Shown piece after piece: positions 1 to 64,000 of a stretch of DNA of 64,000 bases. The position numbers were made by a program, and so were the translations under genes. This stretch comes from a virus (Duplodnaviria; Caudoviricetes): the IMG/VR virus record IMGVR_UViG_3300028886_000051. One strand, written 5' to 3'. The notes below the pieces were generated by a model. That model saw only the letters and a program-made list of their open reading frames with translations, did not search any database and was not told the DNA's origin. Position 1 is the first letter of the stretch; the number at the start of each line of letters is the position of its first letter.

Positions 1-239
1 AAGAGAAAAATGATCCGAAATCTAAATGGCATAACTACGATGTGGTTTTAACTGTTATAAAGGACAGATTGCTTGGTAAGGCAGATTTCCAGATGGGATT
101 ATGGTATGACCTGACATCACGTAGATTTTATACAGATTACGATGAATATGACGCAAAATTTGCATGGGATGACAATGTATATACAGATAAGCTTCCGTAT
201 GTTGATAGAAACATAGATAACACATTTCCAGACAAATAA
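1..239 (+). CDS. C-terminal end of a probable replicative helicase/primase-helicase (5' partial)
   Basis: Frame open from the window edge; VLTVIKDR resembles the late SF4 helicase 'K.R' motif; replication-module context. Confidence 0.45.
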   Translation, partial: EKNDPKSKWHNYDVVLTVIKDRLLGKADFQMGLWYDLTSRRFYTDYDEYDAKFAWDDNVYTDKLPYVDRNIDNTFPDK

Positions 240-253
240 GGAGAATAATTATT

Positions 254-1108
254 ATGATGGATGAAGAATTAGATTTTTTATTAGATACAATGACATGGAG
301 TTTTTCAAGGCTGAATTCATTTTATAATTGTCCGCACGAATGGTACGAGAGATATGTAATGTGTCAAAAAGGAGAAAATGGTTTTTTCGGAGAATTTGGT
401 GGCTGTTGCCATAAGATTCTTGAAAGATATGAAAAGGGCGAGATTTCACTTTTTGAAATCAGTCAAGAATATGAAAAATTATTTTCTGAAATGGTGGTGC
501 ATGATGCACCACCTAATAAATATGTAGACATAAAACAATCGTATTTTGATAAAGGATTAGATTATTTTGACAATATAGATTTAGACCTTGAAAACTTTGA
601 AATATTAGGAGTTGAAAAAGAGGTTAAGTTTAAGATTGCTGACAAAGATTTTATTGGATATATTGATTTACTTATAAGAGAAAAAAGTACAGGAAAAATT
701 ATTATTTTAGATCATAAGAGTGCGTCTATAAAATTTTTGAAAAATGGAAATATAAGTAAATCTGATAAGCCACATGTCAGAGAATTTATCAGACAACTTT
801 GTTTATATGCAAAACCTGTGCTAGAAGAATATGGACATGTTGATGAGTTATGGTGGAACTTATTCAAGGATAAAAATTGGTTAAAAATTCCATTTAAAAA
901 AGAAGATTATAATGAAGCAATAAAATGGGCAGAAGATACTATAAAGTTAATTGAGAATGAAACAGAGTTTCCATGTAATCCAGATACATATTATTGTTGG
1001 AATTTATGCTCACAGAGAAATAATGCCTGCCCATATAAGCCACAGTTTGCAACTAAAAAGAAAGAAGATAATAGACAATACAATCCAGAGGAAAATAGAT
1101 TTGAGTAA
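254..1108 (+). CDS. PD-(D/E)XK nuclease (AddB/Cas4-like)
   Basis: WSFSRL..F..CP, GYIDLL, ILDHKS, QLCLY and C-terminal C..C.....C cluster. Confidence 0.85.
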   Translation: MMDEELDFLLDTMTWSFSRLNSFYNCPHEWYERYVMCQKGENGFFGEFGGCCHKILERYEKGEISLFEISQEYEKLFSEMVVHDAPPNKYVDIKQSYFDKGLDYFDNIDLDLENFEILGVEKEVKFKIADKDFIGYIDLLIREKSTGKIIILDHKSASIKFLKNGNISKSDKPHVREFIRQLCLYAKPVLEEYGHVDELWWNLFKDKNWLKIPFKKEDYNEAIKWAEDTIKLIENETEFPCNPDTYYCWNLCSQRNNACPYKPQFATKKKEDNRQYNPEENRFE

Positions 1109-2000
1109 AAGAAAGTGGACAAAAGAAGAAGACAAAATTTTAGAAGAAGGTTGTATCTTAGGCAAGACATCAAAAGAAATAAGTAATGATTTGACTGAAA
1201 GAACGTACAACGCTGTTGATTTAAGAATAAGATATTTAGGATTAAATAAAATATACAATCGTTCAAAGTTAAATGATCTAACAGGAAAAATGTTTGGAAA
1301 TTGGAAAGTCTTACATAGAATTGATGATTACATTAGCCCTTCTGGGTATCATCAAACTCAATATATATGCGAGTGTCAATGTATAAATAAAACTTTAAGA
1401 CCACAATTGGCAATTAACCTGACAAGAGGAAAGACTAAATCGTGTGGTTGTTTATTAGGGGAAAACATAAGTGAAAGCAAGAAATCGTCTAATACATTTG
1501 ACTTATCTGGTGGATATGGGATTGGATATACAGAAAATGGCGAAGAATTTTATTTTGACAAAGAAGATTACGATTTAATCAAAGAATATAAATGGCATTT
1601 AGATAAATCTGGATATGTAGTAGCCTGTGTTAAAGGAACAACAATTAAAATGCACAGAATAGTTATGGGCGTAACCGATTCTAATATTCAGGTAGATCAC
1701 ATTAAGCATAGAGTGAATGATAATAGAAAGGCAATGCTTCGTTTAGTTAATCAAGTTAATAATTCAAGAAATAAAAGACTTTTAGATTCAAATACAAGCG
1801 GTAGTACAGGAGTCTATTTTAATAGGAAAAGGAATAGGTGGATAGCACAAATTTGTTGTAATGGTAAGGTTGATGTTATAGGTTCTTTTATTAACAAAAA
1901 AGATGCTATTGAAGCAAGAAAAATAGCAGAAGAAGAATACTTTGGAGAATATTCATATCGTAATTCTAGGAGGTGTTTTCATGGATATGAAAATCATTAA
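1101..2000 (+). CDS. Free-standing HNH-AP2 homing endonuclease with N-terminal Myb-like repeat
   Basis: TTG at 1101 after GAGG; WTKEED..L; MHRIV..VDHI....DNRK..LR HNH motif; NTSG.TGV....WIAQI AP2 domain. Confidence 0.85.
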   Translation: MSKRKWTKEEDKILEEGCILGKTSKEISNDLTERTYNAVDLRIRYLGLNKIYNRSKLNDLTGKMFGNWKVLHRIDDYISPSGYHQTQYICECQCINKTLRPQLAINLTRGKTKSCGCLLGENISESKKSSNTFDLSGGYGIGYTENGEEFYFDKEDYDLIKEYKWHLDKSGYVVACVKGTTIKMHRIVMGVTDSNIQVDHIKHRVNDNRKAMLRLVNQVNNSRNKRLLDSNTSGSTGVYFNRKRNRWIAQICCNGKVDVIGSFINKKDAIEARKIAEEEYFGEYSYRNSRRCFHGYENH

Positions 2001-2250
2001 AAGTGAAAAGAGAATATGTTCATGTTGTATGGAAGAACATGAAGTGAAAACAGTTCTAGTTATGAATCATGCTACTTTTAAGAACTGTACAGTTGATTAT
2101 GAAGCAACATATCTGTTTTGTGAATTAGCAGAAGAACTTTATATGGATGAGCAGCAGATGCAGGACAATGACATAAGATTAAAAGATGCATATAGAAAAA
2201 AAGAAGGACTTTTGACATCTTCTGATATTATTGGAATTCGTGCAAAGTGA
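1981..2250 (+). CDS. MqsA-type zinc-finger protein, truncated before the HTH
   Basis: CSCCMEEHEV...C...D....DAYRKKEGLLTS.DI..IR resembles the N-terminus of MqsA-family antitoxins; GGAGGTG RBS. Confidence 0.6.
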   Translation: MDMKIIKSEKRICSCCMEEHEVKTVLVMNHATFKNCTVDYEATYLFCELAEELYMDEQQMQDNDIRLKDAYRKKEGLLTSSDIIGIRAK

Positions 2251-2287
2251 TGAATTTTTATCTAAAAAATGAGTAGGAGGTGATATT

Positions 2288-5200
2288 ATCAGTAACTATA
2301 CAGTATATCATTTACATACAGAAGATTCTTTACTAGATAGTTGTACAAATTATAAGTTATATGTAGATAGAGCAGTAGAACTTGGACAGAAGGCTATTTG
2401 TTTTTCGGAGCATGGCAATATTTACAATAATATTGAGAAGAAGATGTATGCAAATAGCAAAGGTTTAAAATATCTACATGGCGTTGAGGTTTATTTGACA
2501 GCAGCACTTGAACCGAAACAAAGAGATAACTACCATACAATTCTTATAGCAAAGAATTTTGAAGGTGTAAAAGAAATAAACACATTGGTTGACTTGTCTA
2601 CACAATCAGACCATATGTACTATAAGCCAAGAATTACATTCGATGAATTTTTCAATATCTCTGATAATGTTATTAAAATTTCTGCATGTCTTGCATCTCC
2701 ATTGAGTAAATATCCTAATTTTATTGGAAAATTGGTTGATGAAAAAATAGTTGAATTAGAAAAAAATAAAGAAACAGAAGCTAACAAACTTTATACAGAA
2801 CTAAATTCAGAAGCTGCAAGAAATCAGTGGATTGAAGATAACACAATTATTCATAACACATCTTATGAAATATATGTAGAACAATGTATTGAAAAATCCA
2901 ATAATGCATTTGATTTACAGATAGAAGAAGCAAAATCAGAATTGGAAAATGCAAAGATTGTATATGACAAACTGATGAAAACATATGACTATTATGAAAT
3001 TCAGCCGCATGTTAAGTCTATGGATCAGATTCGATATAACAAAATGCTTTATGAGGCATCAAAAAAATATAACAAGCCTTTAATAGCAGGAACAGATACA
3101 CATAGTATTGATAGTTACAAGGCTGAGTGTAGGAGTATTCTTCAGAAAGCAAAACATATTGAGTTTTCAAACGAAGATGAATTTGACCTTACATATAAAT
3201 CGTATGACGAGTTAGTTGATATGTTCAAACAGCAAGGCTCTTTACCTATGAATGTTGTGTTGGAAGCTATCAAGAACACTAACCGCATGGCTGATTCTGT
3301 TACAGATTACGAATTAGATACAGCTTTTAAATATCCGATTCTCTATGACAATGAAGAAGAGGTATTTGTAGAGCGTATCTATAGAATGTATCATGAAAAG
3401 CTTGATAAAGGAATTATTCAACCAGATCCACGATATGAGGAGAATATAAAAGAAGAACTTCGAGTATTTAAGAAGATTGGTATGGTTGGATTCATGCTTT
3501 TCATGTCAGAATTGGTATGTTGGTGTTGGGATAATGGTATACCAATTGGTTTTTGTAGAGGTTCTGTTGGTGGTTCAACTATTGCATATTTAACAGATAT
3601 TATTGATGTAAACCCTGTAGTATGGAATACGGTGTTCTCTCGATTTGCCAATGAGGATAGAAAAGAGATTGGTGATATTGATTTGGATATTGCACCATCA
3701 CAAAGACATTTAGTATATGAGCATATCATTGAAAAGTTTGGTGCTGATAAAACAGCTTATGTGTTGGCTATCGGCACGATTTCTGACAAAGGTACTATTG
3801 ATGAGATTGGACGAGCTTTGAATATGCCACTTGGAGATGTCAAGCAAGTAAAAGCTCAGTATTCATTATTTACTGATGGTATTACTGATTGCAATGACAA
3901 GATTAAGAAAATTGAATCTATTGATGGATATGAAAATAATGAAAAGTGCTTAAAAGACTTGGAAGAACTTAGAAGTAAACTTGAGTATAACGAAAAGTCT
4001 TTGAAGGACTTAAAAGAAAAACAATATCCTAAGTTATTCTATTATTTTGACGGTCTTGTAGGAACTGCAATTTCTCAGTCGATGCATCCAGCAGGTATTA
4101 TTGTAAGTCCAGTAACACTACCTGATAATTATGGAACATTCTGGTCTAAGGATGGTAAACGTATTTTGAGTATCAATATGGAAGAAATTCACGAAGTTTC
4201 CCTCGTAAAATACGATTTGCTTGGTCTAAAAAACATAGAAATTATCAAAGATACATGTGAATTAGCACATATTCCGTATCCGAAATCCCATACAGTCAAT
4301 TGGAATGATGAAAAGGTTTGGGCGCATATTGCAGATAGTCCAGTAGGCATATTTCAGTTTGAATCAAAGTTTGCCTATGATTCAATGAAAAAGTTTGAAT
4401 GTCATTGCGTAAACGACTTGTCGCTTGTAAACGCTTCAATTAGACCTTCAGGAGAATCATATAGAGATAGGTTATTAGCACATGAACCAAACAAAAATCC
4501 ATCGGAGTTGATTGATAAATTGTTGGAAGATAATCATGGATTCCTTATATTCCAGGAGGACACAATTAAATTCCTTACAAATATTTGTGGTTTGAGTGGT
4601 AGTGATGCTGATAATATTCGTAGAGCTATTGGACGTAAGCAAAAAGATCGTCTTGAAGCTGCGTTACCATCTATTCTTGAAGGATATTGTAATATGTCCT
4701 CTCAGCCTAGAGAAATTGCAGAAAAAGAAGCACAAGCCTTTTTGAAGATTATAGAGGACAGCTCTAATTACCAGTTTGGTTTTAACCATTCAACAGGATA
4801 CTCAATGATTGGTTATATGTGTGCTTATCTCAGATATTATTATCCAAAAGAATTTATTACTGCGTATCTAAATAATGCCAATAATGAAGATGATATTATG
4901 CTTGGTACAGAACTAGCAAAACAACTTGGTATTACAATTCATAGCATCAAATTCAGACATTCTACTGCAAAGTATTCTTGTGATAAAGATGGTATTTACA
5001 AGGGTATTGCTTCTGTAAAGTTCCTAAACGAAGACGCTGCAAATGATTTATATTCCATTAAAGATGAGAAATTTAATACGTTTATTGACTTATTGGTAAG
5101 AATTTCTGACCTCAAAGTTGATAGCAGAAAACTTGAAATCTTGATTAAACTCGATTTCTTTGAAGAATTTGGTGGTATTCGTTATCTACTTACTTGTAGT

Positions 5201-5698
5201 GATTTGTTTTCAAAATATTATGGCAAGAAACAGATGAAGAAGGATAAGGCACTAGAGTATGGACTTGATTTTGATGTACTAAGAGAATGTTCTGGCAAGG
5301 AAACTCAGAAGACGTTTATGGAATTAGATAGTGCAAAACTACTTAATAAACTCTTGCAGAATATCCCAAATGAGAAAACTGATATGCGAACAAAGATTGC
5401 TTATCAGATAGAAAATCTTGGGTATGTAGATATTGTTGATAAAAAGCTGGCAGGTTATTGTGTGGCATTGGATCTCAATGTTGACTATTCTCCACGATTG
5501 AAGCTGTATGCATTGGCAAATGGTAATACAATTCCAGTAAAAATTAGCAAGAAAATATTCAAACAGAATCCTATCAGACGTGGAGATATTGTAAAAGTCA
5601 CGAACCAATATAAAAAACAAAAAATGAAAAAGGTTGATGGTGAATGGCAAGAAACAGATGAGCAAGAATGGTGGGTTTCTGAGTACCAAATTTGTTAG
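2288..5698 (+). CDS. dnaE: DNA polymerase III alpha subunit (non-canonical ATC/ATT start inferred)
   Basis: PHP motifs YHLHTEDSLLDS and SEHG lie in frame upstream of ATG 2444; RGS, DIDLD, MHPAG, KYDLLGL and FNHS motifs. Confidence 0.95.
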   Translation: MSNYTVYHLHTEDSLLDSCTNYKLYVDRAVELGQKAICFSEHGNIYNNIEKKMYANSKGLKYLHGVEVYLTAALEPKQRDNYHTILIAKNFEGVKEINTLVDLSTQSDHMYYKPRITFDEFFNISDNVIKISACLASPLSKYPNFIGKLVDEKIVELEKNKETEANKLYTELNSEAARNQWIEDNTIIHNTSYEIYVEQCIEKSNNAFDLQIEEAKSELENAKIVYDKLMKTYDYYEIQPHVKSMDQIRYNKMLYEASKKYNKPLIAGTDTHSIDSYKAECRSILQKAKHIEFSNEDEFDLTYKSYDELVDMFKQQGSLPMNVVLEAIKNTNRMADSVTDYELDTAFKYPILYDNEEEVFVERIYRMYHEKLDKGIIQPDPRYEENIKEELRVFKKIGMVGFMLFMSELVCWCWDNGIPIGFCRGSVGGSTIAYLTDIIDVNPVVWNTVFSRFANEDRKEIGDIDLDIAPSQRHLVYEHIIEKFGADKTAYVLAIGTISDKGTIDEIGRALNMPLGDVKQVKAQYSLFTDGITDCNDKIKKIESIDGYENNEKCLKDLEELRSKLEYNEKSLKDLKEKQYPKLFYYFDGLVGTAISQSMHPAGIIVSPVTLPDNYGTFWSKDGKRILSINMEEIHEVSLVKYDLLGLKNIEIIKDTCELAHIPYPKSHTVNWNDEKVWAHIADSPVGIFQFESKFAYDSMKKFECHCVNDLSLVNASIRPSGESYRDRLLAHEPNKNPSELIDKLLEDNHGFLIFQEDTIKFLTNICGLSGSDADNIRRAIGRKQKDRLEAALPSILEGYCNMSSQPREIAEKEAQAFLKIIEDSSNYQFGFNHSTGYSMIGYMCAYLRYYYPKEFITAYLNNANNEDDIMLGTELAKQLGITIHSIKFRHSTAKYSCDKDGIYKGIASVKFLNEDAANDLYSIKDEKFNTFIDLLVRISDLKVDSRKLEILIKLDFFEEFGGIRYLLTCSDLFSKYYGKKQMKKDKALEYGLDFDVLRECSGKETQKTFMELDSAKLLNKLLQNIPNEKTDMRTKIAYQIENLGYVDIVDKKLAGYCVALDLNVDYSPRLKLYALANGNTIPVKISKKIFKQNPIRRGDIVKVTNQYKKQKMKKVDGEWQETDEQEWWVSEYQIC

Positions 5699-5707
5699 GA
5701 GATGTAA

Positions 5708-6247
5708 ATGAAACAGTATTATACAGACAAAAAGTATAAAGAATTACTGTCGCACATGGTTGTATTAGTAGACACTCGTGAGAATACTAATAAAAATGTT
5801 ACTGATTGGTTTGATAGGAATAACATCAAATGGAAGTCAAGAGCATTGAAAACAGGTGATTATGGTCTTATGGTTGAGAGTTGCCCTGAATTGGGCTTCT
5901 CAATCGACACCTATTTTAGTGATGAACTTTGTATTGAACGAAAGAATTCCGTAAGTGAGTTGGCTGGTAACATAGCAAATGCAACTAAAGATGATGACAG
6001 AATTTTTAAAGAATTTAATCGAATGATTAATATAGAGAAAAATTATCTTCTTATAGAGAATGACAGCATAGAGGATATTTTTACAGAGAACTATAAATCG
6101 AAATTGAATCCGACATCGTTTTTTAGAACATTGCTTACATGGCAAAGCAGAAATAACATGCACATTTATTTTGTAGAAAGAGAATATATGGGTAGGATGA
6201 TATACGAATTATGTAAAAATTGTTTGGATTCCAAGATATTAAAGTAA
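5708..6247 (+). CDS. ERCC4-domain nuclease
   Basis: VDTRE, LKTGDY, IERK motifs. Confidence 0.9.
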   Translation: MKQYYTDKKYKELLSHMVVLVDTRENTNKNVTDWFDRNNIKWKSRALKTGDYGLMVESCPELGFSIDTYFSDELCIERKNSVSELAGNIANATKDDDRIFKEFNRMINIEKNYLLIENDSIEDIFTENYKSKLNPTSFFRTLLTWQSRNNMHIYFVEREYMGRMIYELCKNCLDSKILK

Positions 6248-6257
6248 AGGAGAAAAT

Positions 6258-7013
6258 ATGGACAAGATAAAAATTTTTGAAGGACTATTAAATAAGTTTG
6301 AGACAGATGAGATTAGAGATTATTGTGCTGATATGATTAAGGAAATTCCAGATTATATCTTCACAATTCCAAGTAGTACATCTTTTAAGTATCATAATAA
6401 AACACAGTGTCAGCCACATGGTCAGATTTTTCATATTTTAATGTTTGCAGAAGTAATGAATTATGTTCTTGGATTAGAGTATGTGAAAGAAAAGACTAAT
6501 GAGAGACAGCGAGATTGTTTACGCTGTACACCAATTTTTCATGATGCAATTAAATGTGGGTTAAATGGTTCTCAATATACAGTACATGAACATCCGATGC
6601 TTGCAGGTGAGTGGGTGAGAAATACATCTGTTGAGCATGATGTAGACGCTAATACAAAAGCATATATTGCAAGATTATGTGAGAGTCATTCGGGCGAATG
6701 GACTTCTACAAAGAGAAGTAAGACTGTATTACCAAAGCCTGAAAATGACGAGCAGTTCTTTGTACATATGTGTGATTATTTAGCAAGTAGGTCAAATCTT
6801 GATATGACATATTCTGATGATGTAATTTCTGCATTAGGTGGTGTTGATATTCCAAAGGAAGAGTTACCAGATATTGATTCTTATGTAATTACATTTGGAA
6901 AATATTCAGGAAAGACACTTTCACAAATCAAAGAAATTGATCCTGGTTATATCTCATGGGCAAAAGAAAATATGAGCAGAGAGCCAGTAAGAAGTTTATT
7001 GGCTCAACTATAG
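6258..7013 (+). CDS. HD-domain phosphohydrolase
   Basis: KYH, FHD..K, SHSG.W, H.CDYLAS; C-terminal FGKYSGKTL motif. Confidence 0.8.
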   Translation: MDKIKIFEGLLNKFETDEIRDYCADMIKEIPDYIFTIPSSTSFKYHNKTQCQPHGQIFHILMFAEVMNYVLGLEYVKEKTNERQRDCLRCTPIFHDAIKCGLNGSQYTVHEHPMLAGEWVRNTSVEHDVDANTKAYIARLCESHSGEWTSTKRSKTVLPKPENDEQFFVHMCDYLASRSNLDMTYSDDVISALGGVDIPKEELPDIDSYVITFGKYSGKTLSQIKEIDPGYISWAKENMSREPVRSLLAQL

Positions 7014-7041
7014 AGAATAATACGGTAGGAGATAATAAGCT

Positions 7042-7257
7042 ATGAAAATTTTAACACGATTATTTACGAAAAATCTTACTAAAATTCCTTTGTTGTGGAT
7101 TACATTCAACTGGAAGTTGTTTAAAAAGAATGGTGCAAAAGGTTCTTGTATATGTAATATTCATCCTTGTCTAAAGGATGATGAACACATTATTTCCACT
7201 ATGAATGAACTGTGTGATTATATTAGAGAGAATTACGACATGAAAGGAATTATATAA
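7042..7257 (+). CDS. Hypothetical protein
   Basis: ORF with AGGAG RBS. Confidence 0.6.
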   Translation: MKILTRLFTKNLTKIPLLWITFNWKLFKKNGAKGSCICNIHPCLKDDEHIISTMNELCDYIRENYDMKGII

Positions 7258-7258
7258 C

Positions 7259-7453
7259 ATGAAAATCATTAAACAAGGTGAATTAAAACCTGCCATAAAA
7301 AGAATAACATGTGAGAATTGTGGCACGATTTTTGAAGTAGAAAAGAATGAATGTAATTGCACTTCGCAAATGGGAGTTATGCACGATGGACTTGGTTCTT
7401 ACAACATTAAATGTCCTACATGTAAGGATACACAATATTTTAATTGGAAATAA
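7259..7453 (+). CDS. Small zinc-ribbon protein
   Basis: CENC...CPTC. Confidence 0.65.
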   Translation: MKIIKQGELKPAIKRITCENCGTIFEVEKNECNCTSQMGVMHDGLGSYNIKCPTCKDTQYFNWK

Positions 7454-7464
7454 GGAGAGAGCAA

Positions 7465-7842
7465 ATGAACAGAGATGAATTATTGAAAAAAGAAATAATG
7501 TCAAAAAAGGATACAATAAAAAATGCGTTCTTGAATCGTCTTACTTATGATAAGTGGGATAAGAAATCGCCTGTTTACGCCTATAATATTGTGCTATCTG
7601 AGTTTGAAAAAATTGATGATGTTGAACGAATTGAATTTTTATTACATCCATTCAATATCACACCATATGTAGTTTACTTTTCAAATAAAGAAGATTTAGA
7701 AGCTTATAAATGGGTTCATGATACTATTGAAAAAGAAATAGATGATAGGATTGCAGAAGGTTTTAAGGATCATATTAGTGATTTTGTTGATTGCAAAGAC
7801 TTATATTCAGGAGACTGTGCAGTATTTGCAGTCAGTCATTAA
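7465..7842 (+). CDS. Hypothetical protein
   Basis: AAGGAG RBS then ATG 7465. Confidence 0.6.
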   Translation: MNRDELLKKEIMSKKDTIKNAFLNRLTYDKWDKKSPVYAYNIVLSEFEKIDDVERIEFLLHPFNITPYVVYFSNKEDLEAYKWVHDTIEKEIDDRIAEGFKDHISDFVDCKDLYSGDCAVFAVSH

Positions 7843-7904
7843 AATCCAAGTAAAGACGGATTTCTCGTCCGTCATTTATATGAAATGAAAGAGAGGTATA
7901 AAAT

Positions 7905-8459
7905 ATGGTTTATGGAGTATTTGGTGGTTGTTATAGTGATTGGTATGTAGTTGGTTATTTTAACAATCGTCAAGATGCGGATAAATATTGCTGTGTATGT
8001 GGTGATGGTGATTATTATGTAAAACCGTTAAAAGATTTAACTGATGAAAAAGATTTATCAAAAGTATCATTAAAATACCATCATAAAGTTTTATTTGATT
8101 ATAAAGATGATGAAAACAGATGGGTTATGAGAGAAGAACCTGAAAGATACAATTGCTATATTGATAATGATTTAAGATGTAATAGTGTAAGACAAGGAAC
8201 ACTATGTAGAAATAATTGGGTATGTTTTAGTATAAATATTGACCATGATGATAGAAATTTAGCAGAAAAAATTGCTCAAGACTATTTAGCTGAACTTCGT
8301 TCTTATGGAGATGGAAAAATTTATGAAAAGAATATTGAATTGATGAATGATAAATTCGCAGCACCATTCAAGGAAAAAGAGAGAATAAGAAAAGAAGAAG
8401 AAATTAGACAAAAAGAAATTGCAGAATTAGAAAGATTAAAGGCTAAGTATGATGCATAA
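7905..8459 (+). CDS. Hypothetical protein
   Basis: ORF with GAGG RBS. Confidence 0.7.
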   Translation: MVYGVFGGCYSDWYVVGYFNNRQDADKYCCVCGDGDYYVKPLKDLTDEKDLSKVSLKYHHKVLFDYKDDENRWVMREEPERYNCYIDNDLRCNSVRQGTLCRNNWVCFSINIDHDDRNLAEKIAQDYLAELRSYGDGKIYEKNIELMNDKFAAPFKEKERIRKEEEIRQKEIAELERLKAKYDA

Positions 8460-8496
8460 TAAACGACAGTTTCTTGCGAAGATTAGAGGTGATTAA

Positions 8497-8778
8497 GTGG
8501 TATTAATAAATATAAATGACAACTGGGAAGAAGTTAGAGATTTGGAAGATGTTTCTAAAATAATCAGAGAATATTTTAATGAAGATTTGGCTTATGAAAT
8601 GGATAAGATGATTCCTGAACATACAGACGAAGAATATCGGGATTTAGAATGGCAATTAGAGGAAAAAGATGGCGATATTACTTCATTAGAAGATGAAAAT
8701 GATACTCTTAAAAATCGAATTGAGATTTTAGAAGATAAAATAGAAGAGTTGGAAGAAAAATTAGATAAATGCAAATAA
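8497..8778 (+). CDS. Hypothetical coiled-coil protein
   Basis: GAGGTG RBS, GTG start, heptad pattern. Confidence 0.65.
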   Translation: MVLININDNWEEVRDLEDVSKIIREYFNEDLAYEMDKMIPEHTDEEYRDLEWQLEEKDGDITSLEDENDTLKNRIEILEDKIEELEEKLDKCK

Positions 8779-8818
8779 CAAGAAGCCATTATTTTATGTG
8801 GAGATTAGGAGGTAGAGA

Positions 8819-9082
8819 ATGAAAGTAATTTTACAGTATACAGCTTGTATGTCTGACGATAAGAATGTTTTTGGAGTATTAGCTAGAAACAATGTAGAAA
8901 TTATTGAAACGAAACAAAAGCAGTTTTCAATTTATCCACTTGTCACAATTAGAGTCAAAGATACAAATACACTTAATAAAATTTTAGAGCAGTTAAATGA
9001 AAAATCTGTTTACGGGGTTAGGATTGCAAAAGTGAAATCAGACAAATCATTTATTGAGAGATTGAAGATGTTATTTAAATAA
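8819..9082 (+). CDS. Hypothetical protein
   Basis: AGGAGG RBS. Confidence 0.65.
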   Translation: MKVILQYTACMSDDKNVFGVLARNNVEIIETKQKQFSIYPLVTIRVKDTNTLNKILEQLNEKSVYGVRIAKVKSDKSFIERLKMLFK

Positions 9083-9135
9083 ATTCACAAAAATCTAAAC
9101 TTTCATTGGGATTTAAAAAATAGGAGGATTAAGAT

Positions 9136-9924
9136 TTGAAATTTGAGAATACAGAGGTATGGGGATTTGAACACGCATTTAGGGGTTTAAGAAATCCAAA
9201 AAATTCTTGGAATAGAAGTGATAGTAAATTTAATGATTATTATGACGAAGAACGAGCAGATGTTGATTTTGATGAATTATTAAAAGTATATCCTAATGCA
9301 TATATACATCATTGTAACATTAATGGATATTATACAGATATTATTGGTGAAGCGGATTTGAAACTTGCTCAGACTCTTATTAAAGCAGGAAATGAGCATA
9401 GAAAGTTTATGCGACAGATTTTTGTATCGGTTGATATTACAGCTCCTCTTTATTGGTGGAAAGAATTTGATACTTATAAAGTAGGAACGGTTGCGAACTC
9501 ATCGAGTACAATGCACAAGCTTGCTACAACACCAATTACATTAGATTGTTTTGAGATTGATGATTATGACAGAAATTTATCTCTTGCTGATAATCCAAAG
9601 GATGATGACGGGTTAGATAATATTTCAACATTTGAAGAGGATATTATTTATGTATTAGAAAATATTCGTCAGAAGTATCTTGAAACAAAAGATAAGAGAT
9701 ATTGGAAAGAGCTTATACGTTGGCTACCTGAATCATGGTTACAGAAGCGTACAGTTACAATGAATTATGAAAATGTTCGTAATATGTACTTTCAGCGTAA
9801 AAATCATAAGCTTACAGAGTGGTCAGAGTCATTTATCAAATGGGTAGAAACACTTCCATACGCAAAAGAGTTGATTATGTATGAGGCTAAATATGTTAAA
9901 ACATGTCATGATAAGCGAATCTGA
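9136..9924 (+). CDS. ThyX-like (flavin-dependent thymidylate synthase fold) protein
   Basis: H.KFMRQI, APLYWWKEFDTY, LPESW...TMNY, RK.HKL.EW; nucleotide-metabolism context. Confidence 0.65.
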   Translation: MKFENTEVWGFEHAFRGLRNPKNSWNRSDSKFNDYYDEERADVDFDELLKVYPNAYIHHCNINGYYTDIIGEADLKLAQTLIKAGNEHRKFMRQIFVSVDITAPLYWWKEFDTYKVGTVANSSSTMHKLATTPITLDCFEIDDYDRNLSLADNPKDDDGLDNISTFEEDIIYVLENIRQKYLETKDKRYWKELIRWLPESWLQKRTVTMNYENVRNMYFQRKNHKLTEWSESFIKWVETLPYAKELIMYEAKYVKTCHDKRI

Positions 9925-10096
9925 ATATGAAGAGTATTGTAGATTAAAAGAAAAAGATTCACCTAAACTCAAAAAGCGTGTTAATTATAGAAAATATTGT
10001 CCAGTGTGCGGTTACTTAGTTGACGACTTAGTGCCGCCACAGAAATATTGCGATAGGTGTGGACAAAGGTTATGTACAAGTTTATTTGAAATATAG
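9881..10096 (+). CDS. Small zinc-ribbon protein
   Basis: CPVC...CDRCGQ. Confidence 0.65.
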   Translation: MRLNMLKHVMISESEYEEYCRLKEKDSPKLKKRVNYRKYCPVCGYLVDDLVPPQKYCDRCGQRLCTSLFEI

Positions 10097-10104
10097 GAGA
10101 TAAT

Positions 10105-10317
10105 ATGAGAAATCCGAATAGATTATATAATTTCTATAGTGAAGTGACTCGGCTACATATGACATATATGCCAGATTGGAGAGCAGGACAATTCTGGTTA
10201 AATTTCTTGTTTTGGTTACAAAATGAAAAGAGAATTGATGGCTTTATTCCAGAAGAGGATAAAATGCTTACATATTTAAAAGAATATTGCGGAGAAAAGG
10301 AGGAAGTAAATGAATAA
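10105..10317 (+). CDS. Hypothetical protein
   Basis: AGGAG RBS; MRNPNR...PDWR.GQ. Confidence 0.65.
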   Translation: MRNPNRLYNFYSEVTRLHMTYMPDWRAGQFWLNFLFWLQNEKRIDGFIPEEDKMLTYLKEYCGEKEEVNE

Positions 10318-12325
10318 ATTTGATATTACATCAAGGGTTGAAGAACTCAATAAAGCTTCCGAAGCTTATTATAATACTGGGCAGCTTATTATGAGTGATA
10401 CTGAGTTTGATAATAAGCTTGAAGAATTAAGACAGTGGGAAGAAGAGACTGGCATTGTGTTATCTAACAGTCCAACACATAATGTTGGTGCAACAGTATT
10501 AGATAATATAAAAGAAGTTACTCATAAAACACCAATGCTTTCACTTGAAAAGTGCCACAGCACAGAAGAGATTATTAAATTTGCAAATAATCATAATCTT
10601 GTGGCTTCTGTAAAGCTAGATGGTTTAACTGTACGTCTTACTTATAAAGATGGTAATTTAGTTTTAGCAGAATCCAGAGGGAATGGTACAGTCGGATCTG
10701 ATGTGACCGAACATGTTAAGCAATTCACCAATGTTCCATTACATATTGATAAGGAAGGAACTTATATAATTGATGGTGAAGCACTGATTAAATTAGATAA
10801 TTTTGCTGAGATTAATACAAACGGAAAATATAAAAATAGCCGTAATTTAGCAGCAGGCACATTATCAAGTCTTGATACATCAGTTGTAAAAGATAGAAAA
10901 TTATCTTGGTACGCTTGGGAAGTCGTTGATGGTTCTAATATTAATGGGTTTCAAAAACAATTACTTGAGGCTGCTGATTTTGGTTTTGAAATAGTTCCAA
11001 ATGTTTTGTTGAGTAAAGTAAAAAAAGATAATAATTTTCACGATGACAATTTGGCAATAGAAGCCTGTCTACATCTTATTTTTAATATTGCTGATAATAA
11101 TAAGTTACCTCAAGATGGTGTTGTATTTAAGTTTGATGATGTAGCATACGGAAAATCGCTTGGTAATACTTCACATCATTTTAAAAATGGTATTGCTTAT
11201 AAGATATTCAATGATTCAGTAGAAACAGAATTGGTAGACATTGAATGGACAATGGGCAAGACAGGAAGTTTATGTCCAACTGCTGTGTTCAACCCTGTGA
11301 AAATAGAAGGAAGTACAGTAAATCGTGCATCACTTCATAATATTTCAATAATGAAAGAAATTTTAGATAAACCTTGGGTTGGTCAGCATATTGGTGTGTT
11401 TAAGGCAAATCTTATAATTCCACAGGTTCGATGGGCTGAACAAGGTAAACCTTTTAAGGACGGCAATGAAGAAATGTATAATGAATTAAACATTCCTGAT
11501 AAATGTCCTATTTGTGGTCAACCTACAAAGATTGTTAAAGAGAATGATTCAGAAGTTCTTTACTGTACTAACGAAGACTGTAAAGGACGATTACTTGGTC
11601 AACTTACACACGCTGTATCAAAATCAGCTCTTAATATTTCGGGTTTATCAGAATCTACTCTCGATAGATTAATTAAGCTTGGTTGGGTAACTTCTATTAA
11701 AGATATTTATCATTTATCAGACTATAAAAACCATATGATTGTACTTGATGGTTTTGGTAAAAGGTCTATTGAAAAACTTCTTAACTCTATTGAAGAGTCT
11801 CGTAATACAAGTCTTGAGCGTTTTCTTTATAGTCTATCAATTCCGTTGCTCGGCAAATCAGCAAGTATGATGATTGCAGATTCTGTTGATTATGACCTCG
11901 ACACGTTTATTAATGAAATGACAATTAAAGGCGCAGAATACTTTAGATATTTGCCTGGTGTTGGAGATTCGTTAATAAACTCACTCAATATTTATTGGAA
12001 AAATCATTACTCAGACATACTTCAGTTGGCAAATGAGTTTACGTTTGAGACACAGAAATCCATTATGTCAGAAACCACAAATGAATTAGAGAATAAGACT
12101 TTTGTTATTACAGGAAGTGTAAAACATTACCAGAATCGTGATGCTCTCAAAGCTGATATTGAAGCTCATGGTGGCAAAGTCGTAGGAAGTGTATCTTCTA
12201 AAGTAAATTATCTTATTAATAACGATATCAACTCAACTTCATCTAAAAATCAGAAAGCAAAATCGCTTAATATACCAATTATAACAGAAGAAGAGTTTAT
12301 TTCTTTAATTGAGGGGAGTTTGTAA
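10310..12325 (+). CDS. ligA: NAD-dependent DNA ligase
   Basis: MLSL, KLDG, SRGNG, DGVVFK, zinc finger, HhH and C-terminal BRCT. Confidence 0.97.
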   Translation: MNKFDITSRVEELNKASEAYYNTGQLIMSDTEFDNKLEELRQWEEETGIVLSNSPTHNVGATVLDNIKEVTHKTPMLSLEKCHSTEEIIKFANNHNLVASVKLDGLTVRLTYKDGNLVLAESRGNGTVGSDVTEHVKQFTNVPLHIDKEGTYIIDGEALIKLDNFAEINTNGKYKNSRNLAAGTLSSLDTSVVKDRKLSWYAWEVVDGSNINGFQKQLLEAADFGFEIVPNVLLSKVKKDNNFHDDNLAIEACLHLIFNIADNNKLPQDGVVFKFDDVAYGKSLGNTSHHFKNGIAYKIFNDSVETELVDIEWTMGKTGSLCPTAVFNPVKIEGSTVNRASLHNISIMKEILDKPWVGQHIGVFKANLIIPQVRWAEQGKPFKDGNEEMYNELNIPDKCPICGQPTKIVKENDSEVLYCTNEDCKGRLLGQLTHAVSKSALNISGLSESTLDRLIKLGWVTSIKDIYHLSDYKNHMIVLDGFGKRSIEKLLNSIEESRNTSLERFLYSLSIPLLGKSASMMIADSVDYDLDTFINEMTIKGAEYFRYLPGVGDSLINSLNIYWKNHYSDILQLANEFTFETQKSIMSETTNELENKTFVITGSVKHYQNRDALKADIEAHGGKVVGSVSSKVNYLINNDINSTSSKNQKAKSLNIPIITEEEFISLIEGSL

Positions 12326-12876
12326 TGCTTATATTAACTGGAAAATCTGCAAGTGGCAAAGATACTATAACTAATATCTTAATAAAAAAATATGGCTTTA
12401 AAAAATTAATAACATATACAACTCGCCCAATGAGAAAAAACGAGATAAATGGTGTTACATATCATTATATTTCAGATGAAGAATTTCTTAATAAGGTTGA
12501 AAATGGATTTTTTGCTGAATGGAAAAAATATAAAACAACTCAAGGAATTTGGTATTATGGTTCTGCTATAGAAGATTATGCAAAATCAGACAATAATACA
12601 GTAATAATACTTACACCTAATGGTATTAGAGATATTAAAAAATTAGGCTTTAAAGATATAAAAATTTTTTATATCTTTAGCGATAAGGATACTATTAAGA
12701 AAAGACTAAGTATCAGGGGAGATAATCCTGATGAAGTTATTAGACGTATGGAAAAAGATGATGAAGATTTTAAAGATATAACAAATTTAGTTGATGAAAC
12801 TATAATGAATACCTTTGACAGTAAAATATCATCAGTTGTAAATGAGATTCAATCACTCTACAAAAAGAGAATATAA
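12325..12876 (+). CDS. gmk: Guanylate kinase
   Basis: GKSASGKD P-loop, TTRPMR..E..G..YHY, YYG. Confidence 0.9.
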   Translation: MLILTGKSASGKDTITNILIKKYGFKKLITYTTRPMRKNEINGVTYHYISDEEFLNKVENGFFAEWKKYKTTQGIWYYGSAIEDYAKSDNNTVIILTPNGIRDIKKLGFKDIKIFYIFSDKDTIKKRLSIRGDNPDEVIRRMEKDDEDFKDITNLVDETIMNTFDSKISSVVNEIQSLYKKRI

Positions 12877-12894
12877 CTATATATAATAAAGGAA

Positions 12895-13779
12895 GTGATA
12901 ATAATTAGAATCCAAAGAATAATTTCTATATTAATATGTATTTGTTGGTCAGCTATATTGGGAATAGCTTTAACAGATAAATCTAGTAATAAGTCAACAC
13001 TAACAACTAATAATAATATTAATATAGAAGAAACAAAATTGCCAATTGCAGGTATTAGTAAGTATATAACGAATATAGTATCAAATCCAAATAGCTTACA
13101 AGAGTCTGAGCCTGAAATTGACGAATCCGAACAAGCGACTGAAGATTGGCACATAGGTTATACAAATGCTTATGTAAACATCAGAGCTGCCCCATCTATA
13201 AACTCAGAAGTATATACAGTTTATCCATACAATATGGAAATATCTTATACACCATATGATTCAGAATGGTATGAAATAAAATATGGTGTCTCAAAGGCTT
13301 ATATAGCCCTTCAATTTGTTTCAGACAATAAAATAGACTACGTTGAAATTAAAATGCCTAATAATAATGGCTTTAAATCCTATATGGATTATAGAACTAT
13401 AACAAATAAAGAAAGCTCACAATATTTGTTACAAAAAAGTGCTTACTCTGGTAATTATGGTATTAGAGAAGTGAATGGTAGATATTGTGTGGCATTAGGT
13501 ACATATTTTAATTTGGAAATAGGAAGATACTTTGATTTGATCTTAGAAGATGGCACAAGCTTACCTTGTGTAGTTGGTGATATTAAAGCTAATAAAGATA
13601 CATTATCTGATAACATAACAACAGCTCATAATGGATGTGTGAGTGAGTTCATTGTAGATACAAACGAACTTCATAATATTGCCAAGATAAATGGTAACAT
13701 TTCTTATTGTGAAGAAAATTGGGGATATAAAGTTGTAGCGATTAGGATATATGATAAAAATTATTTTAAGGAGGAATAA
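12895..13779 (+). CDS. Membrane-anchored SH3b cell-wall protein
   Basis: N-terminal hydrophobic helix; VNIRAAPS SH3b motif; C-terminal domain resembling 3D/RlpA-type folds. Confidence 0.6.
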   Translation: MIIIRIQRIISILICICWSAILGIALTDKSSNKSTLTTNNNINIEETKLPIAGISKYITNIVSNPNSLQESEPEIDESEQATEDWHIGYTNAYVNIRAAPSINSEVYTVYPYNMEISYTPYDSEWYEIKYGVSKAYIALQFVSDNKIDYVEIKMPNNNGFKSYMDYRTITNKESSQYLLQKSAYSGNYGIREVNGRYCVALGTYFNLEIGRYFDLILEDGTSLPCVVGDIKANKDTLSDNITTAHNGCVSEFIVDTNELHNIAKINGNISYCEENWGYKVVAIRIYDKNYFKEE

Positions 13780-13783
13780 TGAG

Positions 13784-14041
13784 ATGGAAACAAGGATAGA
13801 AAAGAAGATAAAGTTTAAAAACTTTGAAGAAGTTGCTAACTTTATTGACGATATGACTTCGGTAAATACTGACGTAGATGTGATTAGCAATAAATACATA
13901 GTATCAGCAAAATCTATTATGGGTTTATTAACATTAGATTTAAGTAAGATCTTGGACATCTATTTTTATGGTAATGAAGAATCAGAGGATTTTAAGAAAT
14001 TTATTGACATAGTTGAAAAATATGCACCAGAAAGGAATTAA
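13784..14041 (+). CDS. HPr-like protein lacking His15
   Basis: VSAKSIMGLLTL Ser46 motif; no His in the protein; AAGGAGG RBS. Confidence 0.8.
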   Translation: METRIEKKIKFKNFEEVANFIDDMTSVNTDVDVISNKYIVSAKSIMGLLTLDLSKILDIYFYGNEESEDFKKFIDIVEKYAPERN

Positions 14042-14045
14042 TTAT

Positions 14046-14701
14046 ATGTATATGATAAATGATAACCATATAGATTTATATAACGTTACAGTAGGCGATT
14101 GTATAGATTTATATGAATTTAAAGGTATAGTTTCAATTCTTAGTGATGGAATGTTGCTTGGATTTGAAAAAGATAGCTGTTTTGAGGGTAAATAGGGTAA
14201 AAATATGACAATATGTACAGATAAATGTACTTCTTGTGTTAATGGAGAGTTAATACAGAAGTCAAGGGCAGATATAAAAATACGTTGTGAAGCAAAAGAT
14301 AAACTTCTACCTTATGGGTGTAAAGTAGAATGTGAATTTTTTGAAAAGAAAAAGGGAGAATAATATGGGTGTAAATATAATTATATTAATTTTAATTGGT
14401 ATTTTTCTTTTAAATTGTTTATTTTGTTTTGCAATGTGTAAAGCAGCATCAGATTTTGATGATATTTCAGATTTAAAAGAAAGTGAGGAAAATAATTATT
14501 TTACCAATAATGACAACACATTCATTAGCTAGAGAATTATTGGAAAAGCCTGACGGATTCGTGACTGCAACTATTGAAGGTAAAGAATTTGCAGTCACAG
14601 GATTCCGAAGAATGGCAACTTGTGCAAATTATGATGATACAAGTTTATATTGGACTTTAGTGTTAAGTGAATGCGAAAATAATAAAAATAAAAAAGTATG
14701 A
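14046..14701 (+). other. Cluster of short hypothetical ORFs, including a small membrane protein (~14365-14532)
   Basis: Tightly packed short ORFs with RBS-like sequences. Confidence 0.45.
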
Positions 14702-14791
14702 TGTGTAAAACCCTTGTAAAATAAGGGTTTCAGAGGTTTAAAATTACAATGAAAGGTTGATTTCTTGTGGAATTAAGAAAGGAGATAAAAT

Positions 14792-17017
14792 TTGAAAGTA
14801 ATTAAAAGAGATGGTCGAAAAGTTGATTTTGACCGTAACAAAATTATAAAAGCGGTTCTTGCTGCTTTCAATGAGGTAGATGGTGAAATTACCACAGAAG
14901 CAAAAAGAAAGGCTACAGTAATTACAAATCACATTGAATCATTAAATAAGAAGTCTATGAATGTTGAAGGTATTCAGGACATTATTGAAACGATGCTTAT
15001 GGATGGTAAGCGCAAAGATGTTGCTAGAGCATTTGTGATTTACAGAAATGACAGGACGAGAGAAAGAGAAAAACATAGCGACATTGTAAAGCGTGTTATG
15101 AAAAGAGTAAATGCAACAGATGTTCAGAACGCTAATGCTAATGTGGATGAAAAGAGTTTTTCTGGTAGAGAAAAAGAAGCGTCTGCCGATGTAGGAAAGA
15201 CCATTGCATTAGATTACGGTGGATTAAGCAAAGAGGTCGCACAGGCTCATAAAGATATGCTTATATATCAACATGATTTGGAAAAAGCAATTTATGGAGT
15301 GCATAATTGTCTTAATCTTGACTTTGGAGAAATTTTTACATACGGATTTAAGACACGCAATGGTGATGTAAGACCTCCAAAATCTTTCAGTACAGCTTGT
15401 CAGTTGGTTGCAGTAGCTTTTCAATGTCAGAGTCAGGTTCAGTTTGGAGGAGTTGGAAGTATTCATTTAGACTATGACTTAGCTCCTTTTGTAAAAATGA
15501 GTTTTTCAAAACACTTTAAAGATGGACTTAAATGGGTTGAAAATGAATCAGAAGATTATATTAATCATGTTCCAAAGTCTATTGGTATAGAAGATTTAGA
15601 AGCTAAATCACATAAAAAAGCATATGAATATGCTATGACAATGCTTGAAAATGAAGGTCAACAGTCAGCACAAGGATTATATCATAATTTAAATACTCTT
15701 GAATCACGTCAAGGCTCGCAAGTGCCATTCACTAGCATCAATCTTGGACGAGATACTTCACCAGAGGGAAGATTGGTTACTAAATGGATTATGAATGCAA
15801 GTATTGATGGTATTGGTGAACATCATTTAACAAGTATTTTTCCTATTAGTATTTTTCAATACAAAAATGGTGTTAATGCAAAACCAGGAGATCCAAATTA
15901 TGATTTGAAACAATTGGCATTAAAATCTATGTCAAAAAGAATTTATCCTAACTGGTGCAACGGAAATTGGTCACAGGCACATGAAGATGAAGATGATCCA
16001 GATACATTTTTCTCAACAATGGGCTGCCGTACTTTAGTTGGATATGACCGTCATGGGTTAGGTTATATTCGTCAGGGAAGAGGTAATAATGTACCAAATA
16101 CAATTATTTTGCCTAAGCTTGGCATTGAATATGGTATTTGTCTAGGCAAAAGAGATAAAGCAGATTTAGATGGATTTTGGAACGGTCTTGAAAATGCTTT
16201 ACAGTTATGTGAAAAAGGATTACTTGAAAGGTATGAATTAATCAAAAAACAGTCACCAAAATCAGCACCTTTCATGTATCAGAATCACACTATGAAAGGT
16301 TCAAGAGATTGTACTGAGACAGTAGAAAATGCAGTGAAACATAATACTCTTGGAATTGGATTGATTGGCGTTGCTGAAATGTGTGTTGCCTTATTTGGTA
16401 AAAATCATGCAGAGGATGAAAATATACACGCATTTGCATTATCAGTAGTTAAGAGAATATATGATTATGCAAAAGAAGCCAGTGAAAGAAATGATTTGAA
16501 TTTTGGATGTTATTTTACTCCGGCTGAAGGACTCTGTAGAACAGCATTAAAGGCATTAAGAGAACAATATGGTGTGATTCCAAATGTTACAAGCCATGAA
16601 TATCTTACTAATTCAGTGCACGTGCCAGTATGGCAGAAAGTTTCTATTTATGACAAATTAAGAATTGAAGCTCCATTTACAAAGTATGCAACATCAGGAT
16701 GTATCACTTACATAGAACTTGAATCTACTTTTGTACAGAATACAAAAGCTATAGAAGATATTATTGATTATGCTTTTAATGAGTTAGATATTCCTTATTT
16801 AGCATTTAATTTCCCAATTGATAGTTGTTTAGACTGTGGATACCAAGGTGAATTTAATAATGAATGCCCTCAGTGTGGAAGCAAAAACATTCAACAGTTG
16901 AGACGTGTGACAGGATACCTCACTACGGACTACCGCAATTTTAACGAAGGAAAACAAGCAGAAGTAGAAGAAAGAGTAAAGCATAGTGCATATACAAGCT
17001 TTGGAGATGAGAAATAA
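14792..17017 (+). CDS. nrdD: Anaerobic (class III) ribonucleoside-triphosphate reductase
   Basis: ATP cone VIKRDG, MGCRT, TPAEG, CxxC..CxxC, RRVTGYL glycyl-radical loop. Confidence 0.97.
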   Translation: MKVIKRDGRKVDFDRNKIIKAVLAAFNEVDGEITTEAKRKATVITNHIESLNKKSMNVEGIQDIIETMLMDGKRKDVARAFVIYRNDRTREREKHSDIVKRVMKRVNATDVQNANANVDEKSFSGREKEASADVGKTIALDYGGLSKEVAQAHKDMLIYQHDLEKAIYGVHNCLNLDFGEIFTYGFKTRNGDVRPPKSFSTACQLVAVAFQCQSQVQFGGVGSIHLDYDLAPFVKMSFSKHFKDGLKWVENESEDYINHVPKSIGIEDLEAKSHKKAYEYAMTMLENEGQQSAQGLYHNLNTLESRQGSQVPFTSINLGRDTSPEGRLVTKWIMNASIDGIGEHHLTSIFPISIFQYKNGVNAKPGDPNYDLKQLALKSMSKRIYPNWCNGNWSQAHEDEDDPDTFFSTMGCRTLVGYDRHGLGYIRQGRGNNVPNTIILPKLGIEYGICLGKRDKADLDGFWNGLENALQLCEKGLLERYELIKKQSPKSAPFMYQNHTMKGSRDCTETVENAVKHNTLGIGLIGVAEMCVALFGKNHAEDENIHAFALSVVKRIYDYAKEASERNDLNFGCYFTPAEGLCRTALKALREQYGVIPNVTSHEYLTNSVHVPVWQKVSIYDKLRIEAPFTKYATSGCITYIELESTFVQNTKAIEDIIDYAFNELDIPYLAFNFPIDSCLDCGYQGEFNNECPQCGSKNIQQLRRVTGYLTTDYRNFNEGKQAEVEERVKHSAYTSFGDEK

Positions 17018-17523
17018 TGTTACATATTGCAGGTGTGAATTATGAATCTATCGCAGATTCTGACGGTGTTTCATGTGTGATTTTCTTTAGCGGTTGTAAA
17101 CATTTTTGCAAAGGATGCCATTCAAAAGATACATGGGATTTCAATTATGGAATCCCTGTATCAGATGAATTAGCAATAACAATCAATAATGAAATAGATA
17201 AAAGACCATTCTTATCAGCTCTTGTATTGAGTGGCGGCGATCCAATGTATTCATCGTCAGAAGTATTAGAATTTATATCAAAAATCCACATACCCAACAA
17301 TACAATTTGGTGTTATTCTGGATTCTTAATCGAAGAAATTCAACAAAATTCAGAAATGAAAAAATTACTAGACAAGTGCAATATATTAATAGATGGTCAA
17401 TTTGAGATTGAAAAAAGAGTGATTAATTCTGGGTTTTATGGTAGTAGTAATCAAAGAATTTGGAGAAAAAATAAAAATGGTGAGTGGTTTATAGATTCTT
17501 CACGCTCTCCACATATTCAGTAA
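17017..17523 (+). CDS. nrdG: Anaerobic RNR activating radical-SAM protein (complete copy)
   Basis: CKHFCKGC, LSGGDP, IWCYSG, IDGQF, GSSNQR. Confidence 0.93.
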   Translation: MLHIAGVNYESIADSDGVSCVIFFSGCKHFCKGCHSKDTWDFNYGIPVSDELAITINNEIDKRPFLSALVLSGGDPMYSSSEVLEFISKIHIPNNTIWCYSGFLIEEIQQNSEMKKLLDKCNILIDGQFEIEKRVINSGFYGSSNQRIWRKNKNGEWFIDSSRSPHIQ

Positions 17524-17644
17524 GTATCTTATTGATGAGATTGGTTAATGAACGTCCATCTTTCTTAGCGAGTTCTTCTAATTTAGCTTTCATGTCTTTG
17601 TTCATATTAACAAGTACACCAGTTTTATCTTTACCGACAGCCAT
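17489..17644 (-). CDS. Ribbon-helix-helix (CopG/Arc-like) regulator
   Basis: GGAGGTG RBS; VLVNM...KAKLEELAKKDGRSLTNLINKIL. Confidence 0.85.
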   Translation of the reverse strand: MAVGKDKTGVLVNMNKDMKAKLEELAKKDGRSLTNLINKILTEYVESVKNL

Positions 17645-17666
17645 ATTATCACCTCCGTTTGAGAGA

Positions 17667-17742
17667 ATAATAACATATAGAACAGTTATAGTCAAGTTAT
17701 ATAACTTTCTGCTTGACAAAGGTTATATAACGGTTATATAAT
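17667..17742. promoter_or_regulatory. Divergent sigma70-type promoters for RHH and tnpB with GTTATATAAC palindromic repeats
   Basis: + strand TTGACA(17713)-N18-TATAAT(17737); - strand TTGACT(17695)-N17-TATTAT; repeats at 17696, 17722, 17733 and a half site at 17685. Confidence 0.7.
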
Positions 17743-17767
17743 CTAATCAGAAAAGAGGTGAAACAAT

Positions 17768-18982
17768 TTGAAGGTACAAAGATGTGAGCAGCATAATATA
17801 AAGTATGGAACTGATTTTTATAAATTTATTGATGAAATGTGTTTCAAGTCAAAGAATTTATACAATTATGCAAATTATATTATTCGTCAAGAGTTTATAA
17901 ATAATAGAAATTGGATTCAATATAATCAGTTATTTCATTTAGTTAAAGAATCCGAACCTTATAAGGATATTGGCAATAATACAGGTCAAGGTACTTTAAG
18001 AATTTTAGACAAAGCTTGGAAATCTTTTTTTAAGTCAATTAAAGATTGGAAGAAGAATCCAAATAAATATTTAGGTAGACCTAAACTTCCAAAATATTTA
18101 AAAAAGGATGGACGTTTTGTACTGTCCCTTGATAGCAACAAAGTGAAGTTGAAAGATGAATATGTATATTTTGCATGGAAGCCATTTAAACCATACAATA
18201 ATATGTTTAAGACAAACGCACAAGAGAGAATATTACAATGCAGATTCATTCCTAGATGTAGGAAGTATGTAATGGAAATCGTCTATGAAATCGAAGTACC
18301 AGACGTTTCAGAAACTTCTGATAGAGTAGCTGCTATTGATATTGGAGTTGATAATTTCATAACTATGGTAAACAACATTGGTGAAAATCCAATAGCTGTT
18401 AAAGGTGGAGTTATTAAGTCAATTAATCAGTTTTACAATAAACAGAAAGCAAATATTCAGTCAGAGTTGAAGAAAGTTAACGGAAAAGATTGGTCGAACA
18501 AGTTACAGAAACTTACAGACAAGCGGTATGAAATGATTAAATATCAGATGCATTGTATAAGTAAGTATGTAGTTGATTGGTGTGTCTTATATGGAATTGA
18601 CACATTGATTGTAGGACACAACGATGAATGGAAACAAAATAAACAAGGTATGCAGAACTTTACTTACATTCCATATGAACTATTTATTCAGATGCTTGCA
18701 TATAAATGTGAGAACAACGGAATTAGATTCATAGAAAATGAGGAAGCATATACTTCTGGAACATCATTTCTTGATAATGAAGATCCTGTAAAAGAGAACT
18801 ACAATAAGGAACGCAGAGTTCATAGAGGATTATTCATTGCAGATTGTGGAAAAAAGATAAATGCAGATGTAAATGGAGCATATCAAATATTAAAGAAGGT
18901 AATTCCTGAAGCTTTTAGCAAGGGAATAGAGGGTGCAGGTTCACACCCAACAATTATTAACTTGGCTATGCTGAGAGCGTAA
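17768..18982 (+). CDS. tnpB: RNA-guided endonuclease TnpB (no adjacent transposase)
   Basis: SKNLYN, PKLPKY, AIDIGVDN, EEAYTS, INADVNGA. Confidence 0.93.
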   Translation: MKVQRCEQHNIKYGTDFYKFIDEMCFKSKNLYNYANYIIRQEFINNRNWIQYNQLFHLVKESEPYKDIGNNTGQGTLRILDKAWKSFFKSIKDWKKNPNKYLGRPKLPKYLKKDGRFVLSLDSNKVKLKDEYVYFAWKPFKPYNNMFKTNAQERILQCRFIPRCRKYVMEIVYEIEVPDVSETSDRVAAIDIGVDNFITMVNNIGENPIAVKGGVIKSINQFYNKQKANIQSELKKVNGKDWSNKLQKLTDKRYEMIKYQMHCISKYVVDWCVLYGIDTLIVGHNDEWKQNKQGMQNFTYIPYELFIQMLAYKCENNGIRFIENEEAYTSGTSFLDNEDPVKENYNKERRVHRGLFIADCGKKINADVNGAYQILKKVIPEAFSKGIEGAGSHPTIINLAMLRA

Positions 18983-19007
18983 TGTAAAGGGGATTATAAA
19001 ACCCCAT

Positions 19008-19304
19008 GAATTCCGTATTTCCTTCCCTGAGAAAACTATCTGGTTGTATACAGGGTTTAAATGGGATGATATTATGTGTTCTTTTGCAGGATTACAAGCT
19101 GATCACGTTGTATCAAATGAGAAAGATATTGAAGCGTGGGAAAAGAGAAGAGAAATAATTTCGCTATGCGATATTCTCGTTGACGGGGAATATATAGATG
19201 AGCAGAAAGACCTTACATTGAAGTGGAGGGGTTCAAAAAACCAAAACTGTATTGATGTAAAGCAATCTCTTGCTCAGAATAAAATTGTTTTATATTGTGA
19301 TTAA
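19008..19304 (+). pseudogene. nrdG: 3' half of a second, displaced nrdG
   Basis: EFRISFPEKTIWLYTGF...DILVDGEYIDEQKDLTLKWRGSKNQ; no CxxxCxxC motif and no RBS. Confidence 0.88.
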
Positions 19305-19320
19305 AGGAGAGGAGTAACAA

Positions 19321-19875
19321 ATGCCAAGAAAAACATTAGCAAATACAGAACTACCTATTGAAGAAACAGACATAGAAGAAGGTACATTACCTTTCTTCTT
19401 AATAGATGATGAATATGGTATAGCCTGTGACCAATATTGTTATATGTTGTGTAAAAAGAAACGTGCAAATAGAACAATAAAGGACGAAGATGGCAAACCT
19501 AACCATATAGAGTCATATTGGTCTTGGACACCTTTTAAGTATACGGGTACATTTCAATCTATTATGGAAACATATGTAGAACAGAAGGAACGTGGCTTAA
19601 ATAAAAGAATAGTAAAGTCAAAGGACTTTAAGCAAATACTTGAAACATATAATAAAATTCATAAAATTATATCAAATTCATTAGATGTAGAAGGCTTAAA
19701 CAAATCTTTTATGTCAGTAACAAGTTTACTAGATCAAAAAGAAAAACTTTTACAAGAGATTTCAGAAGTACACGAACTAAAGGAAGACCTATTAAAAGAG
19801 TACAATGAATTACAAACCTTAATAAAAGAAAAACGAAAGATTATTGTAGATAAACACAAACCATTAAAAAATTAG
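19321..19875 (+). CDS. Hypothetical protein
   Basis: Strong RBS; C-terminal coiled coil. Confidence 0.7.
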   Translation: MPRKTLANTELPIEETDIEEGTLPFFLIDDEYGIACDQYCYMLCKKKRANRTIKDEDGKPNHIESYWSWTPFKYTGTFQSIMETYVEQKERGLNKRIVKSKDFKQILETYNKIHKIISNSLDVEGLNKSFMSVTSLLDQKEKLLQEISEVHELKEDLLKEYNELQTLIKEKRKIIVDKHKPLKN

Positions 19876-19887
19876 GAGGAAAAATAC

Positions 19888-20319
19888 ATGGAGACTATTA
19901 AAATTAAATATTTTGATAATGAGATAGATAAAATAGAAAAGATTAATAAGGGTGATTTAATTGACCTTCGTGCAGCAGAAACAGTAGAAATGAAAAAGGG
20001 TGATTTTAAATTAATTAAGCTCGGTGTCGGTATGAAGCTACCTGATGGATATAAAGCTAATATGTATCCACGTAGCAGTACATATAAAAATTTTGGTATT
20101 ATTTTAGCTAATAGTGTAGGACAGATTGATAATAGTTATAGCGGGGATTCAGATGAATGGAAATTTCCTGCAATAGCATTAAGGGACACAGTAATTCATA
20201 AAAATGATAGAATATGTCAATTTGAGATTCAGAGGATTCAGCCAGAGATTGAGTTTATAGAAGTTGAACATTTAGATGAAGAATCAAGAGGCGGTATTGG
20301 TTCTACTGGAATGAGATAG
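19888..20319 (+). CDS. dut: Trimeric dUTPase
   Basis: [29 protein letters not shown]. Confidence 0.95.
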
Positions 20320-20361
20320 TAAATAAAATATTAATAAGGCATAAAAAGCGAGGAGATAAAA

Positions 20362-20493
20362 ATAGACCACGAATATAAAGAAGGAAATATAAAAGTTATA
20401 ATTCAAATGCCTGAAGAAAACCCAAATGACGAAAAAATAAAAAATGAAGTAAAAAAAATAATGCAGGATGAATTGATATTTTTATTGAAATAA
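20362..20493 (+). CDS. 43-aa protein, candidate recombination directionality factor (ATA start)
   Basis: GAGGAG RBS 6 nt before ATA; open frame DHEYKEGNIKVIIQMPE...LLK; directly upstream of the serine recombinase. Confidence 0.45.
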   Translation: MDHEYKEGNIKVIIQMPEENPNDEKIKNEVKKIMQDELIFLLK

Positions 20494-20514
20494 GAAAAGT
20501 AAATGGGTATAATT

Positions 20515-20553
20515 TAGTGTATACAAATCTAATAATAATTTTTGTATACACTA
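20515..20553. promoter_or_regulatory. Perfect 13-bp inverted repeat upstream of the recombinase (operator or att-like)
   Basis: TAGTGTATACAAA-N13-TTTGTATACACTA between a TATAAT box and the RBS. Confidence 0.6.
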
Positions 20554-20574
20554 TTTTTTTTAGGAGTGATTTTA

Positions 20575-22320
20575 ATGAAGAAAGTAAGAATACTTTTAAG
20601 AGTAAGTTCCAATCAACAGTTAGAAGCCGATGGCGATTTAACAGTTCAAAGAGAAATTGTTTTAGACTATATTTCTAAACATGATGATTGGGAATTAGAT
20701 AATAAAGAATATTTTGAAGGTAGCAATAGTGGATATAAAAATGCAGTCAAAGACAGAGATGTATTGCAAGAGGCACTATCTGATGCAAAAAATAATGAGT
20801 ATGATATTCTCGTAGTATACAAAGATGATAGAATTGGTAGACGCATGTGGGAGATTGGTTCATATGTAATGCAACTAAAATCATATGGTGTTGATATTTA
20901 TACAACAAAAGATGGTTGTATATCGCCTGAAAGTAACGATGTTATGGGGCAGATGATGCTTGCGTTACGATATGGTAATGCACAAAAATCAAGCTCTGAT
21001 ACGGGACAAAGAGTAAAGGATACAGCCCAAAAACTAGTTAAACGTGGTAAATTTATGGGTGGAAAAGCACCTTATGGCTATGAGCTTGTATTGTCAGGAG
21101 AATTATCTAAACATGGAAGAGCTTTGCATAAATTAAAGAAAATACCAGAACAAGTAGAAGTTGTGAAATATATATATGATTTATCATTAAATAAGGAATT
21201 TGGTTCATCTAAAATTGCAAAAATTTTAAATGAGGATACTTATTATCATAGTTTAGCACCAAATGACGATTGGAAAAATGGAACAGTTACCTCAATTTTA
21301 ACAAATCCTATTTATTGTGGAATTACTGCTTATAAACGAAGAGAAAAAATTGATGGTAAATATCATTCTTTAGATTCAAAAGATTGGGTTTATGCAGATA
21401 AAATAAATGAAGAAATTGCAATAATAGACAAAGATATTTGGAACAATGTACAAGAAAAAAGAAGTAATCGTTCAGTGAGATATAGAGAAGGGGTATTAAA
21501 GGAAAAGGGGATAAATGTACTATTAAGAAATGACGGAGAATTGGCATTAATTGATGTTGCGTATTGTGGATATTGTGGCAGAAAATTAACAAATGGAACT
21601 AAATACAATTATTGGACAATAAAAGGTACTGGCGAAAAAAGAGCAAGTAAAATTCCAATATATAAATGTCAAACTGCTTGGTCTGGTGTTCCACATGATA
21701 GTACAAAAATGTATAGAGCTGATAAAATAGAAGAAATTGTTTTTAAATATGTAGCACAATATATTTCTATTTTACAAGATAATTCAGAAGTATATGAAAA
21801 GATACAAGAGAATAATAAAAAAGAAAGAGAATTATTTAACCAAAAAATAAAGAAAGAGAAACAAGAACTTGATAAAATAATTGATGGAATAGAAGTAATG
21901 AAAAGCCATCTTCCAGAAGCAATGTTGGGAAATTATCCATTAAGTGTTGAAATCATTGCTGATACAATAAAACAATTTGAAGAAAAAGAAAAAATACAAA
22001 AACAAAAAATACAAGAATTAAAGCAACAATATGAAGAAATGGAAATCGAAGAACAGGATTGGGATGAAGTATGTAAAATCATTCCTTCATGGATAGAAGT
22101 TTTTAATAATGCAGATAAAAAAACTAAACGTGTCTTAATCAATAAATTAGTTGATAAGGTTATTATCAAAAAAGATGAAATAACAGTTAAATTTAAGATA
22201 AATCTTAGTAAGCCCAGGCAACTCCAACCACGAATAAGTGAATACAATGGGGTACAGGAACAGCTACTCATTCGTGGTTACAGGAACATAATATTAAAGG
22301 ATTTAATAATTCAATATTAA
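20575..22320 (+). CDS. Large serine recombinase (integrase)
   Basis: LRVSS..Q, DRIGR, GGKAPYGY, LTNPIYCG, CGYCG zinc ribbon, coiled coil. Confidence 0.95.
   Translation: MKKVRILLRVSSNQQLEADGDLTVQREIVLDYISKHDDWELDNKEYFEGSNSGYKNAVKDRDVLQEALSDAKNNEYDILVVYKDDRIGRRMWEIGSYVMQLKSYGVDIYTTKDGCISPESNDVMGQMMLALRYGNAQKSSSDTGQRVKDTAQKLVKRGKFMGGKAPYGYELVLSGELSKHGRALHKLKKIPEQVEVVKYIYDLSLNKEFGSSKIAKILNEDTYYHSLAPNDDWKNGTVTSILTNPIYCGITAYKRREKIDGKYHSLDSKDWVYADKINEEIAIIDKDIWNNVQEKRSNRSVRYREGVLKEKGINVLLRNDGELALIDVAYCGYCGRKLTNGTKYNYWTIKGTGEKRASKIPIYKCQTAWSGVPHDSTKMYRADKIEEIVFKYVAQYISILQDNSEVYEKIQENNKKERELFNQKIKKEKQELDKIIDGIEVMKSHLPEAMLGNYPLSVEIIADTIKQFEEKEKIQKQKIQELKQQYEEMEIEEQDWDEVCKIIPSWIEVFNNADKKTKRVLINKLVDKVIIKKDEITVKFKINLSKPRQLQPRISEYNGVQEQLLIRGYRNIILKDLIIQY
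22226..22279. other. Candidate attP inside the 3' end of the integrase gene
   Basis: AACCACGAATAAGT-N26-ACTCATTCGTGGTT, 13/14 inverted arms, 54 bp in total. Confidence 0.55.
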
Positions 22321-22327
22321 AAATCGT

Positions 22328-22367
22328 AAAAAATAGGGTATGTAGAAATTAATCTACATACCCTAAA
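22328..22367. terminator. Bidirectional terminator between the convergent arms
   Basis: TAGGGTATGTAGA-loop-TCTACATACCCTA flanked by A runs. Confidence 0.85.
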
Positions 22368-22368
22368 A

Positions 22369-23274
22369 TTATCTTTTTTCAAGCACAATCTGAACCGCTT
22401 CGATACGTCTTTTCTGACCTGTTGTACCTGCCACGTTACCATTAGTAACCCAAGTACCCCAGCCAATACCCTGCATGTGTACTCTGTATTTTAATACATA
22501 TTTATCAGCATTGCTACCACAAAGTGATAACTTTATTGCTTCCATACGAAGTTTTCTTCCTTTAGTACCAATATAATTACCATTGCCGAATATAACCTGA
22601 TTCTGCCAGCCTATACCCTGTACGTGTGCCTGTCCTGCAATACCCACTCCAGGTGCATTGTCCAATCCAACAATACTTAGTGCTTCAAGCCTTAATGCTC
22701 TGCCTGTAGTTCCGCAGACTTCACCATCTTTAACAACCGATGTATCACCAAGATTTTCGCAATGACCTTTATATTTAATGCTAGGTTTTGCAGTATCTTT
22801 ATTTTTTTTACTTGTACTCATATCATATGTAATATAAGACTGTAATAACCAATGTGTAAATTTAGCATTACTTAACTTATTTTTTCTACAACCATAGGCA
22901 GAGCCATCTTCGGCTACATACATAGGAACACCATTTTCATAACCAATGAATATTCCTACATGCCCCTGCCTCCATACAGTAGCACCAATAGGAGCTTCGT
23001 TTATAGTTGAAATAGACTGTCTCTTAACAGCATCGGCATATAATTGACTACTGCCCAACATTTTATTTGTATACCACGAAATTAAGCCTGAACAATCGCA
23101 GCATACTTTACCAATCTTCTTTGAATCACTATTCCAAACATAGCTAACGCCATACATTTTCTGTAACTCAATAAACTTAGCCTTAGTTAATACTTGTCCC
23201 TTCATTCCATAAACATAAGGTGTTCCAATTTTTGATAATCCAAAATTTGCTAATCCATGACCTGTTAAACTCAT
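22369..23274 (-). CDS. Endolysin: NlpC/P60-like catalytic domain plus ChW repeats
   Basis: PYVYG, DCSGLI, GHVG; HVQGIGW and GTTG...R.EA repeats. Confidence 0.9.
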   Translation of the reverse strand: MSLTGHGLANFGLSKIGTPYVYGMKGQVLTKAKFIELQKMYGVSYVWNSDSKKIGKVCCDCSGLISWYTNKMLGSSQLYADAVKRQSISTINEAPIGATVWRQGHVGIFIGYENGVPMYVAEDGSAYGCRKNKLSNAKFTHWLLQSYITYDMSTSKKNKDTAKPSIKYKGHCENLGDTSVVKDGEVCGTTGRALRLEALSIVGLDNAPGVGIAGQAHVQGIGWQNQVIFGNGNYIGTKGRKLRMEAIKLSLCGSNADKYVLKYRVHMQGIGWGTWVTNGNVAGTTGQKRRIEAVQIVLEKR

Positions 23275-23276
23275 AA

Positions 23277-25541
23277 TTAATTACTCCCTTCTGCGTTTTC
23301 TAACTTTTCAATTCTTGAAAGCAAATCATTATACTTGTTTTCAAGCTCTGTATTTTTATTTTTTAATTCTTCAATTTCTTTTTCATGTTCCTGAACTACT
23401 TTTATAAGTGGGGATATGAATTCTTCATATCGAAGTGAATATATATATTCACCTTCAATTTCTTCTGTTTTTATCTCGGTTAAAGGCGTTCCATCAGAAT
23501 TTAGAACAGCTTCTCCATTATCATCTAATACATCAACTACATATTCTTTTAATTTTGGTGATTTAACAAAACCCGCAAAATCTAGTGAAGACAAATGCAA
23601 GTCATTAAGTAATTGTTCTATATCTTGAGAAATTATGCCATAATGTGTTCTTCCTGAAGTACCATCATTATATTTATAAGCTTTTGGTTGCACACCCAAT
23701 ATAATAGATTTAGCCAATTCTCTAGTAATATCCGATATATCATGTTTTTCATTTTTATCTGAGGTTACAATGGTAGAACTTGCAGCGCAAATACTAGCCC
23801 ATCTGTGGTTAGAAAGTCCTAAATTTAATGGTGCACATCTTATATTAAATGCATCAGAAATAACTGAACTACCATTACCACATGGTCTAAACGATTTAGT
23901 ATCTATTACAACACCATATTTAATACCAGTTGAGCCATACATAGCAGTTTCTACATGATCTACACCATTAACAGATATAGTAGAATTATTACTTTCATTT
24001 ATTTTTACATATTTATCACTATTACCTATACGAATAAAATCAGTACAATCAAAGTAATTTGTAGTAATTCCTGTTGTATCTATTCTTGTATTAAAACCAT
24101 TTTGTGTGCTACCAAGTAATATTTCAGAAGTTTGTCCATTACCCATTGGGGATGCCGAGTTGGTACATCTAAGATGTAATGCACCTAAAGCATATGGTTT
24201 ACCATTAAAATAAGGAATTAAAGATATATGTCCATCTTCTATTGTTAACTCGGAAGTTACACGGGTTTCAGATCCACCACTGCTCTCACTGATAAGTGAT
24301 TCTTGACGAATATTTCCGCCTGTTATTTCAATATTCTTTAAATAGCCTTTTTCATTTTCAGGATCAACTGTAAAAACAGGACTTATGATATTTCCATTAT
24401 TAAGATTTAAAAATGTTCCGTCTTTAGAATATGGTGTTGTTGTTTCATCTGGATCGATATAATTTTTAGATTTAATGGCATCAGTTGCTATTTTATTGAC
24501 AGTAACAGCACCATCAACTAACATATTTCCATTAACCTTAACAGTACCGTTTAAAGAAATAGTGTCTGCAACCACTTTAGCCATTTTATTAGTTAATGTA
24601 ATGCTTCCTTCAGAATCTAAACTTGATACAACGGCATTTATTTTATCGGAAGAAACTTTAAGAGTTGCTTGTTCCTCAACTGGATTAATTGACCAATCAG
24701 TAGCTTTATTACCACGTTCCATCTTGAAATTCCAGAATGAATGTGTTGAGCCTTTTTTATTTACATCTACTCGCAAGTAATATCTACCACTTTCAGGACA
24801 TTTAAAAGTAAATGGAAGGCTACTTATTCTAAAAAAAGTTGTATACGCCATATCTTTTAAAAAAAATACTTCAACAGTATCTCCTCCGTTTATACCGTAT
24901 ATTCCGTCTGTTTTACAATTAAATGTGTATGTTTCGTCTTTTTCTAAATCTACATATATATTGTCAAACGTTTTAACAAAATCGTCCCTTGTAGCCGTTA
25001 TAGATAATTTGTTGTTTTCAGTATATATTGTTGAACCATTAATTAAATTGGCTGCACCAATATTTAAGTTTTTAATAGCTTCTATAGTATAATCCTCAGA
25101 AGTCTGTTGAGCTTTAGTAATTTTACTATTAACATCTTCGATAGTAGAGTAATCACTAAATTTTGTTTCTATTTTACCTATTTGGGTTGTATGACTGTTT
25201 GAAGTATCTATAACAGAATTTATGGCATCTTTCATATTAACCACTTTACCATCAGACTTTGTGATAGTAGTTTCACCAATAATAGTCTTTACGGAATTAT
25301 CACTTTCTGTTTTTGTATAATAATTTGTTTTTAACTCATTGTAGATTTTTCCAAATTCACCAGACATATCATTTACATTATGCCATTTTTTATCTTTAGA
25401 ACTATAATATTTTAATATATTCTGTCCATCATTTGTATCTAACCATAGTTCATTATCTTTTGGATTAGCAGGTGCATTAACACCTACTGTAACATCTTTT
25501 CCTTTTACATTTATAATTATTGAGCCTGTTGTTGAACCCAT
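23277..25541 (-). CDS. Tail fibre/spike with C-terminal S74 intramolecular chaperone
   Basis: SDKNEKHDI...HYGIISQ...LRYEEFI; internal ERGNKATDWS motif. Confidence 0.85.
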   Translation of the reverse strand: MGSTTGSIIINVKGKDVTVGVNAPANPKDNELWLDTNDGQNILKYYSSKDKKWHNVNDMSGEFGKIYNELKTNYYTKTESDNSVKTIIGETTITKSDGKVVNMKDAINSVIDTSNSHTTQIGKIETKFSDYSTIEDVNSKITKAQQTSEDYTIEAIKNLNIGAANLINGSTIYTENNKLSITATRDDFVKTFDNIYVDLEKDETYTFNCKTDGIYGINGGDTVEVFFLKDMAYTTFFRISSLPFTFKCPESGRYYLRVDVNKKGSTHSFWNFKMERGNKATDWSINPVEEQATLKVSSDKINAVVSSLDSEGSITLTNKMAKVVADTISLNGTVKVNGNMLVDGAVTVNKIATDAIKSKNYIDPDETTTPYSKDGTFLNLNNGNIISPVFTVDPENEKGYLKNIEITGGNIRQESLISESSGGSETRVTSELTIEDGHISLIPYFNGKPYALGALHLRCTNSASPMGNGQTSEILLGSTQNGFNTRIDTTGITTNYFDCTDFIRIGNSDKYVKINESNNSTISVNGVDHVETAMYGSTGIKYGVVIDTKSFRPCGNGSSVISDAFNIRCAPLNLGLSNHRWASICAASSTIVTSDKNEKHDISDITRELAKSIILGVQPKAYKYNDGTSGRTHYGIISQDIEQLLNDLHLSSLDFAGFVKSPKLKEYVVDVLDDNGEAVLNSDGTPLTEIKTEEIEGEYIYSLRYEEFISPLIKVVQEHEKEIEELKNKNTELENKYNDLLSRIEKLENAEGSN

Positions 25542-25550
25542 TTTTAATTA

Positions 25551-28319
25551 TCACTCCTCATAATTAACTTTGCAAGTAAATTGACCACCATTACTTAACG
25601 ATGATGCATCTACCGTATATGTTTTTTTCGTTGCATTTTTAATTACTGTTCCATTCAAATACCATTGATAAGTGAAATTTCCTGTGGCAATAGTAGTAGT
25701 ACCATAATCATATATATTTGCTGTTAATACCGTTGTGTCAGTTATTGTAGTACCATTACTTGACGTTATAACAACATCGTATAAGAGTTTTCCATCTACT
25801 CTAGCAACTTTAGTTGTCATTTCTTGCATAATAGTATTTAACGACTTATCATCACTATCAAAATAAACTTTAGTAGAGTTAATAGAAGTAGTACCATTAT
25901 TTATTCCTGTAACAACAGAATCTATATTTAACTTATCTGCTGAAATACCATCATAAGTGTTAGACTTACTAGCCAATTTTTCAGACTTAATTAATCCATC
26001 TGCAATAGCCTTCTCTTTGACACCAGTTGAGTCAATTAATGTGCCTTTCCCTGTATCATCTAGTACAAAAAAAGTGAAGTTACCATCAGTATCTTCACCT
26101 ATTTGGATTCTTACTATGTTGTTTTTATCTCTGAATTGTATTACATTTTCAAAGATTGACAAATGACCACTCTCGGATAATATTTTAAATTCATTTGTAC
26201 TAATTGAATCACCAAAAATTGCTTTAGCAGTTATATATTCTGCGATTAAACTTTTTACAAATCCTTCTTCAAAGGTAACATTTTTTGATGTTAAATTAAT
26301 TGTTTGCATATCCCAAGAGCTAATATTACCAGATAAAAGAGTATTTATTTTGCCTGTATATGCTTCAAAATCCTTTACCTTAACAAAATCAAATGTTGCT
26401 TGATGAGCTTCAATCCATTCAGCTGTTATTATTTTTGAAGCAAGTTCATCAAATTTGGCTTGCTCAACTTCTAATAATTTAGTATAGATATAATTAGAAT
26501 CAATTGTGTCGATTTTTCCATCGGCTATTTTTTCAAGAGCGTTAATTTGTTCGCTAGAAAATACAGCACCACCCATAGACATATTCATTAATGCTGTTGA
26601 TAATTCAGCCCTTGTTACATAGTCGTTAGAGTTTTTAGATGAACTGCTACCTCCTGAACCACCGCTACCAGACGAATTGGTATATGAACTTGATGAAACT
26701 CCTGTTGAATTATTTAAAAGATAATCTAAATCGCTCATTCCGTTTACCGAACGAGTTGAATTACTAAAAGTTATTGAAAAATCAGAACTATTTTGTGGTG
26801 AAAATTCAAAAGAAATAATCCTTTCATCTAATGAATAATTTTCGTTCAAATAGACAACAATAAAATTTCCTAATGCTATTTTTTTATAATTGACCTTAAA
26901 CTCAGGTATTTTCATTAAATTTATTATATCAGTTTGAATTTGATACTGAGGTTGTGCTAAGGAAGATAGTGCTTCTGTCGCACTTATCATTAAATCATAT
27001 TGTTTCTGTTGAATCTGTTCTTCTGTATAAATATCAGTAATTGCAAAAGTGTTATCATTATAATCTCCCTCTTTGATAAACTGCGATAATTCAACTAATT
27101 GATCGGCGGTAAAATTATTTGCTAATAACACTTTAGATTTTATTGCAATTATCTCACTAGCAATATCTTTTAATTGAGATTCATAAGTTGAATATTGTTT
27201 CTTTTTACTATTAAGCTCTGTATTTATAGCATTTCTTTTTTCTAAATATTTATTATAGGTATTATAAAAAGGAGAAGTAGAAGAATTATATCCTTGTTTT
27301 TTATAATCTTCTATTGAGGTGTCTACAGACTTTAATAATGCCTCCAATTCGTCTATACCATAATCAGACCAATTCTCTGATTCCACATCATCAGGTTGTT
27401 TGTCTTTTAAAGCAGCCATTGTATTTTCAAGTTTGTTATAATCTAACTGCCCTTTTTTAAAAGATTCTTTATTATCTTCCCATATAGAAATATATGATTT
27501 CCAAGCAATCAATAAATCACTACTCATCCTAGAGTAAAAATAAGACAAATCATATATATATTCAAAACCACAATTCACTGCACGTATATCTAAATCTTCA
27601 TTGCCTGTAACACGTATACAATTAGTTATACCATTTTCATCTATTGGAGATTGGGTAAGCTTTTTGATGACTGTATTATTGCTTAAATAAACGTCCATAT
27701 ATTCACCAAAATGCTTTATAGGATATGCTGAAACAGTATAATTTTCAGTGTCAAATATAAATATACATTGTAATGTTTTCGCAACTTCCTCAGTTAAAAA
27801 GCTGTATATATTAATGCTTTCAATGGAAAAAGTTCTTTGCTTATTGATTAATTCAGGGTGTATATATCCGACAGACCAATTAGAAGCTTTCTCTAAAGCG
27901 AGGTTTAATAAAGACTTAGAAGTATCATTTTCATTATAAAAAGTTACTCCATCTATGCTTCCATCTTCACCACTATTTATATAAAATGAATTTAGATTTT
28001 TTTGAGACAATTCATATTCGATAGAATACAATTTACAATCTTTAGATTTAATTCCATTTTCATTTGTGTAAGTAGGAGTAGTAGACATCCACCACCCTAA
28101 ATTGTCTATATGTACTCTTGTGTTGGTTTCTATATCATCAAATGAATTTTCATTACCTTTATAGTATAACTGAAAATTAGCTTCACTATACTGATTCAAA
28201 TTTAAAGTAAACTTTAAATCAGTTGGTTTTCTGATACACTCATAAATATCTTTATTACCTTTAGCAATATACATTTTGCTATCAGATATTTTTTTTAGTG
28301 TTTCTAAATCTATAATCAT
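25551..28319 (-). CDS. Tail-associated/baseplate hub (Tal-like) protein
   Basis: Position after Dit; WSVGYI, RIQIG.D motifs; C-terminal Ig-like YQWY. Confidence 0.75.
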   Translation of the reverse strand: MIIDLETLKKISDSKMYIAKGNKDIYECIRKPTDLKFTLNLNQYSEANFQLYYKGNENSFDDIETNTRVHIDNLGWWMSTTPTYTNENGIKSKDCKLYSIEYELSQKNLNSFYINSGEDGSIDGVTFYNENDTSKSLLNLALEKASNWSVGYIHPELINKQRTFSIESINIYSFLTEEVAKTLQCIFIFDTENYTVSAYPIKHFGEYMDVYLSNNTVIKKLTQSPIDENGITNCIRVTGNEDLDIRAVNCGFEYIYDLSYFYSRMSSDLLIAWKSYISIWEDNKESFKKGQLDYNKLENTMAALKDKQPDDVESENWSDYGIDELEALLKSVDTSIEDYKKQGYNSSTSPFYNTYNKYLEKRNAINTELNSKKKQYSTYESQLKDIASEIIAIKSKVLLANNFTADQLVELSQFIKEGDYNDNTFAITDIYTEEQIQQKQYDLMISATEALSSLAQPQYQIQTDIINLMKIPEFKVNYKKIALGNFIVVYLNENYSLDERIISFEFSPQNSSDFSITFSNSTRSVNGMSDLDYLLNNSTGVSSSSYTNSSGSGGSGGSSSSKNSNDYVTRAELSTALMNMSMGGAVFSSEQINALEKIADGKIDTIDSNYIYTKLLEVEQAKFDELASKIITAEWIEAHQATFDFVKVKDFEAYTGKINTLLSGNISSWDMQTINLTSKNVTFEEGFVKSLIAEYITAKAIFGDSISTNEFKILSESGHLSIFENVIQFRDKNNIVRIQIGEDTDGNFTFFVLDDTGKGTLIDSTGVKEKAIADGLIKSEKLASKSNTYDGISADKLNIDSVVTGINNGTTSINSTKVYFDSDDKSLNTIMQEMTTKVARVDGKLLYDVVITSSNGTTITDTTVLTANIYDYGTTTIATGNFTYQWYLNGTVIKNATKKTYTVDASSLSNGGQFTCKVNYEE

Positions 28320-29117
28320 TTATATTCCTACCTTTCGTGCAACATCATAAGATATTGTAATAGTTCCATTACCTGTGACTTTGATAGAGTTTATTCCAGG
28401 AGCCAAAGATACCCACACTCTATTAAATTTAGAATATAAATTTCGATTAGGAATAGAAGAAGATAATATCATGTTTTCACAATCCATAATAACTTCTTCT
28501 TGATTTAATAAATTTAAAACAGTTGTCTGGTTTAAAGTGGTATTTTCAATAGTAAAATCTCCAGAATCTTCTTTTATAATTTTTATATATGGCTTAATAT
28601 ATATTTCATTATTTAAAAAATCATCAGAAGTATTATTAAGTACAAATGTTTTGTTGCCTGATATAGTATAAGAAGTAGAAGCGGTTTGATATCCATATGG
28701 GCTATCACATTCAAAAGTTACGGCAACTCCTACAATACCACCATTATTTTTTTTAATTTCTATATTGGTTGCTATTGCATTGAAATGAACATTGCTACAA
28801 AGTGAATTATTAATTAAAAGTGTTGTATATTCATTTACCATAAGCCATTTATGAATATTACGAATTTCTTCTTTACTAAATGCTTCACCGTCACATTTCA
28901 TTAGTCCAAAACAAGGTTGTAATACATCTTCATAAGACAATTCGATTAACTTTGCTTTAGGATTATTACCAACATTTTCTTTTGTAACCTCTAATGATTG
29001 CGCAATATCAGGTTCAGAAAATCCACTGGATTTATCAAAAGAAACAATTATATATCCAAAATCGCTTTTAGAATTTTTACCATTGAACGTAAAGTCTATT
29101 GCGTCTATATATTCCAT
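28320..29117 (-). CDS. Distal tail protein (Dit)
   Basis: FTFNGKNS, TFECDSPYGY, LAPG.NSI.V.G; directly after the tape measure. Confidence 0.8.
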   Translation of the reverse strand: MEYIDAIDFTFNGKNSKSDFGYIIVSFDKSSGFSEPDIAQSLEVTKENVGNNPKAKLIELSYEDVLQPCFGLMKCDGEAFSKEEIRNIHKWLMVNEYTTLLINNSLCSNVHFNAIATNIEIKKNNGGIVGVAVTFECDSPYGYQTASTSYTISGNKTFVLNNTSDDFLNNEIYIKPYIKIIKEDSGDFTIENTTLNQTTVLNLLNQEEVIMDCENMILSSSIPNRNLYSKFNRVWVSLAPGINSIKVTGNGTITISYDVARKVGI

Positions 29118-29188
29118 ATTAATATCACTCCTTTATATTTTATTTTAAATAAATAAGAGAGCCAACTTTGACATTGACTCTCCTAGAA

Positions 29189-32100
29189 TTATAATGGTCT
29201 ACAGTTATTTTTTTGCATACCTAATTTTTCTAAAGAAGTAGCGATTTTACTTGTTACATTCTTTGTTAATTGATTCTGCATATTTTCGAACTCTTTAGCA
29301 AAGTTCTTATCTATATTTCCCTGAACTGTTATTCCAGCATCTATATTTATGATAGGTGTAGAACTTCCAACCTTAGTAAAATTATTTTGTGGCAACTTAA
29401 AAGTCTTAACAAAATCTTCTAGTTTAGGCGTAATTTCAGGAAGATTTGATACAAGTTTATCGAAAGACTTGGTTTGCTCTAATGATAAAACTCTTTCGCC
29501 TTTCTTTGCAAATATAGTAACATCTTCACCAAAACTTTGAGCTAATTTATTAGACTTTCCGTTAACCACGCCACCTTCTGCAAACATTGGAAATGGAAGA
29601 TATTTATTTATTCCTGCTGAAGGTAAATTACCTTGTCCAGATTGTTCACCTAGTTTCTTACGAATTTCGTCACTAAGACTTCTAATACCATCTGCGATTC
29701 CATTGCTGATTTTAGATATAGACGTGCCAAGAGCGACACCAGCACCTATTCCAGCACCAGCACCTATTCCATTAAGTTTATCAAGCTCATATCTAAGTCC
29801 ATTTACTGAACTACTAGCCTTATTTGCAGCATCCTTAACGTTGTTAATAGAATTAACTGCACCATTACCATAGCCACTATTTAAAGCTGAACTTATCCAT
29901 TGTTTTAAATGAATAGACTCAACAGAAGTATTATAAAGATTTTGCCTAACTTTAGAAATTGCTTCATAAACTCCAGAATTATTACTAATATTAAATGCTG
30001 ACATTATAGTGCTTGCCATATTATTAGCCTGTGTCTGAACACTTTGAATATTAGTTTTAATTCCATTTAATTTAGCAGTAAAATTACTTGTGCTAGAATT
30101 AAGTGCCTGATTATATCCTGCGATAGCACTAGAACCTGTACGCCAAGGATTAATAATACAAGAATTAATAGATACATTTTGCTTTTTCTCTAAATCTAAT
30201 AAAGTTTTAGAAATCTCATTGGCTCTTGATTTGGCTTCGGCAATAGCTTTCTTTAATACTTTGTCTTCATTTTTTAAAGAATCCTTTAAAGCTTCGGTTC
30301 TTTTTTCTTGTGCATCCTTATAATCTTCTAACTCTTTATCCAAAGCATCGCTACGAGTATCTACAGCATGGTCATATTTATAATCTTCCAAATCATTAAC
30401 AGCTTCAGCAAGTTCAGCTTCAAGTTTTTCACGTTCAGCAATAGTAGCAGCATCATCTGACCCCATCATTGCATTGATTTTACGTTTAATAGAAGAAATT
30501 TCTTTTTCTTTTTGAACTATATTCTTCTTATATTCATATAAATCTTTTTCGGCTTGTAATGACTCTTTTTGCTTATTTATTAATTCTTCATAAGCATCAG
30601 TTTCATCGTTAATTGCATCAATAGCCTCATTAACTCTCGCTTCGGCTAAATCTAATATAGCCTTTTTAGCTTCTTCAGCAGTAGATATTGATGAAAATTG
30701 TGAATCTCTTAATTCATTCAATTTATCAGTGTACTCATTAATAGATACCTTGCCTTCTGAATATAATTTGTCAAGATATTTAATTTCTTCATTATATTGA
30801 GAAACTTCATTTCTTGCCAATTCATATTTTTGAGCTAATAAACCAATTCTAGTAATTGATTCAGAAGTAAATTTACCATTTGAAGTAACTGTATCTTTCT
30901 CTAATAGACTATTTAAACTGTCTAACTCACTTGAGATAGAAGAAAACTGGTCTTTAATCTTTTCAAGAGTATTCCAATGCAATTCATTAATAGATTTCTG
31001 AAAATCTTTTAAGTCATTTTCACAAGATATAATAGAAGAATCTACATCTTGTAATGCATCATACATATCTTTCCATTCATTTGAACCATATTCAATACCA
31101 TTTCTTAATGCAGAAGTCATTTGAGAAGTAAGTGTATCACGTTCTTCTTTAAGTATCTGAATTTGAGATTTAGTTTCGGTTATTAATTCTTCATAGAATC
31201 CTTGACCAACATTTTGTTCCTGAGTTTCTAATAAACTAACAACATCTTTAATTTTAGATTTATTTTTATCTAAGATGTTATACATAGAATCAAAATCATC
31301 TTTGATGTTGTTGAATTTATCAACTTCAAGATCTTTTAATGTCTGTTTTAACTCTATTAATTGAGAATTAATATCATCTACTTTATCAGCCCAAGTCTGG
31401 TAATTCTTAATTGCATCAGTAACCTCGGAATTTCCATTACCAATAAATTTATCTATTTCCAGACCACCTTCTTTGGCTAATCCTTTATATTGTTCGGGAA
31501 TTTTAGCCAAATACTCATCAGCCATTCTAGTATATAAATCACTGACTTGTTCTAAGGTGTTCATTTTAGATTTATTGATGTCTACTAAACTATCAACTAA
31601 AGCATTTTTATTGGCTGAACCCTCTAACTGTTCAATATGTTTTTGGGTATCGTCAATTAATGTGTTTAAATGATTAAGTTTTTCTTCGGCAAAATCTATT
31701 ATATCAATAGAATCTTTAGAATTAGATTTAGAGGAATCTGAATTAGAATTACTTGCTCTTAAAGTCGCATCAGGGTTTGTATCAACTCCTAAAATTGTTT
31801 TCTGAGTTAAATCAGATATTTTTTTAGAATCACTTTTTCGTTTATTCAAGACTTTATCTATTGTATCTTGAGATATTCCATTATTTAAAGCTTGAACCTT
31901 CCATGCTTCTAAAGCTGCTTCACTAACTGCATTATAACTTTCTGCTAATTCGTAATTTGTACTAGACAAATAAGTCATCGCATCTGCTTCAGTATTAATG
32001 CCTGTTACATTATCAATAAGTCCTTGTTGCATTTGAGCTTCCATTGCAAGGAGTCTTGCTTTGGTTAATTCTTTCATTGATTCTGTATCAGTTTTTAAAT

Positions 32101-34318
32101 TACCATCTTCATCAATTAAATAATCTAAAAATTGAGAGCCATTAGATAATATGGCTTGATACTGATCAACAGTAATATAACCAGTCTCATTATATTGATC
32201 TATTGTATCCATTAAGCTAGTATAAGCCGATTGTATATTATCAAGTTGGTCAGATAATTGACCAAGTTTAGTTGAATTATTAGTATCGTCTTTTAATTTA
32301 AAAATATCTGATGGAGAATATTCAAAACTCTGAAAAGCTTGAGAAGTTTCATCTCTAAAAAGTTTTACAATATGACTTGCAGCTTTTTTAATAGATTCTT
32401 CACCTTGGTTATCATACAAAGTTTGAGCTATACCTTTTAATAATTTTTTAGCTTCATCACTGGATAATAAATCTTGTTCAGTTAAATCTTCTCCAAATTG
32501 TTTTTTTAAAAGTTGTATTGCACCGTCCATACCAGAGAAGTGCATAAGGCGACCAACTACATCTGCCCAGTTTCCATTATTGTCATAATTTTGACTATCG
32601 TCAACACCAGCATAAATTCCTTGAACAAATGTATCACCAATTTGTCGTCCCTGAGCATCAAACTCTTTCAATTCATCATCGGTAACTTTTCCATCATCAG
32701 CATATGCTTCTGCAAGAATCTGATTAATATATTCTTCAACAGTATCTTTTGATAAGAATGTTCCATTTGGTAGAATAGGAGTAAATGCAACTTCCCAACC
32801 ATTGCCATTTAAGTCTTCTCCAAAACGTTCAGAACCACCAAATACAGTATCAATAGAACCTACTTCTGGATCATAATCCCAACTTGCTAATGCATCTGCA
32901 TAAGTTTGTTTAAGTTCGTCAGACCAATTAATAATGGTACGTTTATCCATATCGACATTGCCAAATACAGTTTGAATAGTACCATTCTTAATTTGTTCAG
33001 CATAATCATCGAGACCCCAGTCGGAGATTTTTTGATATTCTTCTTCAAGTCCTTCTATTATGCCATTAGAATTAAATGCCTGTAATATATCTTCATCACT
33101 AAGTCCATTTTCGATTTTCGCTTTTAATGCCTTACCTATATCCTTGAAGCTATCTTTATTTAAAATTCTAGTGATATTTTGGTCAGCCCAAGAGTCGAAA
33201 TCAATATATTTAAGATAAGATAGTTGTTCATTTAATTTGTCTTGTACTTCCTTTGAAGACATCTGTTCAGGATAATTTTTATTAATATCTTGAATAAGTT
33301 TAGAAACTTCAGTATATCTTGCTTTAATTATTTCTAAATCTTTTTCAGCAATTATTTCTAAAGCTTTTTCAGCCTTTTCATCATCAAGATGAATATCATT
33401 TATAAATCCTAGCCCTTTACTATTAATATATTTATTATATTTATCTTTAGCTGTAGAGGAATAACTATTTATTTTTTCAAGTTCATCAATAGCGTCTTTA
33501 AGTTTTTCATAATCAGTATCTTCATGTCTTGCTTTTTCAATTCTATACCATCTTTCAAAACCTAAAGTAGTCAAATCAGTTGGTTTCCATTTTTTAGCTT
33601 TACCTTCTTTACCTTTATTGGTAGTAAAATCCAAGTCATCTTTTTCAATTAAAGTTTGAACATAATCTTTACCAACTTGATCTTGTGAATCTTTAAGGAT
33701 TTTTTTCTGTGATTCTAACTGACGATTAATTTCTTTAAGATTTTCAATCTCTTGCTTATCAACATAAGTAATATTATCTAAATTCTGAATCTCTTCAATA
33801 CGTTTCTTATTATCTTCAAGAGAAGTATTAATATCTTCGATTTTTTGCTTGTTGGTCTCAAAAGTTTCATTTAAATTTTCAAGTTTTTTATTTAAATTAG
33901 CAATCTTATCAACCTTTTTATTGTATTTTTCAATACCTTTATTAATTAATTGAATGCCAGAACTAATAATAGCTCCAATCACCATACCACCAAACATATT
34001 TAATACATCTGCACCAAGAGTTCCAAAGAAATTCTTGATTGACGCTCCAATGTTTTTTAAGCTAAATTTGGTAGCGTTTAATTGCTCTTGGTATGCCTGA
34101 AGATATGTCTGACCTTCTTTAAGGATGATGTTACCATTACGAATTGATTTAGCAAACGAAATAGATTCTTTAGATGCCTGTGGATATTTCTGGATTAATG
34201 ATTCTAATTCGATTTCTTTATTATATAAATCTTTATTATTTAAAAAATCCTTTGTATCGTTATTTATATCTATAATTTTCCCAAAACTAAAACCATTTTT
34301 ATTATCATAATGTGCAAG
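29189..34318 (-). CDS. Tape measure protein, exon 3 (1709 aa)
   Basis: Frame is open for 107 codons upstream of ATG 33997 without a start codon, beginning exactly after the predicted omega-G at 34319; coiled coils; FAEGG..GERVL C-terminus. Confidence 0.85.
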   Translation of the reverse strand, partial: LAHYDNKNGFSFGKIIDINNDTKDFLNNKDLYNKEIELESLIQKYPQASKESISFAKSIRNGNIILKEGQTYLQAYQEQLNATKFSLKNIGASIKNFFGTLGADVLNMFGGMVIGAIISSGIQLINKGIEKYNKKVDKIANLNKKLENLNETFETNKQKIEDINTSLEDNKKRIEEIQNLDNITYVDKQEIENLKEINRQLESQKKILKDSQDQVGKDYVQTLIEKDDLDFTTNKGKEGKAKKWKPTDLTTLGFERWYRIEKARHEDTDYEKLKDAIDELEKINSYSSTAKDKYNKYINSKGLGFINDIHLDDEKAEKALEIIAEKDLEIIKARYTEVSKLIQDINKNYPEQMSSKEVQDKLNEQLSYLKYIDFDSWADQNITRILNKDSFKDIGKALKAKIENGLSDEDILQAFNSNGIIEGLEEEYQKISDWGLDDYAEQIKNGTIQTVFGNVDMDKRTIINWSDELKQTYADALASWDYDPEVGSIDTVFGGSERFGEDLNGNGWEVAFTPILPNGTFLSKDTVEEYINQILAEAYADDGKVTDDELKEFDAQGRQIGDTFVQGIYAGVDDSQNYDNNGNWADVVGRLMHFSGMDGAIQLLKKQFGEDLTEQDLLSSDEAKKLLKGIAQTLYDNQGEESIKKAASHIVKLFRDETSQAFQSFEYSPSDIFKLKDDTNNSTKLGQLSDQLDNIQSAYTSLMDTIDQYNETGYITVDQYQAILSNGSQFLDYLIDEDGNLKTDTESMKELTKARLLAMEAQMQQGLIDNVTGINTEADAMTYLSSTNYELAESYNAVSEAALEAWKVQALNNGISQDTIDKVLNKRKSDSKKISDLTQKTILGVDTNPDATLRASNSNSDSSKSNSKDSIDIIDFAEEKLNHLNTLIDDTQKHIEQLEGSANKNALVDSLVDINKSKMNTLEQVSDLYTRMADEYLAKIPEQYKGLAKEGGLEIDKFIGNGNSEVTDAIKNYQTWADKVDDINSQLIELKQTLKDLEVDKFNNIKDDFDSMYNILDKNKSKIKDVVSLLETQEQNVGQGFYEELITETKSQIQILKEERDTLTSQMTSALRNGIEYGSNEWKDMYDALQDVDSSIISCENDLKDFQKSINELHWNTLEKIKDQFSSISSELDSLNSLLEKDTVTSNGKFTSESITRIGLLAQKYELARNEVSQYNEEIKYLDKLYSEGKVSINEYTDKLNELRDSQFSSISTAEEAKKAILDLAEARVNEAIDAINDETDAYEELINKQKESLQAEKDLYEYKKNIVQKEKEISSIKRKINAMMGSDDAATIAEREKLEAELAEAVNDLEDYKYDHAVDTRSDALDKELEDYKDAQEKRTEALKDSLKNEDKVLKKAIAEAKSRANEISKTLLDLEKKQNVSINSCIINPWRTGSSAIAGYNQALNSSTSNFTAKLNGIKTNIQSVQTQANNMASTIMSAFNISNNSGVYEAISKVRQNLYNTSVESIHLKQWISSALNSGYGNGAVNSINNVKDAANKASSSVNGLRYELDKLNGIGAGAGIGAGVALGTSISKISNGIADGIRSLSDEIRKKLGEQSGQGNLPSAGINKYLPFPMFAEGGVVNGKSNKLAQSFGEDVTIFAKKGERVLSLEQTKSFDKLVSNLPEITPKLEDFVKTFKLPQNNFTKVGSSTPIINIDAGITVQGNIDKNFAKEFENMQNQLTKNVTSKIATSLEKLGMQKNNCRPL

Positions 34319-34408
34319 CTAATAATAAATATAAACTTTGTATTTATTAATCTGCTTTAATTTTAGAAAAAATAATGGTATAATAAATAAAAAAGGAGAT
34401 TTTATAAT

Positions 34409-34885
34409 ATGAATCATAAACCAAGAGTAATGTGTTGTCCTAACTGTAAAAAGAATAATAGAACACATAATTCATCGAAATATGTAACGCCTGCTGCATA
34501 TTTTTCAGCATATATTAATAAAGAAGATACATATTGTAAATATTGTGGTTGTCGTTTGTCGCCTATGAATATTGACGTGTTTGAATTTGGAATAATTGCA
34601 GATATATCAGGCGACCCATCATTTATTATAGCAATGGATGATCTTAAACAAAAAGACCCAATAGAATTTCAACTAAAAATGTCACAATTCAAAACTCAAT
34701 TACAACAACAAAAGGGTAATGAACAAATAGAAAATAGTAACTTAATCCATTGTCCTAAGTGTAATTCAACTGCAATTACAACAGGTGCTAGAGGAGTCAA
34801 TAATTTCTGGGGACTTCTTGGTGCAAGCAAAACTGTTAATCGTTGTGGTAACTGTGGTTATACTTGGAAACCGAATAATTGGTAG
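34409..34885 (+). CDS. Zinc-ribbon protein, antisense cargo inside intron 2
   Basis: CPNC, CKYC, CPKC, CGNC; TG-N-TATAAT at 34376-84 and AAGGAG RBS. Confidence 0.85.
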   Translation: MNHKPRVMCCPNCKKNNRTHNSSKYVTPAAYFSAYINKEDTYCKYCGCRLSPMNIDVFEFGIIADISGDPSFIIAMDDLKQKDPIEFQLKMSQFKTQLQQQKGNEQIENSNLIHCPKCNSTAITTGARGVNNFWGLLGASKTVNRCGNCGYTWKPNNW

Positions 34886-35045
34886 AAGTAGAAGAAGATA
34901 ACCGTCCTAAATGTCCAAATTGTCATTCAACCAACATAAAAGCTATAACTGGTACTGAACGAGCAATGTCTATTATGGGGTTGGGTATCTTCAGCAAAAA
35001 ATCAATAAGGGTTTTAAATATCTGAACTGTAAGTATACTTGGTAA
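34879..35045 (+). pseudogene. Frameshifted remnant of a paralogous zinc-ribbon C-terminal module
   Basis: PKCPNCHSTNIKAI...LGIFSKK / INKGFKYLNCKYTW with 1 nt missing in an A run. Confidence 0.7.
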
Positions 35046-35070
35046 ACATGTGTACTAATTATCTTATCAT

Positions 35071-35101
35071 AAAAGAGAGTGGCAATATTACACTCTCTTT
35101 T
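35071..35101. terminator. Bidirectional terminator after the cargo genes
   Basis: AAAAGAGAGTG-loop-CACTCTCTTTT. Confidence 0.8.
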
Positions 35102-35116
35102 ATAAGGTGTACACAT

Positions 35117-35277
35117 AAAGAAAACACCTAGCAATAACTAGATGTTTTCCATACAGTTTATAACCATTGGAATATATTCAGTTTCACTAAAAATCAGTGC
35201 GAATACATTTGCCCCAATGTACAACGAAAGAAATAACACAATGTCAAATCTTTCGCAACAGTCATATTTGTTTTTGT
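35117..35277 (-). ncRNA. Putative ~160-nt small RNA inside intron 2
   Basis: TTGACA(35312)-N17-TATTAT(35289) promoter; terminator GAAAACATCTAG...CTAGGTGTTTTCTTT; no ORF with an RBS. Confidence 0.55.
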
Positions 35278-35316
35278 ATTATTATAATACACTATATGCA
35301 TTAATATGTCAATAGG

Positions 35317-35512
35317 TTAATTAATATCATATACAATTTTAATTATATCCTTTATGTATTTCATTGTGTCGTCATCTAAATCACACATTTTCTCAGTTAA
35401 TCGTGCCTTAGAAATACATCTTGCATGTTCTACTTTTATATATGACACTTTTGACATAGCTGGATGTGAAAATTCTATTTGTGTATCTAATTTTTTCTTT
35501 TTATTTCCATTC
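35317..35512 (-). pseudogene. C-terminal half of a MazF/PemK-family toxin
   Basis: KKKLDTQIEF...SYIKVEHARCISKARLTEKMCDLDDDTMKYI..IIKIVYDI; in-frame stops upstream. Confidence 0.65.
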
Positions 35513-36067
35513 TTATCATATGCAGCGGTTCAAAAGAGTAGTTGTTTAACTGCTCTTTTATATTATTCCCATTTTTTAATTATTTATCTACTCTGTTTTA
35601 CAAAGTCAGCAGTAGAAGAGTAATAATCTCACTATTATTTCGCATCGTATAGTTACGATTGAACTTTTTCACTATCACACTCAATGATAGGGTTGTGACT
35701 ATACCTTCGTGGGTTATAATATAACCTACGCCCTCTTGGTAGTCGATGGGAGCAGCACTTACCTATATAGGCAGTACGCCTCTCTGCTGATTAGATCATC
35801 GTGCTACATTATGAGTCACACGAGTCGTTCCAGTTCTTATCTAAGTCTCACGAATCTTAGAGGCTGCGTAGTTCACACACAGTCATATCAGAGGTCTACA
35901 GTGTAGCATCTGTAGTTGATTTTACTTATATATCTTCCTTGTATATACAAGTTCTTTGTGTTTTATCCAAGGATTCTCACCTCGGCACGAGATATATTCT
36001 GAGCCTTGCACATATTGCTTACTACATTTATATGTGTATATAACCTTGTAAATTATATACTTGCATA

Positions 36068-36784
36068 ACCCAGCTTTTTCCCTATTATAGCACCTATAGG
36101 GGTCAATAAGGTTGGAAGTAAACCAACTTTATCAATAATTTTTGTTAATAGATTTAATATACCACTAAGTGATGATATGGTATCTTTTACTAAATCTGTA
36201 TCAATAAATTTTTGCCAAAAATCTTCAACAGTAGCAGATAATACTTTGATACGTCCATCAATAGAATCAACTATAGCTTCATTTTCTCGTAAGGCTGAAC
36301 CTTCAGCATCACCAAGACTTTCCATAACCTCATCAATTTTTTGATAGTTTTTAAGCAACGCTGCTACATTATTGGCTCTTGTTTTACCTGCAACAAGTTC
36401 AAGGGTGGCTGCTTGTGAAGAATCGCTAAGTTTGTCCCACGTTGCACCCAACTCTTTAACTATCTGTGTTGTTGACTTAAAGGTATTGTCATTGAGCATA
36501 ATATCAACACCAGTCAATGATTTTAACTGTTCACGAAGTTTTGAGGTGGATTCACATAAGCCATCGGTATCCTCACCCATATCTTCTAATTCAGCTTTTG
36601 CTCCACGAAGTCTTAAACTAAATACCTTTAATGTATTACCTGTATTTTCACTATTTTGAACGATTTCATTCATAGCTGTAATTAAGGCAATACTTTCTTC
36701 AAATGAATTATTTCCAGTTTCAAGGGCAGAAGCAGAACGTTTCATAGCTTCGCCGATGTCTGTAGCAGAGAGTGCAAACTTATT
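36068..36784 (-). CDS. Tape measure protein, exon 2 (239 codons)
   Basis: NKFALSATDIGEAMKRSASAL...GVDI...AGKTRAN tape-measure core; both borders in phase 0. Confidence 0.9.
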
Positions 36785-37790
36785 CAAAACTGTTACTTTC
36801 ACCATGTCTGGTTACTGACCATATTTTTATATGGCGGCTAGTCATTTCTGGCTAACTCTCACATTTCTTTTATTTTGGGATTATCGTGTGAGTTCGGACT
36901 GGATCTTCACCCTATAAAATAGGGGAGTAGCGAAACTTCATATGTTACCATATAAAGTATTACAGTCTCTAAGGTTCGATAAAATAGAATAGTATTACTT
37001 ATGTTCGTTTATATAATTATATACATCAATAAAATCATTACCAATTCTGCCGTTATATTGGTATTGCAAATCAATTTTATAAATCATTGAAGGTATTTCA
37101 CATACATACTTATAAATAATAGATATTAATTTTTTTAACTCAGTTACATTAAATCTTAGGAAATAGTATTTATTCTTTTCGGACTTAATTTGAACATTTA
37201 TATTCCACTTTTCTTTAAAATATTTTTTCATTAAAATATGTTCTTCGTAATTAAAACACTCTGTTGCTAATTTACCATATCTATTTCTCTTAGATAAACA
37301 AATTGATCCATCATCCATCCACCAAATCGCAAGAGACAATGCATCTAATTCGTTTAAATATTTTAATGATATTTTCTTCCTGCTTTTCGAATATAAATTT
37401 TTGCAAATAAAACTGTAAAACTGAATATCCTCATTTTTTATGTAATAATAAAAATAACACCTTGGATATTTCTTTTCATTAAAGGTGTTATTTATATATT
37501 TTATATCTTTATTAAATTGTTTAGCTTTCCAAAGTAGATATTCCTTTTGTTTAATACTTTGTGAAAATTGCACGTTTTTATTGTTTATAGAAGAATCTCC
37601 TAAAAGACCTCCTAAAATTATTTGTTTTTGAGACAAAGATATCATATCTTATTCCTCCTTAATTGTTAATTTACTATTCTTATTTTAATTACCACGGTCT
37701 TGCGTGTCCCATCACGTTTTAACCGTTATAGCTACTTTCTAGGATTAAAAAATCCCCATATATTACTATATGTTTAGGCAATATATATTT
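36785..37790 (-). mobile_element. Group I intron 1 of the tape measure gene (1006 nt) with homing endonuclease
   Basis: P1 UAGGU/GCCUA; R-like UUAGAGACUG, S-like GAAGAUCCAGUCC; terminal G; splice gives DYNQIG|NKFALS. Confidence 0.92.
36995..37645 (-). CDS. Intron-encoded LAGLIDADG homing endonuclease
   Basis: ILGGLLGDS and LAIWWMDDGS motifs; AAGGAGG RBS. Confidence 0.93.
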   Translation of the reverse strand: MISLSQKQIILGGLLGDSSINNKNVQFSQSIKQKEYLLWKAKQFNKDIKYINNTFNEKKYPRCYFYYYIKNEDIQFYSFICKNLYSKSRKKISLKYLNELDALSLAIWWMDDGSICLSKRNRYGKLATECFNYEEHILMKKYFKEKWNINVQIKSEKNKYYFLRFNVTELKKLISIIYKYVCEIPSMIYKIDLQYQYNGRIGNDFIDVYNYINEHK

Positions 37791-40700
37791 ACCTATTTGG
37801 TTATAATCATCAACAATTTTAATGCTATCTTCAGCTTGGATATCGAAAGCCTTCATTGCCGTAATCATATCTTCAGTGGCGGCATTAATATCTACGCCAT
37901 CACCAACATTAACAAATAATGTAGCATTTTTAGCAAGGTCACTTGCTTGATCAAGACTATATCCTAATCTTAAGAAATCAGCACTAGAATTAAGCAATTC
38001 TTTATTTGTTGTGGCAATTTCTTTAGCAGTAGAAGATATAGTTTTTTGGAATGATTTATATTGAGCTTCAGTAGCATTTGATACTTTACGAACTTCAGTC
38101 ATTGCTGCATCAAGTTCACGAATAGTATCAATACCTTCCTTGCCATAACGAATAATATCATTAAGTCCAAAGTATGTACCAACGACACTAGCAGCACTAT
38201 AAAAAGCTTTTTCCTTGATGGCTTCCCACATACTCTTACCACCACGACCAGCTTCTTTTTCTCTTCTTACAATTTCTTCAACTTTACCTAAAATTACATC
38301 AAGGCTTGCACTTGGATTGCCTGATTTTATTTGATCATACCAAGCTTTAATATCGGCTTTAGCCTGTCTTGACATCTTGCTATTCTCTTTTAACATTTGA
38401 GAAATTTTATCCATTGCCTTTTCAGCACCAAGCTGTGTATAACCTTTTTGAGCAGCCGTCATATTCTTTATAGCAAGAGCAGCCTCTTCGAAATCTTTTC
38501 CTAATTTTTCTACGTTAGCAAGAGATTCTTTATTTATTAAATCAGGATTCGCTTTAAGTTTATTTACTTCATCTTCATAAGCTTTTAATGCTTGTTGTGC
38601 TCTTTGTACATTATCTGAATATTCAGGACTTGTCCAACCATCATCTCCAAACTTATCAATAGTTGCCTTATATCCGCTAATTTTACCTTGGTATCCACTT
38701 AATTTATTATCATACCCATTAAGTTGTCTCTGTTGTGAAGTTTCAATTTGTTGAGTTGTTTTTAATGAGATCTTTTTTAATTCATTAAGACGCTGTTCAG
38801 AATTATATAAATCAGAATTATTTTTTAGAATTTTATCAGCGGCAAGATATTGTTCTTGATAAGTCTTTTTCTCTTGTTCAAGTTGTTCTATAAGTTTAGC
38901 ATTGTTTGTATTAGCAATCTCTTTTCTAATTCTTTGAATTTGTTTCCATGCTTCCAACTGATCTTCTGAAGCTTGATTAACAGTAGATTTTCTTTCAGAC
39001 TCAGCAGCTTTCTTTTTTTCGGCAGAAAGTTTTTGAAGATTTTTTATCTGTTCTTGAATGATCTTATTTTGATCTTGATATTTTTTACTATCAATATGAC
39101 TCGTCCATGCAGTAGTGTTACCTTCCTTATCTGTACTATATGAATGAGTATATGTACGCACACCACCATTCTTATCACCAACTTTTGTTTGTGTCTTAAC
39201 GAGGTCATTTTGTGAATCATAAAAATCTGTAATTTCTTTTACAAAAGAAGTTGATTCGTCAATAGAAGCAATTATTTCAGATTGTAATTCTCTTAATGCT
39301 TGTTCAAGTTCAGCTTTATTTGATACTTTCTTTTCATTATCATGATTTCCAGTATCATGGGCTTTATAACCTTTCTTTTTATACTTCTTGACACCAGATG
39401 GTTCGGCATTTTCAGAATGACCATCTACTAAATCATTATTACTTTTATTAGCAGAATCTTTAACCTGTTTATTAGCTTTAACAAATTCTTTCTTCGCATC
39501 CGCAGCTTCACGAGCAGACCTTGCAATCTGTTCCATTAATTCAGCTTCAAGTTTTAACGGATTTTCCGAACCATCAATAGAAGACTGAACACCTTCATTA
39601 GCTGTAGCAAAATCTTTCTTTGCTTGAACAGCTTCTTCGGTTGCTTTCTCTACTTGTTCCATACCTTCTGTTTCAGGTTTGGTATTAGTAAAAGAGTCAG
39701 GAAATGCGTCTTTCATTGTATTTTTGATAATGCTAGAAGCATCAACATCTTGTACAACAGAAGCCTTAATTTCACTAAATCGTTTAATAATTGCCTTATC
39801 AACATCTGATAACGAATCTGTTACCTCTTTTGCCATAGAACCATCTTCTGTAACAGAAACATTTAATTTCTGTGCAATTGACTTAAATATTTCCTTCTCA
39901 ATCGCATTGATATGTTCTCTTGCTTCTCGTGATGGAGCGCCATCTTGATTATCTCCATAGGCTTCGGTGAGTGCCTTTCGCACATTTCTCATTATATTGA
40001 GAATGGTGCTACTACTTTGTTTAGTTAATGTGGATTTATCAACAGATAAGGTAGAATCACCCCAAATAAGTTCAATCTGCTTAATTTGGTCGTACATAGA
40101 ATCTTGCAAAAGATGCTGTAAATCTTTTCCACCAAAGAAACTAGCTTTACCTGGGTGAGCATGAATTATTTTTCCACCCTGAGCTTGAGATAATTGTTCC
40201 TCTGTATATGTGCCATTTACATTAGACGTGCTTCCCCAATGGTTTGCTACAACTTTACCTGCCTTATCAAGTAAAACGAGATGTTCTCGCAATACTTCAT
40301 TATTTGCTTCAGCTTCAGCACGTTCTTTTTGAATCTTCTGAACAATCTGGTCTTCGGTTTTCCCAACATCTGATAACACATTTACAGTATCATTTGTTAT
40401 TTGCTGAAATTTTTCGGCAGAAGTAGTAGAAGCATTACCAAATGAAATATTCGATTCTTGTGGAGTAGCAACAGTAGTAGGAGTCTTAATCTTTGCTAAT
40501 TCAGATTCTAATTCCTTAACTCTATTGGTAAGTTTTTCAATTTCCTCTACAGAAGCATTTACATTTAATCCATCTTTAAAAACATCAGCAAACTTATTAG
40601 CAGACATAGATATTTCATCAAGCTTAGATACAATAGCAGAAAGTTGATTAAGGACTTCTGTTAAATCAGTCTTTCCGAAAATGTTCTCCAAAGGATTTGT

Positions 40701-42395
40701 GTCGCTTGCAGCTTTCATTTCATTAAAAGTCTTTTTTACCTGTCCCATCGCCGCAGAAGCACGATTCCAATATTTGTCATCTGTATCAATCTTTAAGATA
40801 TCTTGACCACCAAACATTTTCTTTGCTTCTTCACGCATATCTTTAATAAATTTTATATATGCTTGAAGCTTACTCATTGGAGTGTCAAATTGATTTATAT
40901 CAAAGTCAAAGAACTTTTGCGTAATTAGCGAACCACCAGCACTTGACATTTTAATATGTTCAAATAAATTTTGGTATGCTTGTAATGCATTAGATATCTT
41001 AGCTTGAGCCTTTGCTTCCATTTCAGTATCAGAACCAAAATCAATATTCATATTAAGCCCAATACCTTTAACACTAGAACTTAAATTATCAATAGCAGAT
41101 TCAATATTAGCAATAGTTTTTAATAATGGAGACAATTCTTCACCATCACCAACATCAACTAAAACACCTTTAATAGAAGATAAGCTTGACTCAATACTTG
41201 TAAATAAAGATTCAAGTTTTGTGAATTGTTCAGTATTAAAAACTTCTGTATTTTTAGTTTGATTGGTTTCATCTATTAATTTCTGAAATAAAGCAGTGAC
41301 TGATTTGAGAGATTCTTCATCTTGAAGGATATTTCCAAATATAGAACGCTGAGAATCGGAGAGGGTAGTGTCTTCACTAAGATTTTGTACTGATTTTGCT
41401 ATAACACCATTAGAAAGAATATCATTAATTTTATTTGATGTTTCCTCTACTTGTTGAAAAATAGAATCAAGTTTTGTGGAAAATGCTTGCAATTGATCTA
41501 AACCGAATGAATCATTATTTATTGATGAATCCTTTAATAAGTAATCATATTGAAGCTTAAAATCAGCTATAGCCTCTTGAGCTGTCATTGAACCATCTTT
41601 TATTCTTTGAAAATAATCCTGAAATCTATAATCATCAAAATCATATTCCGACATACCCCATTGATCTGTTCTTTTTTGAGCTACGTTTGTTATTTTTAAA
41701 AAGTTTTCAAATGTCTCAACTGCTTCATTTCTTAATTTCTCTAATTTTGCATTAGCTTCATCAAGATCTTCCATCATGTTACTAATTCCAGAACCAGTTT
41801 TAAAATTATCGAATTCATTTTTCAATGCATCTCTTGCATCATCTGCGATAATAAGTTTTTTTGTAAGTTTTTCAACCTCATCTTCTAATGAGCGAATGTT
41901 ATTCTGTAATTTACTAACATTAGAACCTGCTCCTAAGCGACTAAATACCTCTTGTACATCAAGTCCTTGCTGTTCTAGTGTTTCAAAAACATTAAATACT
42001 TCTTTAAATCCTTTGACATTAAATGCACTATCTAAATTTCCAACTTTCTTTTTAGCATTATTAAAACTTTTCGTGAATTCATCAAAATTTGGAAGAATAT
42101 TTGATAAATCTACACCAGCAATTGCTTTTAAAGCATTTGTAACTTTAATCAATTCTGTAGCATTATCTTTATTGGATTCTTTATTAAAAATTTTATATGA
42201 TGTAATAACATCTTTAATAAGTTCATCTTGGGTTTTCCAATATTTTGACAAATTTTTTCCGCTTGAAGCTTTTGATAAACTATCTGCCATGTTATTAATT
42301 AATGTGTCCAATTCTTGAACACGAATGACAGCGGCTTTTTCAATAATATCATCAGCCTTAAGTGTTGGCATATTAATTTTTGTTGAATTTTCCAT
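37791..42395 (-). CDS. Tape measure protein, exon 1 (1535 codons)
   Basis: Long helical protein ending ELDAAMTEVRKV...F.RLGY...NVGD...DYNQIG. Confidence 0.88.
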
Positions 42396-42409
42396 ACCTT
42401 GATTCCTTT

Positions 42410-43024
42410 CTAAAATTTAAAATATTTAATTATATTTTTATTTAATATTTCATCATAATCCTTTTGATATTGACCACGATTGTACCAATCTATGTAAGAT
42501 TTCCACATTCTGTATGGTGATGTACTTCTTTGAGCATATTCCCAACCAGATTTATAATTGCTATCATTCCATATTTCAGGTTCCCAAGGTTTACCATCTG
42601 TTCCGTTATAAGTAAGTACAGGATTTGACCAAGGAATTTGGAAATGCCCATTTACAAATGCACCACCATGATATCCTAATAAAAATACCGTTTTATATAA
42701 TCCATTATCACCATTATATCCGTCTCTTCCTAATAATTTCGAAGGTTCAAATCCTACTTTAAAGCTATCATTAGTACGTTCAAAAACCAATAAATCATAA
42801 AGGCTGCCATTTCCTAATCCACGTCTCTCGTAATAACTTGGTTCATAAGAAGAATAAAAATTGTCAATAATTCTATAATAATTTTTCGTTAATGTTTTTT
42901 CTAATTTTTTCCCATATTCTATATTTGTTTCTTCACACACTTTATTCAAATTAGTTTTTAATGAATTTAACCAATCTGTAAATGGTTGTATTTTTGCCAA
43001 TTTCATCACCTCCAAAATTTTCAC
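42410..43024 (-). CDS. Hypothetical tail-region protein
   Basis: ORF directly upstream of the tape measure; true start probably a few codons in. Confidence 0.65.
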   Translation of the reverse strand: MKILEVMKLAKIQPFTDWLNSLKTNLNKVCEETNIEYGKKLEKTLTKNYYRIIDNFYSSYEPSYYERRGLGNGSLYDLLVFERTNDSFKVGFEPSKLLGRDGYNGDNGLYKTVFLLGYHGGAFVNGHFQIPWSNPVLTYNGTDGKPWEPEIWNDSNYKSGWEYAQRSTSPYRMWKSYIDWYNRGQYQKDYDEILNKNIIKYFKF

Positions 43025-43123
43025 TATAATTTTATTTTTTTACACTAAAATAGGAGAGTAGTAGTAGTAACCACTCTCCATAAGAAAAGCCCTATACGCT
43101 ATGACACATATAGAGCCTAAATA

Positions 43124-43321
43124 TTAAACTCGTGTATTCCACATATTAACTATTTTATTCACAAGTTCTTCTTCTCTACATGTAATATCCAAATGCTTAG
43201 AAGAAGCACCACATTTGGCACATTTAACATAAGCCATATTTTCATAACTCCAACCATTCGGAACATACTTTATTTCAGCTTTTCCACCACAAAAAGGACA
43301 ATCATTCAATTTATAATCCAT
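43124..43321 (-). CDS. Lar-family (restriction alleviation) zinc-finger protein
   Basis: L..CPFCGGKA...V.C..CGA...WNTR; GGAGG RBS. Confidence 0.75.
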   Translation of the reverse strand: MDYKLNDCPFCGGKAEIKYVPNGWSYENMAYVKCAKCGASSKHLDITCREEELVNKIVNMWNTRV

Positions 43322-43523
43322 ATAAATCCTCCAATGAAATTTGAATTTCTTATTCATCAATTACTTCAAATCTATCAATGTCAATACAGTCATCTAAATC
43401 ATCATCGGAACTGTATTGTTCCATCAATCTTTTCTTTTCTCGTTCAGCAATTTCTTTTGTTGCACAAAAACAATTATAATCCGTTTCCCATTCTGACGCT
43501 CTAACACCATAAACTGTCATATT

Positions 43524-44114
43524 TTACACCTCTCTAAAATTTCCATTCTTAGCAAACTCAACAACCTTATCTAAATCTTCCTTTGGAATCTCATCAATTT
43601 TCTTACTTACAACGTCCATAAGTGGTGTGAGAGTAGCTTCACCAAGAGCCTTAATTTTATCTACTTGCTCTGCAATAAAGCTGTGGATTTCATAACGATT
43701 GGTCATGACATCAGCCTTCTTCTGAGAAAGTAAAAACTTAAATTCAGTGATTTCTTCTATTGGAATTAATGGCGCAGTAGTGTCATTTCCAACAAGTAAA
43801 ATATTAAACAAACCAGATTTCTTTAGCTCGTCATATTCTTCATAAAATCCATCTGTCTCAACAGTAAGATTGGTGTAGTTTTCAATAAGAATTCTTGTCA
43901 TCAACAAATACTCAGCAGAAGAATTTACCTTTACATTGTCAGTTTCTTTATCAATCATAGTTGCTTTTAGTAAATTGCTGATAATCGCATCTTTTTTGAC
44001 AAATGGTACATAAGATGTAATTTCAAGATTATCCTTAATATACTGTTTCTTTAAAGTATCGTTAACACGATTACTATATTCTTTGCAAAATGTTTTGATT
44101 GTAATTTTATTCAT
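43524..44114 (-). CDS. Hypothetical phage protein
   Basis: ORF in the late operon with RBS. Confidence 0.7.
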   Translation of the reverse strand: MNKITIKTFCKEYSNRVNDTLKKQYIKDNLEITSYVPFVKKDAIISNLLKATMIDKETDNVKVNSSAEYLLMTRILIENYTNLTVETDGFYEEYDELKKSGLFNILLVGNDTTAPLIPIEEITEFKFLLSQKKADVMTNRYEIHSFIAEQVDKIKALGEATLTPLMDVVSKKIDEIPKEDLDKVVEFAKNGNFREV

Positions 44115-44134
44115 TCCTTTTATCTCCTTTATAT

Positions 44135-44326
44135 TTATTCTCCATTACCCAACAACCATTCAAAAGTAAATGTGTTATCAGGCGTTATAATTGTCATAGT
44201 CTTATTATCATAATCATAGTATTCATCTATTATTTGAGGACTAGAATTAAGAACATTTATACCATCTGTTGCCTTAATCCTATAATTATTCTTTTTAAGA
44301 TACGAATGTATTTCTTTATCATTCAT
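44135..44326 (-). CDS. Hypothetical protein
   Basis: Overlaps the upstream stop codon. Confidence 0.55.
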   Translation of the reverse strand: MNDKEIHSYLKKNNYRIKATDGINVLNSSPQIIDEYYDYDNKTMTIITPDNTFTFEWLLGNGE

Positions 44327-44747
44327 AGATAATATTTATCTCCGTTCTTGGATTATCTTTATCTACATGACATCTAATTGTTAAACTATGTAAATGTTCT
44401 CTGTCATCATCTAATAAGAAACCAGATTCCACAAAACCATCATGAATAAATTTGGGACTATAATTATCAGGATCGGTTCTTCTTTTAGTCGGATGATAAA
44501 TATCATATTCAATATTTACATTATCTAATTGCATGTTTTCATATCCTAAATCCTTAATCCACCATACGATAAATGCTTTCCATGATTGTTTTAATGCATT
44601 CATTTGTATTCGTGGCTTAATACTCCAAACATTTATTGAAGGATGATAAGGATGTTCAATTTGTTTCTTTTTTGCTTTTGGATGTTGAGTAAAATAATAT
44701 TCATTATATTTATTTACCACGTCCATATCTAAAATAAGTTTTATAAT
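44319..44747 (-). CDS. RusA-like Holliday junction resolvase (ATT start inferred)
   Basis: HPSIN, RRTDPDNY.PKFI.DG.....L.DD, PRTEI. Confidence 0.8.
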   Translation of the reverse strand: MIKLILDMDVVNKYNEYYFTQHPKAKKKQIEHPYHPSINVWSIKPRIQMNALKQSWKAFIVWWIKDLGYENMQLDNVNIEYDIYHPTKRRTDPDNYSPKFIHDGFVESGFLLDDDREHLHSLTIRCHVDKDNPRTEINIIYE

Positions 44748-44928
44748 TTTCAGTCCTTTCTTGGTTAAGGGGGTAGGAGAGCAGTCTAGCCAAATACTCT
44801 CCCAAAATAAAGAAATGCCCTTATCACACGGCTAGATTGTGATAAAGACATTTATTGATTTTAATTGATAAAATATGGTATAATAACTCATATCTGTGGT
44901 AAGTATAGGTAGATAAGGAATTAATATT

Positions 44929-45060
44929 TTGGTAGAAATAGTTTGCTCCATTATTACCACTGGTGTTACAGTCTTAGGACTTGTATACACGATTTATAAA
45001 AATTATCCTTATCTTAGAAAATGCAATTTGACTAATTGCGATATCCTAAGGATTTTATAG
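44929..45060 (+). CDS. 43-aa membrane peptide with its own promoter and terminator
   Basis: MVEIVCSIITTGVTVLGLVYTIYKNY...; TTGATT-N18-TATAAT with TG; AAGGA RBS; hairpin ~45079-45118. Confidence 0.5.
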   Translation: MVEIVCSIITTGVTVLGLVYTIYKNYPYLRKCNLTNCDILRIL

Positions 45061-45159
45061 GGTAGAAGAAGTAGTAGTAAGAGAGTAGCATCGTAGAAAT
45101 ACGGTGCTATTTCTCTTATAAGAAGAAAGAGTGAATTCTTATGAATTCACTCTAAGTTG

Positions 45160-45342
45160 TTAGTTTTTAATTGTTATAAAGCTTGGGTACAATTCCCACT
45201 TTCCATTTGGAAATTTTTCAACATTCTCTAATACCAACTTATGTACTTCATCCATACTCCCTAAATTTTCATCTATATGAATAATTTTACCACCCAAAAT
45301 AGATATTTCTTCACAAATTACATTAAAATATGCTTTTCTCAT
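45160..45342 (-). CDS. Hypothetical protein
   Basis: AAGGAGG RBS, MRKAYF start. Confidence 0.65.
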   Translation of the reverse strand: MRKAYFNVICEEISILGGKIIHIDENLGSMDEVHKLVLENVEKFPNGKWELYPSFITIKN

Positions 45343-45359
45343 AGCAAACCTCCTTTTCA

Positions 45360-45560
45360 TCATTTTATACAAAACAATTCATACAAATCGACTTTAAGGA
45401 CTTTTGTAAGAATTATAGCATTACTTAGTAAAATATCATTTGTGTGGTTATTTTCAATTTTTGAAAGAGTGGCAGTAGATATACCTGTTCTATCTGATAG
45501 TTCTTTCAGAGTAAGTTCATTTTTAATTCTATATATTCTCCATATTCCTAAGTATTTGTA
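45360..45560 (-). CDS. XRE-family HTH protein (no canonical start; possibly degenerate)
   Basis: YRIKNELTLKELSDRTGISTATLSKIENN...L.V.LYELF. Confidence 0.6.
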   Translation of the reverse strand, partial: YKYLGIWRIYRIKNELTLKELSDRTGISTATLSKIENNHTNDILLSNAIILTKVLKVDLYELFCIK

Positions 45561-45632
45561 TTAATTATTTTATTATGCATATTATACAAAATAATTAATA
45601 AACTTTGGTTTATGTTATTTATGATATAATAA

Positions 45633-46106
45633 TTATTCTGGCTTAATAGGCAATGCAAGGACTTCTGGTATTATTTTCCCTCTAATTAAATGATTTCCAC
45701 CACAATCTAAATAAGTATCTGCCATTAACTGAAATGTTTCTATTCCAGCTTTTGTAACGTATCCTTGCGATACAAATTTATCATGAAGATTATACAATTC
45801 AGCACCATACTGGACTATAATACGTTGATTATTTTCTTTTTCTGATAAATCTAGTCTATCTTTAATATCATCTATTCCCTTGGATATTTTTGATATTTCT
45901 TTATATTGCCATTCATCATGATTTTCAAGAGTTTTTATTCTGTTCTCTAAAGTTTCTCTATCCTCATCAATACCTGTTTTTAATCTAAATTTCTTTTTAA
46001 AGTAATTAAATATTTCAATAATTTCCTTAATTCCAAATAGAATAGCAAAAAATAAGATAATAAATGATATATAATTAATTTTAGTTAGTTGTTCTATAGC
46101 TCCCAC
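45633..46106 (-). CDS. Membrane-anchored holin-associated protein
   Basis: N-terminal TM helix, coiled coil, Y...GGNH motif. Confidence 0.6.
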   Translation of the reverse strand: MGAIEQLTKINYISFIILFFAILFGIKEIIEIFNYFKKKFRLKTGIDEDRETLENRIKTLENHDEWQYKEISKISKGIDDIKDRLDLSEKENNQRIIVQYGAELYNLHDKFVSQGYVTKAGIETFQLMADTYLDCGGNHLIRGKIIPEVLALPIKPE

Positions 46107-46125
46107 TCATATATACCATCCTTTC

Positions 46126-46497
46126 TTATTCATGTTTTATGTCATATAAAGTTGTCCCAATGAGTGAGTCAAGGTAATCATCGAAATCACTATTAGCTTC
46201 TTTAAGCGATTTATATACAATAGTATTAAGAGCTTGAATTGCTTTCTGCTTTGCAATTTCTCTAACCTCTGCCTGTTTCTCAGGTGTCCAATCGGCAGTA
46301 CCTTTTATATCTTTAACTTCTGTCTCATATACAGATTTAACTGCCTTTTTAACTTCTGAATAAAGAATGTCAGCATATTTGTCAAGTTTTTTATCTTTAA
46401 GATAAGAATAGATTTTTGTTATTATTGGAACTAAAATTACTGTCCAAATAGCAGAAAGTAATGTTACCCAATCTAAGCTTTCTAAAAATTCTTTCAT
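46126..46497 (-). CDS. Putative holin
   Basis: Single N-terminal TM helix with charged C-terminus. Confidence 0.6.
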   Translation of the reverse strand: MKEFLESLDWVTLLSAIWTVILVPIITKIYSYLKDKKLDKYADILYSEVKKAVKSVYETEVKDIKGTADWTPEKQAEVREIAKQKAIQALNTIVYKSLKEANSDFDDYLDSLIGTTLYDIKHE

Positions 46498-46501
46498 AAC
46501 T

Positions 46502-47617
46502 TTATTCCTCCTTGTTTTTTTTATTTTTTAACCAAGACCAATCTTGGTGTTGTCCACATTTAGGGCAAACTTTTTCTTCTGGTTCCAATTCAGTCCAACA
46601 ACGATGGCATTGAGCATACCAACCATCTTCGTTAATATAAGGCTCGACCAGAGTATCCTTTGATATATTAGTCCAATCCATTAACTTCCTCCTCAATTAT
46701 TTCATATGTAACTAAAATTGGAATTACAACTAAATCTATGTTATATTTTCGAATACATTCATTACATATAACTTGTGCAATAGTTTTATTTACAAATTTT
46801 GTAGCTCCTACAATGTTATCAATAAAACAATACATACCATTTCGTTTAGACATAACATAATTAGTAGGATTAGACAAATCAGCGATTACAAATTTTTTTA
46901 ATTCTTTTTCTTTAAATTTTTTCATTATTCTAACTCCCTATTTTTATATAATAAATAGAGATGTCGTGTTTTTTCTTTTGAAAACAACATCACAAGAATA
47001 TCTTTTTTAGTTTTAATATCTTCGGTAACGTACATCTCAATTGGATAAACTTCATGTTTTATATAAAGTCTTTGTTGTTTTGGATCACGAATACAAACAT
47101 AATCTTTTAAATGATATTCTTCACCTGTAAAATTACTAATTTCCATATTTTTCTTTCATTCCTTGCTTAGCGTAAAAAATAGGGAACAAGTCAGTATTAT
47201 TCAAATACGGAATGTTCCCTAAATTAAATCACTGACCTTATTTTTAGATTTTATACTCTTTGTAGATTTATCTTTATTTTCAAAACTATTTGTTTCTATT
47301 TTTTTAGAATCTATTTTAAAATGTTTACCTTTTTCTAAAATCTCTTTAATCTGTTCCTTTGTTGCTGGAACAAAATCTTTATAATTCTTAATATCTAATT
47401 TTGAAAGTTTATCATAAGCTTCTTCAGGCGTAACCTCATTGTCCCTATAAGCAACACATACATCATAAATATCATGACAATTAATTCCATCAAAAATAAA
47501 ATACCAAGTAGGTTTATTTACATCTTCTGAATTGCAAACTGGACAAAATGTATAAGTTTTACCACAAATGATGCACTTTCTATTATTTTTCTTTCCCATA
47601 AATTTTAAATCCTCCAA
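46502..47617 (-). other. Four small hypothetical ORFs (46502-46696, 46668-46925, 46925-47146, 47219-47617), two with zinc fingers
   Basis: Tightly packed ORFs; CxxC pairs in the first and last. Confidence 0.6.
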
Positions 47618-47669
47618 TAGAATAAGAGTAGGCTATTACACCTACTCTCATATTATTTAAGAGTAACAA

Positions 47670-48467
47670 TTACTCTTCATCATCACCACACATAACAATT
47701 GTGTATAATTCCTTATCAGCAGAGCAGTAAGAAATCTGCATATCGCCTTTATAATCAAGTGTACCTTCTGTTGAAAGTGTAATACTTAATTCAGGTGATA
47801 CCTGGAATGATGGAATAATTATATAACAAGCTCTTAAAGTATCTGGTTCACATGGATCTACAGCAAGAGCTTTAAGAGTAAGCTTAACTGTTCCTGGGAA
47901 TTTGTCAGATGCGTTTGTAATCTTAACAGCATTTACAGCATTACGCTCAAATTTGATAACAAATCTATCTGCTGTAGCATCTGTTGGTAATGTTAAAGTA
48001 TTACCTGATAATTTAAATGCACTAGCAGAAGCTTCAGATGAACTAAGTTCATAAGATTTTCCCATAGCACCATTATTACCAAGTGCATTTACATGAACTG
48101 TACCTGCAACTAATGTTTCATTTGTACCATCAACTAATTCAACAGTTGTTTCACCTTTCTTGGCAATTATGATTTTTGGCATCTGAACTTTCTTAGAAGA
48201 AGTAGCAATAATTTTATCAGTACCTGATGCTGCACCAATAACATTTAAGTTAATCATTGCATTAGTAGCAGTAAAAGTACCTGCTTTACCCTGATAAAAT
48301 TTCTTAATAAGAGAACCTTCTGCTGATTTTGCTTCTTTAGATTCTGCTGTTGTTTCAATAGTTGCTTCGGATAACTGTGTTAAAGTATATAATAATGTAC
48401 CATCTGTTTTTTCAGCAACAGCCATCTGAATTCTGTCGATTACTAAATCGTCTAATGTAAAAGCCAT
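47670..48467 (-). CDS. Major tail tube protein
   Basis: Size, Thr/Ala-rich composition, strong RBS, position in the module. Confidence 0.7.
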   Translation of the reverse strand: MAFTLDDLVIDRIQMAVAEKTDGTLLYTLTQLSEATIETTAESKEAKSAEGSLIKKFYQGKAGTFTATNAMINLNVIGAASGTDKIIATSSKKVQMPKIIIAKKGETTVELVDGTNETLVAGTVHVNALGNNGAMGKSYELSSSEASASAFKLSGNTLTLPTDATADRFVIKFERNAVNAVKITNASDKFPGTVKLTLKALAVDPCEPDTLRACYIIIPSFQVSPELSITLSTEGTLDYKGDMQISYCSADKELYTIVMCGDDEE

Positions 48468-48520
48468 AAAATTTTTCCTCCTTAAAATTATTTGTTTTTT
48501 GCATATAAAAAAGACTTGAA

Positions 48521-49405
48521 TTATTCATTCAAGTCTTTAAGCCAATTTAATTCTTTAGATAAATTCATTTTTGAACTATCTAACATGCCCGAATAAACTC
48601 CAGACATTAATGCAGTTGTATTTTCATATAATTGTAATCGTTTAACACTATCCATAAATTGAACAATGCCGACTTCCTTTAGTTCTTGAAGTTTGTATTT
48701 AAAACCAGGATGATTTACCATTGAAGAAATTAATGGTAATAAAAAAGAGGAAGTATACCCCTTATCTTTTTTCTTTTCTGCCTCTTTTTTTAAATTCATT
48801 TCATCTTCCCAGATTATTGCTTCTTTTGTAGCTTTATTTTTTGCACGTTCAACTTTGGGATTAATATTAAACATAGTTCGAAGATATTTAATCATCTTCA
48901 TATATATTAGCTCATCAATTATTATAGGGTTTTTATAATCAAATGGTAAAACATGTCCTGTTTTATCACGAGGAATATAGACCAAAATATTGGATTTTGT
49001 TTCTTCGTTAGGTATTACCTCAAACCATGATAGATTCAAATCGCCAAATATCAGATATGTATTTTCAGGCGTGTATCCTTTTATAATAGAAGAAAACAAT
49101 GTAAAATCGGATAATTTATTCCAATCCACCCCATTTTTCCATAAATCTAATCTAAAAGTAGTAGTGTTTGCACATAAAGTATTTATCATAGAATAAAACT
49201 TTACATCGCCAAACTTTAATATATCACCTATAGTTGGCTGTTTGATACATATTCTATCAGTAACCCAATAATCCTCACCAAAATACATTTTTAGTTCATC
49301 AAAGTCATATAAAATATCCAAAGTATTTTTATTATTTAATGAATCATTTGTATTTTCTATAACGCTGCTATATTTATTTTGTAAATCATCGAAACTCTCA
49401 GCCAA
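48521..49405 (-). CDS. Tail-associated protein (chaperone-like)
   Basis: QPTIGDI motif; position. Confidence 0.5.
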   Translation of the reverse strand: MAESFDDLQNKYSSVIENTNDSLNNKNTLDILYDFDELKMYFGEDYWVTDRICIKQPTIGDILKFGDVKFYSMINTLCANTTTFRLDLWKNGVDWNKLSDFTLFSSIIKGYTPENTYLIFGDLNLSWFEVIPNEETKSNILVYIPRDKTGHVLPFDYKNPIIIDELIYMKMIKYLRTMFNINPKVERAKNKATKEAIIWEDEMNLKKEAEKKKDKGYTSSFLLPLISSMVNHPGFKYKLQELKEVGIVQFMDSVKRLQLYENTTALMSGVYSGMLDSSKMNLSKELNWLKDLNE

Positions 49406-49409
49406 ATAA

Positions 49410-50042
49410 TCACCTACCTAAATTATTAATAGTTCTTGAAATACCATTTCTAGTTTCGGTAATTGAATTAGGCACAGTAGCTTGGAACATAAAAGTACGA
49501 ACAAGATAATTATTATCAGTTGTACTTTCCTGATCAGATATAATCATACATTGTGTTCCAAATATATTTGTCCAATTAATTTGTTCCTGAATAATTGCAG
49601 CTAACAAATCGTGACGTGGGATACCTGTCAATTTATCCATACGATCATTACCATGAATAAATATTGTAAATTTAACTTGTATATACTTTTCAACAGTATT
49701 ATATCTTGGGGATTCGTTAAAATTTACTTGATAACATATATAATGTTTTACTTCTGTCTGAGTATCTGGGATAAATAAAAAAGGACGGATATTTGAATTA
49801 CTTCCAAAATATCTATCCCATTCTCCAAGAGGTTCACCAGTTTTGGTATCCCAATTTATATTACCATCATCGTCAAACAATTCTGATTCAAGTTTTGTTT
49901 CATTAAGAGCATAAAGAAGTTCTGGACACCCCATAAGTTTTTTCTCAATTTTCTTTTTAAACCGAATAGTATCATTATCAGGTGTTTCTTTAAATGCCCT
50001 AAGTTTATTTAGCATATCTTGTTTAGTAATCATTTCTACCAT
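49410..50042 (-). CDS. Putative tail terminator/completion protein
   Basis: Position; RHDLLA.II motif. Confidence 0.5.
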   Translation of the reverse strand: MVEMITKQDMLNKLRAFKETPDNDTIRFKKKIEKKLMGCPELLYALNETKLESELFDDDGNINWDTKTGEPLGEWDRYFGSNSNIRPFLFIPDTQTEVKHYICYQVNFNESPRYNTVEKYIQVKFTIFIHGNDRMDKLTGIPRHDLLAAIIQEQINWTNIFGTQCMIISDQESTTDNNYLVRTFMFQATVPNSITETRNGISRTINNLGR

Positions 50043-50053
50043 ATAAACACCTC

Positions 50054-51319
50054 TTATTCAGTTATTTCAAATTGAAACTTTTCGCTATTTATATATCCTT
50101 GATGTTCATCAAAGATAATACATTGGATAATTAAAATCTTGCCAATAACCGAAGCGTCATTAGGAAACTTTACTTTCTTTTGGTTGTACTTTACACCAGC
50201 TCGCCATGTAACTTTATCAGTCCAATCTTCATCATCAATAGAGCAAGTCCATGTAAAGGTTGCATCAGCATATTCAGTTGTAATATCTTCATTGGAATCA
50301 TTAAATAGATTTACTGTGAGATTTTTATAAGAGCCACCAACTTTAATTGTTGAAGTGGATGCTGAAATTCTTGCTGTGATAGAAGATGGGGGAGTGGTTG
50401 GAGTAGATGGATCAGTTGGAGCAATTTCTGAATCGAAATAGTTCGCATACATTTCGCCTGTTTCAAGATTGACATAATCAGTATGCTCGTTAAAGAAGTT
50501 AGTGTACAATGTAAGTTTTTGCAACCCAAGTGGCATTGAATTTTCAACCTTGGTCACTGTCCATACTGTAGGATGTTCTGTTAAAGCACTTACTACAACA
50601 CGCATATTTTTAGAATCTTCAGAAGTGTACCAAAACTTCTCTGTAATAGAGTTCATTGGCAACCATATCTTATCCTGATTATCAGTATGTGTAAAATATC
50701 GGTCGGTGTAAGTGCCTATAGTGTAGGAATTCTGTTGTCTTAAACAACACCACATACGTCTCTTGATGCGCTTATCATTAGATTTTTCAATCCATGTAAG
50801 TTCGTAATTTACTGGTAAAATCAGATATTTTGGAAACTGATTTGCAGGTTCATTACGACAGACAATCCACTTATGATAAATTCCTCTATCATCTGGAACG
50901 TCCACGAAAAGCCCTATCGGAAATGTCGCTCCATAGCGTTTCCTAAAATCAGTCTCATAATAATAAAGGTCATCACCTTCATTGAATCTTACAGGCTGAC
51001 TTGGACGAAACATAAGATAGTATTCTACTTGATCTTTGTCCATTGACTGATAAGATTTGACAATAAACTTTGCATCTATCTTTGTCTTATTGGTATTTTC
51101 ATAAGTCATACCTTCAGCAAGAGAACGTGTAATTCCATGTTCATCTGTAAAGAAGTCATCATGAAAATGGTCATAGATGTAACAAGTCTTTGTAGCGATG
51201 TCGTTTTCAAATGTCTGTTCCATCGCCCAATCAGACTGTTCCTTATAAATCTGACCAATAGTTTTAGCACCGTTGTTCTTGGCGTTTGCGACACGCCTAG
51301 CTGTTTGTAGACTCGGCAT
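50054..51319 (-). CDS. Putative head-closure protein with C-terminal Ig-like domain
   Basis: Position; TIKVGGSYK...WTC Ig-like segment after a Pro/Thr linker. Confidence 0.55.
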   Translation of the reverse strand: MPSLQTARRVANAKNNGAKTIGQIYKEQSDWAMEQTFENDIATKTCYIYDHFHDDFFTDEHGITRSLAEGMTYENTNKTKIDAKFIVKSYQSMDKDQVEYYLMFRPSQPVRFNEGDDLYYYETDFRKRYGATFPIGLFVDVPDDRGIYHKWIVCRNEPANQFPKYLILPVNYELTWIEKSNDKRIKRRMWCCLRQQNSYTIGTYTDRYFTHTDNQDKIWLPMNSITEKFWYTSEDSKNMRVVVSALTEHPTVWTVTKVENSMPLGLQKLTLYTNFFNEHTDYVNLETGEMYANYFDSEIAPTDPSTPTTPPSSITARISASTSTIKVGGSYKNLTVNLFNDSNEDITTEYADATFTWTCSIDDEDWTDKVTWRAGVKYNQKKVKFPNDASVIGKILIIQCIIFDEHQGYINSEKFQFEITE

Positions 51320-51662
51320 CGCTTACACCTCCCTCAAACATCTGCTTAATATATCCGTGAGAATCTAAGATTGCTCTGCGGAATGTTGTATAATTAAAAT
51401 GATCACTTTTTGCATTATCTAATGCAGCCTGTAATTCAGACATTAATGTTACCATTACACCGTTATCATTAAATAAGGTTTTTGTGCCACCTAATTTAAA
51501 CATAACATTCTCAAAGAAGACGAGAAACGCTTCATCGTCTTCAAATATTTTCTCTTCAATTGTCTTGTCCTTATAGAGCAGTAGTTTGTGAATATCACCA
51601 TGCATTGCACGAACTGCTTCATTGATTTGCTTGTCTGTGAAGTCGCCATATATGTATTGCAT
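51297..51662 (-). CDS. Hypothetical head-tail region protein
   Basis: ORF starting MQYIYG. Confidence 0.6.
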   Translation of the reverse strand: MQYIYGDFTDKQINEAVRAMHGDIHKLLLYKDKTIEEKIFEDDEAFLVFFENVMFKLGGTKTLFNDNGVMVTLMSELQAALDNAKSDHFNYTTFRRAILDSHGYIKQMFEGGVSDAESTNS

Positions 51663-51663
51663 A

Positions 51664-52119
51664 TTAAGACTCCGTATTGATATAAGAATTGTACATATAT
51701 CCGTAATCACGAATACGTTTATTCAATTCAGTTTTCATGGAATCCAGACGGTCAATCATATTTTTATGATTATCAAGTAGCTTCTTTTCTTCCTTGCCGC
51801 CTATCATTACTGATGTGTGCATAATAGAATCAACCTGTGGTTGTAACCACTCAATCGTCATTCCAAGTACAAGAATTCCTACGACAAAATTCATATCAGC
51901 CGTTTCGTCTACTGAATTATTCAGTGTAAAATCCAACTGTTGAATTTCATCATCGAGTGTGAGAGAAGAGAATAATCTACGCACTCTTGGATTAGAAATT
52001 ACATTGCTTAATCGTTCTGTATATATCTCAAGCAAATCATTTTCGTCAAGAGAGAGTTCTTTCGGATCTGAAATTCGTCCTCTTGTTCGTGAAAAAATTG
52101 TTTCGTATGGAAGCGTCAT
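51664..52119 (-). CDS. Putative head-tail adaptor
   Basis: Position after the capsid genes; helical; M..EWL.P motif. Confidence 0.55.
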   Translation of the reverse strand: MTLPYETIFSRTRGRISDPKELSLDENDLLEIYTERLSNVISNPRVRRLFSSLTLDDEIQQLDFTLNNSVDETADMNFVVGILVLGMTIEWLQPQVDSIMHTSVMIGGKEEKKLLDNHKNMIDRLDSMKTELNKRIRDYGYMYNSYINTES

Positions 52120-52134
52120 TGTGAGCCTCCTTTA

Positions 52135-52677
52135 CTATTCCTGAACTAATGTAAGTAACATTTTTGTACCAAAAATTTCATCAAGAGCCTTAATTTTGTG
52201 AACTGAATCAAGTGCATGAGATTCAATCATTGTAGAAGCAATACCTTTAAGAGCTTCCTTTGCTCCCTTTGGAAGCTTTTTAATTGTTTCTGACATCTGA
52301 GGAACAGGAAGATTTAAAATCTCATTTAAGTCACTTGTTTCATACATGGACTCATATAAGTCTTTTACAGACTTATTCTGTTCAACAAAATCTTCATCCT
52401 CAATAATAATTCTTGGTGAATAAATGTTTACATCTTCACGAGTTCTAACGAGATAAATTAAATCTCTATATTCAACATCAACTACATCTCCACAGTCAGC
52501 CCAGCTATAAAGGATATGTGAACGTGCTCCCTCAATATAAAGTCCACCACTTACTAATGAGCGACATGGAACAGTATCTTCAGGTGAGAATGTTCTTACA
52601 TCTTCTTTAACTTCTGTAGTTTTTGTTATCTTTTCTGTACTACCAGTAGTAGCAGTAGTTTTCTTTGTATATGCCAT
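52135..52677 (-). CDS. Hypothetical virion/assembly protein
   Basis: ORF directly downstream of the capsid gene. Confidence 0.65.
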   Translation of the reverse strand: MAYTKKTTATTGSTEKITKTTEVKEDVRTFSPEDTVPCRSLVSGGLYIEGARSHILYSWADCGDVVDVEYRDLIYLVRTREDVNIYSPRIIIEDEDFVEQNKSVKDLYESMYETSDLNEILNLPVPQMSETIKKLPKGAKEALKGIASTMIESHALDSVHKIKALDEIFGTKMLLTLVQE

Positions 52678-52749
52678 TTCCTTTCAATTCCTTTCAAAAA
52701 ATAGGAGAGTGGATTGCCACTCTCCGTATAATCAATCTATAAGTAAATC

Positions 52750-53808
52750 TTACAGATCCCACTCACCATGATAACGAGTCATAAGAGTTGCAACACCCAT
52801 ACGTCTCTGTACCTCATAAGACTGCATATCATCCTTAGTAGCACCCTTTTCGTTTACTTCAAGTTCAGTCTCTCCATAGTCAACAAACTTGATAAATCTA
52901 TCATCAACTGCTGGCATGATATAAAGCTTCTTGTTATCAACGATAGGAGTAGCAAGAGACTTATCAGTAAACTTCTGTGGAATCTCCATAAGAGGTGTTC
53001 CTTCGTAGCCACCGATAATACCTGTGTTTGCTACAGACTCCTTGATTGAATTAGCAGGATCAGCCCAATCAACCTTTGTAAGAGCATTAAGAGACTTTAA
53101 TGCTGTCTTAGTACCCATGATTACAACACCGCTTTCGTTAGCAGCACCAACCTTTTCGATAATTGCATCAAACTGAGCCTTTGTAGAAGCAGCTAAAGTA
53201 CCAGTACCCTTGAGAGTAGCAGGAACAGGAATAAGGTTTACACCATTTGCAAACTGAGAAGAAATGAGTGTCTGAACCTTCTGGATATAAGCCTTAACAA
53301 CCGCATCCACGAAAGCACCCCAATCCTTACGACCAGTTAAGAAGAGACGAATATCTCCACCAACCTTGATACCATATACTGCTGTATCAACATGATAAGA
53401 CTGACCAGAACCTAAACGCTGGATGGATAAGTCATGTGCGTCACCGCTGACCTTACTTACAGTAAGTAATACTTCATCATCAGTCCAGAACTCGTTAACA
53501 TCTCCATCTTTCATGTTTTTAGACTCAACATAGTTATTGAAGAACTCATTCTCAGAAAGTCCATGAGCAATCTGAGTATCAATAATCTCTTCAATTACCT
53601 CGAAGAACTGTGTTCCTCTCTCAGAGTTTAAAGCTCTCTTAATCTGCTTATTTGTAGAATCCTTAGTAAGTCCAAGGAAATCGAAACAAGCCTTTCTAAT
53701 TGTGTCACTAGCTTCTTCCTTAGAAATTACACGATTAGAATCAGTATCATAAATTTCACGACCTGCACCGAGGTCAAACATAAGATTTTTTACACTTGTA
53801 TCTAACAT
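52750..53808 (-). CDS. Major capsid protein
   Basis: 352 aa, strong RBS, G.Y.GTPL.EI motif, position. Confidence 0.8.
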   Translation of the reverse strand: MLDTSVKNLMFDLGAGREIYDTDSNRVISKEEASDTIRKACFDFLGLTKDSTNKQIKRALNSERGTQFFEVIEEIIDTQIAHGLSENEFFNNYVESKNMKDGDVNEFWTDDEVLLTVSKVSGDAHDLSIQRLGSGQSYHVDTAVYGIKVGGDIRLFLTGRKDWGAFVDAVVKAYIQKVQTLISSQFANGVNLIPVPATLKGTGTLAASTKAQFDAIIEKVGAANESGVVIMGTKTALKSLNALTKVDWADPANSIKESVANTGIIGGYEGTPLMEIPQKFTDKSLATPIVDNKKLYIMPAVDDRFIKFVDYGETELEVNEKGATKDDMQSYEVQRRMGVATLMTRYHGEWDL

Positions 53809-53833
53809 TTATTTATTTCTCCTTTCTCAAAAA

Positions 53834-54328
53834 TTAGGCTTTCTTTGTAAGCTGCATAGCGGCAGTTACACCAGAAATTGCTTTGAGTTTAACACCGTCT
53901 TTAACAGCGATGTCACCAGAAAATCCATCTGCTGAAATTTCAACTACATCACCAACTGCGAGTTCATAAGCTCTAACTACCTGAGTAGGAGCATTTGTAT
54001 AGTTGCTTTCTTTCTTAAATGTGTTGCTATATGTCTCCTCGATCATTGGCACCTGGTATACAAACAGGGCATCTCCAGGAGTTACTACTTCTACATAGAA
54101 ATTTCCATTATTTGCCTTACCAACGACCTTTCCTTCAAATGAAGTAGGTGCTGCTGCTTTATAAAGATCTAACTCTACGAATTCACCCTTACCAACGAAC
54201 CATCCGTTGTCTACATAAGCACTTGCTGCTTCTGCTAACTGAATGTTATAAATATGCTTTCCACCATCTCTTGCGAGAACTTTAGAAGGGAAAGCCACTG
54301 CATGTTTTGCAATAGTCATCTGAATCAT
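53834..54328 (-). CDS. Capsid decoration/stabilising protein
   Basis: DNG.FV and R.Y.L..GD motifs; between scaffold and capsid genes. Confidence 0.6.
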   Translation of the reverse strand: MIQMTIAKHAVAFPSKVLARDGGKHIYNIQLAEAASAYVDNGWFVGKGEFVELDLYKAAAPTSFEGKVVGKANNGNFYVEVVTPGDALFVYQVPMIEETYSNTFKKESNYTNAPTQVVRAYELAVGDVVEISADGFSGDIAVKDGVKLKAISGVTAAMQLTKKA

Positions 54329-54406
54329 TTATTTTTCCTCCTTAAATTTTTGCATTAAAAAAGACACTCAAATTGAGTGTCATTACATTGATTTATATTT
54401 CTTGTT

Positions 54407-56098
54407 TTATTTGCTAAAAAGATTTCCGTAACGGTTATCCTTCTTAGACTTGTTTACATTAGCGAATACTTTCACAGTTGATTTTTTATGAGTTTTCTCA
54501 GTAGTAGCTGCAAAAGTCTTCATATTAGAATCTGCATAGATAAGTTTTGCTTCCTTCTCTAAATCTTCGAGAGAGTAGTTATCCATATTTGTATACAGTT
54601 TCTCAAAATCCTTATTAATGAAATTTCCTTCTTCATCTTTTTCGGAAATAGAAGAGAAGTTTTCATTTGCGAGAATTTCCTCACGCTTTGCGTGAAGTTC
54701 ATTCTTTTCTGCTGTCTCCTTAAACTCTTTAAGTGCAGCGTAGTTTGAACGCATAGACTGTAACTCTGCAAATTCACTATCTGTTAAAAGTTCACGATGT
54801 AAATTGTATCTTTCTCCATCAAAAGCTACATTATCACCGTCTTTTGTATAGTTCTGACCGAAGATTTTATCACCATTCCAATTCTCATATGTAAAATGAT
54901 CATCGTAAACAGCGTTGATAAAGTACCACTCATTATCAGCGTCTTCATATTCAGATAAAAGCTGGTAAAGTGCATATTTTGTATCTTCGTGACTGATTTC
55001 ATATGTACGAACAATCTTTTCAAAAGTCTGACTTCCTCCTTCATCACCATCTGGATCAGAAGTTCCTTCGCCATCACCTTCTCCATCATTGGAAGGCTCA
55101 CCAGATTCTCCGTTATCTGAATTGTCTCCATCTGAATTGTCATCATCGAACATCTCAGCGAATTTTGCTTCAAGTTCCTCATCTGACATTTCTGCATAGT
55201 CGAATGTTACATCTTCAGCAGTCTTACCATATTTGGCAAGTAACTCTTCAAATTTTGTCATTTTGTTATTTGTTCCTCCTTCCTTTGATTGTGTTTGAAC
55301 AGAAGTTTGTTCTTTATTGAAATTAGAAAGTGTCTTGTTAAGATTTTCTAAGAGTTCAATCATTTTTTCATCTTTGTCAAATTTTACTGAATTGTTATTT
55401 ACACTAAAATCTGCAATATCGGCACGAGAACCTTCCATGCCTTCCTGAATTTCTGTACCATCGTCATGACTTCCTAACAAAGTCGAAGCATTTACATAAA
55501 AATCGTTTAATTCAAGATACTTCTCCTTGGCATTGTAGGAGAGTTCATCAATGAAAAGCTCGCAACTATTTTTTGAACCTTGTTTTGCACGAATAATTTC
55601 ACAAGCTTTTGTATATTCTTCACTGATATAAGCATAAGCACATACATAATCTTTATCTAAGTTATCATCATGTTCCCAAAATGCAGGTTCAGATGAAAAA
55701 GAACCAACTTGAGATTCAATATATCTCAGTTCTTCTTTACCTTTTTCGTCTTTAACAATTTCCATCTCATGACCTTCAAAATCCCAACTGCCATCGTCAA
55801 GCTGATGGATTGCAGCTAACACAGGTCTGTCAGCAATTGTATTCATTGCTTTCTCAGCAGCATCCTTTGATACATAACTCTTATTTCTGTTAAGTCCTGT
55901 ATGAAAAATTCTGAATTTAAGACGCATCATTCCACGATGATTTTCATCTACGGTACTGTCTATCTCAAAAGTAGTAGGTACTTTTAAAGCCAACTGATAG
56001 CCAGTATCTTTAGAACTGAATTTTGCAAATTTTTGTTCTTGGCAAAATTTTAGTAAATCATCTTCAGTTAAAATTTTCTTTTTAATAACCTTTGGCAT
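54407..56098 (-). CDS. Prohead protease-scaffold fusion
   Basis: HTGLNRN.S, S.EL, LLG protease-like N-terminus; acidic linker and coiled C-terminus. Confidence 0.7.
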   Translation of the reverse strand: MPKVIKKKILTEDDLLKFCQEQKFAKFSSKDTGYQLALKVPTTFEIDSTVDENHRGMMRLKFRIFHTGLNRNKSYVSKDAAEKAMNTIADRPVLAAIHQLDDGSWDFEGHEMEIVKDEKGKEELRYIESQVGSFSSEPAFWEHDDNLDKDYVCAYAYISEEYTKACEIIRAKQGSKNSCELFIDELSYNAKEKYLELNDFYVNASTLLGSHDDGTEIQEGMEGSRADIADFSVNNNSVKFDKDEKMIELLENLNKTLSNFNKEQTSVQTQSKEGGTNNKMTKFEELLAKYGKTAEDVTFDYAEMSDEELEAKFAEMFDDDNSDGDNSDNGESGEPSNDGEGDGEGTSDPDGDEGGSQTFEKIVRTYEISHEDTKYALYQLLSEYEDADNEWYFINAVYDDHFTYENWNGDKIFGQNYTKDGDNVAFDGERYNLHRELLTDSEFAELQSMRSNYAALKEFKETAEKNELHAKREEILANENFSSISEKDEEGNFINKDFEKLYTNMDNYSLEDLEKEAKLIYADSNMKTFAATTEKTHKKSTVKVFANVNKSKKDNRYGNLFSK

Positions 56099-56153
56099 TA
56101 TTTAACCTATTCCTCCTTTCTTTGTTGATATACCACTCAAAGTAGGGGAGTGG

Positions 56154-56327
56154 TTAGAATGTAAGCATATTGCTATACTGAATTTTATTATTTGTATTTT
56201 CAAAAATGAGAGAGTGGTTATTTACAAATGTAGCCACGTTCCCATCTTGAGATACCAGTTTAAAACCTTCTTTAAGAAGTTTTTCCTTTGTCTCCTTATC
56301 GGAGGTTTTAATAAAATTGTATTTCAT
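56154..56327 (-). CDS. 57-aa hypothetical protein
   Basis: AAGGAGG RBS; MKYNFIKTSDKET..KL...GF. Confidence 0.6.
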   Translation of the reverse strand: MKYNFIKTSDKETKEKLLKEGFKLVSQDGNVATFVNNHSLIFENTNNKIQYSNMLTF

Positions 56328-56342
56328 ATTAAGATACCTCCT

Positions 56343-57920
56343 TTATTTATTATTGAGATCCTCGTCTCTCGTGCGAAGTCCAGCATCTGTAAGTTCTGTT
56401 TCATCCTTTTCAGGCTTACCACCTTGATTATCACCAGATTGTGTATATGAGGTGCTAAATGGTTTCAATTTCTCGCCAAGATTTAAACAATCTTCCTCCA
56501 AGAAGTTCATAGCAAGAGTATCTTTCTCAGATACACCATTTAATGTGTTATAAAGAATCTTATTTGGTAATCCATTTTGACACGATTCCAAAATAGATTT
56601 CTTAAAATCATCTTTCTGATAAATTGAAACATCAAAGAATTTGACCTTACAAGGTTCAGATATCCAACTAGATAAAAGTCTGTTTACAATCGCTTGAATC
56701 TGCGGAATGAGAGTTGAAATAGAAAATGTAGAATCTGCAAGTACGCCATATTTAAAGGCAGTAGAGTTAGAAGCAGAGTTTAGATTTAATATCTGAGCAC
56801 CACCAGCTGTATTAAGAATTTCTTTTGTAGCTTTTTCAACCTTTGTAACATCACCTGTTGCATCATCTGGAAAACTAATTTCGTGTAATTCACCAGGAAC
56901 AATAGCAGCAGAAATATAGGGTGGTAATGCTTCTTCAAGCATACGATTAAAATATTGAATCATTATATCTGGATTTACAGCCCAATCATCTACATCATTT
57001 CCCATAGTTTTCATTTCAAGCCATACTAATTTATAAATATTAGCTGCCTGTTGAACTGCCTGATAATCAGAAGCATCCATAAGGTCAATTAGTGATAAGA
57101 ATATAGGAGTGAGCACAGGAACAATTGTTTCCCAATCCTCTGACCTGAATTTAATACAGACATTATATTCTTCTGGAATTAGCTGATATTTTTCGTTTGT
57201 ACTCTGATATGTGTTCCACATAGTATTGAATGGTTTTCCCCAATATTCTAATAACTCTGAATTTCGCTTAAAGTAACTCATATCCATTGCACATGCGAAT
57301 GAGCCATCAGGAAATACACCTGCAATTCTCATATACGATGGATCAAGTGGAAGAATAAACATTCCCTGTCCCTCTGTGTAATAAGCACATCCATAAAATG
57401 CATCTTCTCGAAGTGTTATAGATGCAGCTTTACGAAACTCATAATTCAATCCAAGAGTATCTACAACATCAACTGTTTCTTGATACTTTTGCAATGTGGA
57501 TTTTATGTCATTATTATCTGAAATTATAAATGGGGGAACTATGTTACGAATAGATAAATCAATTTGATTTGCATAATATTTGCAAAGACGATAGTAGATT
57601 TCTGAACGATAATAAAGATAACGAGATAAACTTCTAAGACTTGCTTCACTAGAAGAAATGTTTTTAATATAATCTTTTACATCTTCCTTGGAATAATTAC
57701 TAATTGTAGTATATGTCTTGGATTTCTGAATATCTCGAAGACTTGTAATTGCACTTGTTGCGTCTTCATAACGTTCAAGTCTGCTTTTATTTTTCTCATA
57801 CCATTCACGCATTTCATTTGCGGTTGGCTGTTTAAGAGTAGAAGAAGCGGTTTTCTTCTGCGAATTATTTACTTTAGCAGGTGCATTAGAATTTGCATCT
57901 ACTTTCTTTGGTCTAGGCAT
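56343..57920 (-). CDS. Portal protein
   Basis: 525 aa directly after terminase; LR.LS.YLY motif; C-terminal GGKP. Confidence 0.8.
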   Translation of the reverse strand: MPRPKKVDANSNAPAKVNNSQKKTASSTLKQPTANEMREWYEKNKSRLERYEDATSAITSLRDIQKSKTYTTISNYSKEDVKDYIKNISSSEASLRSLSRYLYYRSEIYYRLCKYYANQIDLSIRNIVPPFIISDNNDIKSTLQKYQETVDVVDTLGLNYEFRKAASITLREDAFYGCAYYTEGQGMFILPLDPSYMRIAGVFPDGSFACAMDMSYFKRNSELLEYWGKPFNTMWNTYQSTNEKYQLIPEEYNVCIKFRSEDWETIVPVLTPIFLSLIDLMDASDYQAVQQAANIYKLVWLEMKTMGNDVDDWAVNPDIMIQYFNRMLEEALPPYISAAIVPGELHEISFPDDATGDVTKVEKATKEILNTAGGAQILNLNSASNSTAFKYGVLADSTFSISTLIPQIQAIVNRLLSSWISEPCKVKFFDVSIYQKDDFKKSILESCQNGLPNKILYNTLNGVSEKDTLAMNFLEEDCLNLGEKLKPFSTSYTQSGDNQGGKPEKDETELTDAGLRTRDEDLNNK

Positions 57921-57938
57921 ATTTGATAATGCACCTCC

Positions 57939-59981
57939 TTAATTATATTTTGCTTTACGGATTGTAAGCTTATTGATGAAACTTGTGGCATCTTCAGTTG
58001 GACGTTTTTTGTTTGTGATTGCTTTCCTACGTTCACACATAAGGGCGTAAGAAGCCATACATGCCGTGTAAGCCCTATCATCATGGAGCTTGTTGGCTTT
58101 TTCTGGTGTAAGTTCAAACGAATCCTTTCCAGAATCACGCTTTTTACGAACCATATTGACAAGCTCTTCTTTTAAAGCATCAATATTAGCAAGAGCAATT
58201 TCATCCTGCCAATCAAGTTTTATAGTTTTTGTATTAACTGATTGAATTTTCCCAAGTTCATCATTTAAACGACTTTCAAATTCTTTCTCATTGAGTTTTT
58301 CCTTTTTAAGTTCTTTTGTTATCTTTTCTCTTGCTTGAGAGAGTTTTTCTTCGTCAATATCAAAAACAGTTAAATATCCTTTATTGTCATATGGGGCAGT
58401 AAAACTAACTTTATCTTGATTGATTAATTCAATCATTGCTTCGTACATTTCTGATTTAAAAGCAGTAGGAGACATGAGATGAATCTTATCTACTGCATTA
58501 GGAAATTTTTTAACGTAATCAGCAGAATATTCTTTATCAATCAATCCTCTGTGAACTATTCCAGCAGAATCTGTCCAATCTGGCATAAGATAATCAGCAA
58601 TATTAACACCGCCTCCGCCTGAACCAGCGTCTATATAAATTCCAATGATATTTCTATAAGCATCAGCACCACCATTATAATCAAGAATAACTTTTTTTAA
58701 ATATGCAATCTGATCTGGCGTTTGCATAGGAGATTTAATCTTCTTTCCTACGTCTACTAAGTTTATACAATTTACAAGTCGCATTCTTGTATCAATACTT
58801 CCGTCAACTTGTTCAAAATCATATATTTCTCCAACAAGAATAACTGAATTATCACGACTTCTGGCAGGATCGTATGTAATGACAAATTTCTTATCACCTG
58901 TATCATTATAAAGAAGCGGTTTACGAACTTCTTCATTTCGTGTAATAACTCCTCTTCTAATAATGGCATCGCTTCCAGCGTCAGTAGTGAATTCGCAAAA
59001 ATATTCTCGTCTAGCTTTTTCAGAATTGGTTCTCATATCTGAATCAATAGTAGATTTCTCAAACAGAGGTGCCATCATCTGACCATGAATAGTAGGGTGG
59101 AGTGGTACTTCACATGTTATATTTGCGACAAAGTAATCCTTATTACCCATTAACATTTGTTTTGAAAATTCACGATAAAGAGAATAATATTTTGTAGAAG
59201 TATCAGAAGCGGAAGATATGTAGAATTTTTGGTTTGGAATTTCTTTTGGAATTGCTCTTAATCGAACAGTATCAATTCTATTGCCATCTCTATCTTTACC
59301 AGATTTAAAACTTTTATTTACAATGGCAAAAGCTGAGTAAACAGACATCATTTCATCAGAAAGAAAACCGCACTCATCGAAAATTACGTTTCCCCTCATA
59401 CCTCTTTTTCGATCCACGTTAGAGTTCAATGTCTGTGTAAATCCGCCGTTAAAAGTAGAATACGAAAACCCATTACTTCCATGTGAAAATCCGTCCCCTG
59501 CAGCATTTTTTATTTCAATTTCAGCTTTGAATATATATCCAGTAGAACCCATCATCGTATCAATATTATCATTTGCAAGTCGTTCCAAAGTAGTAAAAGT
59601 TTGTTCAGCCTGACTACCGCTACCACTTGCAATATACGTCCAGTAGTTGTTAAATAACATATCCTTTGACATTATGATTATGTCGATAAGCGTAGATTTA
59701 CCAAATCCACGGCTACACACTAACAACACATTAGGGCATGTCCAACTTTGCTGAACTATCCAAGCCTGTGCATCCAATAATTCTATATTAAAAAAATCAT
59801 TTATAAATCTTACTGGATTACATTGATAATACTTTTGCATATAAGCAATTTTTATCAAGGATTCAATTTTCCTTGATGACATTGCATATGTGCCTGGTTT
59901 TACATAAATAACGTCTTCTTGAATACATTGATCATCATATTTAATCATATCTAATGAATCAGTTATATCTTTAAATCTCAT
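57939..59981 (-). CDS. terL: Terminase large subunit
   Basis: SRGFGKS Walker A, RG.R, VIFDE Walker B, DPA, HDDR. Confidence 0.92.
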   Translation of the reverse strand: MRFKDITDSLDMIKYDDQCIQEDVIYVKPGTYAMSSRKIESLIKIAYMQKYYQCNPVRFINDFFNIELLDAQAWIVQQSWTCPNVLLVCSRGFGKSTLIDIIIMSKDMLFNNYWTYIASGSGSQAEQTFTTLERLANDNIDTMMGSTGYIFKAEIEIKNAAGDGFSHGSNGFSYSTFNGGFTQTLNSNVDRKRGMRGNVIFDECGFLSDEMMSVYSAFAIVNKSFKSGKDRDGNRIDTVRLRAIPKEIPNQKFYISSASDTSTKYYSLYREFSKQMLMGNKDYFVANITCEVPLHPTIHGQMMAPLFEKSTIDSDMRTNSEKARREYFCEFTTDAGSDAIIRRGVITRNEEVRKPLLYNDTGDKKFVITYDPARSRDNSVILVGEIYDFEQVDGSIDTRMRLVNCINLVDVGKKIKSPMQTPDQIAYLKKVILDYNGGADAYRNIIGIYIDAGSGGGGVNIADYLMPDWTDSAGIVHRGLIDKEYSADYVKKFPNAVDKIHLMSPTAFKSEMYEAMIELINQDKVSFTAPYDNKGYLTVFDIDEEKLSQAREKITKELKKEKLNEKEFESRLNDELGKIQSVNTKTIKLDWQDEIALANIDALKEELVNMVRKKRDSGKDSFELTPEKANKLHDDRAYTACMASYALMCERRKAITNKKRPTEDATSFINKLTIRKAKYN

Positions 59982-61284
59982 TGTTTTCATCCTCACTTTC
60001 TGAATCATTTTCAGAGTCATCATTTTCGGATTCTTGTTCTGAAAAACAAGAGAACAAATCATTTAAATCAACCAAATTCATTTCGAGCTTTATATTTTTA
60101 TCTTTTAAATAATCTTTTATATCCAGATTTTCTCGAAGTAATATACGAGATATTTCAATATATTTATCCAAATCTCTTTGTAAATCAACAATTTTTTGTC
60201 TTTGTTCAGCAACCATATCTGACCATTCGGATTCATCTAAAGCGAGTGTTTTCATAATAGAAGCGTTACTTAAATCCATTACTTGTTTCATCGCTTTACA
60301 AGTTTCCAAATCAAAACCATTAACTTCACCTTCACGAAGATTTAAATCTTTTATTTTTTTAATTTTTCCTGTCCAAGTATTTTCACCTTTTTTTGCATTT
60401 TTATTATGCTTTAAAGATATACAACTGTCTTGAGCAAGACTTGTAATAACAGAAGTAATTTTACCTTTACTTTCTTGCAGGGATTTAATTGTTGCCGAGT
60501 TACGCTCAATATTAGAAATATCGCTCATAAGTTTTGCAACAGTATCATCAATTTTTGACTGTTGTAAAAAACCACGAACAATAGAAATAGCAGAAGAAGT
60601 ACGCATCATATCTTCGTTAGCATCTTCACTAGAATCAAGAATTCCTAACAATTGAGAATATAAAAATGGTTGGTCAGCAACATCCTCTTTTTCAAAAGGA
60701 TCATAACTAAGTAATCGAATAACATCATTTTTATTTTTCAAAAAACTGTCATATGTATCTAATCCTGCGTGAGATTCAATAAGTTCTTCCTCAGTAGTTG
60801 GTTCTTTAGGAATTTCATTTTCAGATGTATTATTACCAAAAACATCTGAATCTTTAAATGTTAGAGTGTTATATTGTCCCATAGCCACATTCTTTATATA
60901 TGAATAATAACCATTAGAACGAATTTTACCTGAAGCTAAATTTTCCGATTCTTGAATACTAGCATCCCATAATTTTGATAAAAAAGGCTTATTAAGATAC
61001 CTCATTGTTTCGATTACAGAGTCCTTATCAGGCTCATGTTCAACCTTATCCTTCCCAATTTTAAGGGCTATTTTCCTTGCACAGTCTTTACAAATTGGAG
61101 TAAGACCACTTTTATTCATTGGATCTGTACTTACATAAAATTTATCCCTTGCTTTATGTGTATCACACATGTAACACCAAGCACCTTCTTTTAGAGACTT
61201 GATTTTTTCTTCTTGTGTTTCAACCTTTTTCTTTAATTGTGCAGCCGTTAATTTCGTAGGCTGTGTCTCTTTTGTCGTAGCCAA
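59971..61284 (-). CDS. Zinc-finger protein upstream of terL (terminase small subunit candidate)
   Basis: CYMC...FY.S...PICKDC; overlaps the terL start. Confidence 0.6.
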   Translation of the reverse strand: MATTKETQPTKLTAAQLKKKVETQEEKIKSLKEGAWCYMCDTHKARDKFYVSTDPMNKSGLTPICKDCARKIALKIGKDKVEHEPDKDSVIETMRYLNKPFLSKLWDASIQESENLASGKIRSNGYYSYIKNVAMGQYNTLTFKDSDVFGNNTSENEIPKEPTTEEELIESHAGLDTYDSFLKNKNDVIRLLSYDPFEKEDVADQPFLYSQLLGILDSSEDANEDMMRTSSAISIVRGFLQQSKIDDTVAKLMSDISNIERNSATIKSLQESKGKITSVITSLAQDSCISLKHNKNAKKGENTWTGKIKKIKDLNLREGEVNGFDLETCKAMKQVMDLSNASIMKTLALDESEWSDMVAEQRQKIVDLQRDLDKYIEISRILLRENLDIKDYLKDKNIKLEMNLVDLNDLFSCFSEQESENDDSENDSESEDENNEI

Positions 61285-61388
61285 TTAACAGCCACCTCCT
61301 TTTATTCCAATATAAAAAGAAGCCATCTCATACGAAATGACTTCTCATAATTTCCAATATTAAATTTCCAATGAAAGTGCAATTTAAA

Positions 61389-61470
61389 CGCCGTACACAC
61401 GATTCGAACGTGCAAGCCTTTTACAGCCAACGGTTTTCAAGACCGCTTCTTCACCACCCAGACATACGGC
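61389..61470 (-). tRNA. tRNA-Ser(TGA)
   Basis: GCCGTAT/GTACGGC acceptor stem, GCGGT-CTTGAAA-ACCGT anticodon arm, long variable arm, GTTCGAATC; no encoded CCA. Confidence 0.9.
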
Positions 61471-61474
61471 ATAG

Positions 61475-61559
61475 CGTAGAGTATGAGAGTCGAACTCATA
61501 AGCCAAATTAATGACCGACAGATTAGCAATCTGCTCCAATACCATTATGGGAACTCTAC
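61475..61559 (-). tRNA. tRNA-Ser(GCT)
   Basis: GTAGAGT/ACTCTAC acceptor stem, GCAGA-TTGCTAA-TCTGT anticodon arm, long variable arm, GTTCGACTC. Confidence 0.9.
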
Positions 61560-61657
61560 GTATAACAAAAGAGCCACTTCCCATGAAATGACTCTTTTCC
61601 AAAATTACCTATTAAATTTTGCCGATAAAAATCTCAATCTATCGGTATATTTACCGT

Positions 61658-62862
61658 TTATGTTGTCACGTTGACAATCAATGGATGTAGACCTACACCC
61701 TCTATCCCGTCCGAAAATACATTCGGGAATGCCTTTTTCATAATTTGATATGCAGCGTTAATATCAGCATTTATTTTTATATTATTATTACTAATAAACA
61801 AACCTCTTTGAATACGTCTATCTTTATTATAATTTTCTTTACATGGAATTTCTGAATCAAGAAATGAAGTTCCAGATGTATATGATTCTTCAATTACAAT
61901 ATATTTAATGCCATTATTTTCACATTTATATTTTAGAATCTTGAAGAATAATTCATATGGTATATATGTGAAGTTTTGCATATTCTTAGTATTTTGTTTC
62001 CAACCATTGTTATGACCTATTACAAGAGTATCTACATCATATAAAACACAATAGTCGATTATGTATTTGCTGACACAGTGCATATAATTTTTTATTTTTC
62101 ATATCTTTTATCGGTTAATTTCTGAAGCCCTTTTGACCAATCATTACCATTTACTTTCTTTAATTCTGATTGCATTTCAGATTTTTTCTTATTATAATAT
62201 TGATTTATAGATTTGATAGCACCACCTTTGATAACAAAAGGTTGTTCACCAAAATTATTTACGACACTAACGAAATTTTCTACACCAACATCAATACTTA
62301 TAATTCTCTCTGAAAAAACTAAGCAATCCACAGTATCAATTTCATAAACTATTTCCATTACATAATGATTTCCTTTAGGAATAAATCTGCATTGTATTAT
62401 TCTATCTCTAACCTTTGTTTTGAACCGATTATTAAATGGTTTGAATGGACTCCAAGCAAAATACACATAACCGTCTTTTAATTTAACTTTATTGCTATCA
62501 AGAGCCAAAGTGTAACGACCATCTTTAGGTTTGTACCTTGGCATTTTTGGCATACCAAGATATTTAGAATGATTCTTCTTCCAATCTTTAATAGAAACAA
62601 AGAACGCCTTCCAAGCCTTATCCAACATTCTTAAAGTGGCTTGTCCTGTATTACTACCAATTTCCTTATAAGGTTCTGAATCTTTTACCATTTCAAATAA
62701 CTTATTATATCCAATCCAATTATTATTGGTAATAAACTCTTGCCTTATAATATAATTGGCATAGTTGTAAAGGTTCTTTGACTTTAAGCAGTAATTGTCT
62801 ATGAATCTTCCGAAATCTGTATTTAATTTTATGATATGTTGTTCACATCTTTGTACTTTCAT
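61658..62862 (-). pseudogene. tnpB: Second tnpB, split by a 1-nt deletion at ~62095
   Basis: Both ORFs are collinear with tnpB 17768-18982 (same MKVQRCEQH start); adding one A restores RYEKIKNYMH. Confidence 0.9.
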
Positions 62863-62934
62863 TTTCCCTCCTTACAAATAAGAGAGAATAGAAGAACAGT
62901 CTAATCTCAAAGGCACAATCGGATAATAGCCGAA

Positions 62935-63042
62935 AGCCTTAAATTTTTGCATTATAAAAGAGACTGCCAAAACGACAGTCTCTCATTCTGTGGGTATTTT
63001 CCACACAAAAGAGAGCCTTGCAACCGAAGTTACAAGACCCTT
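62935..63042 (-). terminator. Tandem hairpins/terminators after the fibre gene
   Basis: GGGTCTTGTAAC-TTCG-GTTGCAAGGCTC-TCTTTT and GAGACTGTC...GGCAGTCTC-TTTT. Confidence 0.7.
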
Positions 63043-63075
63043 TAATAAAATCATTTCAAAATACTTCTTGACTAT

Positions 63076-64000
63076 TTACACAATAGTAACTTTATACTTC
63101 GATGAATTATATTCTATATTGAACCAACCATAAGAACCAAGTGTTAATTTTAATGTGATTGTTCTTTCAACAACTCCATTTGAGCTTGTTTGGTCATTAA
63201 TTGAGGTTGATATACCAACTAATTCAGTCTCTCCTGAAGCACCTAACCAAATATCATTACTAGATGACTTATATTCACAATAACTATAAACACCACTGCC
63301 ATAACTGGAAGTGCTTTTTAACTTTACTTTGTAGAAAGTGAATCTGACTAAATCTTGTATATACCAACTGGTACCATAATTATAAAAATTGCCTTTAATA
63401 GTAACAGTTTTTGAAACTCCAGTAGAAGAAGTACTTGAACAATAACTTATCATACTAGCAGCTTTTCCATCTACAAGACCTTTTAATACCTTACCCTGTG
63501 CAGCAGATAACGAATCTGTTGTACTATCGCTTGTAAGATTATTTTGAATCCCTCTCCAAGTGTTTGTATCTGTAAAAACAGCATTACTAGGGACAGATTT
63601 GCCTAATGTATACGTACAAGCAACAGGTTTACCACCTGAGAAGTAAACTGGTTGAGTTGCAGAACCTGCAGAAGAATCAAGTTTAACTGCTGATGTAGCA
63701 GAACCACCAGAAGAAGATGAACCTGCATATGAGTGTGTATGAGAAGAAGCCGCAGCACCGATATTAGCAGGTGTGCAATACGTTTTGTAATTAGAAGAAT
63801 CTAAAACTTTTCTCCATGCTTGCCATGTTCCATTATTTTTACCACGAACAGCAATTTGACCCGTTCTATAATCTCCATATATTTCATGTACCCAAGATCC
63901 AGAATATACTTGTTTATACATAGCACCATCATTTTGATTAAGTATAGATGATGTACCATTAACATAACCAACGGCATTAGCAGATGTATCGTCAATACCA
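63076..64000 (-). CDS. Tail-fibre-like protein (5' partial)
   Basis: Frame open to the window edge; RG..NGTW.AWR knob motif, HTH.YAGS, GSATQPVYF, VPSNAVFTDT, LSAAQGKVL fibre motifs. Confidence 0.75.
   Translation of the reverse strand, partial: GIDDTSANAVGYVNGTSSILNQNDGAMYKQVYSGSWVHEIYGDYRTGQIAVRGKNNGTWQAWRKVLDSSNYKTYCTPANIGAAASSHTHSYAGSSSSGGSATSAVKLDSSAGSATQPVYFSGGKPVACTYTLGKSVPSNAVFTDTNTWRGIQNNLTSDSTTDSLSAAQGKVLKGLVDGKAASMISYCSSTSSTGVSKTVTIKGNFYNYGTSWYIQDLVRFTFYKVKLKSTSSYGSGVYSYCEYKSSSNDIWLGASGETELVGISTSINDQTSSNGVVERTITLKLTLGSYGWFNIEYNSSKYKVTIV

Follow-up and report, generated by a model that had tools for sequence, protein, structure and literature searches.

How a complete anaerobic ribonucleotide reductase gene pair and a tnpB gene came to lie directly against the 3' half of a different nrdG, and whether such an arrangement can move between phages, are the questions raised by this locus of the window, a 64,000-nucleotide stretch of a gut phage. 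The initial annotation had read the locus as an RHH-TnpB module travelling with a replacement nrdG and homing under RNA guidance. Our comparisons suggested that the region from 14771/15250 to 19011 is probably a mobile block without a left end, which comprises nrdD_A, nrdG_A, arc, tnpB and the omega-RNA and spreads by RNA-guided homing among related gut (Lachnospiraceae-type) phages.

Layout of the block and its right end

The 4.2-kb block consists of an nrdD and nrdG pair, the small repressor gene arc and tnpB. Every part described earlier (nrdD, a complete nrdG, an RHH gene, tnpB and the 3' half of a different nrdG) was present by Pfam and coordinates. The replacement nrdG does travel with the RHH-TnpB module, but the cargo had to be corrected, with the whole nrdD carried too. 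The gene order is nrdD, complete type-A nrdG, the divergent RHH gene, tnpB, a hairpin plus ATGAAT and, from 19012, the 3' 55% of a type-B nrdG:

14749..14766, plus strand: junction palindrome ATGAAA-GGTTGA-TTTCTT (six locus-specific central bases), just 5' of the nrdD 5'UTR; left limit of the shared block
14792..17017, plus strand: nrdD type A (anaerobic ribonucleotide reductase), block cargo; Pfam NRDD E 7e-149, ATP-cone, Gly_radical
14795..15062, plus strand: left homology arm, the first ~270 nt of nrdD; blastn, 92-98% identity
17017..17523, plus strand: nrdG type A (activase), complete; Fer4_12 E 2e-34, CxxxCxxC cluster
17489..17647, minus strand: arc, 52-aa ribbon-helix-helix repressor; RHH_5 E 8e-5, below the Pfam cut-off
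17648..17767, no strand: bidirectional promoter with operator-like GTTATA(TAAC) repeats; consensus match
17768..18982, plus strand: tnpB, 404 aa, TTG start, RuvC-II-rearranged type; OrfB_IS605 E 3e-17, Cas12f1-like_TNB E 1e-11
18833..19011, plus strand: predicted omega-RNA scaffold, ending in a covarying hairpin plus ATGAAT; RNAalifold on 12 copies
19012..19031, plus strand: putative guide template, the target-matched DNA of 16-20 nt; begins at the first base differing among tnpB copies
19012..19304, plus strand: type-B nrdG 3' remnant, residues ~88 to the end, frame still open; partial Pfam match

The left boundary is fuzzy, since identity to L213 rises gradually across 14751-15500, from 85% through 98% to 100%. 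In L004, L015, L018, L026, L213 and L220, the palindrome with identical central bases is found 5' of nrdD or of the insert upstream of it, and the homology of L004 to the window begins at 14752. The left arm retains its 92-98% identity even to phages whose NrdD protein is otherwise ~50% identical. The window nrdD is 98% identical to that of L004 and 99-100% to those of L213, L215 and L220, compared with 47-53% to type-B loci. The nrdDG locus is a homing hot spot: in L015 an HNH gene separates nrdD from nrdG, and in L019 nrdD is split by a GIY-YIG gene.

The RHH gene is the known IS605-family repressor Arc and not a new TnpB partner. Here arc lacks its last two native codons and the left-end DNA and runs tail-to-tail into nrdG_A; type-A nrdG homology stops at ~17487-17496, and the NrdG_A C-terminus is an 8-residue extension read from arc antisense. 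The exact NrdG_A protein occurred on 16 other contigs, always with arc next to it. Homologues of arc fall into 285 clusters, typically 48-50 aa long and ending ...EYVESQK, and one of them, P0063, is found in eight different contexts in divergent orientation to a 400-aa TnpB. Left-end DNA of 50-190 nt is present in L211 and the P0063 family and absent from the window block, and L211 homology to the window starts only at 17504. The plus-strand promoter (TTGACA-18-TATAAT, 17713-17742) matches the consensus at 12 of 12 positions; the minus-strand one reads TTGACT-17-TATTAT at 17695-17667, and the repeats lie at 17685, 17696, 17722 and 17733.

In TnpB, residues D191, E325/E326 and D367 are invariant, the canonical RuvC-II Glu position is held by G283, and the cysteines of the C4 zinc finger are absent. 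With dN/dS of 0.06 at dS 0.21 between the two occupied loci of the window and L208, tnpB is intact and under purifying selection. The protein shares with the RuvC-II-rearranged clades (Altae-Tran et al., 2023, PMC10691335) the Gly for the RuvC-II Glu, an alternative conserved Glu ~42 residues downstream and an NADxN RuvC-III motif. According to that paper, some of these branches are enriched in viruses, and some large ones have lost the zinc finger (PMC10691335). Because the RuvC-II Glu is Gly and the zinc-finger cysteines are missing, activity of the window TnpB rests on what is published for such clades, which in that paper is itself a prediction (PMC10691335). A second tnpB copy in the window, at 61658-62862, carries stops, as does the tnpB of L043.

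The reported GGGG-N9-CCCC hairpin between tnpB and the remnant is present at 18989-19005 (GGGG at 18989-18992, a 9-nt loop, CCCC at 19002-19005), and double compensatory changes among the 12 copies number 7, 1, 4 and 6 at its four pairs. The terminal hexamer ATGAAT (19006-19011) is conserved and predicted by RNAalifold to pair with 18833-18838; the omega-RNA ends are putative. Homology among 26 tnpB copies stops after the hairpin and ATGAAT, at 19011, and in each of four occupied/unoccupied allele pairs the breakpoint lies immediately after the hexamer. On these alignments, the right junction is taken to be the end of the tnpB element. Because both comparisons end the element at 19011, the guide should start at 19012, which is the first base varying among tnpB copies and the first common to TnpB-free alleles. 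The proposed guide from the old nrdG flank would thus begin one base to the right of the earlier estimate. The stretch 19012..19031 is unique within the window at up to three mismatches.

Intact target alleles and block copies in other phages

The open 99-codon frame at 19005-19304 matches only positions 76-136 of the 137 of Fer4_12 (E 1e-13). As had been stated, the remnant comes from a strongly diverged nrdG: it shares 27% identity with the resident NrdG and 62-84% with the uninterrupted nrdG of related phages, and is therefore a different allele and not a duplication.

Uninterrupted alleles were found in relatives, with intact type-B nrdG and the guide-matched stretch on 116 IMG/VR contigs; the first 16 guide nucleotides of the window are matched exactly in 12 of them and the commonest guide variant in 56, and L018 matches the guide region over 28 nt. 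A purine-rich, TAM-like hexamer immediately precedes every one of these targets (AAGAAA in 47, AACAAA in 34, AGGAAA in 21, AACTAA in 10); it resembles the terminal ATGAAT of the element and is a candidate TAM. Among IMG/VR contigs, no occupied allele was found besides the window's own record.

The nrdD_A-nrdG_A-arc-tnpB block occurs at 96-100% identity on at least 16 contigs from other samples, which span at least four phage backgrounds. Its breakpoint is exact and recurrent: one constant right junction is followed by the 3' halves of at least six nrdG_B alleles, which differ from +7, +11 or +20 onward. At base 19012, identity falls from 100% to ~65%. Relative to the window, L213 is 99.6-100% identical over 15251 to 19000 and 65% after 19001, and past the right boundary identity drops from 100% to 68% in L216 and from 95-100% to 63% in L220. 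Outside the block, the ligase is 74-80% and the dUTPase 67% (L213) identical, neighbouring genes differ, and the integrase is of the serine type in the window and the tyrosine type in L213. Against an uninterrupted relative, one flank of L208 is identical over 497/497 positions to the TnpB-free L026/L159, where the intact gene reads AAGAAA and then the target. As for joint arrival of tnpB and the replacement nrdG, a single 96-100% block does recur across backgrounds, but tnpB and the nrdDG_A pair had separate origins: nrdDG_A exists without tnpB in L004 (L004-L012), and the nearest relatives of tnpB are located at different loci.

The homing reading and its alternatives

The comparative checks named in the initial annotation (uninterrupted alleles, breakpoints, a motif beside the target) each came out in favour of RNA-guided homing, and we consider it likely that TnpB is a free-standing, RNA-guided homing nuclease co-converting nrdD and nrdG. 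First, the Arc-controlled promoter would transcribe tnpB, and the 3' part of the transcript would fold into the omega-RNA scaffold ending in the hairpin and AUGAAU, the next 16-20 nt, copied from the adjoining old nrdG_B, serving as guide. Second, in a cell also holding a phage or prophage with intact nrdG_B, the TnpB-omega-RNA complex would find the hexamer (mostly AAGAAA) plus match and cut. Third, the block-carrying genome would be the repair template, with the right crossover inside the first ~20 nt past the junction and the left one in the near-identical first 270 nt of nrdD. The block would thereby replace the recipient nrdD body, the nrdG_B 5' half and any homing-endonuclease gene lying between the two genes, leaving the recipient 3' half as a scar and new guide template. 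The donor genome would not be a target, since its target no longer adjoins the 5' half that bears the hexamer and since nrdG_A lacks a match, and function would be kept because a matched nrdD/nrdG pair rides along. Without TnpA, of which no Y1 type was found across the 145.7-kb record (an absence already claimed), and without a left end, the module appears unable to transpose; Rfam detected no intron at the locus. We infer that TnpB has nuclease activity and that a break, rather than mere recombination, drives the spread.

Several observations are counterpoints to this homing reading. The ATGAAT of the element looks like the target-side hexamers, TTGAAT or AAGAAT is found in some alleles without TnpB at other sites, and comparison of ATGAAT with the hexamers of TnpB-free alleles gave no single base that explains avoidance of self-cleavage. 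Several occupied alleles vary inside the guide (+7, +11, +14), so that either the donor guide was mismatched during some transfers or crossing over took place to the left of the expected cut. Furthermore, the only well-conserved nrdG_B stretch is the ~30 nt adjoining the junction, which would confine the crossovers of plain recombination to the same place.

In addition, hexamer-N6-TTTC is the general gene-junction palindrome of the phage family and also marks TnpB-free cassette boundaries, for example at 14749 against L004. Some recombinase or structure-specific process might recombine hexamer-N6-TTTCAT sites, the block being one more cassette between two of them (14749 and 19006), the nrdG_B site a chance look-alike in coding DNA, and tnpB cargo or a gene that just lands beside such sites. 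In line with this, N6 plus TTT(C/T)A(T/A) follows every tnpB copy, distant Clostridia ones included, the full palindrome stands on the left of P0063-type and L211-type arc-tnpB modules, the tnpB segment of L041 replaces DNA between two such sites relative to L034, and flanks of near-identical tnpB copies diverge directly past TTTC even without downstream homology. We nevertheless regard it as unlikely: no candidate enzyme accompanies the block, the integrase differs between backgrounds, the motif shows weak enrichment in the genome (8 hits at one mismatch, compared with 1-5 when the spacing differs), and purifying selection on tnpB is left unexplained. Moreover, the left hexamer is constant as ATGAAT only where tnpB is present and is predicted to pair within the omega-RNA, which argues that it belongs to the element and is not a neutral site.

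Ordinary phage mosaicism, with the nrdDG_A pair as the selected unit, is likewise improbable. One ancient illegitimate event would have made the junction and homologous recombination moved the block later, with tnpB a passenger, inactive or otherwise employed, e.g., in RNA-guided repression or killing of competitors without copying. The TnpB-free nrdDG_A loci, the non-canonical catalytic site and the decaying tnpB copies agree with it, and the conserved nrdD 5' end and the ~30-nt nrdG_B patch are the only possible recombination places between such diverged phages, so sharp boundaries are expected even without a nuclease. However, a selected nrdDG_A unit would exchange via flanking genes and give a clean replacement without a scar, whereas every block copy whose contig extends beyond it on the right, with at least six flank alleles among them, stops at the tnpB right end and keeps the remnant. 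The low dN/dS of tnpB also counts against a passenger, and a 3.7-kb stretch at 100% identity in genomes 65-80% identical elsewhere indicates very recent, repeated transfer.

Finally, classical IS605 transposition, in which a host TnpA in trans put arc-tnpB into nrdG_B and still moves it while the phage later gained nrdDG_A as repair, is very improbable even though the tnpB family is IS605-type with canonical relatives having other right ends in Bacilli, arc-tnpB modules having left-end DNA are known from many contexts and insertion beside an AT-rich motif agrees with the IS200/IS605 rule, since the record holds no TnpA, the block lacks left-end DNA and the last arc codons with arc joined to nrdG_A in every copy, and transposition would neither carry 3 kb of nrdDG nor give one junction with six flank alleles.

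Comparison with known systems

With the arc-tnpB elements of the IS605 family and with homing by TnpB as a means of transposon retention (Meers et al., 2023, PMC10055086; Moon et al., 2026, bioRxiv 10.64898/2026.09.24.754181), the locus shares divergent arc/tnpB genes, a bidirectional promoter, repeated operator-like sites and a predicted omega-RNA at the tnpB 3' end; guide templating by right-end flanking DNA and copying through a break and recombinational repair are likewise proposed here. Unlike those elements, the block lacks TnpA and a left end, its left limit is set by homology and not by an element end, and the copied unit includes nrdD and nrdG, 3 kb of cargo unrelated to the transposon. 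The target would be an unoccupied allele in another phage instead of the element's own vacated donor site on the sister chromosome.

The IS607-family CboIStron (Zedaveinyte et al., PMC10690162) is a Clostridia element with an Arc-like ORF, and its terminal bases resemble the TAM as ATGAAT resembles the target hexamers; the CboTnpB element end mimics the TAM with one base changed (TCGG vs. TGGG), preventing self-cleavage (PMC10690162). Both lie inside a gene whose function is preserved, by intron splicing in CboIStron and by the carried gene pair here. CboIStron owes its mobility to a serine TnpA, whereas the block has no TnpA. TnpB-dependent, TnpA-independent spread between plasmids has been reported.

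The free-standing homing endonucleases of T-even phages and their "intronless homing" (SegF; MobE between nrdA and nrdB; PMC155333, PMC2790892, PMC2988022) also involve a nuclease gene between conserved genes at a ribonucleotide-reductase locus, an island without a fixed outer boundary, and competing endonuclease genes at the locus, here the HNH and GIY-YIG genes of relatives. A cut in a co-infecting relative's allele near the nuclease gene's own position and co-conversion of flanking markers are proposed here too. The T-even target gene is kept with resistant substitutions, whereas here the target gene is split and a second, diverged pair takes its place. In contrast to recognition by protein, the target would be recognized by a guide RNA templated by neighbouring DNA, and the guide would be reset automatically to the recipient allele with every transfer.

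Two nrdDG lineages at one locus

All the parts named in the initial annotation, which had read the locus as a TnpB module travelling with a replacement nrdG, were found in the sequence, as follows.

Features of the nrdDG locus in the window
14792-17017, nrdD, resident type A
17017-17523, complete nrdG_A, with the radical-SAM cysteine cluster present
17489-17647, opposite strand, ribbon-helix-helix (RHH) gene, arc
17768-18982, tnpB
18989-19005, GGGG/CCCC hairpin
ending at 19304, open remnant frame of 99 codons, with an NrdG profile match limited to the last 45%

The remnant is, as had been proposed, a strongly diverged nrdG, since it shared 27% identity with the resident NrdG and 62-84% with the intact NrdG of related phages. 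Two lineages were accordingly distinguished. The type A relatives from IMG/VR (L004-L012) had nrdD and nrdG 78-98% and 68-80% identical to the resident pair, respectively, and carried no tnpB; the type B relatives (L013, L015-L024 and L026) had an nrdD of about 50% identity, together with an intact nrdG of the same kind as the remnant (nrdG_B). The ligase and dUTPase genes on the outer flanks in the window resembled those of type-B phages. In addition, the first ~270 nt of nrdD (14795-15062, ATP-cone) were 92-98% identical across both types, with the rest about 50% identical in protein, and this segment looks like a recombination arm that has been homogenised again and again. Megablast against INPHARED phage records gave no match.

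Protein homing endonuclease genes were also present among type-B phages: in L015, nrdD and nrdG were separated by a free-standing gene for an HNH endonuclease (L015:8284-9381), and in L019 nrdD was interrupted by a GIY-YIG gene (L019:6804-7592), which left two ORFs of 224 aa and 513 aa. No group I intron was found in either contig at the Rfam gathering score. By this gene content, the type-B nrdDG locus is a probable homing hot spot with protein homing endonuclease genes of its own.

Two simpler arrangements were rejected. A search for group I ribozymes or introns over 14000-20500 with Rfam at E<=1 gave a single chance snoRNA match, and the upstream nrdG is not an exon, because it is complete and from another lineage; an IStron was thus discarded. 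A simple insertion into nrdG was discarded as well, the upstream nrdG belonging to the other lineage throughout and being paired with a type-A nrdD.

TnpB, its predicted guide and the Arc regulator

The TnpB protein matched PF01385 (RuvC core, E 2.8e-17) and PF07282 (C-terminal TNB, E 1.1e-11), both passing the cut-offs, and its family profile matched the structures of Cas12f and ISDra2 TnpB. The canonical D-E-D RuvC triad was incomplete: D191 and D367 (NADVN) were invariant, but an invariant G283 occupied the RuvC-II Glu position, and E325/E326, about 42 residues downstream of G283, were invariant as well. The C4 zinc finger between RuvC-II and RuvC-III was absent, with TSGTSF...ADCGKK standing where CxxC...CxxC was expected. 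This finger has been lost in some large TnpB branches, and activity has been predicted for "RuvC-II rearranged" TnpBs (PMC10691335); the window TnpB matches that published pattern, and nuclease activity is predicted for it. With a dN/dS of 0.06 at a dS of 0.21 between the window and L208, another contig bearing the block, tnpB is evidently under strong constraint.

Two further observations concern tnpB itself. Non-standard or weak start codons (TTG, ATA and ATT) appear to be used by many tnpB homologues (L029, L034, L039 and L041, all around 4000, and the window at 17768), with an in-frame stop just 5' of them, and this combination suggests deliberately low translation. A second tnpB copy on the minus strand (61658-62862), lacking arc and sharing 62-70% protein identity, was decayed, with a stop and a frame shift interrupting it. 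On its two sides were a tail-fibre-like gene and a pair of tRNA-Ser genes (61388-61559), and its end consisted of a hairpin and ATAGAT, followed by six bases and TTTTAT.

The right end of the element was delimited with 24 viral and 80 genomic tnpB relatives, the best of which (94% identical) lay on a Eubacterium segne genome contig. The DNA common to the window and these relatives extended only from ~20 nt 5' of the start codon to the hairpin and the hexamer ATGAAT. The terminal hairpin covaried, with 7, 1, 4 and 6 double changes across its four pairs, and RNAalifold paired the hexamer with the conserved GLFI-motif codons at ~18833, giving a predicted scaffold of ~180 nt. The single-sequence fold was no better than that of shuffles (z = 0.07). 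Past the hairpin, the conserved hexamer was followed by site-specific sequence, which is the order of a structured omega-RNA, here a predicted one. In four of four occupied/unoccupied allele pairs (nrdG_B; L043 vs the window's own genome; L032 vs L041; L041 vs L034), the breakpoint fell between the hexamer and the following base, and the guide template would therefore begin at 19012. A guide starting from the hairpin and including the hexamer was rejected, the hexamer being constant with tnpB, variable in unoccupied alleles and paired in the predicted scaffold. No other guide match occurred within the window, and the exact junction 17-mer gave seven chance matches in IMG/VR, none of them related.

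The RHH gene matched RHH_5 at E 7.7e-5, under the cut-off. Arc homologues formed 285 clusters, and the single one examined adjoined a 400-aa TnpB every time, in eight different contexts. A promoter facing tnpB matched the consensus at 12 of 12 positions, a second promoter faced arc, and four GTTATA repeats covered both. Arc has been described as the repressor of a bidirectional promoter in IS605-family elements (2026 preprint, bioRxiv 10.64898/2026.09.24.754181); gene layout, promoters and repeats all fit that description, so that the window RHH protein is in all likelihood Arc, with predicted DNA binding. The RHH-tnpB association recurred elsewhere (L065 and the Arc homologue families P0063 and P0003). 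The idea that tnpB genes of this clade generally have an RHH partner was rejected, as the 24 closest viral loci had none.

The left end of the module was absent from the window. In complete arc-tnpB modules the left side comprised 50-190 nt of DNA with a palindrome and a hairpin; homology of the window to them began inside arc at 17504. The window arc had lost its last two codons and was fused tail-to-tail with nrdG_A. The two genes overlapped by 35 nt (17489-17523), and the final codons of each are antisense to its partner. All block copies shared this fusion, which indicates a single origin. With the left-side DNA and last arc codons missing and arc fused to nrdG_A, the arc-tnpB module would not be movable by a transposase. 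The earlier statement that no transposase is present was borne out, since PF01797 had no match across the 145.7-kb record; likewise, no Y1 TnpA was seen beside the 24 viral tnpB loci by tblastn and ORF views.

Distribution of the block and its possible route of spread

Exact-protein look-ups placed the identical TnpB protein on eight contigs and the identical NrdG_A on 16, all from other samples. The proposal that tnpB and the replacement nrdG travel together was upheld, the order nrdD_A-nrdG_A-arc-tnpB being found wherever a contig was long enough.

Identity of block copies to the window
L213 (tyrosine integrase, different neighbours), 99.6-100% over 15251-19000, 65% past the junction
L216, 100% inside the block, 68% past the junction
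L220, 95-100% inside the block, 63% past the junction

The breakpoint could be defined: the same right junction (19011/19012) occurred with at least six different nrdG_B 3' halves, diverging from +7, +11 or +20 counted from 19012. On the left side, the rise in identity was gradual, through 85%, 98% and 100%, and took place inside the conserved 5' end of nrdD. The block of L208 was 4% diverged from the window's, and its flank was identical at 497 of 497 positions to that of L026 and L159, which are TnpB-free and have an intact nrdG_B. As in intronless homing, diverged genomes thus shared an identical nuclease segment, the target allele existed in unoccupied form, and the flanks appeared co-converted. 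Two side observations were made on these copies. In L220 the 3' two-thirds of tnpB (L220:6742-7965) were 95-97% identical to the window vs 99-100% for nrdDG, which suggests recombination between tnpB variants within the block. In both L213 (2900-3005) and L220 (3650-3757) an inserted 34-codon ORF, predicted to encode a small hydrophobic peptide, separated the junction palindrome from nrdD; the window lacked it.

Uninterrupted alleles, which the initial annotation had proposed to look for, were found on 116 IMG/VR contigs. The hexamers 5' of these intact targets were AAGAAA (47), AACAAA (34), AGGAAA (21), AACTAA (10), ATGAAT (2) and ATGAAA (2). The first 16 guide bases of the window were matched exactly by 12 of the 116 and those of the L208/L215 variant by 56. 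A W-W/R-G/C-A/T-A-W hexamer, a candidate TAM, abutted the target on its 5' side in 116/116 nrdG_B alleles and at three other unoccupied sites; it is also half of a general palindrome and resembles the element end. The last hexamer base, T, held only in part as a mark of self, as TTGAAT and AAGAAT alleles without TnpB exist.

The bases past 19011 were six site-specific ones and then TTTC, which is the general junction palindrome of this phage family: an A-rich hexamer, six locus-specific bases and TTTCWT, degenerate and often extended by CCA/TGG. It occurred at 7849, 8458, 8780, 9089, 14749, 43334 and 61371 in the window, and left of arc in L200-L207 and L211, lying at gene junctions directly 5' of ribosome sites. 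Its enrichment in this genome was weak. At a given locus, different phages shared the six central bases (GGTTGA at 14749, ahead of nrdD).

RNA-guided homing is the best-supported reading of how the block spreads and is probably correct, with cleavage, TAM and RNA ends as its predicted parts. The complex of TnpB and omega-RNA would cut the intact nrdG_B of a co-resident phage, and the break would be repaired from the genome bearing the block, with the right crossover within the first ~20 nt and the left one inside the conserved 5' end of nrdD; of the recipient's nrdG_B, the 3' half would be left as a scar and become the new guide template. TnpB enzymes cut close to +19. L213 kept the window sequence through +19, close to that cut position, which fits such a right crossover. 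An element end that mimics a TAM with one base changed has a precedent in CboTnpB (PMC10690162).

The sharp boundary would be equally expected from enzyme-driven recombination at the junction palindromes, which we regard as unlikely, for it explains neither why all transfers end at the right end of tnpB with a scar nor the strong constraint on tnpB. The same two features are left unexplained by plain recombination limited to the sole conserved patches, combined with selection for nrdDG_A; this account also yields a sharp boundary and is judged quite unlikely.

At other loci the tnpB segment replaced DNA and was no simple insertion (L041:3951-5236 vs L034:1371-1673; L032 vs L041:6584-7450). At one of these, a small membrane-protein ORF was replaced, the left junction lying after ATTAAA inside the ORF; at another site, the place of tnpB in sister phages was taken by a sequence with an apparent DPPY motif by manual reading, which may be a Dam-like methyltransferase. 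A broader proposal, which we think rather improbable, is that a whole group of TnpBs without element ends lands at the junction palindromes: the hexamer would act as TAM, the six bases and the right half would supply the guide seed, and RNA-guided breaks would drive modular gene swaps, with the guide rewritten at each transfer. If true, this would be a genome-wide RNA-guided counterpart of integron or homing-endonuclease islands.

Relation to known TnpB and homing systems

A known role of TnpB is to preserve the transposon that carries it, through cutting of the vacated donor site. TnpB-dependent, TnpA-independent spread between plasmids has been reported, and spread to homologous DNA that lacks the element has been demonstrated solely between plasmids in the laboratory; for phages it is theory only, and in a 2026 review phage-to-phage TnpB homing appears purely as a theoretical category. 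The literature searched contained no account of phage-to-phage homing by TnpB, nor of cargo co-converted by it.

RNA-guided homing at nrdDG would be a natural, population-level case of TnpB spread. Because the block carries a matched nrdD/nrdG pair, destruction of the target gene would come at no cost. If confirmed, these findings would mean that RNA-guided nucleases can persist and spread without any transposase, that they reshape gut phage genomes and phage-phage competition, and that whole metabolic gene pairs can be replaced under the drive of selfish nucleases. In addition, the locus offers a compact set of guide/target pairs, validated in nature, for a TnpB clade that has a rearranged catalytic site and has been little studied.

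On this reading the locus would combine two known kinds of system, TnpB homing and the free-standing homing endonucleases of phages. The end-less tnpB of the window appears to behave similarly to a T4-type free-standing homing endonuclease; unlike the target of those enzymes, its target appears to be specified by RNA and rewritten at each transfer.

Follow-up and report, generated by a model that had tools for sequence, protein, structure and literature searches.

The closest described relatives of the locus analysed here are the IS200/IS605 and IS607 elements (ISDra2, 8h1j and 8exa; ISGst, bioRxiv 10.1101/2023.03.14.532601; a plasmid gene drive, PMC11870625), with which it shares the TnpB fold, an omega-RNA of about 117 nt that overlaps the end of the gene, a terminal pseudoknot, a predicted guide in the right flank, an element end slightly unlike the putative TAM, and stand-alone omega-RNAs as in PATEs. 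It differs from them in that there is no TnpA and no left end, the right end is a phage recombination dyad, about 2.7 kb of replacement genes are carried, and the likely target is a homologous allele rather than a simple empty donor joint. In Arc-encoding IS605 elements (bioRxiv 10.64898/2026.09.24.754181), of which forms with arc and tnpB and without tnpA have been described, a small RHH gene is likewise divergent from tnpB over a bidirectional promoter; here, however, the genes are joined into the end of a phage gene without transposon ends. TnpB proteins with a rearranged RuvC site, in which Gly stands at the canonical RuvC-II Glu and an alternative Glu lies about 45 residues downstream, are also known (RIIr groups, PMC10691335, section 8; TvTnpB, PMC10530073), and TvTnpB cleaves DNA. 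Our protein has the same arrangement, but its putative TAM is (G)AAAT rather than NTGAC and it is bound to phage slots.

Two further comparisons concern homing. The free-standing nucleases SegF, SegB and Mob of T-even phages also lie beside conserved genes, cut the rival allele and co-convert neighbouring essential genes (intronless homing, PMC13565253; HEG-islands, PMC10448857). Judged by sequence, the rival allele is targeted and the resident one spared here as well, but the nuclease would be RNA-guided, a TAM base would decide between self and non-self, the boundaries are discrete and lie at dyads, and retargeting would occur by a move to another dyad. Fungal mitochondrial mORFs (Allomyces, Glomus atp6, PMC3630166) similarly combine a replacement part, a nuclease and a displaced native C-terminal half; those are LAGLIDADG or GIY-YIG proteins in hybrid genes, whereas here the nuclease is TnpB, the replacement comprises an entire nrdD-nrdG pair and the guide would come from the displaced half. 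In the literature we covered, which is incomplete, we found neither a case of TnpB homing that brings in replacement genes nor one of TnpB bound to phage dyads.

Gene content of the block

The block lies in an SPbeta-like gut phage of 146 kb; the window is the whole 64,000 nt stretch that was analysed (IMG/VR record IMGVR_UViG_3300028886_000051). A preliminary description of it reported nrdD, a complete nrdG, an RHH gene and tnpB, followed by the 3′ half of a strongly diverged nrdG, and profiles, open reading frames and the 25% amino acid identity between that remnant and the complete gene (nrdG′) bear this out (Table 1). The nrdD allele is only 25–53% identical to nrdD of most relatives, but 98% identical to that of L108, and nrdG′ accompanies this nrdD type. 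The last codons of nrdG′ overlap the 3′ end of the RHH gene, whose stop codon falls inside nrdG′ codons 157–158, and so there is no space for an IS left end. By analogy with the Arc-encoding elements (bioRxiv 10.64898/2026.09.24.754181), RHH probably represses tnpB. Homology to nrdG resumes at 19004–19009, 22–27 nt past the tnpB stop (about 25 nt had been claimed), and intact nrdG alleles of relatives share up to 85% DNA identity with the remnant, which is the predicted guide template and a probable right homology arm.

The lack of a transposase was also noted correctly, in that the genome record (about 85% complete) has no match to the Y1 transposase profile PF01797 and no serine transposase reading frame adjoins tnpB; a host may encode a TnpA. 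An Rfam search of positions 14000–20500 gave no match. No RNA data set was listed among the sequencing runs that carry this sequence, which has no bearing on expression.

Table 1. Features of the nrdD-nrdG′-RHH-tnpB block (positions in the window)
Feature	Position	Strand	Remarks
Left boundary dyad, ATGAAA-GGTTGA-TTTC	14749–14764	+	Copy of phage-wide crossover site
nrdD, class III ribonucleotide reductase	14792–17017	+	Pfam NRDD and ATP-cone; TIGR02487 above cut-off
nrdG′, complete replacement activase	17017–17523	+	TIGR02491 above cut-off; CxxxCxxC present
Target-equivalent place in nrdG′	17281–17305	+	AAAAT, then 9/20 guide matches; predicted immune
RHH (Arc-type), 51 aa	17489–17644	-	Pfam RHH_5/RHH_1, weak matches
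Divergent sigma-70-type promoters, RHH/tnpB intergenic	17667–17742	both	Consensus match only: 12/12 (+), 10/12 (-)
tnpB, 404 aa	17768–18982	+	NF040570 above cut-off
omega-RNA scaffold	18896–19012	+	Stems, pseudoknot and terminal hairpin (18989–19005)
Right boundary dyad, GAAT-TCCGTA-TTTC	19008–19021	+	Inside intact nrdG in relatives, where it reads GAAA or CAAA
Displaced 3′ half of recipient's nrdG (remnant)	19008–19304	+	In frame to stop at 19304; without CxxxCxxC
Predicted guide, 16–20 nt, starts CCGTATTTCC	19013–19032	+	Predicted from comparative data

Crossover dyads at the block ends

The block is bounded on each side by a copy of a crossover dyad, GAAW-N6-TTTC, that recurs throughout the phage. 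The spacer of the left dyad is common to many relatives upstream of nrdD, and homology to L108 begins at 14752. Across the family, alignments start exactly on the dyad motif 27 times where 0.25 are expected, and the accessory arm holds 25 dyad sites with 25 different spacers (5.9 in shuffles). nrdG itself is chimeric at its mid-gene dyad in most of 80 relatives, and the dyads serve as exchange points also where there is no TnpB. TnpBs of related phages end on the dyad arm at more than 50 different spacers. SPbeta has a 15-bp repressor-binding repeat, SPBRE, the operator of MrpR (PMC10516654); the behavior of the present dyads is that of exchange points.

Two tyrosine recombinases are encoded by the phage, and their catalytic motifs appear intact. 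Together with the family-wide breakpoints, the chimeric nrdG genes and the existence of both nrdD-nrdG′ pairs and nrdG remnants without TnpB, this would fit a block that is a slot cassette exchanged at dyads, by tyrosine recombinase or short homology, with TnpB riding along as passive cargo. We regard this as unlikely, though the best of the alternatives, since it leaves several properties of the TnpB lineage unexplained. One is the form of the right ends: the TnpB-side ends read GAAT, AAAT or AGAW and not the common GAAA. (GAAT is not unique to TnpB ends, as it occurs at many TnpB-free dyads.) The others are the kept catalytic triad and pseudoknot, and the behavior of the first spacer base, described below.

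TnpB and its omega-RNA

The protein scores 176 bits against the TnpB family profile NF040570 (cut-off 100), and the best Foldseek matches of its model are the ISDra2 TnpB structures, with only the N-terminal half of the model confident. Because the AlphaFold model is of low quality after residue 176, the active site was assessed by alignment. The rearranged RuvC site comprises D191, the alternative E326 and D367, a triad kept in all listed homologues, and there is no zinc finger.

The GGGG-N9-CCCC hairpin of the preliminary description is present at the end of the scaffold, and a pseudoknot pairs loop 18939–18943 (GTTCA) with 19007–19011 (TGAAT). Pairing over the four helices, the pseudoknot among them, is 93%, a value that none of 500 shuffles reach, against 33–51% in slid controls; these controls are lenient given that the structure was derived from the same sequences; minimum-energy folding of the scaffold alone is not significant (z = -1.5). 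Chromosomal sister elements end one base past the same pseudoknot, and from this and the pseudoknot covariation we place the scaffold end at 19012. The guide most likely starts at 19013. Starts at 19011, as first proposed, or 19012 were rejected, the pseudoknot covering 19007–19011 and the sister elements ending one base later; the old nrdG as the probable source of the guide stands, with its start moved by 2 nt. Two further stand-alone omega-like RNAs occur at other dyads of the genome (E = 2e-7 and 4e-10), and one of these, of the T type, matches empty alleles in relatives that are flanked by the putative TAM. An exact search of viral contigs for the hairpin-plus-site junction gave no match.

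Putative TAM, targets and self-protection

Comparison of alleles points to (G)AAAT as the TAM. The preliminary description expected a TAM beside the intact target, and AAAT does precede the guide match in 54 of 61 distinct intact nrdG alleles. The first 9 guide nt are matched in 49 of the 61, and AAAT plus at most one mismatch in 12 nt is found in 45; a perfect 12-nt match to the window's guide occurs in only 14. In the genome that carries the block, every AAAT site differs from the guide at two or more positions. The resident nrdG was thought to be immune by divergence, and the poor match at the target-equivalent place (Table 1) agrees with this; however, the main self-protection would be TAM loss at the element's own right end, which reads GAATT, not GAAAT, since the phage retains the DNA that encodes the guide. 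A test for enrichment of putatively immune GAAT alleles at targetable addresses gave p = 0.03 per genome and 0.13 per address.

The first spacer base follows the protein. It is T in 18/18 N71-type proteins, C in 11/12 of the Q56 type (Fisher p = 2e-7, uncorrected for kinship) and G in all three of the K56 type, while the AGAA-ended group has C, G or T. It needs fewer changes on the N-terminal tree (15) than on the C-terminal tree (19), and protein pairs with swapped domains have matching bases (e.g., L170/G038b and L094/L085). The covarying positions align with ISDra2 residues 52–56 and 75–80, which read the TAM (PMC10097598). Some cases depart from this pattern: L316 pairs a C-type protein with a T spacer, and an extra T is present in L104 and L334. 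The correlation could also arise if the protein recognizes the last base of the RNA and not the TAM. A requirement of recombination itself for a matching first spacer base was rejected, since close AGAA-ended relatives take C, G or T. That this base tracks a distant TAM-reading domain in swapped proteins, and is free in the AGAA-ended group, is not what passive cargo would predict. The natural N-terminal swaps (F56/T, Q56/C, K56/G, N56/free base) suggest a ready-made TAM-specificity map in compact nucleases.

Transfer of the block

Relatives with uninterrupted nrdG alleles, sought to define breakpoints, were found. The run X4 carries 14751–18990 with 0–1 differences per contig but is flanked differently at 14751 and beyond 19054, where its sequence agrees with an L044-type allele. 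L290 is 86–97% identical to the window across the block and 63% after 19043. The four block carriers hold different remnants; the alignable parts of those in the window, L290 and L334 are about 71% alike, and each is nearest a different intact allele. These comparisons support spread of the block as a unit. A cassette moving together with its replacement nrdG had been proposed; co-movement holds, but the moving unit is nrdD, nrdG′, RHH and tnpB together, bounded by dyads.

Independent arrival of tnpB and the new nrdG had been named as evidence against such a cassette, and here the outcome is divided: the block now spreads as a unit (X4, L290), but its partners arose separately, since nrdD-nrdG′ occurs without RHH and tnpB (L108, 95% nt identity) and close TnpB relatives lie at many other dyads without nrd genes. 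TnpB-free nrdG remnants exist as well (L107, L057). Unit transfer by itself does not call for a nuclease, because exchange at the dyads also takes place without TnpB. Positions 10, 13 and 19 of the guide are not the same in the window and in L290, which is unlike simple leftward copying from a cut at 15–22 and points to dyad crossovers or later recombination.

TnpB might instead destroy related phages at conserved dyads, with spread of the block a by-product of ordinary recombination. The two extra omega-like RNAs, with which one nuclease might make several cuts, and the divergence of nrd alleles between relatives (25–53%), which limits repair homology, speak for such exclusion of competitors, but every guide adjoins its own insertion point, as homing geometry demands, and there are homology arms on both sides and near-identical blocks in different flanks; we consider it less probable still than passive cargo. 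Chance insertion beside nrdG of an ordinary non-autonomous IS605/IS607 element by a host transposase is very improbable and largely refuted, for although Arc-tnpB elements without tnpA are known (bioRxiv 10.64898/2026.09.24.754181) and distant homologues lie beside resolvases or within multi-copy chromosomal elements, the RHH stop inside nrdG′ precludes a left end, upstream flanks differ among close TnpB relatives, the left and right flanks here are different nrdG alleles that do not rejoin as one gene, and the right ends coincide with the phage dyad at more than 50 spacers.

A proposed model of RNA-guided homing

The anatomy, boundaries, unit transfer, RNA covariation and protein-to-base correlation are observed, and from them we infer the TAM, expression, cleavage, homing and the role of RHH. 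The best reading, to which we give a probability of roughly 0.6, is that of an RNA-guided homing cassette that has no transposase. Accessory genes of these phages would be swapped slot by slot at the dyads, and as one dyad lies in mid-nrdG, the normal exchange there would be of nrdD plus the nrdG 5′ half, fused to the resident 3′ half. In the TnpB lineage the omega-RNA 3′ end would have become fused to the dyad's left arm, such that GAAT and the first spacer base form the end of the scaffold, and the guide is made up of the remaining spacer bases, the right arm and the flank. TnpB would read (G)AAAT of TnpB-free alleles as TAM and spare its own end. When a second phage or prophage genome is in the cell, its intact nrdG would be cut about 15–22 nt past the TAM and repaired on the donor template, with the nrdG 3′ half serving as right arm and common sequence at the left dyad, or upstream of it, as left arm; repair would copy in nrdD-nrdG′-RHH-tnpB, and the recipient's 3′ half would become the new remnant. 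The complete nrdG′ would permit TnpB in this intragenic slot, with tnpB probably repressed by RHH. The reading yields exact predictions: the scaffold end at 19012, the TAM (G)AAAT, and named target and immune alleles.

More tentatively, a phage-adapted TnpB lineage may have left transposons and co-opted the family's gene-swap dyads as TAM-plus-address, forming a multi-locus RNA-guided gene drive. If so, a TnpB that lands at any dyad would acquire a guide against that slot, a change of a single base in the left arm would confer immunity and N-terminal swaps would alter the usable slots, while stand-alone omega-RNAs at other dyads would let one nuclease drive several slots; the drive would also carry essential genes such as nrdD-nrdG between phages. 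If the homing reading is true, TnpB homing would no longer be limited to restoring a transposon but would include replacing alleles of essential phage genes; it would also offer a driver of cassette mosaicism in a common gut phage family.

Organization of the nrd-tnpB block

The phage record to which the window belongs is 145.7 kb long and, in our reading, has an SPbeta-like organization with a serine integrase (20542-22320), a ligase, nrd genes, a dUTPase and two tyrosine recombinases; the sequencing runs that contain this stretch come from gut samples of cattle, sheep and pig. Every part named in the preliminary description was found (see table): nrdD, a complete resident activase gene (nrdG'), an RHH gene and tnpB, followed by a hairpin and the 3' half of another, displaced nrdG (the remnant). 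The strong divergence ascribed to the remnant is borne out, as it shares 25% identity with nrdG' and, at the DNA level, as much as 85% with the intact nrdG of relatives. The block had also been described as lacking a transposase, and no Y1 transposase was found in the genome record. A transposon left end is absent, since the RHH reading frame stops inside nrdG' (codons 157-158).

Features of the block and omega-like RNAs outside it (L, locus; G000, the window's own genome record; T-type and C-type, first spacer base)
Feature	Location	Strand	Remarks
nrdD	14792-17017		
nrdG'	17017-17523		complete
RHH gene		minus	51 aa
Divergent promoters	between RHH and tnpB		predicted
tnpB	17768-18982		
GGGG-N9-CCCC hairpin	18989-19005		
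nrdG 3' half (remnant)	ends 19304		open frame
T-type stand-alone omega-like RNA	L459:10022-10117 = G000 C1 101048-101143	minus	no tnpB; ends GAATT, TATCGG dyad; ~10 kb before window start
C-type stand-alone omega-like RNA	L460:7458-7559 = G000 C1 118484-118585	minus	CCGAAG dyad
Orphan omega-like RNAs of relatives	L340:6319-6422, L420:12233-12336, L425:8556-8660, L450:7911-8006		

Recombination dyads at the block boundaries

The block boundaries are recombination dyads. GAAW-N6-TTTC occurs at both ends (14751 and 19008), alignment ends cluster on it among 113 related loci (27 starts at offset 0 vs 0.25 expected), and the accessory arm of the window's genome carries 25 such sites with 25 different N6 spacers, vs 5.9 sites in shuffles. 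The TCCGTA site falls inside intact nrdG in relatives, where 3' halves are joined in frame to several unrelated nrdG 5' halves that each come with a particular nrdD type; the normal cassette is therefore nrdD plus half of nrdG. Two tyrosine recombinases (L125:1462-2442 and L126:1054-2100) are candidates for action on the dyads; their catalytic motifs are apparently intact. At 14710-14745, immediately 5' of the left dyad, is a short inverted repeat of the type AAACCCTT...AAGGGTTT, and similar hairpins precede other dyads. In the nrdD-nrdG regions L001-L080, nrdD alleles form very divergent classes (~25% and ~50% identity), and inteins, introns or extra ORFs often lie between the two genes.

The omega-RNA end, guide and TAM

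Among 103 distinct 3' ends, 73 continue into hairpin-AT-(GAAT, AAAT, AGAA or AGAT)-N6-TTT, a dyad; in chromosomal sister elements the end is instead TAACCT or AGCTAT, and the DNA beyond it varies. The five bases that precede the last scaffold base pair and covary with the loop of a conserved GGGTG/CACCC hairpin (loop/end pairs GTTCA-TGAAT in the window, TTCTA-TAGAA, GGTTA-TAACC and TAGTT-AACTA elsewhere). Among phage loci alone this pseudoknot averages 3.86 Watson-Crick pairs vs 3.39 in shuffles (0/2000), and an alignment of 36 sequences shows 93% pairing across the four helices, with 93 two-sided changes. The covarying end matches the pseudoknot that terminates the omega RNA of ISDra2 (PMC10097598). 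On this basis we place the scaffold at ~18896-19012 and the guide from 19013. The guide had been proposed to be read from the old nrdG; the predicted guide does lie in the remnant, with its start set by this covariation.

Base 19012, the last scaffold base, is also the first spacer base, and this base follows the TnpB N-terminal region: T in 18/18 with N71, C in 11/12 with Q56 and G in 3/3 with K56, counts that are not independent since the sequences are related by ancestry. AGAA-ended TnpB types have C, G or T there. Several TnpBs are mosaic: their C-terminal half resembles that of the window TnpB (85-98%) and their N-terminal half is foreign (47-52%). In these proteins the first spacer base goes with the N-terminal half. 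In alignment, the variable N-terminal positions correspond to ISDra2 residues 52-56 and 75-80, which contact TAM bases -1 to -4 (PMC10097598), and empty alleles mostly have GAAA before the spacer. The simplest reading is that the TAM of the window TnpB would be (G)AAAT, with self-protection predicted because the element's own end reads GAATT; alternatively, the base correlation may arise because the protein recognizes the last RNA base. Exceptions to the base rule are L104 and L334, with an extra T after the arm, and L316, with a C-type N-terminal domain and spacer T.

Predicted targets

AAAT precedes the guide match in 54 of 61 distinct intact nrdG contexts; the first 9 nt of the guide are perfectly matched in 49, and 45 combine AAAT with no more than one mismatch over 12 nt. 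One intact allele (L029, position 6004) has a GAATT arm and is predicted to be immune. The proposed immunity of resident nrdG' agrees with its match to the guide at just 9/20 positions, and the window's own genome has no AAAT-flanked guide site with fewer than two mismatches. Its closest off-target is the reverse reading of the GACGGA dyad (~7850-7870), whose left arm is TAAA in this genome only and GAAA in the other 17 of 18 compared; TAAA adds a second mismatch to the guide on the reverse strand, which weakly suggests escape from self-cutting. TnpB has a RuvC site of the rearranged type (PMC10691335), with the triad retained in all homologues listed; TvTnpB, which has such a site, cleaves DNA (PMC10530073).

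A covariance model trained solely on tnpB-linked 3' ends detected, in the window's genome, two stand-alone omega-like RNAs; both show compensatory stem changes and end on a dyad arm. The T-type RNA could suit the window's TnpB, and six relatives have GAAAT and a perfect 12-nt match to it; no C-type TnpB was found in the genome record. Orphan RNAs occur in 4/30 relatives, three of the four at a CTGACA dyad and two of those three in genomes without detected TnpB. Some tnpB genes have, besides the 3' element, a weaker omega-like one ~180 nt upstream (L341:5682-5778, L361:12819-12915, L364:7240-7335). The other arm of the genome carries a second tnpB (~61657-62862, within 61636-62862, minus strand) that is split into ORFs of 256 and 141 aa; its own omega RNA ends on a dyad-like arm.

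A candidate RNA-guided homing cassette

Independent arrival of tnpB and the new nrdG had been set as a test, and it holds for their origins but not for their later movement: comparison of relatives indicates that nrdD-nrdG' and TnpB have separate origins and that the block, once joined, moves as a unit. The nrdD-nrdG' pair occurs without RHH or tnpB in L108 (14752 to 17468, 95% identity) and is also present in more distant phages, among them L107, which has an nrdG remnant but no TnpB; L057:5950-6276 also has a remnant, including part of the 5' half, without TnpB. Close TnpB relatives (76-96%) lie at other dyads without nrd genes, one (L291) with a related RHH. In L290 the whole block is present at 86-97% identity, which then falls to 63%. 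In a sheep-gut run, 14751-18990 is covered with no more than one difference per contig; its sequence before 14751 and after 19054 differs from the window's, the latter matching an L044-type allele. Where alignable, the window, L290 and L334 remnants are ~71% alike, and each has a different nearest intact allele.

The best reading, to which we give a probability of about 0.6, is that the block is an RNA-guided intronless homing cassette. TnpB would cut the intact nrdG of a second genome in the same cell, repair would copy nrdD-nrdG'-RHH-tnpB into the recipient, and the recipient's nrdG 3' half would stay as new remnant and guide template. Dyad recombination probably created the first junction and still contributes; that carriers' guides differ at positions 10 and 13 points that way. 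Carriage of the block as passive cargo in dyad exchange we consider unlikely. Destruction of competitors without conversion is somewhat less likely still. An ordinary non-autonomous IS is very improbable. The block shares TnpB with IS605 and IS607 elements but does not qualify as one, as no TnpA was found in the genome record and a left end is missing.

The predicted working principle is that of T4 intronless homing (PMC13565253) and the layout that of fungal mORFs (PMC3630166), with TnpB as the nuclease instead. TnpB homing has already been published, as have Arc-tnpB pairs and plasmid drive that does not depend on TnpA (PMC11870625, PMC13565253). In the literature searched we found no TnpB with replacement genes and no omega RNA whose end is joined to a phage recombination site. 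The nrdD-nrdG slot is a hotspot for selfish elements, and carrying a complete nrdG' would be the condition for occupying its intragenic nrdG position.

Follow-up and report, generated by a model that had tools for sequence, protein, structure and literature searches.

The window is the whole 64,000-nucleotide stretch of Caudoviricetes DNA, from a gut phage, that was analysed, and its minus strand encodes a tape-measure gene in three exons, for which the lengths given by the first-pass annotation (1535, 239 and 1709 codons, 3483 in sum) proved correct. Exon 2 matches positions 87-197 of the PhageMin_Tail profile, and exons 1 and 2 are contiguous in relatives without intron 1 (L002-L009). In the window, intron 1 of this gene carries a LAGLIDADG_2 gene (E 5e-29). 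A BLAST search against GenBank phages returned no match. Exons 2 and 3 flank the interval considered here, which we refer to as intron 2:

29189..34318, minus strand: exon 3 of the tape-measure gene, 1709 codons plus the stop codon
34319..36067, minus strand: the complete intron 2 (1749 nt), which begins with the base that follows the U.G pair and ends with the terminal G
36068..36784, minus strand: exon 2, 239 codons long, with the exonic strand of P1 at 36073-36068

It had been proposed that splicing explains the startless frame of 107 codons that precedes the first ATG of exon 3, and conservation of the exon 3 protein with its relatives does begin at codon 1, upstream of any ATG. The frame opens right after a TAG, the G of which is the terminal G of the intron, and unspliced read-through from exon 2 into intron 2 meets a stop after four codons. 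Both splice sites of intron 2 fall between codons, the predicted junction peptides are of the type ..KLG^LAHYD..NGF across copies, and we infer from the sequence that the intron is spliced. Gene callers place the start of the exon 3 gene at internal start codons. An uninterrupted allele of the exon 2-exon 3 junction was found in none of 25 exon 3 relatives (proteins of up to 2000 residues searched); the tape-measure gene of L010 is uninterrupted, but is too distant for alignment across the junction.

Predicted splice sites, guide and ribozyme fold

Comparison drew on about 15 introns found at the identical site in gut phage contigs and Lachnospiraceae genomes, each a copy either of intron 2 or of a sister intron. 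As first proposed, the last six bases of exon 2, ending at 36068, pair with 36004-35999 and place a U.G pair at the splice site, and the bases directly after G 34319 (34318-34310) are perfectly complementary to the 9-nt guide at 36013-36005; the coordinates and sequences originally reported were reproduced. P1 pairs at six of six positions in all 10 copies counted, with four exon/guide combinations, an invariant U.G pair, and two varying inner pairs, one of which varies by a two-sided change. P10 comprises 6-9 bp in the copies, and L103 uses an entirely different sequence pair. The guide and exon partners of both helices covary among copies, as the first-pass annotation had anticipated. The terminal G precedes exon 3 in nine of nine tabulated copies and in L109, L110 and L111, in every case where the site was placed.

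The ribozyme corresponds to the first ~480 nt of intron 2, and its predicted elements are as follows:

35999..36013, minus strand: internal guide, with the P10 guide at 36013-36005 followed by the P1 strand at 36004-35999
35896..36060, minus strand: peripheral 5′ domain, with a P1 extension hairpin (36060-36036), a three-way P2 (35997-35928) and a further hairpin (35915-35896)
35985-35967 and 35951-35938, minus strand: inner hairpins within the three-way P2
35697..35894, minus strand: catalytic core, P3 to P8 with J8/7
35894-35890 with 35736-35732, minus strand: P3
35882-35864 and 35861-35840, minus strand: two extra hairpins between P3 and J3/4
35833-35830 with 35790-35787 (P4′/Q), minus strand: P4, 4 bp
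35823-35799, minus strand: P5
35784-35750, minus strand: P6, P6a and P6b
35744-35740 with 35701-35697, minus strand: P7
35730-35708, minus strand: P8
35707-35702, minus strand: J8/7, next to P7′
35587..35690, minus strand: P9 domain, with P9 (35690-35672), P9.1 (35659-35644), P9.2 (35630-35618) and the last hairpin (35616-35587)

The Q, P7, P8 and P9 elements lie where the earlier reading had put them, and the group I anatomy that it proposed between exons 2 and 3 is supported by the roughly 15 copies. When pairs were counted by tool on a MAFFT alignment of 10 copies (66 pairs), 98.2% of cells paired, versus 30-46% when partners were slid by 1-3 columns; two-sided changes occurred in 30 of the 66 pairs, and the covariation score was 0.379, versus 0.04-0.08 in the slid-partner controls. 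By this count P2a and P9 covary, as does P2 by inspection of the alignment. Covariation was also seen in P5, P6, P6a and P7, and in P3 after a one-column shift, while P8 pairs in every copy after shifts; random controls for shift-tolerant pair counts are too permissive for such counts to be used helix by helix. The four pairs of P4 are invariant, so covariation is uninformative there. In the last hairpin of the P9 domain all six pairs change on both sides. A second CCUCU (35864-35860) was considered as the P3 strand and rejected, as only the first aligns with covarying partners in L028, L103, L105 and L106.

The covariation of P3 and P7 gives the predicted fold its group I pseudoknot, and the order of the core is canonical for group I apart from the two extra hairpins between P3 and J3/4, a feature that we know of in no described group I subgroup. 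The Q, R and S words of intron 2 match what we take to be the classical group I consensus. For the core, the minimum-free-energy z-score reaches only -1.7. A search with the exact R...S pattern of intron 2 revealed the P7-P3′-P8-J8/7-P7′ word in 84 viral contigs, in which a covarying hairpin occupies the P8 position and a Q-like word lies upstream.

Rfam group I models, which had been suggested as a check, gave no match to intron 2 at any threshold, and in the window RF00028 remained without a match both at its gathering score and with E relaxed to 10. Searches of a 541-nt cut-out of the intron, of the tape-measure relatives and of 27 pattern-matched loci likewise gave no group I match to these introns; the sole Rfam group I match lay elsewhere in L021. 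Since RF00028 also misses intron 1 and typical-looking pattern-matched relatives, its silence is uninformative as to intron class, and the model does not appear to cover the class to which intron 2 belongs.

The 3′ tail, docking helix and proposed cargo bay

Downstream of the ribozyme, the interval contains the following features:

34343..35586, no strand: cargo bay of ~1.24 kb between the last hairpin and the 3′ tail
35317..35457, minus strand: remnant of a PemK/MazF toxin gene, of which the C-terminal third is left, with stop codons upstream
35312-35284, minus strand (that of the tape-measure gene): near-consensus promoter-like site with 11/12 hexamer matches, a consensus match only
35150-35119, minus strand (that of the tape-measure gene): terminator-like hairpin, a consensus match only
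34879..35025, plus strand: truncated second C-terminal zinc-ribbon module, 48 codons, last Cys pair absent
34409..34885, plus strand (antisense): gene for a double zinc-ribbon protein of 158 aa, with 399 relatives and no informative name among them
34319..34342, minus strand: 3′ tail of ~25 nt, in which a spacer of 15 nt separates the docking word (34342-34335) from the terminal G (34319)

Of the two nested long-range helices that were first described, only the second stands. The docking word 34342-34335 is the perfect 8-nt complement of the last-hairpin loop at 35606-35599, a match reached by 0 of 80 cargo windows used as a control, and this pair covaries in relatives. Loop and tail are perfectly complementary over 8 nt in the window, groups B and C and L111, with the tail word 15-27 nt ahead of the splice site; in L111 the pair differs by three compensating changes, and a third version of 7 bp occurs in the sister intron (L115-L117). 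The cargo-less copy L105 has no clear docking pair (5 nt only). The other helix, 35639-35632 with 34328-34321, is AU-rich and was rejected, as the neighbouring 35630-35618 form a local covarying hairpin and the tail partner is not conserved in relatives.

Other intron copies cease to resemble intron 2 a few bases past the last hairpin and resemble it again from the docking word on, and between these points the relatives differ in both gene set and bay size, bearing out the variability that had been predicted. The distance from the last hairpin to exon 3 ranges from ~90 nt without genes to 6.4 kb, and the largest cargo has genes on both strands; L105, in a Lacrimispora genome, has at its positions 2114-2641 a 528-nt copy at the same site with no cargo genes. 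Among the copies the cargo includes ToxN/AbiQ, an NsnA-like DUF262 (GmrSD_N) protein, DUF4145, DUF3800, DUF6173, the PemK remnant (Pfam PF02452 profile positions 71-108 of 109, E 4e-5) and an anti-repressor (Bro-N/KilAC). The DUF262/GmrSD_N protein of group B and L109 is a possible nuclease that PADLOC scored as NsnA-like. No ToxI-like tandem repeats were found beside the ToxN gene of L102. As to transcription, the first-pass annotation had described the cargo as partly antisense and independently transcribed; an antisense gene is indeed present, while for separate transcription the evidence consists of consensus promoter and terminator matches, with four terminator-like sites observed versus 0.4 expected.

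The first-pass annotation had also described the genes as non-mobility cargo. When the larger ORFs of the cargo were searched with Pfam, in the window and in nine relatives, no transposase or TnpB family was found, and no LAGLIDADG, GIY-YIG, HNH, His-Cys box, PD-(D/E)xK or EDxHD ORF was found in the cargo of the window. The description is less certain for the antisense gene of the zinc-ribbon protein, which lies beside the tail in most cargo-bearing copies examined. Matches to Zn_ribbon_IS1595 in cargo ORFs were all below threshold. The 158-aa protein gave only sub-threshold zinc-ribbon matches in Pfam and nothing in PHROGs or PADLOC, and its structure model (pLDDT 79) had no Foldseek match at E 0.001 or better and no nuclease fold. 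The truncated module at 34879..35025 aligns with its C-terminal domain.

The copies in which the zinc-ribbon gene directly neighbours the 3′ tail are those of the window, group B, L109, L111, L115-L117 and L112-L114, the majority of the cargo-bearing ones examined. L111 carries the gene twice, each with its own copy of the tail, and in group C the anti-repressor gene lies between the zinc-ribbon gene and the tail. L105 lacks the gene. The loci L112-L114 were considered as instances of the gene outside introns, a view rejected because they retain the tail together with a 136-codon fragment of exon 3.

Distribution of the intron and competing explanations

Ribozyme cores 91-94% identical to one another are inserted at one and the same codon, while exon 2 of the tape-measure genes concerned is only 30-41% identical. 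Similarity among copies begins 12 nt before the 5′ splice site, and this comparison makes it clear that the core has passed between distantly related tape-measure genes. One copy is in a prophage of the cultured strain Coprococcus ammoniilyticus H1_22, on the minus strand of NZ_JAOQJS010000004.1 at about 341.9-347.6 kb. An nhmmer search with the core profile gave no match in the closest tape-measure relatives, L002-L009, nor in L115-L117, which have a different core in the same layout. In the L028/L108 record the core is followed by an unrelated long frame, and a 3′ splice site was not located, which indicates that decay does occur.

On these observations of anatomy, covariation, shared site and differing cargo, 34319-36067 is probably a group I-type self-splicing intron with a cargo bay. 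The ribozyme part would comprise P1 with its internal guide, the P2 domain, the P3-P8 core and four P9 hairpins, and foreign DNA would be tolerated in the slot between it and the ~25-nt tail. Once the slot has been transcribed, the last P9 hairpin would pair through its loop with the docking word, and the guide with the start of exon 3 (P10); together these pairings would bring the 3′ splice site to a presumably catalytic core and allow exons 2 and 3 to be joined in frame into one tape-measure protein of 3483 residues. Genes in the slot would use their own signals, some of them antisense, and could be gained or lost by recombination without harm to the host gene. As the cargo would come and go harmlessly, the intron may serve as a bay for accessory genes, largely toxin- and defence-like, whose expression and benefit to the phage we infer. 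The proposal that a group I intron acts as a turnover site for accessory genes is supported by the shared site, the divergent tape-measure genes, the range of gap lengths, the differing gene sets and the covariation of guide and exon.

Intron 2 is unlikely to be a conventional mobile intron that encodes its own homing or splicing factor, of a new type, in the zinc-ribbon gene and carries the remaining genes as hitch-hikers. The zinc-ribbon gene does keep its place beside the tail in many copies, even where exon 3 is a 136-codon fragment, and the core has moved between distant tape-measure genes, yet the window copy has no known endonuclease. Against this, the protein matches no nuclease or maturase family and shows no such motif or fold, the anti-repressor gene of group C intervenes before the tail, and the cargo-less copy does without the zinc-ribbon gene. 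This alternative touches only the description of the genes as non-mobility cargo and not their reading as the content of a bay.

Fragmented group I introns are known in organelles, and intron 2 could be spliced in trans: one transcript would end in the cargo, a second, starting in the cargo, would carry the tail and exon 3, and the docking helix and P10 (14-17 bp in total) would join the two RNAs into an active ribozyme. The sense-strand terminator-like hairpin and near-consensus promoter inside the intron, the excess of terminator-like sites, and cargo of up to 6.4 kb with genes on both strands all speak for this arrangement, and a two-piece ribozyme would need a helix like the covarying docking helix. 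However, sense-strand promoter matches close upstream of the tail reach only 9/12, and the promoter at 35312 has a terminator-like hairpin ~130 nt downstream. Read-through in cis, for example by late antitermination, would be simpler, and IStrons splice in cis across their own genes (PMC10690162). We consider splicing in trans quite improbable.

It is very improbable that the intron is dead, with ribozyme and tail as relics flanking an ordinary accessory-gene island between two genes and exon 3 translated separately from ATG 33997 or elsewhere, since compensating changes have been retained in different lineages for P1 and P10 as well as for the core and docking helices, the terminal G and codon phase are retained in all copies, and amino acids are conserved over the 107 codons before the first ATG, even though all relatives found are interrupted at the site, their exon 3 genes are called from internal start codons, and L028/L108 has a core with no locatable 3′ splice site.

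Returning to the cargo-carrying intron, a broader proposal could as easily be right as wrong: that a lineage of phage group I introns has developed into a dedicated gene-island slot within an essential structural gene, with a docking address, splicing in cis or from two transcripts, and swappable cargo. The ribozyme and its co-evolving docking address would allow splicing across loads of ~0.1 to >6 kb, and phages could exchange toxin, defence and regulatory genes either along with the intron or within it. Under this proposal the conserved zinc-ribbon gene on the antisense strand may be a new factor associated with the intron.

Relation to known introns and significance

IStrons (CdISt1, BcISt1 and relatives) carry IS200/IS605 or IS607 transposon cargo (tnpA, tnpB) that moves the element, and their ribozymes belong to subgroup IA2 and match the Rfam model (PMC4227781, PMC10690162). 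Like intron 2, they occur in Firmicutes and combine a 5′ group I ribozyme with genes placed before a distant 3′ splice site, and splicing renders their insertion within a gene harmless, as we propose for intron 2. In contrast, intron 2 has no transposase that we could find, is silent in Rfam, and presents changing toxin, defence-like and unknown genes at one fixed site, with a covarying docking helix across the cargo. The tape-measure introns TMP-IVS1, 2 and 3 of Bacillus cereus-group prophages are compact IA1/IA2 introns with at most an endonuclease gene or its remains; they resemble intron 2 in their location in phage tape-measure genes, in the adaptation of different introns to one site, and in the many copies without a working homing endonuclease, but unrelated accessory genes were not reported (PMC2504315). 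Intron 1 exemplifies phage introns whose peripheral loop houses a homing endonuclease gene; these, too, keep the ORF outside the core and reside in an essential phage gene, whereas intron 2 has none of the known endonuclease families. Giant size has a precedent in the hexacoral mitochondrial group I intron ND5-717, reported in the title of PMC6545197 to be removed by RNA back-splicing. Its splice sites are many kilobases apart, with several functional genes between them; unlike intron 2, it is an organelle intron, and the genes within it are mitochondrial ones, fixed and essential, not variable accessory ones.

We found no published description of a group I intron that carries accessory genes in this manner. 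Should splicing be confirmed, this would be a third use of group I introns besides homing endonucleases and IS elements, namely the harmless storage of accessory and defence-like genes in a gene that the phage cannot lose. If so, studies of phage defence and counter-defence islands would gain a new kind of hot spot, and it would become clear why annotations split the giant tape-measure genes of gut phages into two or three unrelated ORFs around an "island". Confirmation would likewise mean that a whole class of introns escapes the standard group I model. For ribozymes that have to join splice sites kilobases apart, the docking helix provides a design rule found in nature. With a copy present in the cultured C. 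ammoniilyticus strain, the question is directly testable.

The divided tape-measure gene and its relatives

In the 145.7-kb uncultured virus record that contains the window, one tail tape-measure gene is divided into three long frames of 1535, 239 and 1709 codons on the - strand. The two gaps between them, together with a separate tRNA gene, are as follows:

37790-36785, - strand: first gap of the tape-measure gene, intron 1
37645-36995, - strand: LAGLIDADG_2 gene held by intron 1 (E 5e-29)
36067-34319, - strand: second gap, putative intron 2, the subject of this finding
61475-61559, - strand: tRNA gene (Rfam RF00005, 49.8 bits)

Homologues of exons 1 and 2 run on in a single frame in eight related contigs (L002-L009), which validates the intron 1 junction. 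Exon 2 of these contigs is 75-85% identical to that of the window and breaks off within a few codons of the intron 2 site; downstream of position 6700 lies a gap of ~2 kb in L002, ~4 kb in L005 and more in L009, with other ORFs inside and no match to the core profile or loop pattern. The closest relatives of the phage are L115-L117 (~86% identity over exon 3 residues 584-1710, ~85% over exon 2), of which L117 carries the same endonuclease gene as intron 1 of the window, L115 holds a 400-codon ORF instead, and L116 is without intron 1.

The putative P7-P3'-P8-J8/7-P7' stretch of intron 2, used as an exact pattern, matched 84 viral contigs, among which the hairpin at the P8 position shows compensating variation. 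The same RNA was found in nine of the 84, with 91-94% identity over window 36079-35570, and sits behind an exon 2 homologue at the same codon, where exon 2 protein identity is just 30-41%. This similarity begins 12 nt upstream of the 5' splice site and ends ~10 nt past the last hairpin (35616-35587). A second sequence pattern yielded more distant copies in a virus (L103/L109), two Lacrimispora genomes (L104, identical to virus L028, and L105), a Eubacterium genome (L106/L111) and the cultured strain Coprococcus ammoniilyticus H1_22 (L107/L110), and the hosts are therefore Lachnospiraceae. At L028/L108 (virus record G010), a 766-codon frame begins immediately behind the ribozyme, which matches that of a Lacrimispora genome exactly; since a 3' splice site looked for behind the ribozyme was not located, the copy may have decayed or been rearranged.

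Fold of the putative ribozyme

To evaluate the fold, ten copies were aligned with MAFFT, 12 helices were set from the window coordinates, and pairs were counted.

Pairing in the proposed structure, and with helix partners slid by 1-3 columns
Cells with standard pairs: 98.2%; slid, 30-46%
Pairs changed on both sides: 30/66; slid, 2-5
Covariation score: 0.379; slid, 0.04-0.08

None of 500 shuffles reached the observed pairing or covariation value. The helices supported were P1, an inner P2 hairpin, P5, P6/P6a, P7, P9, P9.1, P9.2 and the last hairpin. P3 also covaries, with four sequence pairs, once distant copies are shifted by one alignment column, and P3 together with P7 therefore gives the group I pseudoknot. 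As P4 is just 4 bp and invariant among the copies, it provides no covariation test. The minimum-free-energy z-score of the core was a modest -1.7. Two extra hairpins, which also covary, lie between P3 and J3/4:

35882-35864, - strand: first extra hairpin
35861-35840, - strand: second extra hairpin

To our knowledge, none of the described group I subgroups has helices there. The intron 2 ribozyme also lacks the P7.1/P7.2 pair of subgroup IA.

The Infernal search proposed in the first-pass annotation returned no Rfam group I match in the intron 2 region, whether the window, a 4.7 kb or a 541-nt cut-out was searched, at E up to 10. Rfam was equally without a match on intron 1, the related loci and typical-looking members of the wider family, so we attribute its silence on intron 2 to the model's limits and do not count it as counter-evidence. 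The sole Rfam group I match among the sequences scanned was L021:2618-2950, on a viral contig where it lies ~700 nt from a pattern match (3621-3672); this contig may hold two introns.

Predicted splice sites and the docking helix

Re-reading of the window sequence confirmed all of the first-pass annotation's sequence statements on intron 2. The final six bases of exon 2, up to its end at 36068, pair with 36004-35999, with a U.G at the splice site. The nine nucleotides 36013-36005 are perfectly complementary to 34318-34310, directly after G 34319. The exon 3 frame starts at 34318, right behind a stop codon ending in that G, and its earliest ATG is 107 codons downstream. As had been predicted, guide and exons covary: the exon 2 end and the guide change jointly, with four combinations among the copies, and P10 is kept at 9 bp in the window, 8 in group B and 6 in group C (two sets of relatives with intron copies), 7 in L106, and 7 in L103 from a wholly different sequence pair; in L105, 7/8 positions pair, with one mismatch. 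A G precedes exon 3 in all copies where the site could be placed, and both intron 2 junctions fall between codons, with similar junction peptides across copies. Exon 3 protein similarity starts at codon 1 in all groups, and the DNA immediately upstream is unrelated among them except for one word, 34342-34335.

This word is the exact complement of the last-hairpin loop (35606-35599), and the long-range helix proposed between the two was borne out, as the perfect 8-nt pairing is kept in groups B and C and covaries. In the window and both groups, among which the cargos differ, the word is placed 15-18 nt upstream of the splice site. An 8-nt complement to the loop was reached in 0/80 cargo windows of the window's intron. 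Three loop positions are changed in L111, and its tail word, located 27 nt ahead of the splice site, has the three compensating changes. In L115-L117 the intron 2 site (~11.5-12.4 kb, - strand) is occupied by another group I-like core with the same kind of last hairpin, whose loop is of a third version and is matched by a 7-nt word in the tail; different ribozymes have one site and one docking design in common. The match in L109 is 6 nt, not significant alone, and the cargo-less L105 showed no clear docking pair. A second proposed helix (35639-35632/34328-34321) is not supported, since relatives do not keep its tail partner and an adjacent local hairpin covaries.

Variable cargo and its interpretation

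Intron length ranges from 528 nt in L105, which has no cargo genes, through 1749 nt in the window, about 2.8 kb in L111, about 3.7 kb in group B and about 3.9 kb in L109 to 5.6-6.9 kb in group C. The window's cargo comprises an antisense zinc-ribbon gene of 158 codons, a shortened duplicate of that gene's C-terminal module, a PemK/MazF gene of which the C-terminal third is left, and promoter-like and terminator-like sites. Relatives carry ToxN/AbiQ (E 4e-43), an NsnA-like GmrSD_N protein (PADLOC E 1e-40), DUF4145, DUF3800, DUF6173, a Bro-N/KilAC anti-repressor and a DUF4143/AAA_14 fragment, and many of their cargo ORFs have no family in Pfam, PHROGs or PADLOC. Gene sets thus vary across relatives, a variability the first-pass annotation had suggested checking, and mid-cargo differs even between copies with near-identical ribozymes. 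No transposase was found in the cargo examined in the window and relatives, and no known homing endonuclease in the window's intron 2 cargo.

The one constant is the zinc-ribbon gene, which adjoins the tail (docking word, spacer and terminal G) in most cargo-bearing copies examined. Its family has about 400 members, none informatively named, and a model of the protein (pLDDT 79) had no match among solved folds. In L111, the antisense gene (ORFs 1536-1991 and 2436-2927) and docking tail (2030-2075 and 2935-2969) are duplicated as a unit, ~900 nt apart, as if recombination had stacked 3' modules, and this hints at the route of cargo gain. At L112-L114, the gene remains with a window-type tail and a 136-codon exon 3 fragment. 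Its neighbours there (L112:7499-16115, likewise L113 and L114) are an HTH gene, a CI-like repressor, a PIN toxin and an integrase. Within 8.5 kb of the fragment and tail there is no ribozyme core, and the locus is either very large cargo or a rearranged remnant.

Intron 2 is most likely a group I intron that forms an accessory-gene bay within an essential gene. No unbroken allele of the exon 2/exon 3 junction was found among 25 exon 3 relatives (proteins up to 2000 residues), and catalysis by its ribozyme is inferred from sequence. With terminator-like hairpins on the cargo's sense strand, trans-splicing of two transcripts is a live alternative. A dead relic is unlikely in view of the compensating changes.

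Group I introns are already known in tape-measure genes (PMC2504315). IStrons (PMC4227781, PMC10690162) have the same layout as intron 2 but carry transposon genes, and their ribozyme is of the Rfam-detectable IA2 type, whereas Rfam missed that of intron 2. A group I intron holding many genes is known from coral mitochondria (PMC6545197). A full-text literature search turned up no account of variable accessory or defence cargo in a phage group I intron. For intron 2 as a cargo-bearing group I intron, we propose that insertions into one tolerant site displaced the intron's 3' end, which the docking helix and P10 would return to the ribozyme; through such tolerated insertions, an essential gene would have come to host an accessory-gene bay.
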